Notes: a model not told the origin generated them from the letters alone. Shown: positions 1 through 61,961, counted from the whole stretch's first letter. The stretch is DNA of 61,961 nt, filler included, from Choristocarpus tenellus KU-1152 (GCA_964200185.2; 11 parts of 11 records of this genome joined end to end with filler, not necessarily neighbours in it); one strand, 5' to 3'. Numbers and translations are program-made.

Positions 1-311
1 TTTTTTGGCCAAAAGGGCCCCCCCCCCCCCAACCCCCCCCCCCCCCCCCCCAAGATACTTTGACCCGAGACCACCAAAATACAAAATAGAAAATACAAAA
101 AAAGCCTACGTATCAATCAAGAACCACCAATACCTTTGCTTCAACTTGCCAACACCAAAACATTCACTCCACGCAAGGCATAAAAAAAAAAACATTATTC
201 TCCGACTCCCTCCTCATTACTTACTCCCTTAACAATCTCCCCCCTCCCCCCCTCCCCCCCCTCCCCACCCCAATTAATGACTGCAAATGCTGTAAGAAAT
301 CCAAACTGCAC

Positions 312-2610
312 CTGGTACCACGGCTCCTCTGCCTTGAGCAGGAGGTGCTCCCTGTCTGTGCCCAGGACCCTCGGGTTTTCACGGTGCTTGAGGCGTGCAT
401 CCCCCACAGAAGGCAAGCTGGCTGCCATAACTACCATCTTGCCCCCCACGTGCCCCATCACCTGACCTGCAGCTGTCAGAGCCGCCCCCAGACAGCTGTC
501 CACGTCTCTCGTAGAGCCATGCATCTAAAATTATTTTTTTTTAATATATACTCTCAATAGTAAAAATATGTACAGCACAAAACTACGTAGAAAGTTAAAA
601 CTCTGAATACAAAAAAAATTTAAATCGCATCAAAAAAAAACTTGACCAAAGAAATAAAAAGATGACTATAAAAATATATATATTTTACTATTGAAAAAGA
701 AAGACCAAAAGAAGACAGACAATTCAAACCTACAAAAAAAAATTAAAAACTGTCGGTGCTGCAAATTTTAATATCACATCGCATCTATACTCACTTTTGT
801 TCATTTTTTTTTAAATAATAAAATAATAAAGAGCGTCCTGTCCTCTCAGTGACCACATCCATACACATCCATACACATGAATACAAATCAATGCATATCC
901 ATACACATGAATACAAATCAATACACATCCATACACATCAATACACATCAATACACATCCATACAATACGTACCTCCGCCAGGTTATCCAAGAGTGTCTC
1001 AACCACACTCCTGCTCTCGCTGAGGTTGACAAGAAGGTCCTCAGGGGATGGAAGGAAGAGCTCCTTGAGGTCAGGCACAACCATCATCTGCGGCTGAGAC
1101 AGGCTCGACTTGATGTTATAGAAATGTACCGTGCTGTCATATGTGCACAACCCAATCTGCGAGCAGACGCACGTGACGCACGGCGTCATCAATCAACGCA
1201 TCGCTTTTACAAATAGGGTCATTCTTATTTTACCAAATATAATTACCATGATATATATATACATACATACATGCATTTAGATGTCACATTTCTCAACATT
1301 TGGCAACATTAACTAACTCAATAACTTGGGAATTTATAAAACAAAAAATATATATATATGTTTCCATTCAGTAAAAAAGATTAAATATTTCAGATACTAT
1401 TAGAGAAACAGATCTTATCACAACAGCCACATGCGTGTGTATGCATGATTGTAAATTTCCTATTATTTTTTCTACCTTGAAATAACCTGCTGTGGGAGAG
1501 ACAATCAGGCAACATGTACCACCACAATATAGACAAAAGAAATGAGAAGGGCTAAGGCTACAGAGCACTGCTACCAAAGCACATAGCTGTGGGGCCATCA
1601 CATTCAGGTGAAAGCTTAGCTACACTGGCACTCATCATGAAAATAGAAATAAAACTGATCTTAATTATCTCTTCATGGTTACTTCTCCCAAAATGGGCAG
1701 GTGTTTCTAATATACACAAACAAATTGAAACAATCCTCATACCATCAACCAACAAAAAGTCCATAGTTATATAAAAAGGTACAATCCATGGTAACATAAA
1801 TGGGTACAATCCCTATAAACATAAACACAAAAGCACTACGAGTGTACAAAAGAGGTCAAGTTATACCCTAACCCTAACCCTAACTATCATTGATAAACAC
1901 AAAACCAACACAAAATATACACATAAACATACACACAAATAAATACATACATACATACATACATACATACATACATACATACATACATACACAAACACAA
2001 ATACATACATACATACATACGTACGTAAACTATACAGCCTGCCTACTAAGGAAACAAGGCTCACCAGGAGGTTACCCAACCCTAACCCTAACCCTAACCC
2101 TAACCCTAACTGACACTGAAGAAGGTAGCATGGGGGGGGGGGGCTATTCTAGGGTTAGGGGCTACACTAGGCTAGGGTTAGGGATAGAAATAGACTTGCC
2201 ATTGTTCGTTCTCCACCAGGCAGGTTGTCCAGGCAGTCCTTGATTGTCTCTGCCGCTGCCTTTATCATTCCACACCCAACAGCTGGAGCAGAGACGTCAA
2301 TCACAAACATGTACACTGGAGGCTGAGGGGGACGGACCATGTACTCTGCAGGGGCCACCTGTGTCGACCAATCACATCATCACATTGGACAACAATTCAT
2401 AATTCCGTACTATCATACATCACCATCATTGTTATTGTTATTGTTATTGTTATTGTTATTGTTATTGTTAATGTTATTATTACTATTAACATTTGCTATT
2501 AATTATATTTTATAGAGTTACAAGGTTAGGAGACGTCTGCAGAGTGAAAAAAAATAATGGGTAGTAGTAGTGAATGGGATTTGGACCTCACGAGGCATTA
2601 GAAACACTGC

Positions 2611-2642
<32 letters not shown>

Positions 2643-4492
2643 CAATAATAACAACAATAATAACAACAATAATAATAATACCAATAACAACAATAATAAT
2701 AATAATAATAATAACTTGAAACTTCCTCTAGTGAGGATCAGATACTTCAAATACCAGATACTTCAAATACCAGATACTTCAAATACCAAATTCAAATACT
2801 TCAAATACCAAATCAGGAAGGCATTTCTTGCAGCTTCACAGCAGAACTAAGCAGCACAGAACAGGTAACACTCGAGTGGAAACTTTGCTGACATTTTAGG
2901 GTACTGACATTTTAGGGTACACATAACCTCACAATAGATTTCGGGAAGACTCTCACGATAAAATATTTTTAAAGATCCCAGATACGTTTGGTGCGCCCTA
3001 AAAAAGGTATCCAAAAAAAGGTCATAAATATACAGCAATGACTGAAAAAGAAAAAAAGAAAATAAACGCTAGCAAACAGTACACTATAGAAAAAAAAGGC
3101 AAAAAATAAAATTAAATTAAAAACTCGGTGCAGCTACACTACAGTCAGTAGCTAAAGAGAAACCCAAAGAGCTTGGAATGATGACACCATCACCTTCCAC
3201 ATACATCATCAGGTATTAACTAATGGATCCATCCCGTCAGGTCAAATATATTGTGTACATCTACACAAACCATTAGCATCAATCAACCTCTCTCTAATTC
3301 TATACTCCTCACCATGCAGTACAATAGAGCCAGTGCAGAAAATACAAGAGTAAAAAAAAACACTTATTATACATGCTGCACAAGTAAAAAAAAACACTTA
3401 TTATACATACTGCACACACGCTCTACATAAGTAAAAAATAATTTATTTTTCAGATCTTCTCAAATTTCGTAACCCCTGAATTCTCCCTACAGTCAGTATA
3501 TTTTAAAAAATCATTATATTTTAAAATACGAGTGACTCTTCCTTCCAATTAAAAATATATATCCCCCTATCCCTAATCTTCCAACACAGTTATAATCACA
3601 TCTTTTTATGTCCAAAGTTATCAATCTTTTGACACAACTCATTCCCTCTATCGTACACAGGTATACATTGCTATTAATAAAAAATACTCTGGAGAACCTC
3701 ATCTTTATTATCTTGTCTAAAGTACTACTATATACTATCTAAAGTACTACTATATACTATCTAAAGTACTACTGTGTACTATCCAAAGTATTACTATATA
3801 CTATCTAAAGTACTACTGTGTACTATCCAAAGTACTACTATATACTATCTAAAGGACTACTATATACTAAAGTACTACTATATACTATCTAAAGTACTAC
3901 TGTATACTATGCAGTGTCATCTTTGACATTAATAATAGTTACATACTGAAAAAATATAATAATAATAATAATAATAGCACCTGTTTTTTCTTATCTTTCA
4001 CACTCCGTCATACACACCGCAAAGGAAGAAAGCATTAAAAGAAAAAAAACACAACACTTCAAAACAAAAATATCCCCTTCCTACATTGTACAAACACCTC
4101 TACACCAAAAAATAAAAAAATAAAATTAAAAAAACAAAATACTTCAAAAAAACAAAAAAATTAAAACCAAAGAGACAAAACATACACACAAAAACACACA
4201 TAAACCAACATATACCAACACATACATAAATATTTTTTCCTTCAATCAACCCATCCATCCATCCATCCACCCATCCCCCTCTCTCCCCTCTCACCAGCTC
4301 AACACTCCCATTACAGAGCTCAGGACGCTGTGCCTTATCTCTCCTCTGTCCATCAGCATCCAGGTGACAGAAGTACGAGGTGGGTACATCATTGGACATA
4401 CCACATACATTACATCTCCACTGCCTTCCATTGTTGAGCCAGCCCACAAAGGGGTTGATGTAGGTACGACACCTCTTACACCGCATTATTCC
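312..4492 (-). CDS. SEC24: COPII coat subunit Sec24 (Sec23/Sec24 zinc finger and trunk domain), partial, 4 internal exons
   Basis: Exons 4492-4295 ([15 protein letters not shown]...WRCNVC...[11 protein letters not shown]), 2358-2200 ([23 protein letters not shown]...GERTM), 1156-974 ([14 protein letters not shown]...[16 protein letters not shown]) and 524-312 ([16 protein letters not shown]...[15 protein letters not shown]...). All are phase 0 with AG acceptors; donors are GT except one GC. Both ends of the gene are missing. Confidence 0.93.
855..965. repeat. 10-bp-unit minisatellite (ATACACATC[C/A]) in a Sec24 intron
   Basis: Direct tandem array of atacacatcc/atacacatga/atacaaatca variants. 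Confidence 0.85.
1866..2183. repeat. Interstitial telomere-like (CCCTAA)n/(TTAGGG)n tracts plus a (TACA)n microsatellite
   Basis: CCCTAA x3 at 1866-1883, x5 at 2080-2109; TAGGGTTAGGG at 2150-2160 and 2173-2183; (TACA)n at about 1945-2020. Confidence 0.85.
2428..2815. repeat. Cluster of (TTGTTA)n, (AAT)n and 16-bp (CAGATACTTCAAATAC)n repeats
   Basis: Directly visible arrays at about 2428-2470, 2611-2714 and 2738-2812. Confidence 0.85.
3716..3910. repeat. 22-bp minisatellite (TCTAAAGTACTACTATATACTA)n, about 9 copies
   Basis: Near-identical tandem units. Confidence 0.9.
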
Positions 4493-4774
4493 CTTTTTTT
4501 ATAATAATAATTATTATTATTATTATTATTATGAACGTTCACAAATCGTGTCAGCAAGCACACCAGCAGTCGGGGGGGGGGGGGGGGGGGTTGAAAAAAA
4601 ATTATTTATTAAAAAAAAATTCANNNNNNNNNNTTTTTTTTTTATAATTTGTAGGAGGACTAAACCGAGATACAAAAGACAAGGGGTGGGGGGGGGGGGG
4701 GGGGGGGGGGTTGTAGAACAATAATTATGTATACATCACAATTTCAGGAGTGTAGAACAATAATTCCGACAGAA

Positions 4775-5220
4775 TACGTGACGTGACGTGACGTGATGTG
4801 AAATGGCGTGACGGGGAGTGACATCGTGTGGTATGACGTGACATGACATTAACATGATGTGGCGTGACATTGCATATGACGTAATGCGATATGACACGAC
4901 ACGACACGACACGACACGACACGACACGACGTGACGTGACGTGGAGTGACACGACATGATATGACACGATATGACACGATGTAACATGACATGATATGAC
5001 ATCCGGGGCGAACAGACACAGAGGATCAAAAGGCAGCTGCAAGATAAGGAACGAAGTGAAGTGTATGTATGTTGTATATATTGTATATATTGTATATATT
5101 GTACATATTGTATATATTGTATATATTGTACATATTGTACATATTGTACATATTGTACATATTGTATATATTGTATATATTGTATATATTGTATATATGT
5201 TGTATATATTGTATATATTA
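4775..5220. repeat. Pentamer (GTGAC/CACGA/ATGAC)n array and 9-bp (ATTGTATAT)n array
   Basis: Pentamers at about 4775-5000, 9-mers at about 5070-5220. These explain the spurious SCRVV and YILYIL ORFs. Confidence 0.9.
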
Positions 5221-6346
5221 TGTATCTACATTAACCTCGGTGAATGCTTCATCACTAGAGATATTGAAATATGTTCACCGAGTGGAGAATAATAATAAAA
5301 AAGAGGTCGTTACATCGGGGTTGAAGGGAGAAGGGGTCAAGGAACGACAGAACAACATCAAAAATAAAATAAAAAGAATAAAAAAACAGGGTCGTCCTTT
5401 GAAAGCAGGCGGCTGGAAAAATAAGAAAAAAAAATCTGAATCAAGAAAAAAGCAAATAAGGTGCGCTGAGGGATACGGCATGAAAAACAATTAAAAATGC
5501 AACACTTCAATAACCTCTAGATGTTCAGTCCAGAGAATGTTTTAGAGAGAGCAGTGTGTTTCTCAACAGCAATGCCTTTCTTTTTTTTTAACCAACGCCT
5601 TTCAAGTCTAGGGGGAAACACTCTTAAACTCCAACCCCAATCCTTCATACCACTGTATGAATAACAGTACAGCCAAAAGATAACTTGTCAGTGCCATTCT
5701 TTACCCTAACCCTAACACTGATTAATTAAGGCTGGTGGGAAACATGACATTCTAGCCCTAACCCCAACACTTAACTGGAACAGGACAATACTACAGCAAA
5801 CAAAAAAATGTGCACCTCTATACAACCCTAACCCTAACCCCCCCCACCCACCCACAAAAAAAAACACTTAAGTCACTGGGCTAACTAAATCCCCAACTTC
5901 AACTAATCAACTCAAAAAGAGATGCCACACTACTAACTGTATGTAATTAAAAAATAAAACTCACCCTCTCAAGATTCACAACCCTTCTAGCACAACAGAA
6001 CTACCAAGGACCGATCCAGGACCAATCCCAGAAACAAGACAAAAAAACACCATGAACTCTATTTACACACTGTATCTAAAAACCCAGTTGCTGCAGTTTG
6101 TTCGACCACCGCCATCAGTCAATAAATGAGAGGAGAGAGGGCAACATTAAAATGAGACTAAAAGCTTTCAATACACAATGGGCGGGTGGGGAGGAGGACA
6201 TGGAAATTGTGATTGGTGAGTTCATCATACCCCCCACACACATTGTTCACACAAATTTGGCTTCCTCACGGTGTCTGTAGGGGGCAGGGGGGGAGAGGAA
6301 GATGGGGGGGAGGGGGGGGGGGGCGGCTACCTGAGCCCCGAAGGTG

Positions 6347-6446
6347 NNNNNNNNNNNNNNNNNNNNNNNNNNNNNNNNNNNNNNNNNNNNTTAATTAATT
6401 AANNNNNNNNNNNNNNNNNNNNNNNNNNNNNNNNNNNNNNNNNNNN
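6347..6446. other. Artificial contig linker N44-TTAATTAATTAA-N44
   Basis: The same 100-bp spacer with six-frame stops occurs at 6347, 9853, 15607, 21075, 24085, 28773, 38184, 45121, 50118 and 59056. There are 10-N scaffold gaps at 4624 and 37311. Confidence 0.97.
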
Positions 6447-6582
6447 ACATCAAGCTGAGACCGTACGTGGTTATCATCTGTGGACCCCCCTCATAGCGTC
6501 GTTTTAAGGTCGTTGGATTTGAGTTGCATATCCTGTGGAGGTGACTTCTGAGGGGCGCCTGTAACAGACCTGCTTCCACTTA

Positions 6583-6705
6583 GACCCAAAGTATCTGGGG
6601 GGGGGGACTACACCAGGGTGTCCATTTGGGTCATAACCAGGAAAGTGCACTTACATTATCCATCCGATGTATGGAACCAAATCACCCAAAAATTGCGATT
6701 CATGG
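6583..6705 (+). mobile_element. MITE family B, 3'-truncated copy
   Basis: GACCCAAAGTATCTGGGG...GTGTCCATTTGGG...AAATCACCCAAAAA matches the full copy at 49921-50097. Confidence 0.8.
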
Positions 6706-8500
6706 ATAAATTCTATGGGCTGCTTGTTCTCACCATCAGAGTGTTGGGGAATACTTCCACCCTATACCATAGCAGTTTACAGTATCAGACACATCATCCT
6801 TCTGCACCAGCATACAGCTCTCTTACCTTTCACCTGTTCAGGGATGGTGGCTTTAAAGGTGCAGGCTTGCACTATTAAATATATTCTGTAGGTGAAAGCG
6901 CTATGTGTCCAGAATTGTTATTTTCCATCACACTCTACATATGTAAATTTGGTAGTTATCTGCTACCTTATGTATCACCTCTTGAATGCCCAACATACAA
7001 GATGCTCAGCAACCCTGTGCAAATATTAGATCAGTAAAAAGCACTGGCTTTTAGACCGTCACAGTCAGTTCTAACCTCTGGAAGCGTCCAGTCAGTGGAA
7101 AAGAATGGTGTTACTGTATTCAAGACCTTAATAGGTGTTTCTAAAAAGTGTATATTATGAGAACCGCTACTGGTTCAAGTTGCTGTACCTTTGAGCTAAA
7201 CTGTATACATGTTAGGGTTTGAGTTTGAGCAAAAGTATTTGAAACGCAAATGTTGGCCTTATCGGTCATGTGAAAAATAGTTTTCACTAAGTAGATATTA
7301 CGCCTTTCCACAAACAACATGAAACCACAATCCAGTCAAGGTCCTCTTTCCGCAGTTGTTCAAACAAGCGTGTTTTGTCCATTTATCGGGGTCCTTAAAA
7401 TGCAACCTTGCCTGCCTCTCAATTACTTTGTTTCTATGTATTCTTCCACATGTCTATCCTTGTAGTTCTGGTACTGATCCCAGGGATTCAACCATTGGCA
7501 GGACTTTCAATCACAGTTCTGGGTTTAGTTGTGGGCAATGGGATGTTGGAAAACGTCCTCTCTGAGCTATGTGAGTGAAATATTTTAAACAGTGTACTTT
7601 TTGATGGTACGATCATGGTTGTTTTGACTTGACGGTGTGATTGCAGTTTGGAATTTCATAGTACGGTTACAATTTTACACATTTTTTGCATGGTTGGTGA
7701 TGGGAACATGACTCTTAAACGGTTGTGCACAGCAAGTAAGGTGGCTCTCAAATGTTCCCAGTCGTTCAACTATTGTGTTAGGAATGGTGAAGGGGGGTTG
7801 GTGATCAAGCATTATTTTGTTGCTGATCTCTCTCCGTGAATCGTATGTAACATGTTTGTATATTTGATGCTTGTATATAATCTATGGTGGGTTACAGCAC
7901 TTTATTACTCTTCTTCAAAGGAAATCATGGATGGTCTATTATAGAAGAAAAAGAGGATACTATAGTGTTATATAAGCCCACTTTATTATACCATGCAGAC
8001 AGTGGGTTTCGAAACGACCTGTGTAGAAGTAAACAAAACAATTGAATCAACCTGGATACTCCAGATGACGCACACTTGATGTGATATACAAGCTCCCAAA
8101 GGGACCTGTCCGTCACAGTTACCTTTTAGAGGAACTTATTCTAGTAGTGAACACCTATTACAATTCATTGAAATGATTGTGAGCATTAGTTGAACATGAA
8201 CGAAATTAATTGATGAAAAATAACAATAGAGGAGCAATTTGAAGAGTTGGATAGTGTACATATGATAGAATAGAGTATATCTGGGGATAGGTATATTGAA
8301 GTGGTGTCAAACATTTTTTTTTCTGGGAAAGAAACTTCACTGAACTAGTTTATATGCTCCTGACACGCATTTCCTCTATATTAGTGTGAAAAGATAAGAG
8401 GGAAGGTAATACATACTCAGAGAGAGTATAGGAGGGAAAAGGCAAGTTTAAGGATCAATGGACTCAGGAAACATCGTGTGTGTGTGTATATATATATATA

Positions 8501-9852
8501 CTACCTCTGCGCCCTAAGTTTGTGTCGTGAATATCTGGGCTCACCGAGCGAGAACGGCAACGAATCAGACGATAGACCCCAAAAAATGAAATCGGGTTGA
8601 CAACCTCAGCTTTCAGAAAATGTGTGGGTCGAGGATCAGCAGGTACAAGCTCGAGGTCCTTCACACCATCAAAGTAGGGGTCTTTTGGGGTGATTTGCGG
8701 CCAGAACTGGTCACGTCAAGGGTCAGAACGCCGGCATGGCAACTCCTCCATTGAACCCCCCCCATCAGAAGGGTGCCGAAGTGTCCCTGAATACCAAGGT
8801 AGCGCTTGCAGGGAGGCACGCCCTCGCAATGGTCCCTGGTGAGCATAAACTGCCGCGATATGTTGGGCCGACCCTCGCAGCAGAGTTTGGAGTGTCTGAG
8901 CGTTACATGCGAGGGCTCTGGGGGGATGTTGCCGATCAACTCACCTGTGGCCACAAGCTTGATCTAGGGGTGGCGGCATGCAGTTGGCGGCCTTCGGAGC
9001 TCACACTGACCAAGATGGCCACAATACATAGTATCAATTCCAATAACCGGTCATCCACAGTGTGTCAGGTGACAGTGAACATGGCCGCTAAGGGACTGAA
9101 TGATAGCATGAGCACCATAAACAGGTGGTTGGATGGTATGGGGGCCATGCCGAATCACCACTGGATCAAACCCAACCTTAAATCGTGGCAAAGGGTATGG
9201 AGAATGGACTTTCTTTGTGATCAAGTGCACCGGAAACGTGGTGTGTACGCCTCCCCATGGTGAACACGATCCATGTGGATGAAACCTGGTTTTACGTGAT
9301 GGTTGATGGGGAAAGGGTTAGGGTATTTCCGCATGAAGATGATAGCGACCTTCCTGGGTCCCCTATTGTGTAGCACAAGAGTCATATCGCCAACACCATG
9401 ATCATTGCAGTCAACACCTGCCCAGATTCGGCTCACAGCTTTGATGGAAAGCTTGTTGTTTGGCATGTGTGTGCGCCAAGAATGGCAGACAGAACAAGCA
9501 AGAACCATAAAATGGGGGATGTGTATGAGCACGACTGCACTTTAGATCATTTACGGTATAGGAAGTGGTGCATGGAGCAGTTACTGCCTGCAATCAAGAC
9601 CAAGATGCTTTGGCTGCAGGAGAAGCATGCTGTCGTTCAGCAAGACGGTGCCACACCCCACACGGGCAAGGGAAACTCAGAAATATTGTCAAGGGCAGGG
9701 AAGACTGAGGGGTGGTCGATTAGGCTTGTGGCGCAGCCATCTAACTCCCCCGACCTCGATATCATGGACCTGTGCTTCTTCAGGTCTTTGAAACGCCGGG
9801 TGATGGGGAGCGGTTTGGGTTCGTCGAGGAGATGGGTCAAAGTATATGGGGG
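8501..9852 (+). mobile_element. Tc1/mariner superfamily, plant-type (DD39D-like) DNA transposon, decayed and cut by the contig end
   Basis: TA followed by TIR CTACCTCTGCGCCCTAAGTTTGTGTCG at 8501. Transposase motifs IHVDETWFY, KSHI, FDGKL, LLPAIKTK, VVQQDGATPH and QPSNSPDLDIMDLCFF. Frameshift near 9255 and in-frame TAG at 9371. Confidence 0.9.
8736..9852 (+). pseudogene. Mariner-like DDD transposase pseudogene
   Basis: ORFs 8736-9263 (HTH region, LAAEFGVSERYMRGLW) and 9398-9852 are linked through a frameshift and a stop. Confidence 0.85.
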
Positions 9853-10109
9853 NNNNNNNNNNNNNNNNNNNNNNNNNNNNNNNNNNNNNNNNNNNNTTAA
9901 TTAATTAANNNNNNNNNNNNNNNNNNNNNNNNNNNNNNNNNNNNNNNNNNNNGAAAAAAGTGAAACTCTTTCCCGTCCTTACTGATTTTTTTTTTTAGTT
10001 GCAGTCCCTTTAAAAACAAAAAAAAACAAAAAAACGAACCTTTGCCTGTGGTCGGTCCTCCTCCCTCAAATCAAAACCCCTGCGGATTCAACCGCACTCA
10101 CTAACGCAG

Positions 10110-13100
10110 GACTTTGAGCGCATCTTGAAGACGCACCACGCCTCCTTCATGGGAGACCCTTTCATCCGCGGGCACATGGACGACCTGCTTAGAACCATGC
10201 GGACGCAGGTGGTACTCGAGGCGATCGCCCCTTACACACGCATCACTCTCTCCCACTTGGCCCAGGAGCTCAACGACATTCCTGAGGAGGAGGTGGAAGA
10301 CCTGCTGGTCTCCCTCATCATCAATGGGAAGGTTGACGGCAAGGTCGATCAGGTGTGAGCGAGGGGGAAAGGGGGGAGGGGGGAGGAAGGGATGCTCTTA
10401 TTTGAGTATCTCTCGTCTATTTTGTCCCCCATGCAGTCGTGCGTTGGGTTTTCCTAAGTATTTTTCCCAGGTGGACATTATTAAAGCGCATCGTATTGGG
10501 GGCCCTTTGTAAACCTCCACTACACGCTGCGCTTGTGATTGGCCAGTGCCGCAGGGGGCCCCAGTTGTTTTTGATTGGGCTACAGAATGGTTGTAGGTGA
10601 AGACTGGTGTCGGAGGAACACATAACTGAAGTGTGTTAACGGTGGAGTCGTACAGTGGCAGTGTGTGTGTGTGTGTGTGTGTGTGTTAGGGTCTTTGTTC
10701 CCAAAGGTGCCATCAGAGTAACAGTGGCAATAGCGATTAAATAATCCCACGGTATTGCTATTGACATGGGAACAGTCACGTGACGATGGTTAGCAAATGT
10801 CGTAAACATGCTGTGGCTAGCGGTGGAAACACTTGGAAGACCGTCTATAACTGTCCGCACCCGTTGGACCAATCGAATCGAATCGGATCGAATCCGATGT
10901 GCGGGGCGGACCAATCAAATCGAATCAAATCGAATCCGATGTGCGGGGCGGACCAATCAAATCGAATCGAATCGAATCGAATCCGATGTGCGGGGCGGAC
11001 CAATCAAATCGAATCAAATCAAATCCGATGTGCGGGGCGGACCAATCGAATCGAATCGAATCCGATGTGCGGGGCGGGGCGGACCAATGGAATCGAATCA
11101 AATCGATCGAATCGAATCGAATCGAATCGATTTCTGACAAACCCGAAGGCCATTGTGGTGGTGAATCTGAGTTGTGCGCGTTGGGGCACAGCCTCCGAAC
11201 TGAAGCATTTGATTGGTGAATCGGAGTTGAACCTTTTTTTTTCTTTTTTGCATTGATTTGATTTCGAATCATTTGATTTCGAATCATTTGTTCCTGTTCG
11301 TGTTTCTGAGAGTGGTTTTCGGGACCGGATCTTCCGACGTCGAGAGATGAAACGTTGGCGACTCAAAAAAAACAACTAATGGGCTTTAGTTCGATTTGTG
11401 CAACTCAAAAAACGTGCTTGTGGTGGCAAATCATACCTGGAGGGATTCAAACCAATGTTTTCGAACCAGGAACCATTTGCGACTGAATCTTTTGTGGATG
11501 GGAAAGTGGTAGGTACATACATACATACATACAGACAGACAGACAGACAGACATACACACATAATCACTGCCGAGTTTCCACAAATGTACAGATTTGCGA
11601 AGGGTTAGGTTGATATGTTTTCTTTTATTTGTTAATAGAACAATGGGGGAACCAAGTACTGTTTGAAATTATGCTAGTAGTAGTAGTAGTAGTAGTAGCA
11701 GTAGTTAGTACTAAATCACAATGTAAGATATGTAAATCAAGATGAGGTAGGGACAGATCAACAACATGCAGTTAGTTATCTGCTCTAGGCACACAGGGAC
11801 AAGTCGTTTATACATCTTAATAACATGATGAGTGATGTCTACAACAGGAAGGCGTACACGGTTCCTGGGAAGAACTTATATGTACACATATATATATATA
11901 GATATATTCGCTCTCCTCCTGAACCTTCACATACCAAGTATATATATATATATATTTTTTTTAACATAATTTGTGGAAGTACAAAAAAGGATATAAATCA
12001 TCATTTTCCGACGTGTGTAATTGTCAGAATTCCTCAACAGTACTGTGGGTTCCGAGGGATGCCCATCACCACACTGTACCATACCATAGACCATAGCATC
12101 CCGTTAAATTAACACCGTGACTATATCGTAACAGTTTATTAATTATATTCTAATTACATGTTAATTATATATTATTTATACACTAATTGTATACTGATTA
12201 TATACTATTTACATATCTGTAACGGGACAACACAAGTAGCTCTTTCAAGGCACATCATGTGCTCTATGCTGGGGAGCAGGGTCTGACCAGTGCCTGCGAT
12301 TCTTTTCTTGTTTCTAAACTGCCTTCAGTCCATAGTGCTGTTCAAATTGTCTAGCAGCATAGTTGCGGGATCTGTTTTTGGGTGTACTGCATCAAATGTT
12401 GTACATGGGAAGGCGTTCTCTTGTTGTGTTTGTTGTGTACTCACTCCTGTGCATGTCTCTTCTTTTCCCCATGGCAACCTGACAACATCTCTCTCTCTCT
12501 CTTTCTCCCCCTCTTGCTGCAAAGGATCAGCAGGTATGAAAAGGTTCTTTAAAGCACACCATTGAATTTAATGTACATAATAGTGTTACGCTAGTGTTAT
12601 TTTGGCATTAGCCTTTAATGTTCGGATCAAGGCATACAACAAATCAAAAGGAGTAGGCAAAACACCCCTCACTACTCTTTTTTTTCGTAATTTCTAGTAT
12701 TATTCTATAGTGTATGGAAGAGACCTCCTGTCCCCAACCAACCCTTCGTGACTCTCATCAGAGACAGACGGGGCAGATAGACTGTCAAACAAACACACAA
12801 GACACTAATGCGTCCTGTGGGTGATGCAAAATGCTATGTGTGGCGGTGGTATATTATCACACTATATTATCACGGGAGAGACACCTGGTCACCGCCCTTA
12901 AGAGTGATACCAAACTGCAACCATAACCCTACCGCCATAACTACAAGCCGTAAATATCATCTTGATATATCATTTTTATTTATTCCGTAACTGTACCATC
13001 CAAGTTCCTTCCTGAACCGTCTCTTAGAGGGTACAAGTTTTCCCTTGCTTGTCCATTTGGGGCTTGACTTTCCGATTTTTTTTTTTTACGACATTTTCCT

Positions 13101-15368
13101 ACTCCGAAATGTTCTGGGAGTAGGTGAAATGTATATACGTTTTATGAAAAGGTGTGCCCCGAACAAGGATATTGACACCTCCCAACAAACACGATAGCCA
13201 AAACTACATCAAAATCGCAACGTTTGGATTTTGGGTCCCCCAAATGGATGCGTTTCTACCCTCTAAGATACTTTGACGCAACAATAGTATTCCCGTGTCG
13301 GCATGATTTGCTTTTGACTTTTTTTGTGGGAGCACATTCCGTTTGGCTTGAGCAGGTTATATTTCCATCGACGACCTTTTTTCAAACGCCTGCGCATCTT
13401 TTTTGAACAAAGTTGAAACGACCCACATTATTGATTGTCAAAACAGCCAAAAGCACACACTGCCCTCAGTTGGTTTTTACTTGAGCCCCCCACAGAATGC
13501 AACCGACCGTGCAATGAGAGTGCAAACCGTGTAGACCCCTGGATTTAATACCTCAGGGGTTTTCCTGCAGCGATGTTTTTGAATCGCCTGAGAGGATCAT
13601 ACTTTTGTCTGTTTAGAATATGGGGGTTTTGAGGGCCGTCTAATGCCCTTGATGCTTTACATGCTAAGGGTTCGTTGCCTGGTGTATGTAGTAGCAGCAG
13701 CAGCAGCAGTAGCAGTAGTAGTAAATTATCTTCTGTGTCTGCACCATACTGATTCCTTGTGTGATAGTTACAGTGGTTAAAATGTACCAGTCCAAAACTC
13801 AAAAGGGAGTTTTCATTCATTAGTGTGTGGGTTGATTGTATGTATGGACGGTTGATGGTAACACTGAACAAATTCAACAATTCTGCTTCTATGCATGTAC
13901 TGTATGTAAACATACGTGTGTATGTACATAGCAGTTGTCATGTTGTATGCTTGTACAAAAAAAGGTAGGTACCTTTTTTTGTACAAGTCGTAGCAGACTC
14001 CAACTGTAGATTTGGATCAAGAATTGATAATCGCGAAAGCTGTTTCATGCCTCCTTCTTCACCTGCCTGAAACTCCTGATAGTGTTACACACACTGTGCT
14101 ATACATTGTGCAGTGCAATGATGTTGTTGAACAAAATTTTGGGGCGTGTGCTATACGTAGGTTTACAATGTAGATAGATAAATGTGAGATAATTGTGTAG
14201 ATTTCTAGATGGAATTGCATGGCACTCTGAATTGCGGGAGGCAGCTGCAGTACCTTGATGCTCTACACATATCCTGCTTTGGTTTCCAGGGACCTGCTTG
14301 AAAGTTGTACTACTTATTGTGTATGCCGTTGGCCATTGTTGATCTTCATCCGCATTGTCAAGGGTGCTCATACTCTTGCATTGTCCGGATAGAGCTGTGC
14401 ACGCTTTTTTCTCCTTTTTTCTTTGGGGTCTTGGTATATCTCGTTCTCTCATACGAGTAGCAGTTACATTATGCTGTTGCTGTTGACTCACCTTGGTCCA
14501 AGTCCTTTTTTTTTTGTAGTTGGCTTGTCCTGCTTGTACTATTTTGATTCTGTGCTCTTGTGTCCTCAGTCAAAGTTCTAGACGCTAATGGTGAACAACA
14601 TGACGAGTTGACTGCAATGGTCTTAGTCTGGAGTACAGTAGGGGGAAACTCGGCAGTGATTAAACTTATGGTCTGTCCCTGCCGACCAGAAGCACTGCTT
14701 TGAGCAGTAGCCACAGAGTCTTGCCTGCCAACCACCTGTTGCAAATCATCTGTTAACATTATCACTGCTCATGTATGTAAGTGTATCACATGGCAATGTA
14801 CTCCATTGATGTATACCTGTGGGCCTTAGTCTCTCTCTATATCACAGGATCAAGCAGCAGTGAGAGTGTTGGAGGTGCTTGATCACCACGCCTATGCATT
14901 CCTTCTTTGCCCCTGTTTTTTCGCCCCAACACTGTGACATCCTTCAGCACCTGGTTTCGTGATCCTCACTCAGTCTCACCTCTTTGTCTCAACTCCCTCT
15001 GACTCCCCATCTGGTGGTGAATGATAGCCAAGTGTTAAATAGCTGCATGAAACTCTTGAAAATATGGGTATGGGTTGAGGCCAACGTTCTGCAAGGTGCA
15101 GGCAGATACATGTGTTAGATTTGGCGCAATGCCCCCACTCTATGGAGTATGTAAGTATCCCCTTCCCCCGGTTCACCAGGTGAAGAGAGTGCTTCTCTGC
15201 GGGGAGGCTGCCACTGCAGCAACAAAGGGGAGAGAGAATCACAGACTTGGGGTATGCACAACGGGAACCGTACGACCTCGGCCTGATCGTATATACTGTG
15301 CAATGGATCAGTGGACAGAGTCTTTACGGCACCTTCATGCTGCCGTTGCCACAAAGGTTTTGCGGTAG
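10110..15368 (+). CDS. CSN2: COP9 signalosome subunit 2 (PCI domain), last two exons
   Basis: Exon 10110-10352 (branch point CACTAAC then CAG; DFERILKTHHASFMGDPFIRGHMDDLLRTMRTQV...PYTRI...GKVDQ|GT). Terminal exon 15180-15368 (VKRVLL...RIYCAMDQWTESLRHLHAAVATKVLR*) resembles the CSN2 C-terminus. Confidence 0.85.
10865..11131. repeat. Compound tandem repeat: constant CCGATGTGCGGGGCGGACC core alternating with variable (AATC[G/A])n runs
   Basis: Five cores spaced about 37-47 bp apart, inside the CSN2 intron. Confidence 0.9.
13012..13279 (+). mobile_element. MITE family A copy (left end degraded)
   Basis: TCTTAGAGGGTAC...CCCAAATGGA...TACCCTCTAAGATACTTTG, matching the other copies. Confidence 0.85.
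13950..13987. repeat. Perfect 18-bp inverted repeat with 2-nt loop
   Basis: CTTGTACAAAAAAAGGTA-GG-TACCTTTTTTTGTACAAG. Confidence 0.9.
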
Positions 15369-17699
15369 CTATGGAGGGGGTATGAAGCAGGGTTTATTTG
15401 GAATATAGCTCCGTACACTGGCTTCACCTGGTCCTGTAGTTCTTGCGTAGTGATGCATGCACTAGGCACCTGCTGTTTCTGGTATAAGTTGTTCCTTTCC
15501 CAGGCCGCATCCCCCCCCTCTGATCTACGATATGTACTCCTCTCATCAGTGTATTGCTTCATCTGCCCCCCTGTCCCCCTCCCAACCTTGTCTAGCGCTC
15601 TTGTGCNNNNNNNNNNNNNNNNNNNNNNNNNNNNNNNNNNNNNNNNNNNNTTAATTAATTAANNNNNNNNNNNNNNNNNNNNNNNNNNNNNNNNNNNNNN
15701 NNNNNNGGGGGGGGGTCTTTGGCCATTTTGTTTTGTTTTCACTTTTTTTTCGGTTCTGTTTTTTTTAATGTTCAAGACTTCTTGAAGAAAAAAAAGAAGA
15801 AAAAAAGTGCTGATAAGAAGCAAGAATAACTTGCTCTTACAAAAAAACCAACCGTACCATACAATACCCACAAGCAGCACAAAACTCCCCTCCACAGGTG
15901 TGAACTGAGTGCCCCAAACAAAAACACGTGCCGCCAAGAAGCCAGAGGGGACCTTCAAAACCAGCGGCACTCCGCCTCTCAGTTATTTCGACTCACATTC
16001 CAGCCGTGCAAACTGGGTTCATTGGAGGTCCCTTCGGTGGTGATTTTCAGTCACCAACCACATCCGGTGACCAATTGTAAGCTATTAGTTTAACCATTAC
16101 CCTCCCATCAAGGCTCTATTTGTGCCGAGATGTGTTGCAACGACAAAGGCCAAAAACGTACACATACACACGCATACACGAACATGCAATTTTACAAAAA
16201 AAAAGGTGAAGATATCAAACACACACCAGCGAAAAAAATCAAACCAATCGGTGACCAAAAACTCTCTCTCCCAACGCTAAACTCCTATCGACCAATCGAG
16301 GACCAAAAATACTCCCAAAGCTAAACTCCAACCAATCGATGAAGGGCTATGGGAGAGTGAGGGGGAGGCCAGAGAGAGAGAGAGAGAGAGAGACTATGTT
16401 AACTCTAGCGTTGAGCACTGCATCATTTGAGGTCTGAGATAGACCGAGCAAATGAACAGAGTGCCACTGTAGCAATTCAGCCAACGTGCATTTGGACCAT
16501 AACCTTACAGGGAGCATGCTACACACCTTCCTAACAGAAAAGTGAGAATAACAAAGAAGTAAAGGAGAAGAGTTGCACAGCTTTTAAATTCAGAACCCTC
16601 TATTCCACGGCAAGTTTGTTGTCGGGCTCTCTACGCATGGTCCTCACACCCTCCAAGGTTACAAATTAATCGTAGTATTGATGCCACAATAAAACCACAC
16701 CGTTCCACATTAACAAACTTTAACTTTTTTTTTTACAGCTCGCGTAGAAGGGGAAAAAAAAAGAAGCAGTTCAGTGGCAAAAAGGAGGACCCCACAAGGA
16801 TAGGACCAGGACCAACTACATTACACCAGGACACGGTTAACGTCAAGTTCTCAGTCAAAACCATGCACTGTCACTTACCAGCATAAGGACACATAAAATC
16901 AATCTCACAAGGAGGGTCCAAACTAAAATTTACATTATCTTTTTGTGAAATCGATAGCTATGTGCTATTTGTATTTCCTACTTGCTCCATGGTTGGGAGC
17001 GGGTACCTCTATTCCCAGGTGTGCTATAATACATCCAAAATTGATTTGAGCATATTCTGGCTATTTCGTTCATTTAAGCAATTGCCATTCTTGAGTTAGA
17101 AGGTTGAAAGATACCAAGGTCCGCGGAACTCCTGCAGAACAGTGTGGATTTGTCGGAAGAGATGTGCGTATGGTGCAAGTCTCACCACTGAAAATACTTA
17201 AAACACAAAATTGATGCTACGCAAGACATTAAAACACACGCTGAATTTTGAACCGCATCTGTTTAGCCTAACTTCAAACGCAGGGCATGTAGCTAATGCA
17301 CATTTTGAGCCTTTGCAGACTGGAACCTTAATCCTCAAAACCTGAGGAAGAAACTCGACTAGGTGTTTATGCGGGGCCTTGCATTCAAGATGAATGCCAC
17401 ACAAACATCTGGAGAGGGGACGGGGAGAGGGGATACTACTCTCACCACTGACGCTTGAGCAGCATTTCCATTTCCCGGAATGTGAGGACTGGTGTTGTTT
17501 CCCTCGGGTGAACTCTTTCCTGACGAGGGGGACAGTGCGCTGGATGCAGAAGATTCCACATCCAAGCTGCCAAAACCAGCGAGCAATCAAATCGTTGTGG
17601 CCCACGGGGGTTGCATTGTCTCGATGTAAGTCATTGAGGTTCTAGGAAGCTGAGGGTGTACAGCGGGATGGAATAGGGAGGAAGAAAGATAATGATTCA

Positions 17700-19400
17700 G
17701 TGATAAGAACGAACACGTAATGCCGACTGCAGCATAGACAACAGGGGAAAACCCGATCATAGCTTGAACAAAAGAAGCAGAGGTAAGGGGAAACTACGCC
17801 ACGCAATATTCCAAAATTGAAGCTCACGAGGTGATGTGATGACATGATCCACGAGGCGTATGGTAGACGCTTCCGGAAAGTTCTACAGTTCCAAGTCTCA
17901 CCCGCTGCTGTCCATTCTAGGTTTTCTTCGCTCCTTTCCACCTTGGAACCTGCACCATCTTCCCCATCTTCCATTGAATATTCCCTTTTGGGGAATCATT
18001 TGCAACGCATTCCTCGCGATGCACGCGGACCCAGTCCTCTCAATGAGGTGGGTCTGACCCCCAACAAACGCATCGGCAGAGATCTGGAGAAGTGCAGTCA
18101 GTACGCCCAAAGAGAAGAATCTATGCCTCCCCATCACTAACCAGACCAGCACCTTTCCCTCCTACTAAAAAACGACACGTAACAAATCCGCAAATCACTG
18201 ATAGATACCCAAATGGTGTAAGAGGATCACTCTGTCAGTAAATTGGATCGAGCTTTCAGCGGGGGCTGTGGTACAAGCAGACTACACACAGGGAATCCAC
18301 GAAGACGAAAAATACAATAGCATACGGATATGAGATGTCTCAAGAGGGGTAGAGGTCTGTGTGCCTCTACTGGCTAGAAGGGGACAAAGAGATTCAAGAG
18401 TGCGAGATGAGGTTATGTTGTGCTTCAACCAATCAACAGCATGTTTCAGTCCCAAATGCCTCCTAAGGGTTTCCATTCGCATCAACCTCTCCATCGTTGT
18501 CATCACTGTCCTCATCGAAGGTTGCACTTGGAGAAGTACATCGGGTGTCATGTTCTCAGTATTGTCGCGTGAGTTTCGTGTCCCATTTCGACACCCTCCT
18601 TACATCTGATATTGGATTCAAGAGTGCGTTGGGAATTACCCCCAATGCTTTCCCTTCGTACCCATTTTTTTGCAGTCTGATGGTAACCATATTTCTTTCC
18701 TAGTGATTATTTCCTACTAATTGCTCCAAACAATGAAGGGGGTGGAAGATTAGCATTTCATTGCCACATGTTTTTGTTGAAAGTGTGTCCCGTACGGCGA
18801 ATACAGACACGCGTCGAGCCCACCCAGCTGACGGTATGGGCATCTGAAGAGACATGACCTGTTTCCCTCTCTCTTACGATTTTCGATATTCCTGAAAGGG
18901 CGCGGATTGGTCGCGGCAACACATGTCCGACCCATTTACCGAGCACCGACGCTTCTGTTCCATTCTTCGGAGAAGAAAGAAGAGCAGTCTAACAGGGTGA
19001 GTACGACACAGAGGAGGTAAGATTTCTGTTACAGGGGAGAGTTGAGGCAGTCTGCGTGTGCCTGTTTGTATCTGAAATGCCCGGCTCAATTGTCTCATTC
19101 TTAATTTGGCGTCGAAAACTTCTTTTGCCAATGGTTGCTACGTGGAAGGCTCCCCTTCGAATTGGATCCACCCTTTGACGCTTCCATCTGTCCACCACAT
19201 TCCACAACAGGCAACCCGACTGAAGTATGTAAGCACAAACTCCGTACCATCCCCCCAATAAACTTGTCTTGCTCAAATTCAAGACACCTCTTCAAGCACT
19301 TCAACAAATTTAGAGAGGAGTACTGTGTTGCTATCTTTCATGCGAACTGACTTGCCCGAAATACTCTACTTTCAAGTTACCAACTGTGCTTCCTCCCTTC
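17700..19400 (-). mobile_element. Possible highly decayed Ty1/copia-like gag-pol remnant
   Basis: Faint motifs across frameshifts in copia order: degenerate knuckle (RRCS..VGHV), VTIRL...GVIPNALL, LRRHLG and WTAAGET...RLPY. Many stops; boundaries uncertain. Confidence 0.3.
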
Positions 19401-21174
19401 CTCTTGTTTTTCGCATGCCGTCCTCACCCAACCCCACTTGCAATGACATTGGTATCGCCCCACCGTCTGTGGGATTTGGAATGTCTGATCTTCTCAATGA
19501 ATTGGCTGGGTGTCGAACTGCATTGTTGGGGGAATGGTTTGGTGTCTAAGGTTCAAGAACTCCGCCAGGCGACCGGCTCTCAATTGACCAAGGCGAAAGA
19601 TTTGGATGAGATGCTGGAGCGTGGCAAGGGGGGCGTAGGTGAGAGGGTGAAATTTGATTGGGCTGGTGGGATGTGTTGCATGGTTGCTTTCATGTGTTAA
19701 TCGCACAAACCGTATAGTGGCTCAGTTGAAGAACATCATTACCCGAATAGTGTGTTCACCATGGCATGGCATTCTCACTCAGAGTAGTAAGGGGTACCTT
19801 GTACTGCCATTTAAAAATAACAGAACTACTCTTCTTTCTCTGAAATGCATCCGTTCACATCTCGTCACGGGTAACAGTAAAATTCTTTTAAAACCATGCA
19901 AGTTATATAACTTCCTTTTTCTAATAAAAAAATAACTGGTCATCTTTGGCAACGACAGAGTCGCTCTCTTACTCTCCAACAGTGGTATCAGAAGGTTGTA
20001 CAAAGGTATTGTCTTCAGGTCAAAGTGACTACTATAATAAATGTATGTCATACGGAATTGAATGTTATTGTGTTACGCTGAATACCGGTCAGCTCTTCTC
20101 CTGCCCCAGCAATTTATAGCACCCTCTCCCCCTCCCATAAATCAGACCATTGTATGCTCTATCAATTTCACTTCATCAAAAATAGAAGGGTTTGTTAATA
20201 GATGGTAAAGGATCAAGCCTTCTCGTTGGTCCATTAATATATTTGAATTTTCTCAAAGCTAAAAGAGCTGCGTAAGAGGGCAATGCGGTTACCTTCAGAA
20301 GATTCAAATTTTTCGACCATTGAGAAGGCTGAAACGATTATAATCCACTTTATTGGCCCCTCCCATTCTGCGTAGCACTTGCTTGTATATATATATATAC
20401 ATATATATATTTATTTTATTTTAAGGTCTGGAATATTTTTCCTTTTTTATTTCTGGACCTGACACAGACTAGGCATTGATGCACAGTTGATGATGCATCT
20501 GATATTATAGGACAGGGATTACATCAGTGAAAAAAAAATGTAGTTAGTTGAGGATTCATCTGTTCGGTAGGTGGTTAACACAATCCAATTGAGAAAATTG
20601 AAAAATACACACATATGTGTGTACATGGGTATACTTGGATACATTCTTTCAGTTAGTTGTTTCTCTTTCCTTGTGCTGGTATGTACCAATAAGACACATA
20701 CACAATGATGACATAAGAGAAATCGGAACGATCTTAGCTGAAAGCTTTTGAGAATTCCATTGTTTAAAAAAAAACACTTTTTTTATGGTACATATACATA
20801 CATGCATAGTCTTGCAGATGGGAAGGGAATGTTACCTTATCATGAAGTACATTTTGAAGCAGTACAGGTATGCATGGAATAAATCACATAACCCCAGACA
20901 TTATTGACCAATATTGCCATGACATGTCGTCCTTATCATCCACCACCCCGAGAGCCCATTGATTCTATTTGGATTTTTTAAAATTGAGATGGGGGGGGGG
21001 GGGTGGCAGGGTTGTTTTTTTTTTTTTTTTTTTTTTTTTGTTTATTTTTTTTGTGTTCATGTTTTTTTTTTGTTNNNNNNNNNNNNNNNNNNNNNNNNNN
21101 NNNNNNNNNNNNNNNNNNTTAATTAATTAANNNNNNNNNNNNNNNNNNNNNNNNNNNNNNNNNNNNNNNNNNNN

Positions 21175-21713
21175 CCCCCTAGTGCTTGGTCCATCACAAA
21201 CTGCGGAACCTGTGACATGGAGGAACATGTTGGGTAGGCCCTTGGGTTAGGGGGAAGCGATGTTGACTACAAAACACCTGCCCAGAATATTCAACAGGTA
21301 AACTCCGTCGATCTGTAAAGTTTCATCAGAAGCGGTCAAAACCTCACGACTTTTCGAACCCCTAAGAGAATTTCGATACGTTATATATAATACGTATCTA
21401 AGGTACACGTCAATTTTTTTTTTGACATAAGATAAGGTACATCAAAAGAGAGAGAGAGAGAGAGAGAGAGAAAAAGCAGCACCAGGGTTGCGATCCAGTG
21501 GCGAGCGAGGGTACCTGCGTTGTCTTTCCACAACCGGTCTCCCCAGAGATAACAACGACCTGGTTCTCGTTGATGGTCCTAACGATCTCCTCAGACTTTG
21601 CATAGGCTGGAAGCCTTCGCCGTGAGGCCTGAATCTCCTCATACATGGGTCCCTTTGGGGGCGGTTGCGGAGGAGAACTGCCTCCCGGTGGTTCTGGCAT
21701 GCCGAAGACCTCC
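21175..21713 (-). CDS. DEAH-box RNA helicase (DHX36/DHX57/DHX29-like), two exons, partial
   Basis: Exon 21713-21515 ([36 protein letters not shown]|GT) and exon 21209-21175 ([11 protein letters not shown], cut by the contig end). Walker A motif GETGCGKTT. Confidence 0.9.
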
Positions 21714-23623
21714 CTGACAGCAAGCAAATAATAATAATAATAATAAAACAGTACCGGAAAGAGCCGTATTTTGCAAAGGATATAGTTGTGCTTCGGACCC
21801 TACAATTTAGACTCTACAAAAAACAAGAGGCTTAGGGTTAGGGTTGAAGGAAGAGCTTGACAAAATTGTTCCCTGTCATGAGCCCAAATACAGAAACGAT
21901 TTAAGGGTTTGAATTGGCACATAAAGACTCACTAGGACACGTCCTAAGTACAGTCTACAAGAAAAACGCAGGGTTAAGGCTAAGGGCTTGAAGTGGAGGT
22001 CAAGCAATACCAAAACACCTTCATGATAACAAACAAGTTTCAAGAATTGAGGTGCAATAGTGTATCTCAGATAGCTGCTTCAGGGTAGAGACTCAACATC
22101 GCCTGACAGATCAGGTTAGGGCTCCACTGGAAGGGTGGCAATCAAGGATGGGTCTCTACACAACAACAAAGCCAATTTGCATATCACAAGAGACACCAAG
22201 CACACAACAAGCACTGCCATGGAGAAGTACAATGCAACCATGAACGAGGATGGATGGGGTTTGGTGTTGGCTGTAGAAATGACATAATAACATTCAGGCT
22301 AATAATGGTTTCCACAAGCAAGATGACATACTTAGAGCACAAGGATAACCATAGACATGACACAAATGCACCAAAGGAGAGGAAGATGCAATATGAACTA
22401 CTTGCATGCTATCCGGCATAGGAGGGCCAGTCAATTCCAGGCAGGATAGGCGTCAGATACCAAATCCATGAGAAAGATCAATATCACGTCAGGGCTGATG
22501 AGGTCAATGTTGGGTAATACCCCAAAGAGTATGGGACAGAAGGCTGGGCCAGTGCAATGATTGACAAGGCCAGAGGAGAGGGGGATGTGGAAAATATTGC
22601 AGCACCTGCGCCTGGGCTTAGGTCCTTCATTGTCCGTCCTCAACTTGCCAGCAGAATTGAGTACCACATCACGTGCAGCGTAGTACACCTTGGTTAACAT
22701 GTGCTCAGGTACCTCAAGCTTTTCTGGTTCAGGGTCCTTTCACAGTTTGATAGGGAAGGTGAAAGATAGTTGGTGAAAGGCACAACAATGAAACAAACAC
22801 AAAACATGGATGCCACCAACAACAGTGGTCGTCAGAGATGTGAGGTGGTAGAAGGGTCAGGAGGGTCACAGTTGGCTGTGACTGTAACCTTCAAGGACTC
22901 ATGTGAGGGTGTCCTGTTTGTGCTGGGATGGAAATGGACTCATCCGACCCAAAAAATCGCAACCAATTACCATGTCTTGTCTACTGCAGAGGTCTCCCCT
23001 ACATACAAGTTGTTGCTTCATATCAGTAGAGCTGTGGGGTGCACAGTTTGATATGGTTTTTGCATGCAAAGATATTAACTACTGCTAAAAACGATATATT
23101 GCAACAAACACTGCACACAACTCTTCCTCCAATCAATATCTCTTTGTCTCTTGAAAGAAATCAATCGGTTTCGGCTCACCTTTCGAAGGACTTTTCGAGG
23201 TGGGTTTACGATTGGATTGACAGCTTCGCTGTGTTTTGCTTTGAAACTGGAAAGCTCTTTTAATGATGTATTTTGAAATGAAATATCAAGCTCACTCCTG
23301 TGTCAACTTGCAACCATCTCGATCATTCAAGCGTCTCACTGACAACACCTCCTCACCACACCCTAATACGGAGTACAAAATTCGAAGTCGTTCGTGTTCC
23401 TGGTGTGTGACTAGAAGAGCTTTTGTTATTTCCCAAGATGCTGCCGAAGAGGTTACAGCAAATGTCAAGGGCATGTCATCGATCCATTGGACACTCATGC
23501 GAACCCATGCAAAGACTGACTAGTCCTCACAAATCACCTGAAACACCTGAGTACCTACTGTGCATCATTTCTGGCCGAAAATGATTTAACACAGGGGGGG
23601 ATGGAACAACCATGTATCCCACC

Positions 23624-24084
23624 TACCGCGAGTCTCTGTTGATGTTTTTGATGGGCCTTGTCGGCCAGGTGAGCTTCGCGCTGCTGAGGCGACATTTCCG
23701 CCACCGTTAACGCCTTCGCCCTGAGAAAGAGCAGCGTTCACAGTTGGGCAAGTCGGGCTGCAAAGTGATGCCAGAACATTTGATGGAATCCCAACTCCTA
23801 GGGTACAGTCCGTCGTGTACAACTCGTGTTCACCAAATTAAGCGCAGAATGACTCGAGTAGCACTCCACTCAGCCTGTCTATGCCGAACCTAGAAGATAC
23901 CTACCCAACCATTCTGAACTCACCTCGAACTATCATTTTTGATATGTTGCCACCATGGGTATCCCGAACCCCCAGCCCCACCCCCTCCAATTCCTGCTCC
24001 TCCTCCCCCTGGTCCTGCTCCTCCTCCCCCGCCACCCCCACCCCTACTCCCTCGCCCTCTGAAAGCATTGCCACCATTCCTCGG
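23624..24084 (-). CDS. Probable low-complexity upstream exons, possibly of the same helicase gene
   Basis: Open frames at about 24084-23924 (acidic, ending at GTGAG) and about 23797-23624, flanked by AG/GT. No recognisable motif. Confidence 0.3.
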
Positions 24085-24475
24085 NNNNNNNNNNNNNNNN
24101 NNNNNNNNNNNNNNNNNNNNNNNNNNNNTTAATTAATTAANNNNNNNNNNNNNNNNNNNNNNNNNNNNNNNNNNNNNNNNNNNNATTCGCGTGTAACAAC
24201 CGTTTGCACTTCGTTGAAATACAAGAAGAAATACTCGCTCTATTCGCCTGTAACACCCCTACGTTCTTGCCATTATTTGATCGGGGCATCGCTTCTCTTC
24301 ACCAACATTTGTACATTTGTGGATACAAACCGTCAAACGCTCTTGTCATAAGCATTCATTTGATGTATACATAAATGGTTGTATACTGCTTGTGGCAATA
24401 CAGTGAAAAAAAGCAAGATTGCTCCAGAGGGGTAACCTACTGGTACCACCTCTTACGTATAGTAGATATGCATTT

Positions 24476-24734
24476 GAGTGGAAGTATCTTAGAGGGTACG
24501 AGTTTTACCATATTTGTCCATTTTGGGCTTGGCTTCCCGTGTTTGTTTTTATTACATTTTTCCACTCCAAAATGTTTTGGAGTAGGTCAAATGTATACGT
24601 TATGAAAAGGTGTGTCCGGAAGAAGGATACTGACACTTTCTAGCAAACACGGTAGCCAAAATTATATCAAAATTGCAACATTGGATTTTGGTCCCCAAAT
24701 GGACGCGGCCCTACCCTCTAAGATACTTGGGCTC
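24476..24734 (+). mobile_element. MITE family A, full copy, 4-bp TSD ATTT
   Basis: ATTT|GAGTGGAAGTATCTTAGAGGGTAC...TACCCTCTAAGATACTTGGGCTC|ATTT. Confidence 0.92.
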
Positions 24735-25318
24735 ATTTACTACCATAACGTTCATGCAAGACAACTGTGGTGTAGGGCTAAGCTAGGTTGGAGGCATAGG
24801 AGGGGAGTGTTGTAGCATAGATGGTACTCAAATAGTAAATAGATGATAGAAAATATCTTTGACATTTACGACACCTGTTACTTTTACAGGGGTCCTTATG
24901 ATATTGAATTGGCCTTTCATTGTTTTTTCCCCTGACACATCTGCAAAATGTCAGAGGGTATAATAATATAAATACAAGACAACAATTTACCCATGTAGTC
25001 ACATTCATTTTATGAGTCAACTGTTAGTATTGAGGTTGGTAAAGGTGATGTTGTGTGAGTCAGACACATGACTCTCTCGTGATATCCCTGAGATGATGCA
25101 TTCAAACTAGGAATGATGAGGAGATCACGTTTTCTATTGTGATTGATCATAACCAATAACAATGGGGATCAATCACATGCTACTCTGAGGTTCTCAAGTA
25201 ATGTCCAGCGTACCCCACCCTATCTCTCACTTCTTCACTAAGCAACATCTGTGGGACGAACAAGTGAGTTTTTCTCTGCAATCAACACTTCGGTAGGATG
25301 GATCGGGAAAATGATACT

Positions 25319-26489
25319 TCATGAGTGGTATACATGAAGCCGCTTTATGCTTGTCTCTAGGGCACCCGCCACTCGGTAGTCCTCTTCAGTACCATGGATT
25401 GCCCCTATTCCTTCTAGGATGGGAGTTTCGTTCTCGGCCAGGTTCACAGCAGTAGTCTCACCCAAAATGCCTTTTAGAACGGGCCTGAAGTTCACATCCA
25501 CAAAAACCCTCGATTCATCTGGTACGTGAGGTGATCTGGGACATCAAAACGTCCTAAAAGGTCTGGCATTGCTACCTGGTGAAGCTTGCCATGGGTGAAG
25601 CGTAACATCAAAGTGTGAGTGAGTGAAAGTATCTTAGAGGGTACGAGTTTTGCCCTGTTTGTCCATTTTGGGTTTGGCTTCCCATGGAGTTTTATTATGA
25701 CCTTTTCCTACTCCAAAATGTTTAGGAGTGGGTAAAATGTATGCGTTATGAAAATATGTGTCTGGAACATGGATATCGACACTTCCTAACAAACACGATA
25801 GTCAAAATTACATCAAAATCGAAACATTGGATTTTGGCCTTGAAATGGACGCAGTCCTGCCCTCTAAGATACTTTGGCTCAGTAACAGTTTGAAACGACA
25901 CATGTTCTGACTGGTGATGAAAAGTACAGCATTTTTGACGTATGACTTGCACTCATCAGGATTGGTTTTGGCGAAGTCACGGAGAATCCAGTCGTCCGTG
26001 TTCACTACAGACCGTAACTTCTGGCTTGACGCCTTATTCTGAGGTAATTGACTCCGCCTCTAGCACCTTTCTCGGCCAGTACTTTTCAAACCCAAATGAT
26101 CTACACTCCCGAGGAAGATTTGCTGCAGAAACATGTACACTCACGCCCACAGGGTGCTGGCCGGGAGCTGTCACTTCCATGTTGTTCAGATAAACAGTAC
26201 AAGCACCATCAGCGAGGCAAGGTAACCTTATCAGAAGGGCTTGAGGATTCCATGCTGTTGGTGTCCTTAACCATGATCTCAATGGTGTGAATCTTACCCT
26301 CCAAGTCAGGGGTGCGAATGCCTAGTCCTGTGATGTATGTGATGAGTGGAAGACCCGGTACTGGAGCAGTCATTCGCATGTTGATTGTATCCTCTCCATC
26401 AGAAACCAGGTCGTACCAACCACCACTCTCACCAGTAAAATCGAAGTGCTTACCTGAAAATCCAGTCAGGTGAGGATCACCTACCACAC
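25319..26489 (-). pseudogene. GDPH-type (VWD-like) domain of a brown-algal extracellular protein family, frameshifted and MITE-disrupted
   Basis: Acceptor at 26490. VVGDPHLTGFSGKHFDFTGESGGWYDLVSD...ITYITG, then a frameshift to PCLADGA...SAANLPRECRSFGFEKYW, SEHVSFQTVT [MITE] HTLMLRFTHGKLHQVAM and KGILGET...AIHGTEEDYRVAG. Confidence 0.7.
25621..25880 (+). mobile_element. MITE family A, full copy, 3-bp TSD AGT, inserted in a coding exon
   Basis: AGT|GAGTGAAAGTATCTTAGAGGGTAC...CCCTCTAAGATACTTTGGCTC|AGT. Confidence 0.92.
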
Positions 26490-26697
26490 CTGTTTCAATT
26501 TGTACGTTCAACAGTAGCCAGTAAGTCTAAAATATAAAATTGAGATAAGAAACTGACTTGGGATCGTGTCAGGTGTTAAGAAGAATCTTCATAGAGGCAA
26601 AATGGGAAGGATTACGAAGAAAAAAAATGTTTTTGCCTTGAAATAAGATAAATATGTGCATAGTGTAAATATTCAATCTTGGAATATGGATACATCT

Positions 26698-26769
26698 TCC
26701 CTCGTAGTCCAACGGTTAGGATATCTGACTCTCACTCAGGAGACCCGGGTTCGACTCCCGGCGAGGGAG
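26698..26769 (+). tRNA. trnE-CTC: tRNA-Glu, anticodon CTC
   Basis: 72-nt cloverleaf: acceptor TCCCTCG/CGAGGGA, D arm GTCC/GGAT, anticodon stem TCTGA/TCAGG with CTC at 26731-26733, T arm CCGGG-TTCGACT-CCCGG, discriminator G. Confidence 0.96.
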
Positions 26770-26771
26770 TC

Positions 26772-26782
26772 TTTTTTTTTTC
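26772..26782 (+). terminator. RNA polymerase III oligo-T terminator
   Basis: T-run starting 2 nt after the tRNA 3' end. Confidence 0.85.
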
Positions 26783-27153
26783 CTATTTTACGGATGGTCT
26801 CAACCATAAGTATGTAACATTTGGTAAATATAGCAGCTTGTTTAGCAAATGACGAAGAAATTGGTGAAGTAAATCACATACATTAATTAATTGGTTTACT
26901 GCCTTACAATTGTCATCAAACGTTGGGATATTTTATTACTTTTTTCTTTTTTGTGTTTCGCGTTGTGAACCAATAGGACAGTGTAAGACTTCAATCTTCA
27001 ATTTCGCTATCCTACTCTCTCTTATTAGTATGTCTTAGGGCCTCATTTTTGGTCTCCTCCAAGTGATTTGTTCGATGCAGGGATAATGATTAACGGTCGG
27101 GTCATTGTTACATTTTTTTTGTTTAGTGTTACATGTTGTGGACTAAAAGAAAA

Positions 27154-27325
27154 GACCCACAGTGTCTGGGGGGGGGTCTATACCAGGATATCCATTTGGT
27201 CATAACCAGGAAGAGTGCACTTACATTATCCATCCGACGTACGCAACTAAATCACCAAAAATCGCTACATGAAAAAATTGACCACGAAGGGACAGTCGCC
27301 ACCCCCCCCCCAGATGCTTTGAGCC
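27154..27325 (+). mobile_element. MITE family B copy, 3-bp TSD AAA
   Basis: GACCCACAGTGTCTGGGG...CCCCAGATGCTTTGAGCC; the interior matches 49921-50097. Confidence 0.85.
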
Positions 27326-29479
27326 AAATGTAAACTCACTCAGACCTTCAATTTCTCTACCCTACTCTTTCTTAGTTGTTTGTGTTGGTGACTGATTTTT
27401 TGAACCCTGAAAAGATATAGATGACAAACCCAATTCTGTGTATGGAACGTGGGAGAACTATACCTAATTTCGTTTAATTATAAACCGAAAGAATATACAC
27501 CTTAAAATGTGTTCACCTTACACAATTTCAAATATTTAATTAGATTCAATCGTCGAGTCACAAAGAATATGACTTACTAGGTATATTGAATTTGATCCTT
27601 TTCTCCATCAAGTAGTGCTACTACTGTGAAAGGATTCAGACCTCAAAAATATGAGACTGCCTACTGTGATCTTTGTTTTTTTAAAGACTAAACAATACAT
27701 GACTGTGGGTTAAGAACACAGATTTATCATGATTTTTATTACTATTGTTTCACCATAATCAATCATTAATTACATACCCACCAGCAACATGTCATTACAA
27801 GAGGAGAGGAGGTACATACAAGAGAACTTGTACAACAAACACAATGACCAACGACCGGGTCCGTTTTGTTAACAAGTCCTAATAAAGAAGGAACAAATAC
27901 TTACATGTAATCAACATAGTACCATGCAAAGCAGTTATGGCAACATCAAATAAAAATATATACCTCCTGGACACATACTAGGACAGATTACTTAAATTGG
28001 CGAGCGGGCAGTCCATAGTCGCACTGCATCTCTCGCTGGAAACCCCCTCCCCCCTACCTCCCTCTTCCCATCCCACCTTCTCCCACCCTATCCCCAAAAG
28101 GGAACCACTGTTTCCCGTCCTTTCCCCCACTTCCTCCTCACCAACAAGCCAGCCTTCCTTCCTCTCCATCCCTCGTTCACCCAACTCCACCCACCCACCC
28201 CAGAGAATCCAGGCCACCTACTCCCCCCATTTATGACCGCCACGAGGGGCTCATACTCCAATTGTTGCTTCTGCACTTGATGGTGTCCAGATGGAGATCC
28301 TTGAATAAATATCACCACGGTCAGTAAGGTCTCTGGCAGGCTTCGCACTACCCACACATACACCCTCGTGCACATAGTGGATCTCCTGACGCACAAAGTA
28401 ACTGGCCCAGAGCTTGAGGGGGGGACTCCCTTAGTAGGGGCTGTCAGAGGCTCTGAGGTCTTTCATCTGGTCTCTGACCTTTGGATAAGCGATCGCCCGT
28501 TTAGCATACAGAAACGTTCAGGAGCTAGCTACCTGACTACTGGAACAATCCCAGTGGACTAACAGACGCCAGGAACCCTAAGGAGACGATCCCAAATCTC
28601 AGCAGGATCGGGCTAGGACACTTCACTTACACCATGGAGGTATCTCCAGGTGAGCGAGCGTTCTCCTAGCACAATCCAGAGCTCCGGGCACGGACAACCA
28701 TGTTCAGAGTACTGGTCCTTAATTATCATAATGAGAACCGGGTCAAAGTATCTTGGGGGGGGGGTGTCGGCGNNNNNNNNNNNNNNNNNNNNNNNNNNNN
28801 NNNNNNNNNNNNNNNNTTAATTAATTAANNNNNNNNNNNNNNNNNNNNNNNNNNNNNNNNNNNNNNNNNNNNGTGGTGTTGACCTCCCCCCCCCCCAGAT
28901 ACTTTGGGTCACAATGAGAGAAGAAAAAAAGGAGAGAAATTTGAAGGAAAGGGTACTGAAGGAGAAGGAGCTCAGTGTATTAATGGGGAAGACGATATAG
29001 CCAAAAAAAAATGGTGACGCATCGTTTTGGAGGACAAATCGGAGGTTCCCACCAAAAGAATTTTGAGGATGGACAAATTAGTATGCCACAATAACATATA
29101 CCAATATAACACAAATATACCAAAAACAATGTTTTCTTATGCTTCATAATGTCTTCGGTTTCTTCCATGGTCAAACTGTTCCACTGACTATCTCTTCTAC
29201 ATTCACTTTTTGGTATCTACCAGGGTAACGAAGAGACCCTATCTAATGCACAAACAGTCAAGGAAAATGAATTGAGTCATGTAAGGTCCACATCCAATCC
29301 AAGAATACCCCTCATCACATGTCAAACAAAGGAAATGGGAGGGAAGGGAAAGAGAGGAATATAAGGAAAAAAAAAGTCCAAAAAGAGAAAAACTGTTAGA
29401 AAAGCGGTATTCAGCAGAGAGTGATGATAGTTGGTTGGGCTGCTGTAACTCCTGCTTTAGCACGATGTTAGACAATATA

Positions 29480-31150
29480 TCACAGCTTCCTTTGGAACGC
29501 CAACTCTGCTGTGAAGCTCTTTGTGCCACCAACCACACACTTATACCACCTGTGTTTGTTATTACCCTTGCAATCATTGCCCAAACATTTCTTGGTTGCC
29601 TATCATTCACATCCATCAGTTCTGCCCCTGCCCACCTTACTTCCGGTTTCCATTCACAACCATCTCAAAATGAACACTTTAGAAGTCTCTCAACCCCCTT
29701 GCATGCAACTAAGCCTGTAAATAGAAGTCTCCTTTCTTGCACAGCCACCTCAAATCCTCACACCCAGACTTCAGAAGATAATTTTCGTAGTACAGTGTGG
29801 GATTGGTGTGTTCCTCTTCGCGAAATTCAATGCAGCATAGGAGAAATTGGTGTCAGCAGGAGTGAAACTTCATATATTGGACCTTCGTGGAGTAGCCGTG
29901 TCATACATTCAAAGAACAGAGCATCAAATACTTCAGCCTTGAGCATCCAGATATTATGTTTGGGTGATGCATCTGAGGATAGGAGCAAGGACACACCCTT
30001 GTTGAAAGCCTTGTCCAACCTCAAACCAGTCCGTACACTCTCCATCATTCATGCCAACACAATAACGTTTTAAATAATGGAATTGGCGGATGACCAATAC
30101 CACATCTCAGGCACTCCAAACTCGAAAGCACAGCCCACCGGAGATTACAACCAACAGAGTCATCCTATGCTTTCTGTTGGTCAATAGAAGCTTTGAAGGT
30201 AGGTACATGCTTTTCCTTGTTGAGCTCTCGAAGGGCACGTCCAGAGCAGAGTCCTAACATCACCACCAGAGAGCACCACCGGAGAGCACTGGGGGCAGAA
30301 ACCATATCATTCCTCATGGAGTATGTTCTCCCATTCCAAGCAATCTAGTGTCCTTCGTGCAACAAACACATTTCCAAGGTATGTCATCAATAAGATGACC
30401 GTGTAGTTACCACAGTCCATCCGATTCTGATTTTTGTGAAGCACTGTGATCTCTTCATCTTTCCAGACCCTGCAAATCTTCCTGATCCCAAATAGCCCAC
30501 ACAATCTTGTGGAAACTCTGGACAATAGACTCGTCTCCTTAAGAGATCAACTGATCAGAATCTCAGCTGGGAGATTATCTGGATCCATTACCTTCCCATT
30601 TCCGATTGCCTGGATAGATTCAGCTGCCTATATCAGTGTTGGTGGTGCATCAGCAAGTACCATACATCTGGATAGTTGGTTGAGTGCTTCAGGACTACGA
30701 GGGTTGAAGTTGACCGACTTGCCATTGAAGAGACTATATTATCGCCTCCGCCGTTCCTTGATGAGTGGCTGTGCTCTCCCAGAAACCTGCGAGGTTCATG
30801 TGCCCTCAGGCACTCTGATGGTTTCTCTCTACTTTGAACTGCTTGAGGGTTGGTAGAAAACAGGATAGTCCTCAAGGTAAATATGATCTTCCCATCTTGC
30901 TGATATAGGTGTCAGAGAACTCCTGTTCTGTGGGTGGGTAGCAGGGGGTAGCTGCGTGTTGTGATTAATATCACACCGCACATTGCATGAAGGCGAACTG
31001 TGTCTTCTCCTTCTCACATTTTCCAGGATACTTCCTAAAGTCAACGTGTAATTTTATAGGGGGTTACATGCCTTTGCCTACAGGCTGTGCCATACACTGA
31101 GGAAGTGAGCATCGCTCAACAATACTTGGGATGGCTTGCACTCGGGACCC
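29480..31150 (-). mobile_element. Non-LTR retrotransposon (RTE-like LINE) reverse transcriptase remnant
   Basis: Decayed motifs: IQAIGNGKVMDPDNLPAE; WKDEEITVLHKNQNRMDCGNY...ILHEE*YGF; IDQQKA*D; IWMLKAEV; VQERRLLFTGLVA...RLLKC. The RT core appears internally deleted. Confidence 0.8.
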
Positions 31151-33830
31151 TCCATGACTGATGTCTATTAGCAGTCTCGTACTATTTGCCCCTCTATTAC
31201 GCTCATTGTGCCAAGTGTGATGAGACGCCTCTCAAGGTGCCAGAAAATTATACTTGTGGGAAATCATCTCAACGAAAAGTGCTTGTGAAACCTACTTACT
31301 GCCACTCAAAGTGGTCAACATGAGGGTGTCATTCAAGGTTTATGTTTGTGTATAGGAGTGATGACATCCCTCCATCGGACCTTCCGACACATGGAATTGT
31401 TGGTGGTTAGACCTAAATGATCCACACTCTAATCCATGCAACCTATTGCCTGCACTCTAATTGTGTTACTGTGTTCATCTGTTCCCAAGACCATGTGGCA
31501 AATATTCTCTTTCTTAATTGCTCATTGCATTAACATCCTCTTGTGTGCTTCATCCCTGCACACTTCTGTTGCAACTATTTCTGAACGCTCTTGACAAACA
31601 GAACAAATCCTCGCCATATAAAATCCCTCTCTCATTTGAAACAGTCATACCTTGATACTGGCGACCTTCGATGGCCAGGACAGGGGTACTGCAAAAGGGT
31701 GCAATGCTGTGCGTGGGTAACCGGGGGTGTGTGTGCTGGGGTGGAGAGAGGAATGGAAGCCTCAGCAGGTAGTAACAAGCGTGCTGCAACAGCCCCTGGA
31801 GGAAAGGAAGAGGGGTGAGGCATACTTTGATAGCTCATAGGGGCTGTGCTAGGGGGAAAATACTAAGAGAACATTCGGCATTGAGCAGCAACGGTGCTTG
31901 AGCAGCACCAGATGGAAGGGCACAGTGGGCCAATGAGCATTGTGTGACTGGGGGCATAGAGGTGAAGAAGCTCCACCAGGATGAGAAGGAAAGGGTCCGG
32001 AGAGAGGGATCTATGCCTGGGTAGAATGGTGCACTTTACCTGGGGGATCTGAGCCTTTCTGAACAAAATTTGACGATTGAACAAAATGTACTTGCGTGAC
32101 TGTGGGGTCTGGAGGCAACTCAAAACTTCGAACTGGGTAACAGGGAATTAATAGTCGCACAAGGACAGGACTTTGCAAGACACCTAAAAAACAAAGTGTA
32201 TTCTGGGCTATCCCTCCACATAATGTTTAACAACATAATGGTTGGAGTATAGGTGGAAGAGAAGGGAGGGGTGTCGACGAATATTACAATGCCCATTGTT
32301 GTGGAGGAGAAAGAATAGCATAAAATGCGCGAAATACAGCGGGCAAAGAAAGAGAGACCATCTTGTAGTGAGGATCTTCCTATGCAACAGAATATAGCAC
32401 TTTATCCTTGTATGGCACCTATTTGACTGGGACCACCAGAACTTAATTGTATTTCTTCATGTCCTGAACCTCCTGATCGTTGGGGCACAACCCACAACAA
32501 AAGTAGTCACGTTTGAGCGGCCTGTAAGCAGTATCCCAGCCTCCATTAGCCATTTGTTGTTTGAAACACACTCCATCTCAGGCCCCACCTGACTGACAAT
32601 CTACTCCTTCGCCGCTAACTCAACATTGTGTGTTCCTTCCCTTATTTCCACCTGGTGAGACAGATAACATAACCTTCCTGGGTAGCTATGGAAAGTGATC
32701 TTTCTAGATCGTAGTCAATGATATCATATCCAATGGACCAACAATCTCGTTCGAAGAATGTGCCTACACGCCCCATCCCCCCCGTTTCGCCACCTCATTG
32801 TTATATTGCGTACGTCACAGGCGGCTATCGCACTCTCTCGGTTCCGAGTCTGCGAAAGTGTTGCCTCATGTTCCGGGGACCGTGTCGCAAGAAGTGCCAG
32901 TTGTCTCCCTCTCCTTTCTCAGCGTCAGGAAGTTGACTTCCTCTGTCCTCGTGTCTGTTTTTAAACTATGTGTTTCATCTTATGTCAACGTAAAACGATT
33001 GAATGGGTGAGTTGTAATTGTGGTACAATTTTATCGAGTGATGGAATGTACTGTCCAATGTAAGTGAGAGAGTAGGGGGTAAATCGAAGTTCTTTGATCA
33101 TCAGGTTATGTAGAGGAATATTATTCGTTGTGTGGGTGAAGTGATTGATTTGGGTTTAGAACATTCAGAGTAAGGAATTGAGGTTTAGTGTGTTGAAATT
33201 GTGTATATAGTGGGGTTTGATGAGGTCTCACAAATCCACTAGACCATTTACCTCATACACATCCACACTATTGATGTCCAATAAGTCATTGACCCTTGAG
33301 GCTAGTCACTTCATTTGGTCACTATATGGGTGGCATTTTCCCTGTCATATCTACAATATCATAGATGGTATAATAACAAAAATTGGGATTGGAATAAAAA
33401 AAAACTTAACTGACATTTCATTATAGTGTCATATTATATGTCAGTTGAGAAATGACTCCTTCTGGGGGTGATGTGTTGGTTATTATAATTTTTCCGGGGT
33501 CTTTTCACCTCTGCATCTGTACTGTAACGTAGATAAAGTGAGTTGATAGAATAATGAAAATATGTTTTGAATTATAGAAATCCAACAGAAGAACTTTTGG
33601 GACGTTGGGAATTGTGTTCTTTCCGTTTACTTTACGTTTCACTACATATTACGACCTCTCAAGTAGGAAGAACAGAGAACGTTTTATAGAGGAAGACGAA
33701 TGTCTATAATGTCCAACCACGCGAGGTTAGGACAACAGTGGCACGGAATTAGAAGTCCACAGCTATTAGGTTCTCAATGACACCATACTTGACTGCCAAC
33801 GTGATCTAGGACGTAGGGTTCCTTCTGTAG

Positions 33831-33972
33831 GCCCGAGGACTGATTGATCTTGACGTAACAGGGTTTGTACGTCCAATCATGGGTACAATCCTTCCAACAC
33901 TAATAAACCAAGATGAACCTACTGGTGTCGTTACACTTAAGGTGAGACCTACAGAGTAGAGACGAAGAGACG

Positions 33973-34007
<35 letters not shown>

Positions 34008-37000
34008 CGTGAATGAGAGATGTGTAGTATATGGCCTTATGTTTGCTGCATCGCATTTGCTAATGTCCTTGTATACTCAACTCTTTCATCTTAAGCGATG
34101 AATTGTCATACCAAGGAGATATCCACTGTTTTTAACCCTGCCAAAGGTAACCTTACCCATATGTCTGTGACTTCTTTCACCACGCTAACCCCCCTCATCC
34201 AGGCAATCTTGAATGAATACGAAGCTATGAAAGCTGACCAGAGGGAAACACCGTTCTCTGATTTGGAGATATACCGTGGTCTGGAGAGAGAACTTATCAT
34301 GACGCTGGGTCTCGGGGCAAAATTCAACGTCCTCGTCGTGGATGATAGCCAAATTTCGTGGAAGCTAGCTAGAAGAGCCCTAGCGATGCCCCACTTCTAT
34401 ACGGAGGTATTTGTAGCTTTCATTCATCGCTAAAGCAGACTTGTAGACTCAAGGTCACCACCAACTTCTCCGTAGAGATCAAGGGTCTTCTGCGTGCTTG
34501 TTACCTAGTAGGATTACAAGGACAGACCAACGCGTCCTATTCCACTGCGGCCAGATGCTTGGATCCGACTTTTTCAACTCTTCAAAGAACATGTTATCAT
34601 ATGTCTACCTGAGTGTCTACTCATATATTTTTTTCCTTCGCTTTTTACTGAAATAACTGAGCTTGCCCAAACCTGTGCTTGGATGGTATTGTGCAGGTTG
34701 CTCAGACTGGGATGGGTGGGTTAGAGATGCTAACCCAGAACCCATCGAAGTATGACCTGGTCCTCCTCGATATCATCATGCCCGGTCTTAATGGAATTGA
34801 GGTGGGGGTAAAGGGCAACCTGTAAGAATTGACTGTTCTCAGTCCAGCACCAATCATGTGTTATCAAAGAGGAAGAAGTGGGTATGGATCGGTGTTTGGA
34901 CCTGTTTTATCAGTGTTGCAGATATGCACTACAAAGGTATATGTTATCCATTGGACTGCACTAATCCCCTTCCGCTTCTCACCCCACCTCACCCCACCTT
35001 ACCTTATTTCTGCGTTGGTGCCCAGGTTCTGACCCAAATGAAACAAAATTCACAACTTTCTCGGATCCCGGTAGCAATGCTCTCAGGAAACGAAGATCAA
35101 AGCTTAGGTAAGATTCTTTATTAGGGGGAATGGAGAGGATCAGTGGGAGACACCAAGGTATTATGTCATTCTTGATTAGGAAAACCTGAAGTGAACATTT
35201 TTGGAATGTGTATGGACAGGGAAAGCGTATGGAAGGGAAAGATCAATGCAAATTTAACGGGTCAAGAATGTGAATGGTAGCAAGTACTAAGATAATACCT
35301 ACTTACCAAATTTGGGCATTGCTTTGTCCTAAACCGACTAGGGTACTCTGCAAATAGATGTGGTGTATGCAGACCTTTCTGGACTGACCATCACGGAGGT
35401 GGGAGGAAAATATTAATGACCAGCATTCGAAATCATCCAAGGTGCTCTAATATTCAGCACCAGATATGTATAGATTGATGAAGCAGCAAACAGGAGTGGA
35501 GTGCAGGGGAGGCAGGGGGGGTGAAGTGTAACTTCTTGCCTGTATTTTCCCCAACCCTGCCTGACCCTGCACATCACTCTTGGCCAGATGTCACTCTTCA
35601 CGGCAACCAATGCTTTCTTTCCCACATTGTCTCACCCCTCAAATCCGTTCCATTCTAACGCCATCCTTTGATTGCACCAACCTTTCCCCTCCCTTCAAAA
35701 CACCCCAGTGGAAGAGTGCCTGGCAAGGGGGGCTGTGGATGTCCTTCTGAAGCCCTTAAGAACAGAGGAAGTTCTCAAGATTGCCAAGAAGCATAGCCTT
35801 GGGCAGCCCATAGCACGGGGGCATCTCAAGGGAGGCCATCCCAGAGTTGCAATACCTAGGCATGATCCAACTGAATTTGTGGCTTCAAGCCATCAGCACA
35901 AGCAGCCCAGGGAAGCTCTAGACAATTTTCCACACTCCTTGGGCTTAGGAGTGGTGAGACCTGCTGCTGTAGTCCTTGTGGTAAATGATGCATGGAAGAG
36001 GCAATCTCCTGTTCTGTTGCTCTAATGCTTACTGACCATGCATGAAATGTTGTCTTGTGCTACCCCCTGTACTTCTACCTGATGGCCCCTACTTACAGTT
36101 TTGCCAAAAATATTGCTTCCCACGCACCTCTTCCTGACCAACAAAGCGCTGTACCCATGCATGTTCGTTCTTCCGGTAGGGAGATACAGTGCCGGATTTT
36201 GTTCTTATGGACAAGAATTCTGAGCCCTTCAAAGTGTCCACAGAACTCAACAAAACCGGAGGGCAATTGCTCTTTGCCTTCTTCCCTGGTGCTTTCTTGA
36301 GATCAGGATGGGATTCCTCTAGCCCCCAGGGGAAGGGGCACGGGATGATGCACAGTGGCAGATATGGGGTGGGGAAAGGAAATGTGGAGGGGGAGGCTAT
36401 GAGACATTGGCGGGGCTCAGTTTTTGGAGAGGAAATGCTTACAATGCTCAACAATAATCTAGAGGAGATTCGGTATGCTATGAAAGTTGTTTATTCCATG
36501 ATCTTAATCACAGATGTGTTTTTCATGCATTTTTGTCCTGTTCATGTTCTTCATTTTTGATTTGCAAGAGCAGACGGGAAGAACCCCAACCCTAACACAT
36601 GTGGTACTTTGGAGAATTATGACACATACATGATGCTCGTTTTCCTCGAAAACCCAATTTCCACAACTCTTACCATTTGTGGTCAGAAATACGGTTTGGT
36701 TCCTGTCTGAGGCTGAAGAGAGCATTCACAAAATGGACTAGAAGCTTTTCTTTTGTGCTGTGTTTTAGTTGTCAGCAGTTTTGCACATATCTCTCCCCAC
36801 CACCCCACCCCCCAAGTGTGTATCCATATGCTTTGTATGTAGTATCTAATAATGAGCTATGAGGTCAGAGGACTATGCTACACTACACACCTCTCGTCCC
36901 CCCAAAATGTCCTCTCCCTATTTTCACACGCCTAAGAAGGCACCACCTCACAAAGACCCTTACTGCACATAACTCTAAACAACGGTTTCGGCAGAGCCAC

Positions 37001-37320
37001 GGGCACAAGTGTTGTGGGCGTGGGAAGGGAGTCACCCCCAGCTTTGAAGGCTTTCTCGACGCATCTCCGCCTCGATTTTCCTGTAATTTCAGACCCGTCT
37101 CTAGAATTGACAGAAAAACTCACAGGACTCTTTAACCTAAAGCTATTTCAGTCGCTGGAAGGTAAGAGAATGGGTGCCTAAATGGAAGTGGGAAGAGCGA
37201 GGGAGGGAGGGGGGGGGGGGGGGGGGGGGGTTTTGCCAGGGGGGGGGGGGGGGGGGAGGGGGGAGGGAGGTTGGGGGTTTTTGAAAAATGCGCGCGTGTC
37301 CTTGTTTGGGNNNNNNNNNN

Positions 37321-37386
<66 letters not shown>

Positions 37387-37788
37387 CGTTATTGCCAAGG
37401 GCATGCTTGGATAGATGATGCAATGCAGTTCTGGATGTATTGAAAACGCTTGCAGTTTCCCTTGTTGGTGTGGATAGCCTGTAGTCCTGGTCTACAAATT
37501 TCTTATGTCCATTGCACTCACTGTTCTGTGTTACCAACCTCTTCTTCTTCTTCTTCTGTCCATTCAATTTCTCTTTGTCATGACTTAGGCTGTCCATCAC
37601 CTGAGATGAGCAGGTACAAGGCTGGTCGCCAAGGCATTGTCCTCCTTAATAAGCAGGGCTTAGTGCAGCGTAAATGGGTAGCAACGGATGCCAGTGGTAA
37701 ACCGAATGCTAGCTGCCCCTTGGACATTGAAAGGTGGGTCGTTCTATTCGCAAACGCTTTCGCTGACCAGATCAAAGATTCTGGATGA
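33831..37788 (+). CDS. Response-regulator receiver (REC) domain fused to a peroxiredoxin-like AhpC/TSA domain lacking the peroxidatic Cys
   Basis: Phase-compatible GT-AG exons: 33831-33941, 34116-34406, 34697-34801, 35026-35107, 35709-35953 (or 35980), 36180-36472, 36995-37161 and 37589-37733/37788. REC: VLVVDDS, YDLVLLDIIMPGLNGIE, IPVAMLSG, GAVDVLLKP. Prx-like: VGDTVPDFVL, LLFAFFPGAF, SVVGVGRESPPALKAF...LDFPVISDP, RQGIVLLNKQGLVQRKWV. Start codon not identified. Confidence 0.85.
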
Positions 37789-38283
37789 TGCGAATTGTTT
37801 CCTTTCTGTATTCTTAAAAAAATAAATTGAAGCGTTGCCTCTGCGAGTGATATGCCAGGGACTATTAGTGTTGCTTGTTCATTCATGTCCTGCTTTTTTA
37901 AAGGAAGGGTGAAGAAAATGCAACTTGAGGGGTTGACCTTGAGGTGTGAAGGTGGATTCGAGATGTTTTTATTGTCCCTCTTCTGTTACGATAATTTTTT
38001 CTTGTACTGCTAGTCTTTGCATTCTTGATATGTCACTGAAAGGATTGAAGGCGTGTGTGCCCGAGAGATGTGAGAGCCAGTTACTGACGTCTTCTGAGAA
38101 TGATAATATCAGATTAATCTAAATGTGAAAGTGTCAAAGGTGCCAAGTTCTTTTTTGCTCAAGGGGGCAATCACAATCACCGGNNNNNNNNNNNNNNNNN
38201 NNNNNNNNNNNNNNNNNNNNNNNNNNNTTAATTAATTAANNNNNNNNNNNNNNNNNNNNNNNNNNNNNNNNNNNNNNNNNNNN

Positions 38284-38430
38284 GTAAAATGTGTATGTCA
38301 TGAAATGTGTATCCGGAACAAGGATGTTGACACTTCCTAACAAACACGATGGCCAAAATTACATCAAAATGGCAACATTGGATTGTGTCCCCAAATGGAT
38401 GCGGCTCTACCCTCTAAGATACTTTCGCTC
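38284..38430 (+). mobile_element. MITE family A, right half at contig start
   Basis: ...CCCAAATGGATGCGGCTCTACCCTCTAAGATACTTTCGCTC. Confidence 0.85.
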
Positions 38431-40890
38431 TCAGCCTAATTGAGTGCTCAGAATGAACAAATAAATTTAGTTTATTTCTAGAGCAACTCATACAACAGTT
38501 TTAAAATATTGTTTTGATCATTAATAATTTTTCTCTACATAATTTTCAATTTTGGATCTTCTTCTACTCATCATATTGGGGGAGTGCTCGTTTCAAATGT
38601 AGAGCATGTACCTTGAAAACACACGTAGTATATCGTAGCATAATATGCAAGGAAGTAAATGCTCTGTTGTAGCATGGGTCAAGGAGAGAGAGAGAGAGAG
38701 AGAGAGGTGAGATGAAACAAGTTCAAGCAACAGTTGCATTCAGACAATATGTAAGCACATGCGAAATGAGGACCCCCTACTTGCACTCGATCAAGATGCC
38801 AGACAGGAGCAGAACAATGATTATTTTCCTCTCCGGAGGTCTTAGGGCTTTGAACTCTACAACCCTGAAAAAAAGAAACGATGTGTCATTGAGGGACTGT
38901 AAATGGGAGGAGTCCCCAGCAGCCTAACAACATGAAGGGGGTCAAGAGAGGCAGCACAAGAAGAGTCTTCACACCAATTGTTTGTTCGAGGCAAGCACTC
39001 ATATTTCTTGAATTGGGAGGGTATTGATCAAACGAATACAGAGTATATGGATGCTCTGGAGTATAATGGAGGAACCTGGCCTTAATGTAGTGAGTCTAAC
39101 ACCAAGACCTCCAAATCAGTTTTGTTCTTAATGGCATGTAATGTAACTCTTACCTCCCACAACAGAAGAACTATTATTATTATTATTATTTTGAATTTTG
39201 TTCCTTTGAATGTCACAACAGACATATAATTTCTACAGAATAGGCAACATCACTAGCCCCCCTCCTCATCCGAAGTAGAGAGGGCGCGTCTAGCTACATT
39301 GCTCGACTGCAGTGCCAACAATACCCACACACGCATCCCATACTTCCCCACCCAGTAACCATGCCCCTTGAACACCATTTGCCTCAGCACGAGCATAGGG
39401 GATACTAGACAATCAACATTCAATTACGACCTCGGCTTCCATTTCTCATCCATGGTGAACACAGCAAACAATTCATCAACGAAAAACCTACAACCATTCA
39501 TCAGTCCACCTTTTCCCCTTCCTCCCTCCAGACCCCCAGTCGAACATTCATGCTCAATGTACCCATCACCACAAAACAGTATGGGGTATGATATATCTTC
39601 TATATTTCCATACGCAAGTACTACTGTGTCATTCCCCATGTATTTGACAGGCACACAACCCCCACCACCCTCAAGAAATAGATTACTTCCACCCTGCCCA
39701 GATAGCCACAAATGGTAGAAAAAAAACAAAAGTATTACCAATTAAAAAAAAGTGTCATAAAGTTTCAACGAATGGCCCTCAATATTTTTCCATCTCTAGG
39801 TATACATCCCACGAGTATTCTACCTGTACACGCCCTCAACCCCCTCAGCTCCATACACCACAAAGACGCCTTCCTGCCCACGACCTTGCAAGTTGAGTAC
39901 CTACAGTATACAATAGTCAACCAGAAGCACATCAAAACACAAAACAAGCCCCCGAATCCTTCTTTTTTCCTCTAAAAAAAAAACAGGCTGATTGCAAGGC
40001 AAGGATGTACCTCTATTCAAGTACCACACTCCGAAACTTTGATCCTTCTTCTTAAAGCTGTGCATCCAAACCCTAACCCTAACCCTAACCCAAAAAAATG
40101 TACCAAGAAAAAAAATTAGACCGAAGAATGGAGAAGGATCCCTACATTAAGGAAGGGGGCAAGAAGCATGCATAGAATTTCCACTGGAATGACATCCACT
40201 GATACTAATCCCAGACTCTGCCTCTTCATGTAAAACACCTATCCACTCAGCACTCCAATAATGCATCATAGTGCCTGTTCAAGCCCAACTTCAATTCCCC
40301 CCCTCCCATCTCCTACTCTTACTGGGTGTGCCTTCCAACAGCACTCTCTAACAAACGTTTCACACAAAAAAACAAAAGATCTGGTGGCCTTTCCCCCCAT
40401 CAAACCCCAACCTCCAGACTCACTCAACACCATGACCTTTGTACTCCTTCAAGTCAGGAAAAAACAAGAGACCACAAGAGAGCCTTCTGTTACATGCTTG
40501 TGAGTGCGTCTTTGACAAGCACCTAAATCTCATCACCAAATCTCTTCCCAGGACAAGAGGTAAGGAAAATTCCTTAGATCAGGAGTGTACAATACACACA
40601 AAATATGAGATGATCACCGACAATGTCTAAATAAAGCACGCCTCCCAAGGCATAGCTTTCCCCCCCCTCCCACCTAAGTCACCACACCAACTCTTACAAG
40701 TTCCTCCTTTCCCTACAACATGTAAAACATAATATGAGACAACCACTGTATACGAGAGACCCCACATCACCCAACACATTTCGTGAGCGCTCTAACAGAG
40801 GCTGGTGTACAATACCTCCCCAGTCTCACCTCTATCTCTATCTTCCTCCCAATCCCACACAAAAACATATTTGTTGCCTGTCCTGTCCTC

Positions 40891-43800
40891 TCACATGGCC
40901 CGAAAAAAGGGCTCTTCAAAGGGAGAAGGCGCAGCAGTAATTGATCCTGCAAAGTACTTTACACCTTCACTCTTTCCTCCCCCCACGGCCACCTTGATGA
41001 ACATATTCTCTGATGAATCTTCCTTAACCCCCAGGCCATCTCTGGCAAAGTTGGGTGCTGGATTTGCCGCCTTACCCTCCACCAATCCTGTTGGTTCATC
41101 CACATGAGGTGCTATTGAGCTACCGAGCACCTCGTTATCAATGCACCCTCCCCCAGAACATCCACAGGATAACCCTTGATCCCTTCCTTTCCCCTCTGGT
41201 GCCCCTGTCTCCATCCCTACGATATCATTAGTCACCGACGAGCTACTCTCAGGCTGCTCTGTAGCATGCTCCAGAGATTCAGAGGAGTACACTGGGGTGA
41301 GCGTGCTCCCTGACATTGGAGGTGGTTGCGATGGGGGCAGGGGTACACTAGCCAATAGGTGGTAGAACTCTGCATAGGTGAGACCTTGATTCATCATTGT
41401 GTTGGTCCGGGCTCTAATGTCCTCGGGACTTGGGACCCCAGCAGCCGAGGCCCGACGGTTCCCATTGGCATCTAGCTCCTCTCCATCCCAGATGGGGTCA
41501 GGCATGGCATTTGAGCACACACTTGTATCAGACAAGATGTGAACAGCACAGTGAAAGTCTTCCTCCACTTCCTTCCTTGTCCTCACCTGGGCTCCAATTC
41601 CATGCAAACAACACACAGGGCAAATCATATCAAGGGAGAACGGGAAGGAGAGTACGGGCGAGGAATGTGAGATGTAACTGTACAAGGAATACACACACGT
41701 AGTGAAAGTGCTTTAGATCCAACCTACCTCCTTCACACAAAGAACCGAGTTTATTGAAAGTGTGAACGCTGTGTAGCCTGTGACACATGTCTCCTGTATA
41801 CACAGAGGGGGGGGGGGAAGCAGACAACAGAGGAAACCTTGAAAAGAACAAAAAGGGAAGATGAGAAGAACCAAGTACACCTTAATAGCATGTCCCGACT
41901 TCATATCTTACAATGCCATACTGTGCTTTGACACTAGTTAATTCCTTTACCGATCTCTCAAATAACCCCCTCCCCTTCCCCCTCCCTCTCCCCTCTAGCC
42001 TACACACACTCCACCCGCCTCCCTTGTCACTCACCGCACCAAACATCTCTGCCATGTCCTCCCACCCCACTGTCTTGGGGTTTCCCCTTTCCTTCCTTGT
42101 TGCCAATTGCCCAAACACAACCCTTGACAGTGATTCATCTGCTGGTCTTCCTGCCAGGCACGCTCCTAGGAAGGTGTTCAAATAAACACGGCCTGAACTA
42201 CCCTCCTCTTCCATCGCCAAGAAAATATTCCTACACTGCCGCTTGATCTCTTCATCCCTGACTCCCTCCTCTTTCCCACCCAAACTACAACCAGCCACCA
42301 CCGCTGATACTTCATCCTGACCGCATGTGTCATCAATTGTGCTTTCCCCTAAGTGACCCGGGCCAGTGATGAAGGGCCCGTGGTATCGTCCTGGCCCCTT
42401 CGTGGCAGCAAACACGGCCTGTAGGAGAGGAGATTTCCATGGGAGGAAAAGTAAGGAGAGTGGGTGGGGAGGGATAGGGTTTGTTATCAAACATGTGCAA
42501 GTGTGAGAGGGATCGAAATTTTTGGACTGCAGAAAGGGAACCGAATCACATGACCTCCACTTCTCTTGCCTGGAGATGCACCTGTTACACATCAATTTTC
42601 ATAAAGATGCTGACTGTAATCAGGGGGTATAGATGGGCTAGAATGATGACTCTTACTCCAACATAAATTCCACAATGCTTCGCCTCTCCTTACACAAACC
42701 CTTGTCTAGGCACTGGGAAAACATCTCAGCACTCGCTACAGCATGTCTGAATCAAGTACAGAACACCTTAAACATATTGGCAATTCACTACCACTACGCT
42801 CAACAATACTGGCCCCCACGATCACTGCACCATGAACATGAGTGCAAACACGCTTCCTCTTTCCTTCACAAACAGATGACGACACATCAAAAGAACAAAA
42901 AAGAGGGGTGTATGAGAGAGGATACAAAACGCCAACAAACACACTAACAAAGCCTATCTAACAATCACACTGCACTGACCTAGCCTCCCCCCAGTCACAT
43001 TCAATATCCATCACCCACCCACCTGCAGCAAGGTGTCCTCTGTAAAGTAACCCCTGCCTTTGAAATCCAGGCTACGGAAAACATTCTTGGCCACCGCAAC
43101 GGAAGGCGTTTCCAAGCGATGTGCTACCATCTGAAGAGCTGTGCGCCGTAACAGGCAGGAATTCTACCAAGAAAAAAATAATACACAAGAGCAGCAATAG
43201 CAGGCAGCAGTAGGGTTGGGGGTGTGGTGAGGAACAGTAAGAGTTCTTTTTTCCAATCTGGGCATACGCCCAACAAAGCTTTCCACACCATAGTAAGGCG
43301 TCATTTTGGGTCAATCAAACCATTTTGATACGCGAATTAAATGCCTCCAGCAATTGAAATCCACCAGGGACGCCGCCCAAGCCGACAAGGCGGCGTATCT
43401 CATTATTATTATTTTTTTATTATCTGATTTTTTTTTTCCCACAATATTTTAAGGTTAAAACTAAAACTCTACCTGGTACTTTTCTATCTCCCAAGATGTT
43501 TCTATGGTACAGTGAGGTAAAGTTGCGACCACCAATACTATTTTCTACTCTTAAATATTGAGAAAAGCAAAGTATGACGCAGTGAAGGAAATATTAATGT
43601 GCTATGTTTAGAGACAAAACAGCAACGCAACTATATCGCAGCAGAGGTGTGTGTCTGAACCTGTCCAGAAGTCACTCCATCATGGACTTCAATCATTTAA
43701 ACAGAAAAGTGTGTCAAGGAAAATTCAACCCGTCCATCTACTGGGGACACAGAGAAGGGTGAGCATTAAGTTGGCAACATTACCTAACTCTGAAAGAATA

Positions 43801-44977
43801 TTTTCAACAGAGTGCATTGGGATGACCTTCCTGATTAGTATACTGCCCGCGTCGGGTAACACAGATACACAAGTCGTGAATTATTTTTTATTCATTTAGC
43901 CAGAAGAAAAAATATTATTTTTTCGCAAGAACTCCAGGCCCATCACAATCAGAATCCTACTCTCACCCCAGAACACACCCAAGTGACAAATTCATCAGCG
44001 GCATTATAGTAGGTTTCTGGACACAAGGTGGTGGATATCTGCGCCCACCATTGTTTGACCCTCCTTCCCTTTCCATGCACCTGCTTGATAACATCTCAAA
44101 TAGATACATCCTTGCATTCTTAAACCCGAAATTATCTGGCGTTCTGAACTAGCACCAATTAAAATCAGCTGCATCCAATAAATTGAGACAACGGATAACC
44201 AAATACTTTGATAACATTATATTCATTTTTTAAAATTCTGATTATGTACACGCCTCTGAAACTTCCTTCAAGTGTAACGCACGATGACACGTGCATACAT
44301 GCGTGTCACGTTACCCTCAAAATTTTCGCCTTTGGAATGGCACAGCCCCTCACAACTCAAGGATTGTGCTATTTAGCTGCAGGTATGCAGCTCCTTATGT
44401 GCTATGACCCAGACGATAAATCAAAACTGAAGCTGGCGAGAGCTGAACTGACTACTATATCTCTAAGTGACACATATCCGTTTTGGTTTACAACTCTAAA
44501 ATTGCATCACTATTACCAACAAGGAGCAAAAGGATTACACAACTCACAGTTGTGCTATTTTGTTGCAGTTCAATATCTCAGCTACTTACCCACCTAAACA
44601 GTTTTATCGGATTAAATAAATTCTATTGGGAAGGCGTGCGCTAAAAGCCGTAAACAGTGCTCCCACCCGCCTCCCCAAAAAGCAGACCCTGCACCATCTC
44701 TTGAGAAAATCTGTTCTACTCTGCAAAAAAATAAGATGAAAAGATAGACCAGCGAACCTCACCCTACAGCAACACACACAGGCAGCAGAATACCGAGAGC
44801 GAGCACCGGCTCTATCAATCTCATTATGCTGCTCGTACAAAGGAGCCAACCCAATACCTTGAAGGCCTCAAGTGACGAAAGGATGCCCACAGGAAGAGGC
44901 TCCACAGACCGAGGTTTAGGGTTGAGCCACGGGTGGTCCAGGGCCTCGATAGCTGTCATCCGCTTCTCAGGGTCTTT
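40891..44977 (-). CDS. CDPK-like Ser/Thr kinase, C-terminal part (end of kinase domain, junction, degenerate calmodulin-like domain)
   Basis: Phase-0 exons: 44977-44858 (KDPEKRMTAIEALDHPWL...LSSLEAFK), 43163-43023 (LRRTALQMVAHRL...VFRSLDFKGRGYFTEDTL), 42418-42035 (IFLAMEEEGSSGRVYLNTFLGAC...VGWEDMAEMFG) and 41586-40891 (...LTYAEFYHLL plus low-complexity tail). Confidence 0.75.
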
Positions 44978-45590
44978 CTGTTGCGTGGTTTTCCAGAACA
45001 ATATACAACGTTGTCAAGTCAATAACCTCTCCCTATCTATCATCCCTTGTTCAAAGAAAAAAAAAAAAAGTGCCCCTCACGAACACCTTCCAATATCAAG
45101 CCAGCCCTCTCCCCCCCCCCNNNNNNNNNNNNNNNNNNNNNNNNNNNNNNNNNNNNNNNNNNNNTTAATTAATTAANNNNNNNNNNNNNNNNNNNNNNNN
45201 NNNNNNNNNNNNNNNNNNNNGGGAGGGGGGGGGGGGGGGGGGGGGCGGGGGAATTGTAAAATATGGAGGAGGTGGAGTATCAGACCTACCATCAAAAGCA
45301 AAGCTTGAATGGAAGCACAATAATGAACTCACATTTGCGTCGACTCTTGGAGGTAACAAATTTCGGCATGATACATAAATTTATATGCCCTTCGCATGTA
45401 GTCATTGAATAATATAGAGGCATCTGCATTACTAAACAACTGCATCACAAAATTCTAACCAAATTGCAGCATTGAGATCCAATTCAAAGGTCCATATCCT
45501 GTGATTTAATTGGTAATAAATAAGGTGTGAGAAATGACAGTGAGAGAGGAGAGCGAGAAGAAAAATCAAGCAAAAACTTTCAGATTTTAC

Positions 45591-46072
45591 CTCCAGGATC
45601 TGGTTGTAGGTCTCCACTTGTGTTAGGATCTTGAGTTGAGCCTCTTTGTCGTAAGAGCCTGCTGTCACATGTCCCGTTGTATCCCTTGTTGGATCAAGAA
45701 GGAACATCATCCGGGGTACCCCGTGTTCATCTAGAGGATACAAGTACGAGGTGAAGTTTGATGCATGTTCCTCACGCATGCCAAGGAAACGAAGAAATTC
45801 ACAAGATCGCTCAATCCCATTGCTTCCAAGAAAATCCGTAAACCTGGGAAGGTGAGAAAGCTATTAAATATCAGTGGAACAGTGGTGAACGTCAGAAATG
45901 ACATACACGTAGTATTTTCTTAACTACTACGTAGTACACTATTTCCTGTCAGCTGGTATTTTGCACATGTTATCACAGGGAGAGAACGAAGGTATCATCT
46001 ACAGATTACCATAGTACCTCTGGTGGGGTATATATGTCCATCCACGGTTGGCATCAAACAGATAAGAAACCC
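45591..46072 (-). CDS. Two exons of an unidentified protein-coding gene
   Basis: About 46072-46017 (VSYLFDANRGWTYIPHQR) splices in phase to about 45843-45591 (FTDFLGSNGIERSCEFLRFLGMREE...QVETYNQILE|GTAA). Confidence 0.5.
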
Positions 46073-46468
46073 TGCACTGGATATCATGCAGAGAGCAGAT
46101 GCAGTACACCAACTACATAAATATTCGATGTCCCTCTTGTGAGGCTTCTCTCAGATCTGTGGATGTTCCTTCCCTAGAGTCTCCAATGTTCAACTAGAGA
46201 TCTAAAGCATAATATAATGATTACTTCCGTAAAATCAGTGAAGTAAGGTTTGCAAGTAGGTCAAATTTCACCCTCACCCAACAAATCCATCTGCATCAAA
46301 AGATGAAGTGTTTATGAACGTATGTAGTTGTCACATTGGGGTCACTATGTCAGCACGTCATACAGCATTAGCTCTTCCAGGAAAATGCATCCTGCTATCC
46401 AGATTACATGCCATCGTCGCCTACGTGAGGAAATACTGCAAGATTATTGCATTCTATGTCGGCAAAAA

Positions 46469-46640
46469 GAGTGAACGTATCTCAGAGGGTACGAGGTTTG
46501 CCATGTTTGTCCGTATGGGGCTTGGCTTCCCACATTTTTTTTTTAACCTTTTCCTACTCCGAAATGTTTCGGACATTAGATTTTGGCCCCCAAACGGACA
46601 AACAGGGCAAAACTCGTACCCTCTAAGATACTTGGACGCC
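46469..46640 (+). mobile_element. MITE family A, short rearranged copy with two left-type ends
   Basis: The right end CCCAAACGGACAAACAGGGCAAAACTCGTACCCTCTAAGATAC is the reverse complement of the family's left end. Confidence 0.8.
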
Positions 46641-47462
46641 AAAACATTTCAAATAGACTACAGCTCTTGCACCGATGCGTTGTTCCTGAAAATGTGCTGA
46701 GCTCAAACAAAGTATGTATATTTCTCAGCCCACAACGTCACCAAGCAAGTCATTTTTCGCAGTGTCGAACTTCGAAAAACTGTCGAGAGTTCTGATTTTC
46801 TTATCTCCTGCAATGCCATGTAACATATTACTTAGAAGACTACAAAATATGGCGAATACTCCTCTAATCGGACCCTACCATATGAGGAGACACAATCGTA
46901 ACCTCGAAAAATACCTTCTCCTTCTCAATAAAAATAACATTCCTGATGCAATTAGATAGCATCTCCTGAAGTTCCCAGAGACCTCATCCAATACTTAATT
47001 TACATAGAATGAAGATACCTCCAGCCCCCCCCCCTTATATCTGCAATTATATCATTTTGTTGTCTCTGTTCAATACATAAAAAATTCTAGTGTTTCTTGT
47101 GATGGTCCAACAGAGAAACATTCAACATTTCTAGACAATACCTCGATTATTCAGTAATATTTTATTTTGAGAAGTAGGAGCCACACACACAAGTCACCTT
47201 GGGTCACCTCATATTTACAACAGCATTTCCAATGCTATGAATGTGTCAGATTTCTCAGGAATCTATGGTAGCAGCATAGCAGAGTGTAAGTCCTCCCATC
47301 GGCTCAACTGGCTGACAGTGGAAATATAGCTGACCACCAAGGATGGTAAGGCAGTTGGCATGTAAAGTCTGGAAGAGTCCAGTCACAATCATATTCAAGA
47401 AACCATAGGTTGGAGTTCACACTACCCTGAAGAAGAATCCCGCAGGAGAGGGAAGAAGAAGC

Positions 47463-47643
47463 GGGTCAAAGTAGCTGTGTGTGTGTGTGGCGGCTGTCCA
47501 TTTGGGGTCAATTTTTTCATGTCGCGATTTTGGGTGATTTGGTTGCATATGTCGGATGGATAATGTAAATGCACTTTTCCTGCTTTGGGGTCAAATGGAC
47601 ACCCTAGTGTAGTCCCCTCCCCCCCTCCCAGATACTTTGGGTC
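47463..47643 (-). mobile_element. MITE family B, reverse copy, 3-bp TSD AGC
   Basis: AGC|GGGTCAAAGTAGCTG(TG)n...CCCAGATACTTTGGGTC|AGC. Confidence 0.85.
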
Positions 47644-48199
47644 AGCAGAGACTACAACTTCTATCTCTTAGGAGGAAAAGAGGGCAGTAATATACGAGCT
47701 GTACCTCTATCAGTCTCCTGCGGTAACCCGCTAGAGTGTGATGGGGCAACACTACAGAGACTGAAGAAAGGGCCTGAACATAAACCGGACCAGAAAACGG
47801 TTCAAAGTTTTTTATGAAGATCAACCTGATAGCAGTCCCACAACATACGTTAATATACATCATAAACTAGAGCAGCATCTCATGTATATATGGAAAAGAC
47901 TGTCGAAGAGGCAATGGGAGGGGTGGACTACGACCAAGAGTTGGTGGCTGCAGCTATGCAATCACTCAACAGCAGATCAGTCTCACACGCCTTGATATAA
48001 CTATGCATGCTTCCCTAGGTCTCACCCCTAGAACTGCTTGAACGTCAAGTATCCCCCGGCCACAAAGATATGCCACATATTTGTTTCCAGGGTTTAGAAG
48101 AACAGGGTTGTCCTAAAGGATGGGCGAGTCGCTCGAACAATAAGGGGCCTTTGTCCTAGGCATCCCAATAAACAACCGCGTTTGACAGTTTTATGAGGT

Positions 48200-48520
48200 T
48201 TTTGATCCCCGTCAAATGCTGCTTGATCGATATTGCTATTGGTTTTCCTCAACAATCATGACAGGCCACCATCTCAAACTTTGCGCAGTTCCAAGTCTAT
48301 TTGAAAACTATACCTCGTCCAGGAGGTTTTATCACCTGGTTTGTTCTTGGGTAAGAACGGAGAAAAGTATCCAGAAGTCTGAAGGGATTTTCTCTGCCAC
48401 ATCCTTGGATGTAACATTCTACAATATTCTAGACATTCGACAGGAGCCGTCAGAGAATATTCGGAATTTTGTACTGAGGATCATTGAGCCAGGTGATACC
48501 ACATAATAAACAGATGAACC
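48200..48520 (+). mobile_element. Possible decayed LTR-retrotransposon gag fragment
   Basis: LDIRQEPSENIRNFVLRI resembles the gag Q.G..ES...Y..RF motif; the surrounding frames are broken. Confidence 0.3.
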
Positions 48521-49920
48521 TCAACCCTAACGAAAAATTTGGCTTAGAGTAGGTAGAATTGTTGAAGGTTTTTAGAAAAGGGGTATCCTTACCAATCAGT
48601 TCAGGTACTGTTGATTACATCTTGGCGTGCTACGCTCCTCACCCCAGCATCACGAAACTTTCTTCGGCTTGGTGCATGCTGCAGTAGGACCAACATCACT
48701 TATGTCTGACAATGACCGGGGTTCATTCACAAATGCGGTAACTACCAGCATTTCTGTACACAGACCTCTGCTTCGAAGACATTGGTCATCTTCTCAAGGT
48801 TGCAAAGAGCCTTGCGCAACGGCTCAGTGCTCAAGGTTGAGAATCGACAAGTGAAGTCCAATTGCTGTACCCCAACACCTACAAGTCCCTGGAATTGCCT
48901 TCCCACCACATCTTATCTAGAAGGTTACTTCCACTCTGTCTGTGAGTATGAAGACTGGCAAGCTTATCCAGAAGTTGGGCACGCCACCAACAATCACCAG
49001 AGTAAACCCGAGGGAACAAGTTACTGTTCTACTAAAGGTAAAGATTGCTAACGGAGACGATACCGTTGGTTCAAGAGAGTGGACAATCCATCGACCAACT
49101 GGCATCAGCAACGGCGGTGAGGTTTTGAGCTTCCACCATCAAGCCACCCAATCTTACCAATTGATCATGTGTTGAGGGTTACTGAGGTCGGCCCTAAAAA
49201 CCCCACAAGAATATAGTACAAGAAAGTGGAATATTGACAGCTAGCATTGAAACTTGCCCAGTGAATTATTGGTGAGGTAGCCTTGAGAAATAATGTCACG
49301 CTGCAAGTCATAACCTCCCAATCCATAAGACGGAGGAGTAACCACATACCCCAGCTGATGCACCGAACCCCAAACTAACAAGTTTGTGGGGAAGACCATA
49401 TGAAGCGAAGGAATGTGTGTAGTACCTGCCGCATATCATGTACTTTGCAGTATAACAGTTTAGAAAAGGCTGACGAGAAGTGACACTTCACGTGCTACAT
49501 CCAAAACACCACGAAGAAGGTGCACCCACTGAAACTGATATTGACGCCTTACACACATTGCTTGGAATAGGTAGTAGCTGAACAAGATCTTGATCAGGGA
49601 TTGAGTTCACAGCCAGTTGCTGGGTCACATTTTAGAGGGCATTATTAACCGCACGTGAGGTGTTAGTAGAAAGTCCACCCACAATAAATTACATGTATCG
49701 GGTTCATTCTCAAGGTTTTGTCCATGATGCTTCATGTAAACCTGCCACAATACCCGAACGCGCAGAAATGATCGCATGCCACCTGGGAAGGATTAAGTTG
49801 GAAACTCCTATTTCAAGAGCCACTGATAATGCAACTGGTCAACAAAGGAAGGTCACCACCTCAAAAACAGCCGAAGAAGTAGATTTGCAACAAATCGAGC
49901 GTCCACCAACAAGCAACTCA

Positions 49921-50097
49921 GACCCAAAGTATCTGGGGGGGAGGGGGTCTACACCAGGGTGTCCATTTGGACCAAAATCAGGAAAAGTGCACTTTCATCA
50001 TCCATCCAATTTATGGAACCAAATCACCCAAAAATCGCGATATGAAAAAATTGGTCCCAAATGGACAGCCAACCCCCCCCCCCAGATACTTTGAGCC
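49921..50097 (+). mobile_element. MITE family B, full copy (about 177 bp)
   Basis: TIR GACCCAAAGTATCTGGGGGGG...CCCCCCCAGATACTTTGAGCC, flanked by CTCA/CTTA. End fragments of this family also lie at contig edges (about 40-66, 28740-28772, 28873-28910, 50218-50254). Confidence 0.9.
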
Positions 50098-50439
50098 CTT
50101 AGTCTCCTCTAGTCGTGNNNNNNNNNNNNNNNNNNNNNNNNNNNNNNNNNNNNNNNNNNNNTTAATTAATTAANNNNNNNNNNNNNNNNNNNNNNNNNNN
50201 NNNNNNNNNNNNNNNNNGTGTAGACCTCCCCCCTCCCCCCAGATACTTTGGGTCATTTCTTATCCCTATATTACGGCAGTACTTCAGTACATATATGGCA
50301 ACTAGATACTCTGGTGCATCCACTGTCCTCCCACCAAATTGTTCAACATGACTAGCCGTGAGTATGAATCTACCGTGGGGAAGTTGATGTTGTCTATGCC
50401 ACGTCAGACTGCAGAGGGGATGTTGACATCAGAATAGAA

Positions 50440-51650
50440 GGTTCAGTGTTAGTGTTTTGAACTTTTGGGTTGATATTTGATGGAATACAGTTAGTTTGTG
50501 TCGGATATGGTGAGGAGTGATGCATAAATGTGAAGAGGCGAGAAGACCGATAAATCGTTAGTTTTGTAGGAAGATGAATGTTTTGACTGTGTTTCAAATA
50601 CGAGTAATGGGTTGCTACAAGCTGCAACAGTCCTATCCTTTGGGTAGCCGTCCTTACTTGCAGTGCACACTTGAAGATATCACTTGACTTCTGTCTCAAC
50701 CCCAATGAATAGCGGAGGATGTCATACTTTCCCTGACTTAGACAATGACGTAAGGTTGAGATGAGAAGTAGATCTTGCCACAAAGTGTTTTATTGTGAGA
50801 TGAGAAGAATGTGAAGAGGACGATAGCCAACTCGCCCCTTCATCCCCAAGAATATGGTCTCAAGTCGTTGAAAATTCTTAGCTAGGTGGAATAAGATGCA
50901 TTCAAGTCTTATGTACTGTACACACTGGAATACCCTGTTACTCATCCACTACTTTCTGATGAACAATATAGATGTGCTCAAGAGGGTTGTGAACGATTTT
51001 TCAACTCAAACAGGAGCTGATGAGAGAAAGTCTAATGAGCTACACCCTAGTGAAGGGTCTCCAGTAGTGGTTGCTCTGCTTCAGGCACAATGTAAACAAT
51101 GCTACCATTGAGGTTTTCAGTGAGTTCGTACCAATGCTCACCAGTAATTGGGTGCAAGGAAACATGCAGTTACTGTGGGCGTTAGAATGCTCAGCATCTT
51201 CTATCCATACATCTTCCCCCCGTGTGGCAGTTCTGCAGCATGAAAAGATCACCCATGGTCTGCTGTTCCACAAAGCAAAAATGCATAAGGACGCCCTATG
51301 TATATCGGAAGATGAGGAAGTGTAATCAGAGAAGGACCATGGAGATGAGGAGATGCATGATATGTCGTTACTGATTAAACCAACTGAGAGGTAGACAAGG
51401 TTGCATATGAAGGATCCCTACAAAGGGAAAGGAGATGCCATTTTGTACAGTTGCAGAAAGATACTTTGCTGAATTGTGGCATCATTTTGTTTATGGAAAG
51501 GGGGAATATTAATTTTGCGTACACTATTTGCACATGAAAGGAAGGCATTGCAGAGGGTAAGAAAGGTAGCTTAGTGTGCCAAGGGTCCAAACCTGCCTAC
51601 CTCTCATTTGATTTTGGTCCCTATGATGCATCTTTTTGTATGTGAGGAGG
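50440..51650 (+). mobile_element. Possible decayed hAT transposase remnant
   Basis: Across frames: IFDG, TCSAHLKISL (cf. CxAHxLxL) and CTHWNTLLLIHYFLMNNIDVL (cf. TRWNS..ML.RFL). Many stops. Confidence 0.35.
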
Positions 51651-51849
51651 TTGTGCACATTATGCTCTATATTTCATTATACCTATTATTTGTATACGGT
51701 GCACTGTCTTTCTTTACGCAAGAGATATGAGCTGGACTCACTCTGAAATTGTGCATTAGCTCCCTGTGATGACATTTTTGATATTGTGGAAAGAAGTGCC
51801 CATGCAGTTTTGGAGTCAAATTTATTGGAGACAAGAGGAGTAGAGTGGT

Positions 51850-52105
51850 GAGTGAAAGTATCTTAAAGGGTACAATTTTTGCCCTGTTTGTCCATTTGGG
51901 GCTTGGCTTCCCACAGATGTTTTATGACATTTTTCTACTCCGATATGTTTCGGAGTAAGTAAAATTTATACGTTATGAAAAGGTGTGTGCGGAAGAAGGA
52001 TATTGACACTTCCAAAAAACACGATAGTCGAAATTACATCAAAATCGGAACATTGGATTTTGACCCCAAATGGACGCGGCTCTACCCTCTAAGATACTTT
52101 GGCTC
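51850..52105 (+). mobile_element. MITE family A, full copy, no matching TSD
   Basis: GAGTGAAAGTATCTTAAAGGGTAC...TACCCTCTAAGATACTTTGGCTC; flanks TGGT and TATA. Confidence 0.92.
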
Positions 52106-52135
52106 TATATGACGGGTGAGGATTTGAGTCTGCAC

Positions 52136-55116
52136 TCAATACTGTGAAGAAGCAGGTTTCGTTGCCGATCGTAGGAGCTCGGTAACGTACGCCTCCATGA
52201 AGGCTTCTGTGACCCCCACATCGGATGCATTGCCGGAGTCGGCCACGTCCTGTGTGATGCAATCCTCATCACCATGAGATGACCTTTTGTCGTCATCGTC
52301 GTACCTCGATGTAGATGAAGGTAGATTTATCGCGTATCTGCCCATTTTGGCAGAAGCGAAGGTGTCTGATAAGAAGCCAGGTTCGGAATCGCTGTTATCA
52401 GGACCACGAGGCTGTTTGGAGGGTCTCAATTGTCCAGTACTTGCGTTTTTCTGAATCAGCTTTCTCCTCTTTCTAATTTGTGTCCCTTTCCCCTTCACTT
52501 TTCCCTTCTCGGAAGGCTTGTCCCTCAGGGTTAGGGTCGGATCTGCATGTATGCCCTTCTCTCTTCGCCTCACCACATGGTTGTAGGTGTTCCCTGGCAC
52601 TTGTGACTCGTCGCCGCCGCTGTCCACCAAATGGGCGTTCGGGGACATACATGGGTCACTCCTGACAGGCGTGGACTCTGAATCCCTACCTAGTCGCCCC
52701 CTCACGTCCTCCTGTGCAAGTTCCTCCGGACCTGAGAAAGAGTTACAAACGGGTCGGTACTATGGTACCCATCGCTTCCAGAGTCGTGTTCCGAGGGTGT
52801 GATAGTATACCTCCCCCCTCGTAGAGTCCTGTTTCCCGTAGCTACTGCAGGGCTAGGTGATGGGTTATCTTGTTCTTCTTCATCACCTGGTGGGTTGGGT
52901 CTTCCACAAGGTATAGGCATGGATACGCCACCAGCTACCGGTTTCTTCACCAATGCAAAATTGCGGAAGGTGGAGAGTTGGTCCATGAGGAGTTTGATAC
53001 GATCCGGATCTAGGTTATCTTCGAGGGCGGTGCATGTGATTACCATGCCTCCTGGTCGGGTCTGAAGAAGGGCGACTTCTCTCTCGTGGGTTAGGCTCGT
53101 ATCGGACCCGAACCTGTCGGGGTCGTACTCATACTTGTCGTTTTTCTCTGGTGTTATGAAGATGGTTGTGACTCTAGTTATCTCTGCGATGGTGGAGGAG
53201 TAGGCAAAGGACGTGGCGAAGTAGGGGTCAAAACAACGGGAGGAGGTGTTAGCGTCCTGAGGCACGGGATGAGGTAGAGATTGGTGAGACGGAGTAAGCG
53301 AGGCAGGATACAGAGGAGGAGACAGGGGCTGAGGAAAGGATGGATGGATTAGAGTACTTGCGGTTCGTTAAACTTGGACGGATTTTCTAGCCCATAAAAC
53401 AGGAAGAAAAATAGGGCTGGTACCATAGGGTGAAGAGGATGCATATAGGACTAGCATGTAACCGCGAGATAATTTCCCTTCTTTTGCCGGGTTCTGCCGA
53501 TTGGTACAACACAGCGAAAGTATGAATCAATCTGTTCGAGGAGCAACTTCGCAACATATAAAACCGGAGAACCCTGTGACAATATTCGTTGTGAAACTGT
53601 CAAACGTCGGTAAGGTCTGTGAGAGTCTAGGTTGTGTGTTTGGTGTAGGGAACCATGTTTGGATGTTAGCCTATGGCGATGCTGTACAATGATGATGTAA
53701 TTGCTTGCCTGTGTGTTCGTCACTGGTGTTCACGGTAATGCCCTCGGAGTATTTGACGATGTCCAGGTATTTTGTACCTTCCTCCAAATCCTCTCTCAAT
53801 GCGAGGTCCCTTTTCACCTGTGGATTTTATGGGGTTACATTAATTTGCGTGATCAGGGCGTTTAATGCGAGGTAGCTTGATACGAACTGAAATACGGTGG
53901 AGAGATGAGATGATGAACCTCACACTCAGTTGAGACCCTCGTCGCTGAGGATATATTTTTTTGTAGGAGGACCCTCTGCCCCTGCGCCCCCTAGACCCTG
54001 CTGAGGAGTCATCTGCGTAGGGGTCTATCCCGAGCTTGTCTTTCCTTTTTAGGTCGTTCAAACTTGTATGGCGACCTCCAGGACAGCCCTCTTCATGAGG
54101 ACATTTTTGGTGTGCATACGTCTTATGTATGCCAAATTGACTTTCCAGGGTTGAGACGCCCACTCCTCCTCCGCCTGGGCGGCTGACGCTGGGTCTGGAT
54201 CGACAACCCCTGGTCTATTCTTCTTCCCCTTTCCTCTTGACTTCTTCTTTCCTTTGTCCTGGTCGGCCGGGGGCCGTCTGTTTCGGACGCCCCTTAGAGT
54301 GTGGGAGAACTGTCATGGAAAAGTACATGGGTAGTGGAACGGTAAGGCACATGCACAAGTCCGATTCTCTTCGCGCGTTGCGACTGCAACTTCCGAGGCC
54401 CATCGTGTTGTGACGTGGGCCGAGAGGTTGATGCCGCATGGCACACTCTCCTCCTTGGCGACGCACTCGATTGTCCTCAACACCATTATGCGGTGTTGTC
54501 CATTAAGGTAAAATAATAGGTTATCGTCGTCTATATCCCTGTCGTCGCCATTATGGTCTACATCCAGGTCGCCATCGGGCATACTAGAAGGCACGTTTAC
54601 CCTGTGCATGTCGGCTTCGAAGTCGATTATGGTTTTCCACCTCGGGCACAGTGAAGAGGTTTGCCCACTCAGGATCCCTGTGAGCCTATCGACGGCGACC
54701 TGTGGGTCCGGCCCCAGCTTCGAGAACATAGACTCCAGAGCCAAAGTATCTTAGAGGGTAGAGCCGCGTCCATTTGGGGGGCACAATTCAATGTTGCGAT
54801 TTTGATGTAGTTTTGGCTATTGTGTTTGTTAGGAAGTGTCAACATCCTTGTCCCGGACACACTTGTTCATAACATACACATTTTACCTACTCAAAATATT
54901 TTGGAGTAGGAAAATGTCATAAAAAAAACATGGGAAGCCAAAGCCCCAAATAGACAAACAGGCAAAACTTGTACCCTCCATGACACTTTCACTCTCCACT
55001 CTGCTGTTGTCAAGAAGGTTGTTGTTGAACCTCTCTGTCAAGAAGTCAGATGTGACCAGGTCCATCGGACAAGTCACACTGAGGTTGGACGTTACCAGGT
55101 CTGTGGCCCTGTGGTG
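52136..55116 (-). pseudogene. Decayed long gene of unknown identity containing an NGQHR (DGQHR/ParB-like) motif
   Basis: Same-strand ORF chain 55077-54313 (rejoined across the MITE), 54163-53840, 53265-52702 and 52705-52136; motif LLFYLNGQHRIMVL. Confidence 0.4.
54738..54994 (-). mobile_element. MITE family A, reverse copy, 4-bp TSD TCCA
   Basis: TCCA|GAGCCAAAGTATCTTAGAGGGTAG...ACTTTCACTC|TCCA; removing it restores the reading frame ...NSRVE-SMFSK... Confidence 0.93.
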
Positions 55117-55542
55117 TTAATGATTTTTTGGGCCTCCGGCCGGCTGTCCGTGAAGGTAGACGGGGAAATCTTAGGACAATGGTATCAGCAAAGGAGAAGG
55201 ACATCGACGTATTGGTGGATGCTATTGCTAGCCCAGCACAGGAAGGGTGTCTTTGTACGAACAGTGATGGACTATGTGATGAACGATGACGGGATCTGTA
55301 CGGAGTGCAAGGTTCGTGTCCATGTGTGGGCTATGCAAACGCGATATGAAAAGGGTGTAGTGATGCTGTGGACATGAGTTTGGTGTAGCGCTTTCCTCGA
55401 AGGCCGCTATTTACTAATAAAAATCGAACGGTTAACCCAGTCAACATGGGATGAATATTGAATTTGAGTACGCACCTATACCGGACGCAGACTGCAAGGA
55501 TTCACGCGCCGACCAAGTTAACATGTAGCGAGGGCAATCGTG

Positions 55543-55972
55543 CACAGGTTTGTGTTTGACATACGGCAGGCAATAAAGAATGAAATTCATGTGTTCTGTC
55601 GAACGGTAGAGGCCATCAATATCCAAAGCCCTGCAAGACTGTTGGGTGTGTATGTGTCGATTTGAAACAGTATTCCTGAGCAGGAAAACATTACGTCGAA
55701 TCTCGAAAGTGAAAGGTGAACATGAAAGGAATTTGCGCGCCGACCCAACAACCTGAGCAGGAAAACATGACGTCGAACCGCGAAAGTGAGATATGAAGAT
55801 GAAAGGAATTTGCGCACTGACCCGGGTTGGATGTCGGGAGGGCAACCATAAGCAGGTTTGTGCTTGACGTAAGGCAGATAGTAATGAATGGATTTGAGGT
55901 GTTCTGTTGAACGGTAAAGGCCATCAAATTCCAAAGCGCGGGAAAACTGTTGGGGGGTGTGTGTGTCCATTT
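55543..55972. repeat. Nested local duplications (about 120-bp pair flanking an about 75-bp tandem pair)
   Basis: 55543-55663 resembles 55852-55972; 55675-55748 resembles 55752-55826. Confidence 0.75.
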
Positions 55973-56335
55973 CCGATACGGACCTTATCGGAAATGTTCC
56001 AATGGTATCGGAGCCCTTACACGTACAATCGAAGGTGTCACCACGTCACCCTGGAGAGACGGATGTTGTGGTGCGTGGAATTGTATAATGGAATCTTGCT
56101 TCTATTTCGGATCAGATGTCTGATTACTCCCAACATATGTGACTGCAGCACATGTTCCAATTTCCGAAAAAGGTTCGGTCGAATTCGCTGTTGCCATTTC
56201 AGATTAAAGCCGTTGAATTGATTCTATGTTGACGTGTTTGATGCGAGGTGAAATCTGTAAATGGCGGATTGGGATTAGCGTTCAAAATGTGGGTGATTTA
56301 TTTTGGTTAGGGTTAGGGATGGTATCATGGGTGCT

Positions 56336-56580
56336 GGTCGAAATATCTCAGGGGTAGGGCCGCGTTCATTTGGCGGCCGAATTCAAATGTTGCATTATTG
56401 CTGTAATTCTTGCCATCATTGTTGTCTGGAGATGTCAATGTCCTTTTTCCGAACACTCCTTTCCATAGTGTAGACATTGTACTTCTCCAAAACATTTTTG
56501 AAGTAAGTACAATGTCCTTGAAAACCCGTGGGCAGCCAAGCCCCAAAGGACAACCAGTGAAAAAATCGTGCCCTGCAACA
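56336..56580 (-). mobile_element. MITE family A, old diverged reverse copy
   Basis: GAAATATCTCAGGGGTAGGGCCGCGTTCATTTGG...GCCAAGCCCCAAAGGACA. Confidence 0.75.
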
Positions 56581-56750
56581 TAGAGCATCGAATCTGAAAA
56601 TGCTGGTGTTACCACTACTGACAGCTGGTGTGTACACGGTTGTACAGGTAATGAATACAGGGCATTGGATTTGAAAATGTTGGTGACACCACCATCTGAA
56701 GCTGGTGAGTACACGGTTATAATAGAGGTAACAAATACAGGGTATTTAAT

Positions 56751-57008
56751 GAGCCAAAGTATCTTAGAGGGTAGAGCTGCGTCCATTTGGGGGTCGAAAT
56801 ATAATGTTGCGATTTTGATGTAATTTGGCTATCGTGTTTGTTAGGAAGTGTCAATATCTATGTTTCAGACACACCTTTTCATAACATACACATTTTATCT
56901 ACTCCTCAACATTTTGGAGTAGGAAAATGTTATAAAAAAACCCATGGGAAGCCAAGCCCCAAATGGACAAACAGGGCAAGATTCGTACCCTCTAAGATAC
57001 TTTCACTC
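56751..57008 (-). mobile_element. MITE family A, reverse copy, 4-bp TSD TAAT
   Basis: TAAT|GAGCCAAAGTATCTTAGAGGGTAG...AAGATACTTTCACTC|TAAT. Confidence 0.93.
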
Positions 57009-57171
57009 TAATCTGAAAATGTTGGCATTACCACTGCTGACAGTTGCTTGGTACAAGCTCCGAATACAAATGAACATGTAAACATGTGTTGAGCCGCGTG
57101 GTTGTGTTCACTACCGAGAAAAACGCAATGAGGGGTAGATACGTTGTAAGCTCTTCAACACTGCACACGTC

Positions 57172-57429
57172 GAATGAAAGTATCTTAGAGGGTACGACTT
57201 TTTCCCTGTTTGTCAATTTGGGGCTTGGCTTCCCACGGGTTTTTAACGACATTTTACCTACTGCAAAATATTTTGGAGTAGGTAAAATGTGTATGTTATG
57301 AAAAGTGTGTCCAGAACAAGGATATTGACACTTCCTAACAAACATGATCGCCAAAATTACATCAAAATTGCAACGTTGGATTTTGGCCCCCAAATGGACG
57401 CGACTGTACCCTCCAAAATACTTTGACTC
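57172..57429 (+). mobile_element. MITE family A, forward copy, 3-bp TSD GTC
   Basis: GTC|GAATGAAAGTATCTTAGAGGGTAC...ATACTTTGACTC|GTC. Confidence 0.92.
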
Positions 57430-60400
57430 GTCGCTAATCCTGGTCTAACGTGAGGATTTCCTCCCTGGATTTCAAAGCAGAATGACGTGGAAACCTCTTT
57501 GTATACACCAAACAAAAATTCACCAGTGTCGACAGAGTCGTGAACTATACCGCGGAATAGACAGACTGGTGGGCATTGGGTTTACGCCGATTTTGACGCG
57601 AAATTCCTTTCGCTCGGTATTCTATGTGGAGCTTCCGACAGAATATTTACACAGGTGGCAACATAGCAGTGGTGGACGAAATTGGTATGGTCGTAGTCCT
57701 GAAGACCTTCGTACATAACGCGTTGAGGTCTCAACCTCTACCACTTTGCACTGTATTGATATGCGAGGTAATGTAATTAGGACCCTGTCCGTGTCGTGTC
57801 TGTTGGTACGACCTATCTCATGTGAATCGATGTCGCGTGGTGAACAGCAACGCCATATAGACCTAACCCGGATTTGGGCTATACACTAAGAAAGCAATAA
57901 CGAGATCATTCCTAATGGGAGGGGTATATTCGTGCTTTTGCAAAGGTCGAATACAAGACATGTTCGAACTTAGTATCGAGAGGAATGCGTAGATAGGAAT
58001 TGTCGGGATACGTTACACGTTGTTAACGGCTGGTAGACGAGGAAGGCTCGACCCAGGACGGGCGCTTTCGGTACAGCACACTATGCGACAATGTTTGGGT
58101 TGGGGGCCGTGACATGGGGGTGATACTACCACTTGGGTACACCATCATGTCAGCCACACACTAATACATGCTACGTGAACGGACGAAAGCCGCAACATCC
58201 GCCAGAGACGTTAAATCATGATGGTGTGTTTGCCATATTGGTCATTCAGAGACCCTCCAGTGTAGGTTGGACGAAGGGTGAGCGTTTCTTGTATGGGGAC
58301 TCACCTTCTGGTTCCCTTTGGAGCATGGCGGCGTTCGGTGGTTGGGCTAAGCCTCACAGTTGATCGCGGGATGTCTGCATCAGGTGGGCATGTTGGAAAT
58401 GGGATAGGAGAAACAAACAGAAGGAGAGAGAGGAAACGTTTTGCGCATCGAGTCAGGCCCAGAGAGGATGGCATGTCGCGGTCGTTTGTCATCATCCTCG
58501 AGCTGTACGCACCTGATTACCTTGCACGAAGTGGAAGTCTTGTCGTCTTTTTACCTTCCTACACGCCCGGTATTTAGTGTAACGTACAGTGCACAGGGAT
58601 ATAGCCACAGACGAGTTCGATTCTTATGGAAGCAATACGTACCTATACTCTCTTCACCAAGAAAATGTGGTCCTTTCAAGCTATTCATTTTTCGGTTGTA
58701 TAAGAATTACACAATAATCAGTAAAAGAAGAATCGCCTTTATGGAATGTTGTACACCTATTACATAGAGGTATATGTATATTGTGGATATGAACAGGCTA
58801 GTCGGGGTGTGCCTTTTTCTCGGCAATACAAAAGGATATTTAAAAAGGGGAATTTTTCTCTCTTCACAGATGATATGTCCATGTATCTGTACGACTTGGT
58901 TCAACCAGAACAAATACCGACATAAAAATGTATATATATATATGTAACGCCGCAATTGCTATTTCTTCATTGGTGCGAGATGTGAATCGTGTGATTCTGT
59001 GGCGGCGTGGTTCACTCAGGCAAGGGTGGTGAAGAGAATCACCGGGCAAGACGGANNNNNNNNNNNNNNNNNNNNNNNNNNNNNNNNNNNNNNNNNNNNT
59101 TAATTAATTAANNNNNNNNNNNNNNNNNNNNNNNNNNNNNNNNNNNNNNNNNNNNCCCTTGCACGGCTGATGTCCCATCTTGAATCTCACCCCCCCAACG
59201 GGTCATTTACTGCTGTTCAACTCCGTCATAAATTGAGTTCTGACTTGAATCGAATCTGGATCTGGGCATCATCTTGTTTGTCTTGACTCCTTCCCAGTGA
59301 TAGCTAAAATACAAATATACAACTACGCAAGCACGCCTATAAAAGAATGCAATAGCATGTTAAGCTGTCCTTGACGATCTGTTGTCCCACACAACCAGTC
59401 ATATTATTATTACCTCATATCACAGTTGAGAAGAGAGTGAGACACCATCATCAGATGGGGCTTACCAAACCTTACAGTAAATGACTCAGACTACCAAATA
59501 ACTCAACAGTTCCCTAGCACACGTCAGAAAGACTCCGACTCTAACATTCCGCCAATTGCCAATTTCTTCTGGTCAAATGCCCCGCCTAAATATCCCTGAT
59601 GTCTGGCATCATTGTCTGTGCGTACATAAAATATTACTTCGAATCTTATTCTCACAAATAATAATGGTCAAGCATAACCTTGACATGGATATAAATTATA
59701 ATCATATTTGAGTTTAGGGAGATCGGAACTGGGGACCCATTTATTCTAGGCCGTGTCAGAGATGTATGCTTTGTAACTTTTGAAGGTGTGTTTCAGAAGG
59801 AGCAAGTATATACTCAAATTGAGCCAGATGCAAACTGACGCCGATGCGTCTTGTGTGTTACATCTCGCTGCGTACAAGGGATCCGTGGGTAAGTGGATTA
59901 CAGCCTTATTTTCTATTCGAAACATCTTTCACATCGACCACCTATATTACCAGTGTATGGATTTACTGTGTGATCTCTCATGAATGAGTGATATACAAAT
60001 TTCCTACCCTCGTGTTCAGGGGTTCAAACCTCGTTGGTACCATATTTCTTTTCTCAAAGTCTGGTTTCAAATATTTCCAATTTCATTTAGGAGGCACTTT
60101 GTGAGGGACAGGTAGGTCCCTTTTGCAGATCTCCTGAACATCGACGTGAAGCACTGCATGCAGTCGTACGTGTTGTGCACACTAATCTCTCCCACTATGC
60201 CCAGTTGAGGTAATGTGGTAAGGATCAGACCCATGACGGGTTGTGGCGACCCGGGCATGAACCGTAGAGTCAACCACCGAATCTGGGGATGTGTTCTATT
60301 CTGTCTGAGTGCAGCCAATCACAGTTCGATATTGAGGAACACGCTGCTCTGAGTCAGAGTCTCAACCCTCGCCCAGCATGGCTTGCCCAGCATGCCTCAC

Positions 60401-60595
60401 AAACTCTCACATCTCTCCTGAACCCCATCTCTGGTGGCTCTCTTCGCCCCCCATCACATATAAACTGCCCATACCTACAACATCACAATACAGGTACTAC
60501 ATACAGAGGTAGGTATGCTCCTTCGATCTGATTCAAAACCACAACAACACCAGTCTTTCAACTTCAACCTTCGCCCCCTCAATCTTACTTTTGTA

Positions 60596-61961
60596 CTACC
60601 TCCATGCCATAAGTCTGTGCCGCGTTGTTCACACCTTTTGAAGATGATGAAATTCATTGCTGAAAGAGGATTTGGAATCCTTGACGAATTTGTTTTTAGG
60701 GTCAGCTCTTTTTATTATTATTACTCGCCATCCATCACAATTTTATCAGTTACAGGAAAAGCCTCCATGTCTACCTTCGGCGTGTTTTCAATCTCACCAG
60801 ACAACTGCCTCTTCCTTACCCCTGTGTGCTCCACACTGAAGTCAATTTCCCCCTTTGTATAAGTACTTGATTGTACATCACAAAAAGGAGCTGTCAAGCC
60901 CTCTCAAGTATGGTTTCATCATACTCCTCACACTGTTTCTCAATGACCTTCACCATCTCCTCGACAGACCCAAACCACCCCCCCATCACCTGGCATCTCA
61001 AAGACCTGAAGAAGCACAGGTTCATGGTATTGAGGTCGGGGGAGTTAGATGGCTGCGTCACAAGCCTAATTGACCACCCCTCAGTCTTCCCTGTTCCTGA
61101 CAAGATTTCTGAGTTGCCCTTGACCGTGTGGGGGGTGGCACCGTCATACTTGGATGACAACTTGTTTCCCCTGCAACCAAGGCATCTTGGTCTTGATTAC
61201 AGGCAGTAACCCCTCCGTGTACCACTTCCTGTACACAAATGGTCTAAAGTACAGTCCTACTCATACACATCCCCCTTTTTATGGTTCCTGCTTATCCTGT
61301 CTGCCGTTTTTGGCGCGCTCATACTCCAAACACTAAGCTTTCCATCAAGCTGTGAGCCGAATCTGGGCAGGCGTTGGCTGCAATGAATTTGGTTTTGGAG
61401 ATATGACTCTTGTGCTACACAGTAGGGTTCCCTGGAAGGTCGCTAACATCCTCATGGAGAAATACCCTAACCCTTTCCCCATGGGCCATGACGTAAAACC
61501 AGGTTTCATCTACATGGATTGTGTTCACCTTGGGGGCGTACACACCATATTTTTGGTCCACTTGATCGCAAACAATGTCCATTCTCCATACCTCTTGCCA
61601 CAATTTAAGCTTAGGTTTGAGTCAAAGTATCTTAGAGGGTAGAGTCGCGTCCGTTTGGGACCCAAAAACCCAATGCTGCAATTTTGATGAATTTTGGCTA
61701 CTTGTTTGTTAGGAAGTGTTAATATCCTTGTTCTGGACATATACATGATACTCACTCCAAAACGTACACATTCTACCTACTTCGAAACATTTCCGAATAG
61801 GAAGAGGTCATAAAAAAAACAGTGAGAAGCCAAGCCCCAAAAGGACAAACAGGGCAAAACTCATACCCTCTAAGATACTTTCACTCTTTGATCCAGCGGC
61901 GATTCGGTATGGCCCCCATATCATCCAACCACCTGTTTATGGTGCTCATGCTATAATTCAG
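60596..61961 (-). mobile_element. Second decayed copy of the plant-type mariner, with 3' TIR, interrupted by a MITE
   Basis: TA|CTACCTCCATGCCATAAGTCTGTGCCG at 60596 resembles the TIR at 8501. Transposase fragments VNTIHVDETWFY and DGATPH...QPSNSPDLNTMNLCFF. Confidence 0.9.
61619..61886 (-). mobile_element. MITE family A nested in the mariner transposase, 3-bp TSD TTT
   Basis: The empty site is visible in mariner copy 1 (GGATCAAACC at about 9163); the filled site duplicates AAA/TTT. Confidence 0.93.

Follow-up and report, generated by a model that had tools for sequence, protein, structure and literature searches.

A candidate membrane-tethered phosphorelay adaptor of ochrophyte algae with receiver domains and an inactive peroxiredoxin fold: the gene of Choristocarpus tenellus

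[quoted passage not shown] Do they form one gene, to what kind of protein does it belong, and what could a peroxiredoxin fold lacking its cysteine contribute to a phosphorelay? The window, that is the whole stretch of DNA analysed, comprises 61,961 nucleotides, filler included. A preliminary description had read positions 33831-37788 as a single fused gene for a phosphorelay-redox hybrid, whose output would be a catalytically dead peroxiredoxin acting as scaffold or sensor.

The proposal that eight GT-AG exons splice into one frame was confirmed by a local phase check and by an independent NCBI model, CAM9458142.1 (hereafter P0001; 434 amino acids, unnamed, flagged partial, from a 9311-base contig of C. 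tenellus). All exons have AG/GT ends, the phases are 0,0,0,0,1,0,2,1, the joined frame contains a single, terminal stop, and the splice sites of the NCBI model are identical to those of the eight-exon model, including the 35953-36180 join (Table 1). The two ends of the layout had to be revised: the start codon is the ATG at 33880, and exon 8 probably extends only as far as the donor at 37734, short of the stop at 37786-37788. The Scytosiphon orthologue has introns at four of the same positions, one of them after residue 21, which settles that the two genes are orthologous and that translation begins at this ATG; the AG at 33829-33830 could be, but need not be, the boundary of a longer exon 1. 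As exons 7 and 8 are both in phase 1 at their junction and colinear with the raphidophyte orthologue, with a difference of one residue, no exon is missing at the assembly gap between them. Searches used single exons or P0001 as queries, and Pfam, AlphaFold and Foldseek were run on P0001. Exon 6 used singly returned P0001 itself; another match of that search, P0002, is a repeat artefact.

Table 1. Exons and related features of the Choristocarpus gene, in positions of the window.
Feature	Position	Strand	Remarks
Exon 1, coding part, Met1-Lys21	33880-33941	+	Gly2, candidate myristoylation site, and start of helical cap; P0001 begins here
Exon 2	34203-34406	+	Helical cap, REC beta1 with D68/D69 (34341-34346), helix 1; intron position common to Scytosiphon
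Exon 3, REC, phospho-acceptor D114 (34769-34771)	34697-34801	+	Pfam Response_reg E 4.6e-5, exon alone
Exon 4, REC beta4 with S144 (35083-35085)	35026-35107	+	
Exon 5, REC K166 (35750-35752), last helix, disordered linker of ~50 aa	35709-35953	+	Residues 183-228 modelled with pLDDT below 50
Exon 6, N-terminal half of peroxiredoxin fold, conserved Pro269 (36285-36287)	36180-36472	+	
Exon 7, central peroxiredoxin fold	36995-37161	+	Pfam AhpC-TSA E 7e-5, exon alone
Assembly gap, ten Ns, in poly-G tract of intron 7	37311-37320	.	Frame unaffected
Exon 8, last peroxiredoxin strands; Gln401 (37630-37632) in place of catalytic Arg	37589-37733	+	NCBI model ends here
Probable intron 8, cut by contig end	37734-38183	+	REC2 exons expected beyond

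Several minor features accompany the gene. Use of an alternative donor at 35981, also in phase, would insert nine hydrophobic residues (35954-35980, plus strand) ahead of the peroxiredoxin fold; NCBI uses 35954. Intron 1 contains a GA microsatellite (33960-34010) and a possible alternative first mini-exon (34096-34146, plus strand; 16 codons from the ATG at 34098, with a donor AAG/GTAACC that fits the phase of exon 2), which would give a form lacking Gly2; it has no support from homologues, and its acceptor, AAG, is unusual. Long poly-G tracts occur in intron 7 (37200-37390). A hidden intron within the exon 6 insert was considered and rejected: only one phase-compatible pair (36355-36420) leaves the conserved motif intact, and with its weak donor it would take out no more than 22 amino acids. 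The insert was kept in the model because NCBI keeps it and relatives carry inserts at the same site. Rfam on 28873-34050 and Pfam on the ORFs upstream of the gene returned nothing. Short broken frames at about 29830-30525 (minus strand), without Pfam confirmation, have motifs that we take to recall the reverse transcriptase of RTE/CR1-type LINEs, and are probably a decayed retrotransposon.

By every sequence test the protein is a receiver protein, with phosphorylation predicted. Pfam placed Response_reg at residues 64-176 of P0001 (E 5e-23; 81.8 bits against a cut-off of 30.2), and Foldseek matched the (beta-alpha)5 fold to RR468 (E 1.3e-10, TM 0.90) and to CheY. The intact acidic pair, phospho-acceptor Asp, Ser/Thr and Lys that had been noted earlier are indeed present, as D68/D69, D114, S144 and K166. 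These residues are invariant or nearly so in the family described below: the phospho-Asp is D in 39/39 aligned first receivers (REC1) and in 36/38 second receivers (REC2), and the Ser and Lys are found in 41/41. With D114 intact, this is not a pseudo-response regulator, in which the phospho-Asp is replaced. No HisKA or HATPase domain, as in hybrid histidine kinases, was found in P0001 or its full-length relatives.

The second module is a complete AhpC/TSA-type thioredoxin fold, as first proposed, and Pfam, AlphaFold and Foldseek agree on this. Both families expected in the Pfam check were matched above cut-off, AhpC-TSA with E 1.3e-8; Foldseek retrieved Sulfolobus Bcp4 (3hjp, E 2.3e-11), and the AlphaFold model has a pLDDT near 90 outside the insert. 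When a leave-one-out profile, built without P0001, was run against six frames of the window, it recovered the three peroxiredoxin exons at E 3e-8, 1.3e-6 and 3.4e-5, all other segments scoring E 0.46 or worse. The fold, which matches BCP/PrxQ peroxiredoxins (profile E 3e-20; Foldseek TM 0.73 by target), is of BCP/PrxQ-AhpE descent; no donor is named by the peroxiredoxin tree, in which a single prokaryotic row remained.

That this fold is catalytically dead was likewise borne out, well beyond the one gene. The PxxxT/SxxC motif is absent in Choristocarpus: Gly occupies the peroxidatic position, seven residues after the conserved Pro (P+7), no Cys follows the FFP motif, and Gln401 stands before the penultimate strand where the catalytic Arg belongs. 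Both residues are missing throughout the family (0/40 each, the 40 including some near-copies), whereas 14 of 16 prokaryotic relatives scored alike have Cys at P+7. Because these two defining residues fail, the domain cannot be placed among the peroxiredoxin enzymes. No further Cys is conserved across the 40 members, and the terms 'redox hybrid' and 'sensor' are thus unsupported. The former active-site loop carries a Gly-rich insert of about 37 amino acids in Choristocarpus (about 36306-36416 in exon 6) and of 10-31 amino acids at the same site in four relatives (P0281, P0286, P0273, P0277). Identity over the fold is 49-64% among raphidophytes, 60% between two chrysophytes, 31-34% between Choristocarpus and raphidophytes, and 26-28% between Chrysoparadoxa or chrysophytes and raphidophytes. 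As a separate observation, 13/40 members (the P0128-P0139 group) have a Cys at P+4, four residues after the conserved Pro and equivalent to the first Cys of the thioredoxin CxxC, possibly a relocated thiol in chrysophytes.

Searches with P0001, P0003 and the profile identified about 40 relatives, from raphidophytes, Chrysoparadoxa australica, Chlorochromonas (Ochromonas) danica, environmental chrysophyte-like sequences and unassigned contigs of foraminiferal metagenomes. Full-length members have, in order, Gly2, a helical cap, a variable linker, REC1, the peroxiredoxin fold and REC2; for three raphidophyte-type proteins, REC-Prx-REC is encoded by single uninterrupted ORFs on transcript-sized contigs, and one of these proteins (P0005) matches the Heterosigma akashiwo genome. 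Since relatives with a complete C-terminus usually have a second receiver after it, the fold is a middle module, not the C-terminal output initially assumed, and two Ectocarpales orthologues do without it: those of Scytosiphon and Nemacystus have both receivers, with low-complexity sequence where the peroxiredoxin would be. Run on all six frames of the Scytosiphon locus, the profile found nothing of the peroxiredoxin, whereas the control recovered all three exons in the Choristocarpus window. In a quick tree, the receivers of the family grouped in a single clade to the exclusion of the best outside receivers (SH-aLRT 100), REC1 and REC2 separated with modest support (79 and 76), and the Choristocarpus receiver grouped with REC1 of Scytosiphon and Nemacystus (81). 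Together, these comparisons establish at the sequence level that the Choristocarpus gene is an orthologue within an old ochrophyte REC-Prx-REC family. No diatom, pelagophyte, oomycete or Ectocarpus sequence occurs among the named matches of our word-limited searches, which do not prove absence. A metagenome scan with the REC alignment, swamped by bacterial receivers, yielded no new member, and the peroxiredoxin alignment diverged too much to be used for scanning genomes.

Some members deserve separate mention. Intronless, Cys-rich and strongly diverged members without Gly2 adjoin an eEFSec gene (L010:1268-3322 and the P0144 contig; GCA_003358065.1, GCA_024449935.1); these contigs are unassigned eukaryotic, at least one of them from a foraminiferal metagenome (PJEL, PMC6783311). 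The Heterosigma model CAM9946608.1 (L009:10001-11433) omits the peroxiredoxin region present in the transcript-derived P0005, and the genome copy seems to contain a frameshift or an assembly error there. P0276 and P0282, labelled 'archaeon' in NCBI, are close to the chrysophyte-type eukaryotic P0145 and, judging from this similarity, probably stem from eukaryotic DNA that contaminated a genome bin.

The conserved Gly2 and the helical cap had been overlooked in the earlier reading. Gly2 is present in 27/33 members with the cap, as against 9/241 other fetched, mostly bacterial, proteins. Residues 3-6 of the Choristocarpus protein (TILP) do not, in our understanding, provide a textbook myristoylation context. 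The protein is nevertheless probably N-myristoylated and tethered to the membrane.

Two questions about gene boundaries bear on this architecture. Exon 5 can read through to the TAA at 36023-36025, so that one might imagine a receiver gene ending there and a separate peroxiredoxin-like gene behind it. We find this scarcely credible: a TAG lies just ahead of exon 6, the first Met of exon 6 comes only after the first strand of the fold, the NCBI model joins the exons and the orthologous transcripts are fused. The single fused gene of the preliminary description is therefore supported. The 3' end calls for more discussion. If the TGA at 37786-37788 were the true end, the Choristocarpus protein would be a REC1-Prx member of the same family that has lost REC2; 18 further open codons with a helix-like hydrophobic pattern and an AATAAA at about 37821 speak for such an end. 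However, the NCBI model, flagged partial, halts at the donor AAG/GTGGGT at 37734, which is as good as the other donors of the gene, and the read-through peptide scores -6.8 against the helices of homologues, a score reached by 21% of intronic 12-mers. The same trap is seen in the relative P0147, in which a called stop lies behind a donor about one base from the position of 37734 and REC2 follows downstream, and both other brown-algal orthologues keep REC2. We thus regard a genuine stop as quite improbable. By comparison with these relatives, the stop at 37786-37788 is probably intronic and the gene most likely continues off the contig, with REC2 expected beyond its end; the last 450 bases of the contig after the donor contain no REC2 or helix exon.

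Concerning the fold itself, it could be imagined as a sensor of redox state, lipid or another small ligand that gates the flanking receivers, the chrysophyte P+4 Cys serving as the sensing thiol. Its position between two receivers, its retention over a long evolutionary span, the P+4 Cys of the 13 members and another partly conserved Cys column (14/37) would fit such a role. Yet the P+4 Cys is missing in Choristocarpus, in all raphidophyte-type members, in Chrysoparadoxa and in many chrysophyte-type members, the thiol-activating Arg is absent in every member, the former active-site loop tolerates inserts of 10-37 amino acids and two Ectocarpales have lost the domain, all of which makes sensing unlikely. 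The long branch, 37-amino acid insert and longer linker of the Choristocarpus protein, together with the loss of the fold in Scytosiphon and Nemacystus, could alternatively suggest a decaying relic en route to the loss seen in later brown algae. This is very hard to reconcile with three exons that retain open frames, matching phases and intact core motifs, with a confidently modelled fold outside the insert, and with an identity to raphidophytes (31-34%) exceeding that of Chrysoparadoxa or chrysophytes (26-28%); we give it little credence.

The reading that we favour, with some reservation, is that of a myristoylated, membrane-tethered dual-receiver adaptor or phosphate sink, in which the pseudo-enzyme provides a spacer, a dimer surface or a docking surface. 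The loss of the peroxidase catalytic residues makes a membrane-tethered adaptor more probable than a redox enzyme. N-myristoylation at Gly2 would keep the protein at the membrane, and a hybrid histidine kinase or an HPt protein would phosphorylate the receiver Asp residues. Since DNA-binding or catalytic output is lacking, we propose an action like that of CheY-like receivers: phosphorylation-dependent partner binding, or the draining of phosphate from a relay. The dead peroxiredoxin may act as a folded spacer and as a dimer or docking surface, not as a peroxide sensor; the dimer role is suggested by conserved fold motifs that we assume to resemble the dimer-interface segments of PrxQ. That Ectocarpales have lost the fold speaks for an accessory part and against an indispensable output. 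AlphaFold predicts two confident domains and the helical cap with disordered stretches between, and pTM values of 0.46 and 0.51 denote no fixed domain packing. Possible upstream partners exist, as brown algae and their relatives encode histidine kinases and HPt domains are present in stramenopiles (PMC6324907; bioRxiv 10.1101/2024.02.19.579948). One may speculate further that the family forms a membrane-anchored phosphorelay node throughout the ochrophytes: a peroxiredoxin captured from a prokaryote would have become a sensing or docking module coupling two receivers, with a relocated thiol sensor retained in chrysophytes. Such a node would supply an output still missing for algal phytochrome and other histidine kinases, and might steer flagellated cells. 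We consider this whole scenario improbable.

The architecture had not been recognised from eukaryotic two-component systems at the outset, and the full-text literature searched contains no earlier description of REC-Prx-REC; the algal family is thus apparently undescribed. Likewise, an Atlas structure search, limited to clusters of 50 or more members, gave no cluster with this architecture, and the main text of the Phaeoexplorer preprint (bioRxiv 10.1101/2024.02.19.579948) neither contains it nor mentions response regulators. Catalogues of histidine kinases exist for brown algae and their relatives (PMC6324907; Phaeoexplorer preprint); on the receivers downstream of these kinases, the literature searched yielded no paper. 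The REC-Prx-REC family offers a concrete, old and conserved candidate target of these kinases, testable in Heterosigma or Ochromonas and, through its peroxiredoxin-less version, in Ectocarpales. In addition, it illustrates cleanly how an antioxidant enzyme was put to new use as a signalling pseudo-enzyme, and it provides a natural deletion series: chrysophytes, raphidophytes, Chrysoparadoxa and one early-branching brown alga have kept the fold, and two Ectocarpales have lost it.

The theme itself is known. Prokaryotic receivers are fused to inactivated enzymes (REC-iKaiC, REC with inactivated GGDEF) or to thioredoxin reductase (PMC5847659), and the frequency of prokaryotic receiver fusions to odd or dead domains limits the surprise. 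These proteins and the algal family alike combine a receiver with a dead or redox-related domain, but the folds differ and the former are prokaryotic. The text of the archaeal census lists no AhpC, peroxiredoxin or redoxin partner of receivers (PMC5847659), and none of 18 fetched prokaryotic peroxiredoxin relatives has a REC in the same ORF. Thioredoxin-like folds serve as protein-binding modules of His-Asp signalling in KaiB and the N-terminal domain of SasA (PMC6378743). Bacteria also have KaiB-REC fusions, and in the Atlas the clusters most similar in appearance are those of KaiB/REC (score 0.87, which we take as no more than a lead). KaiB is, however, a small separate family, whereas the algal domain derives from a full peroxiredoxin, and no Kai link was found for the algal family. 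The crenarchaeal BCP/PrxQ proteins (Sulfolobus tokodaii 2ywn/4g2e, S. solfataricus Bcp4 3hjp, Aeropyrum pernix 2cx3) and AhpE share the fold and its motifs along the whole domain, but the algal fold, at about 20-30% identity, lacks the PxxxT/SxxC Cys and the catalytic Arg and is embedded between receivers. With CheY-like and tandem receivers (RR468, CheY, bacterial REC-REC), the family shares the receiver fold, the phosphorylation residues and the lack of a DNA-binding output; what sets it apart is a eukaryotic gene rich in introns, the presence of Gly2 and the helical cap, and the pseudo-enzyme lying between two receivers that were duplicated within the family. The response regulators of eukaryotes include fungal Ssk1 and Skn7, plant ARRs and Dictyostelium RegA. 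They are the terminal receivers of HK-HPt-RR relays (PMC6324907). In contrast to them, the algal protein has no transcription-factor, phosphodiesterase or kinase-regulating domain of their types, and is set apart by its two receivers and its ochrophyte distribution.
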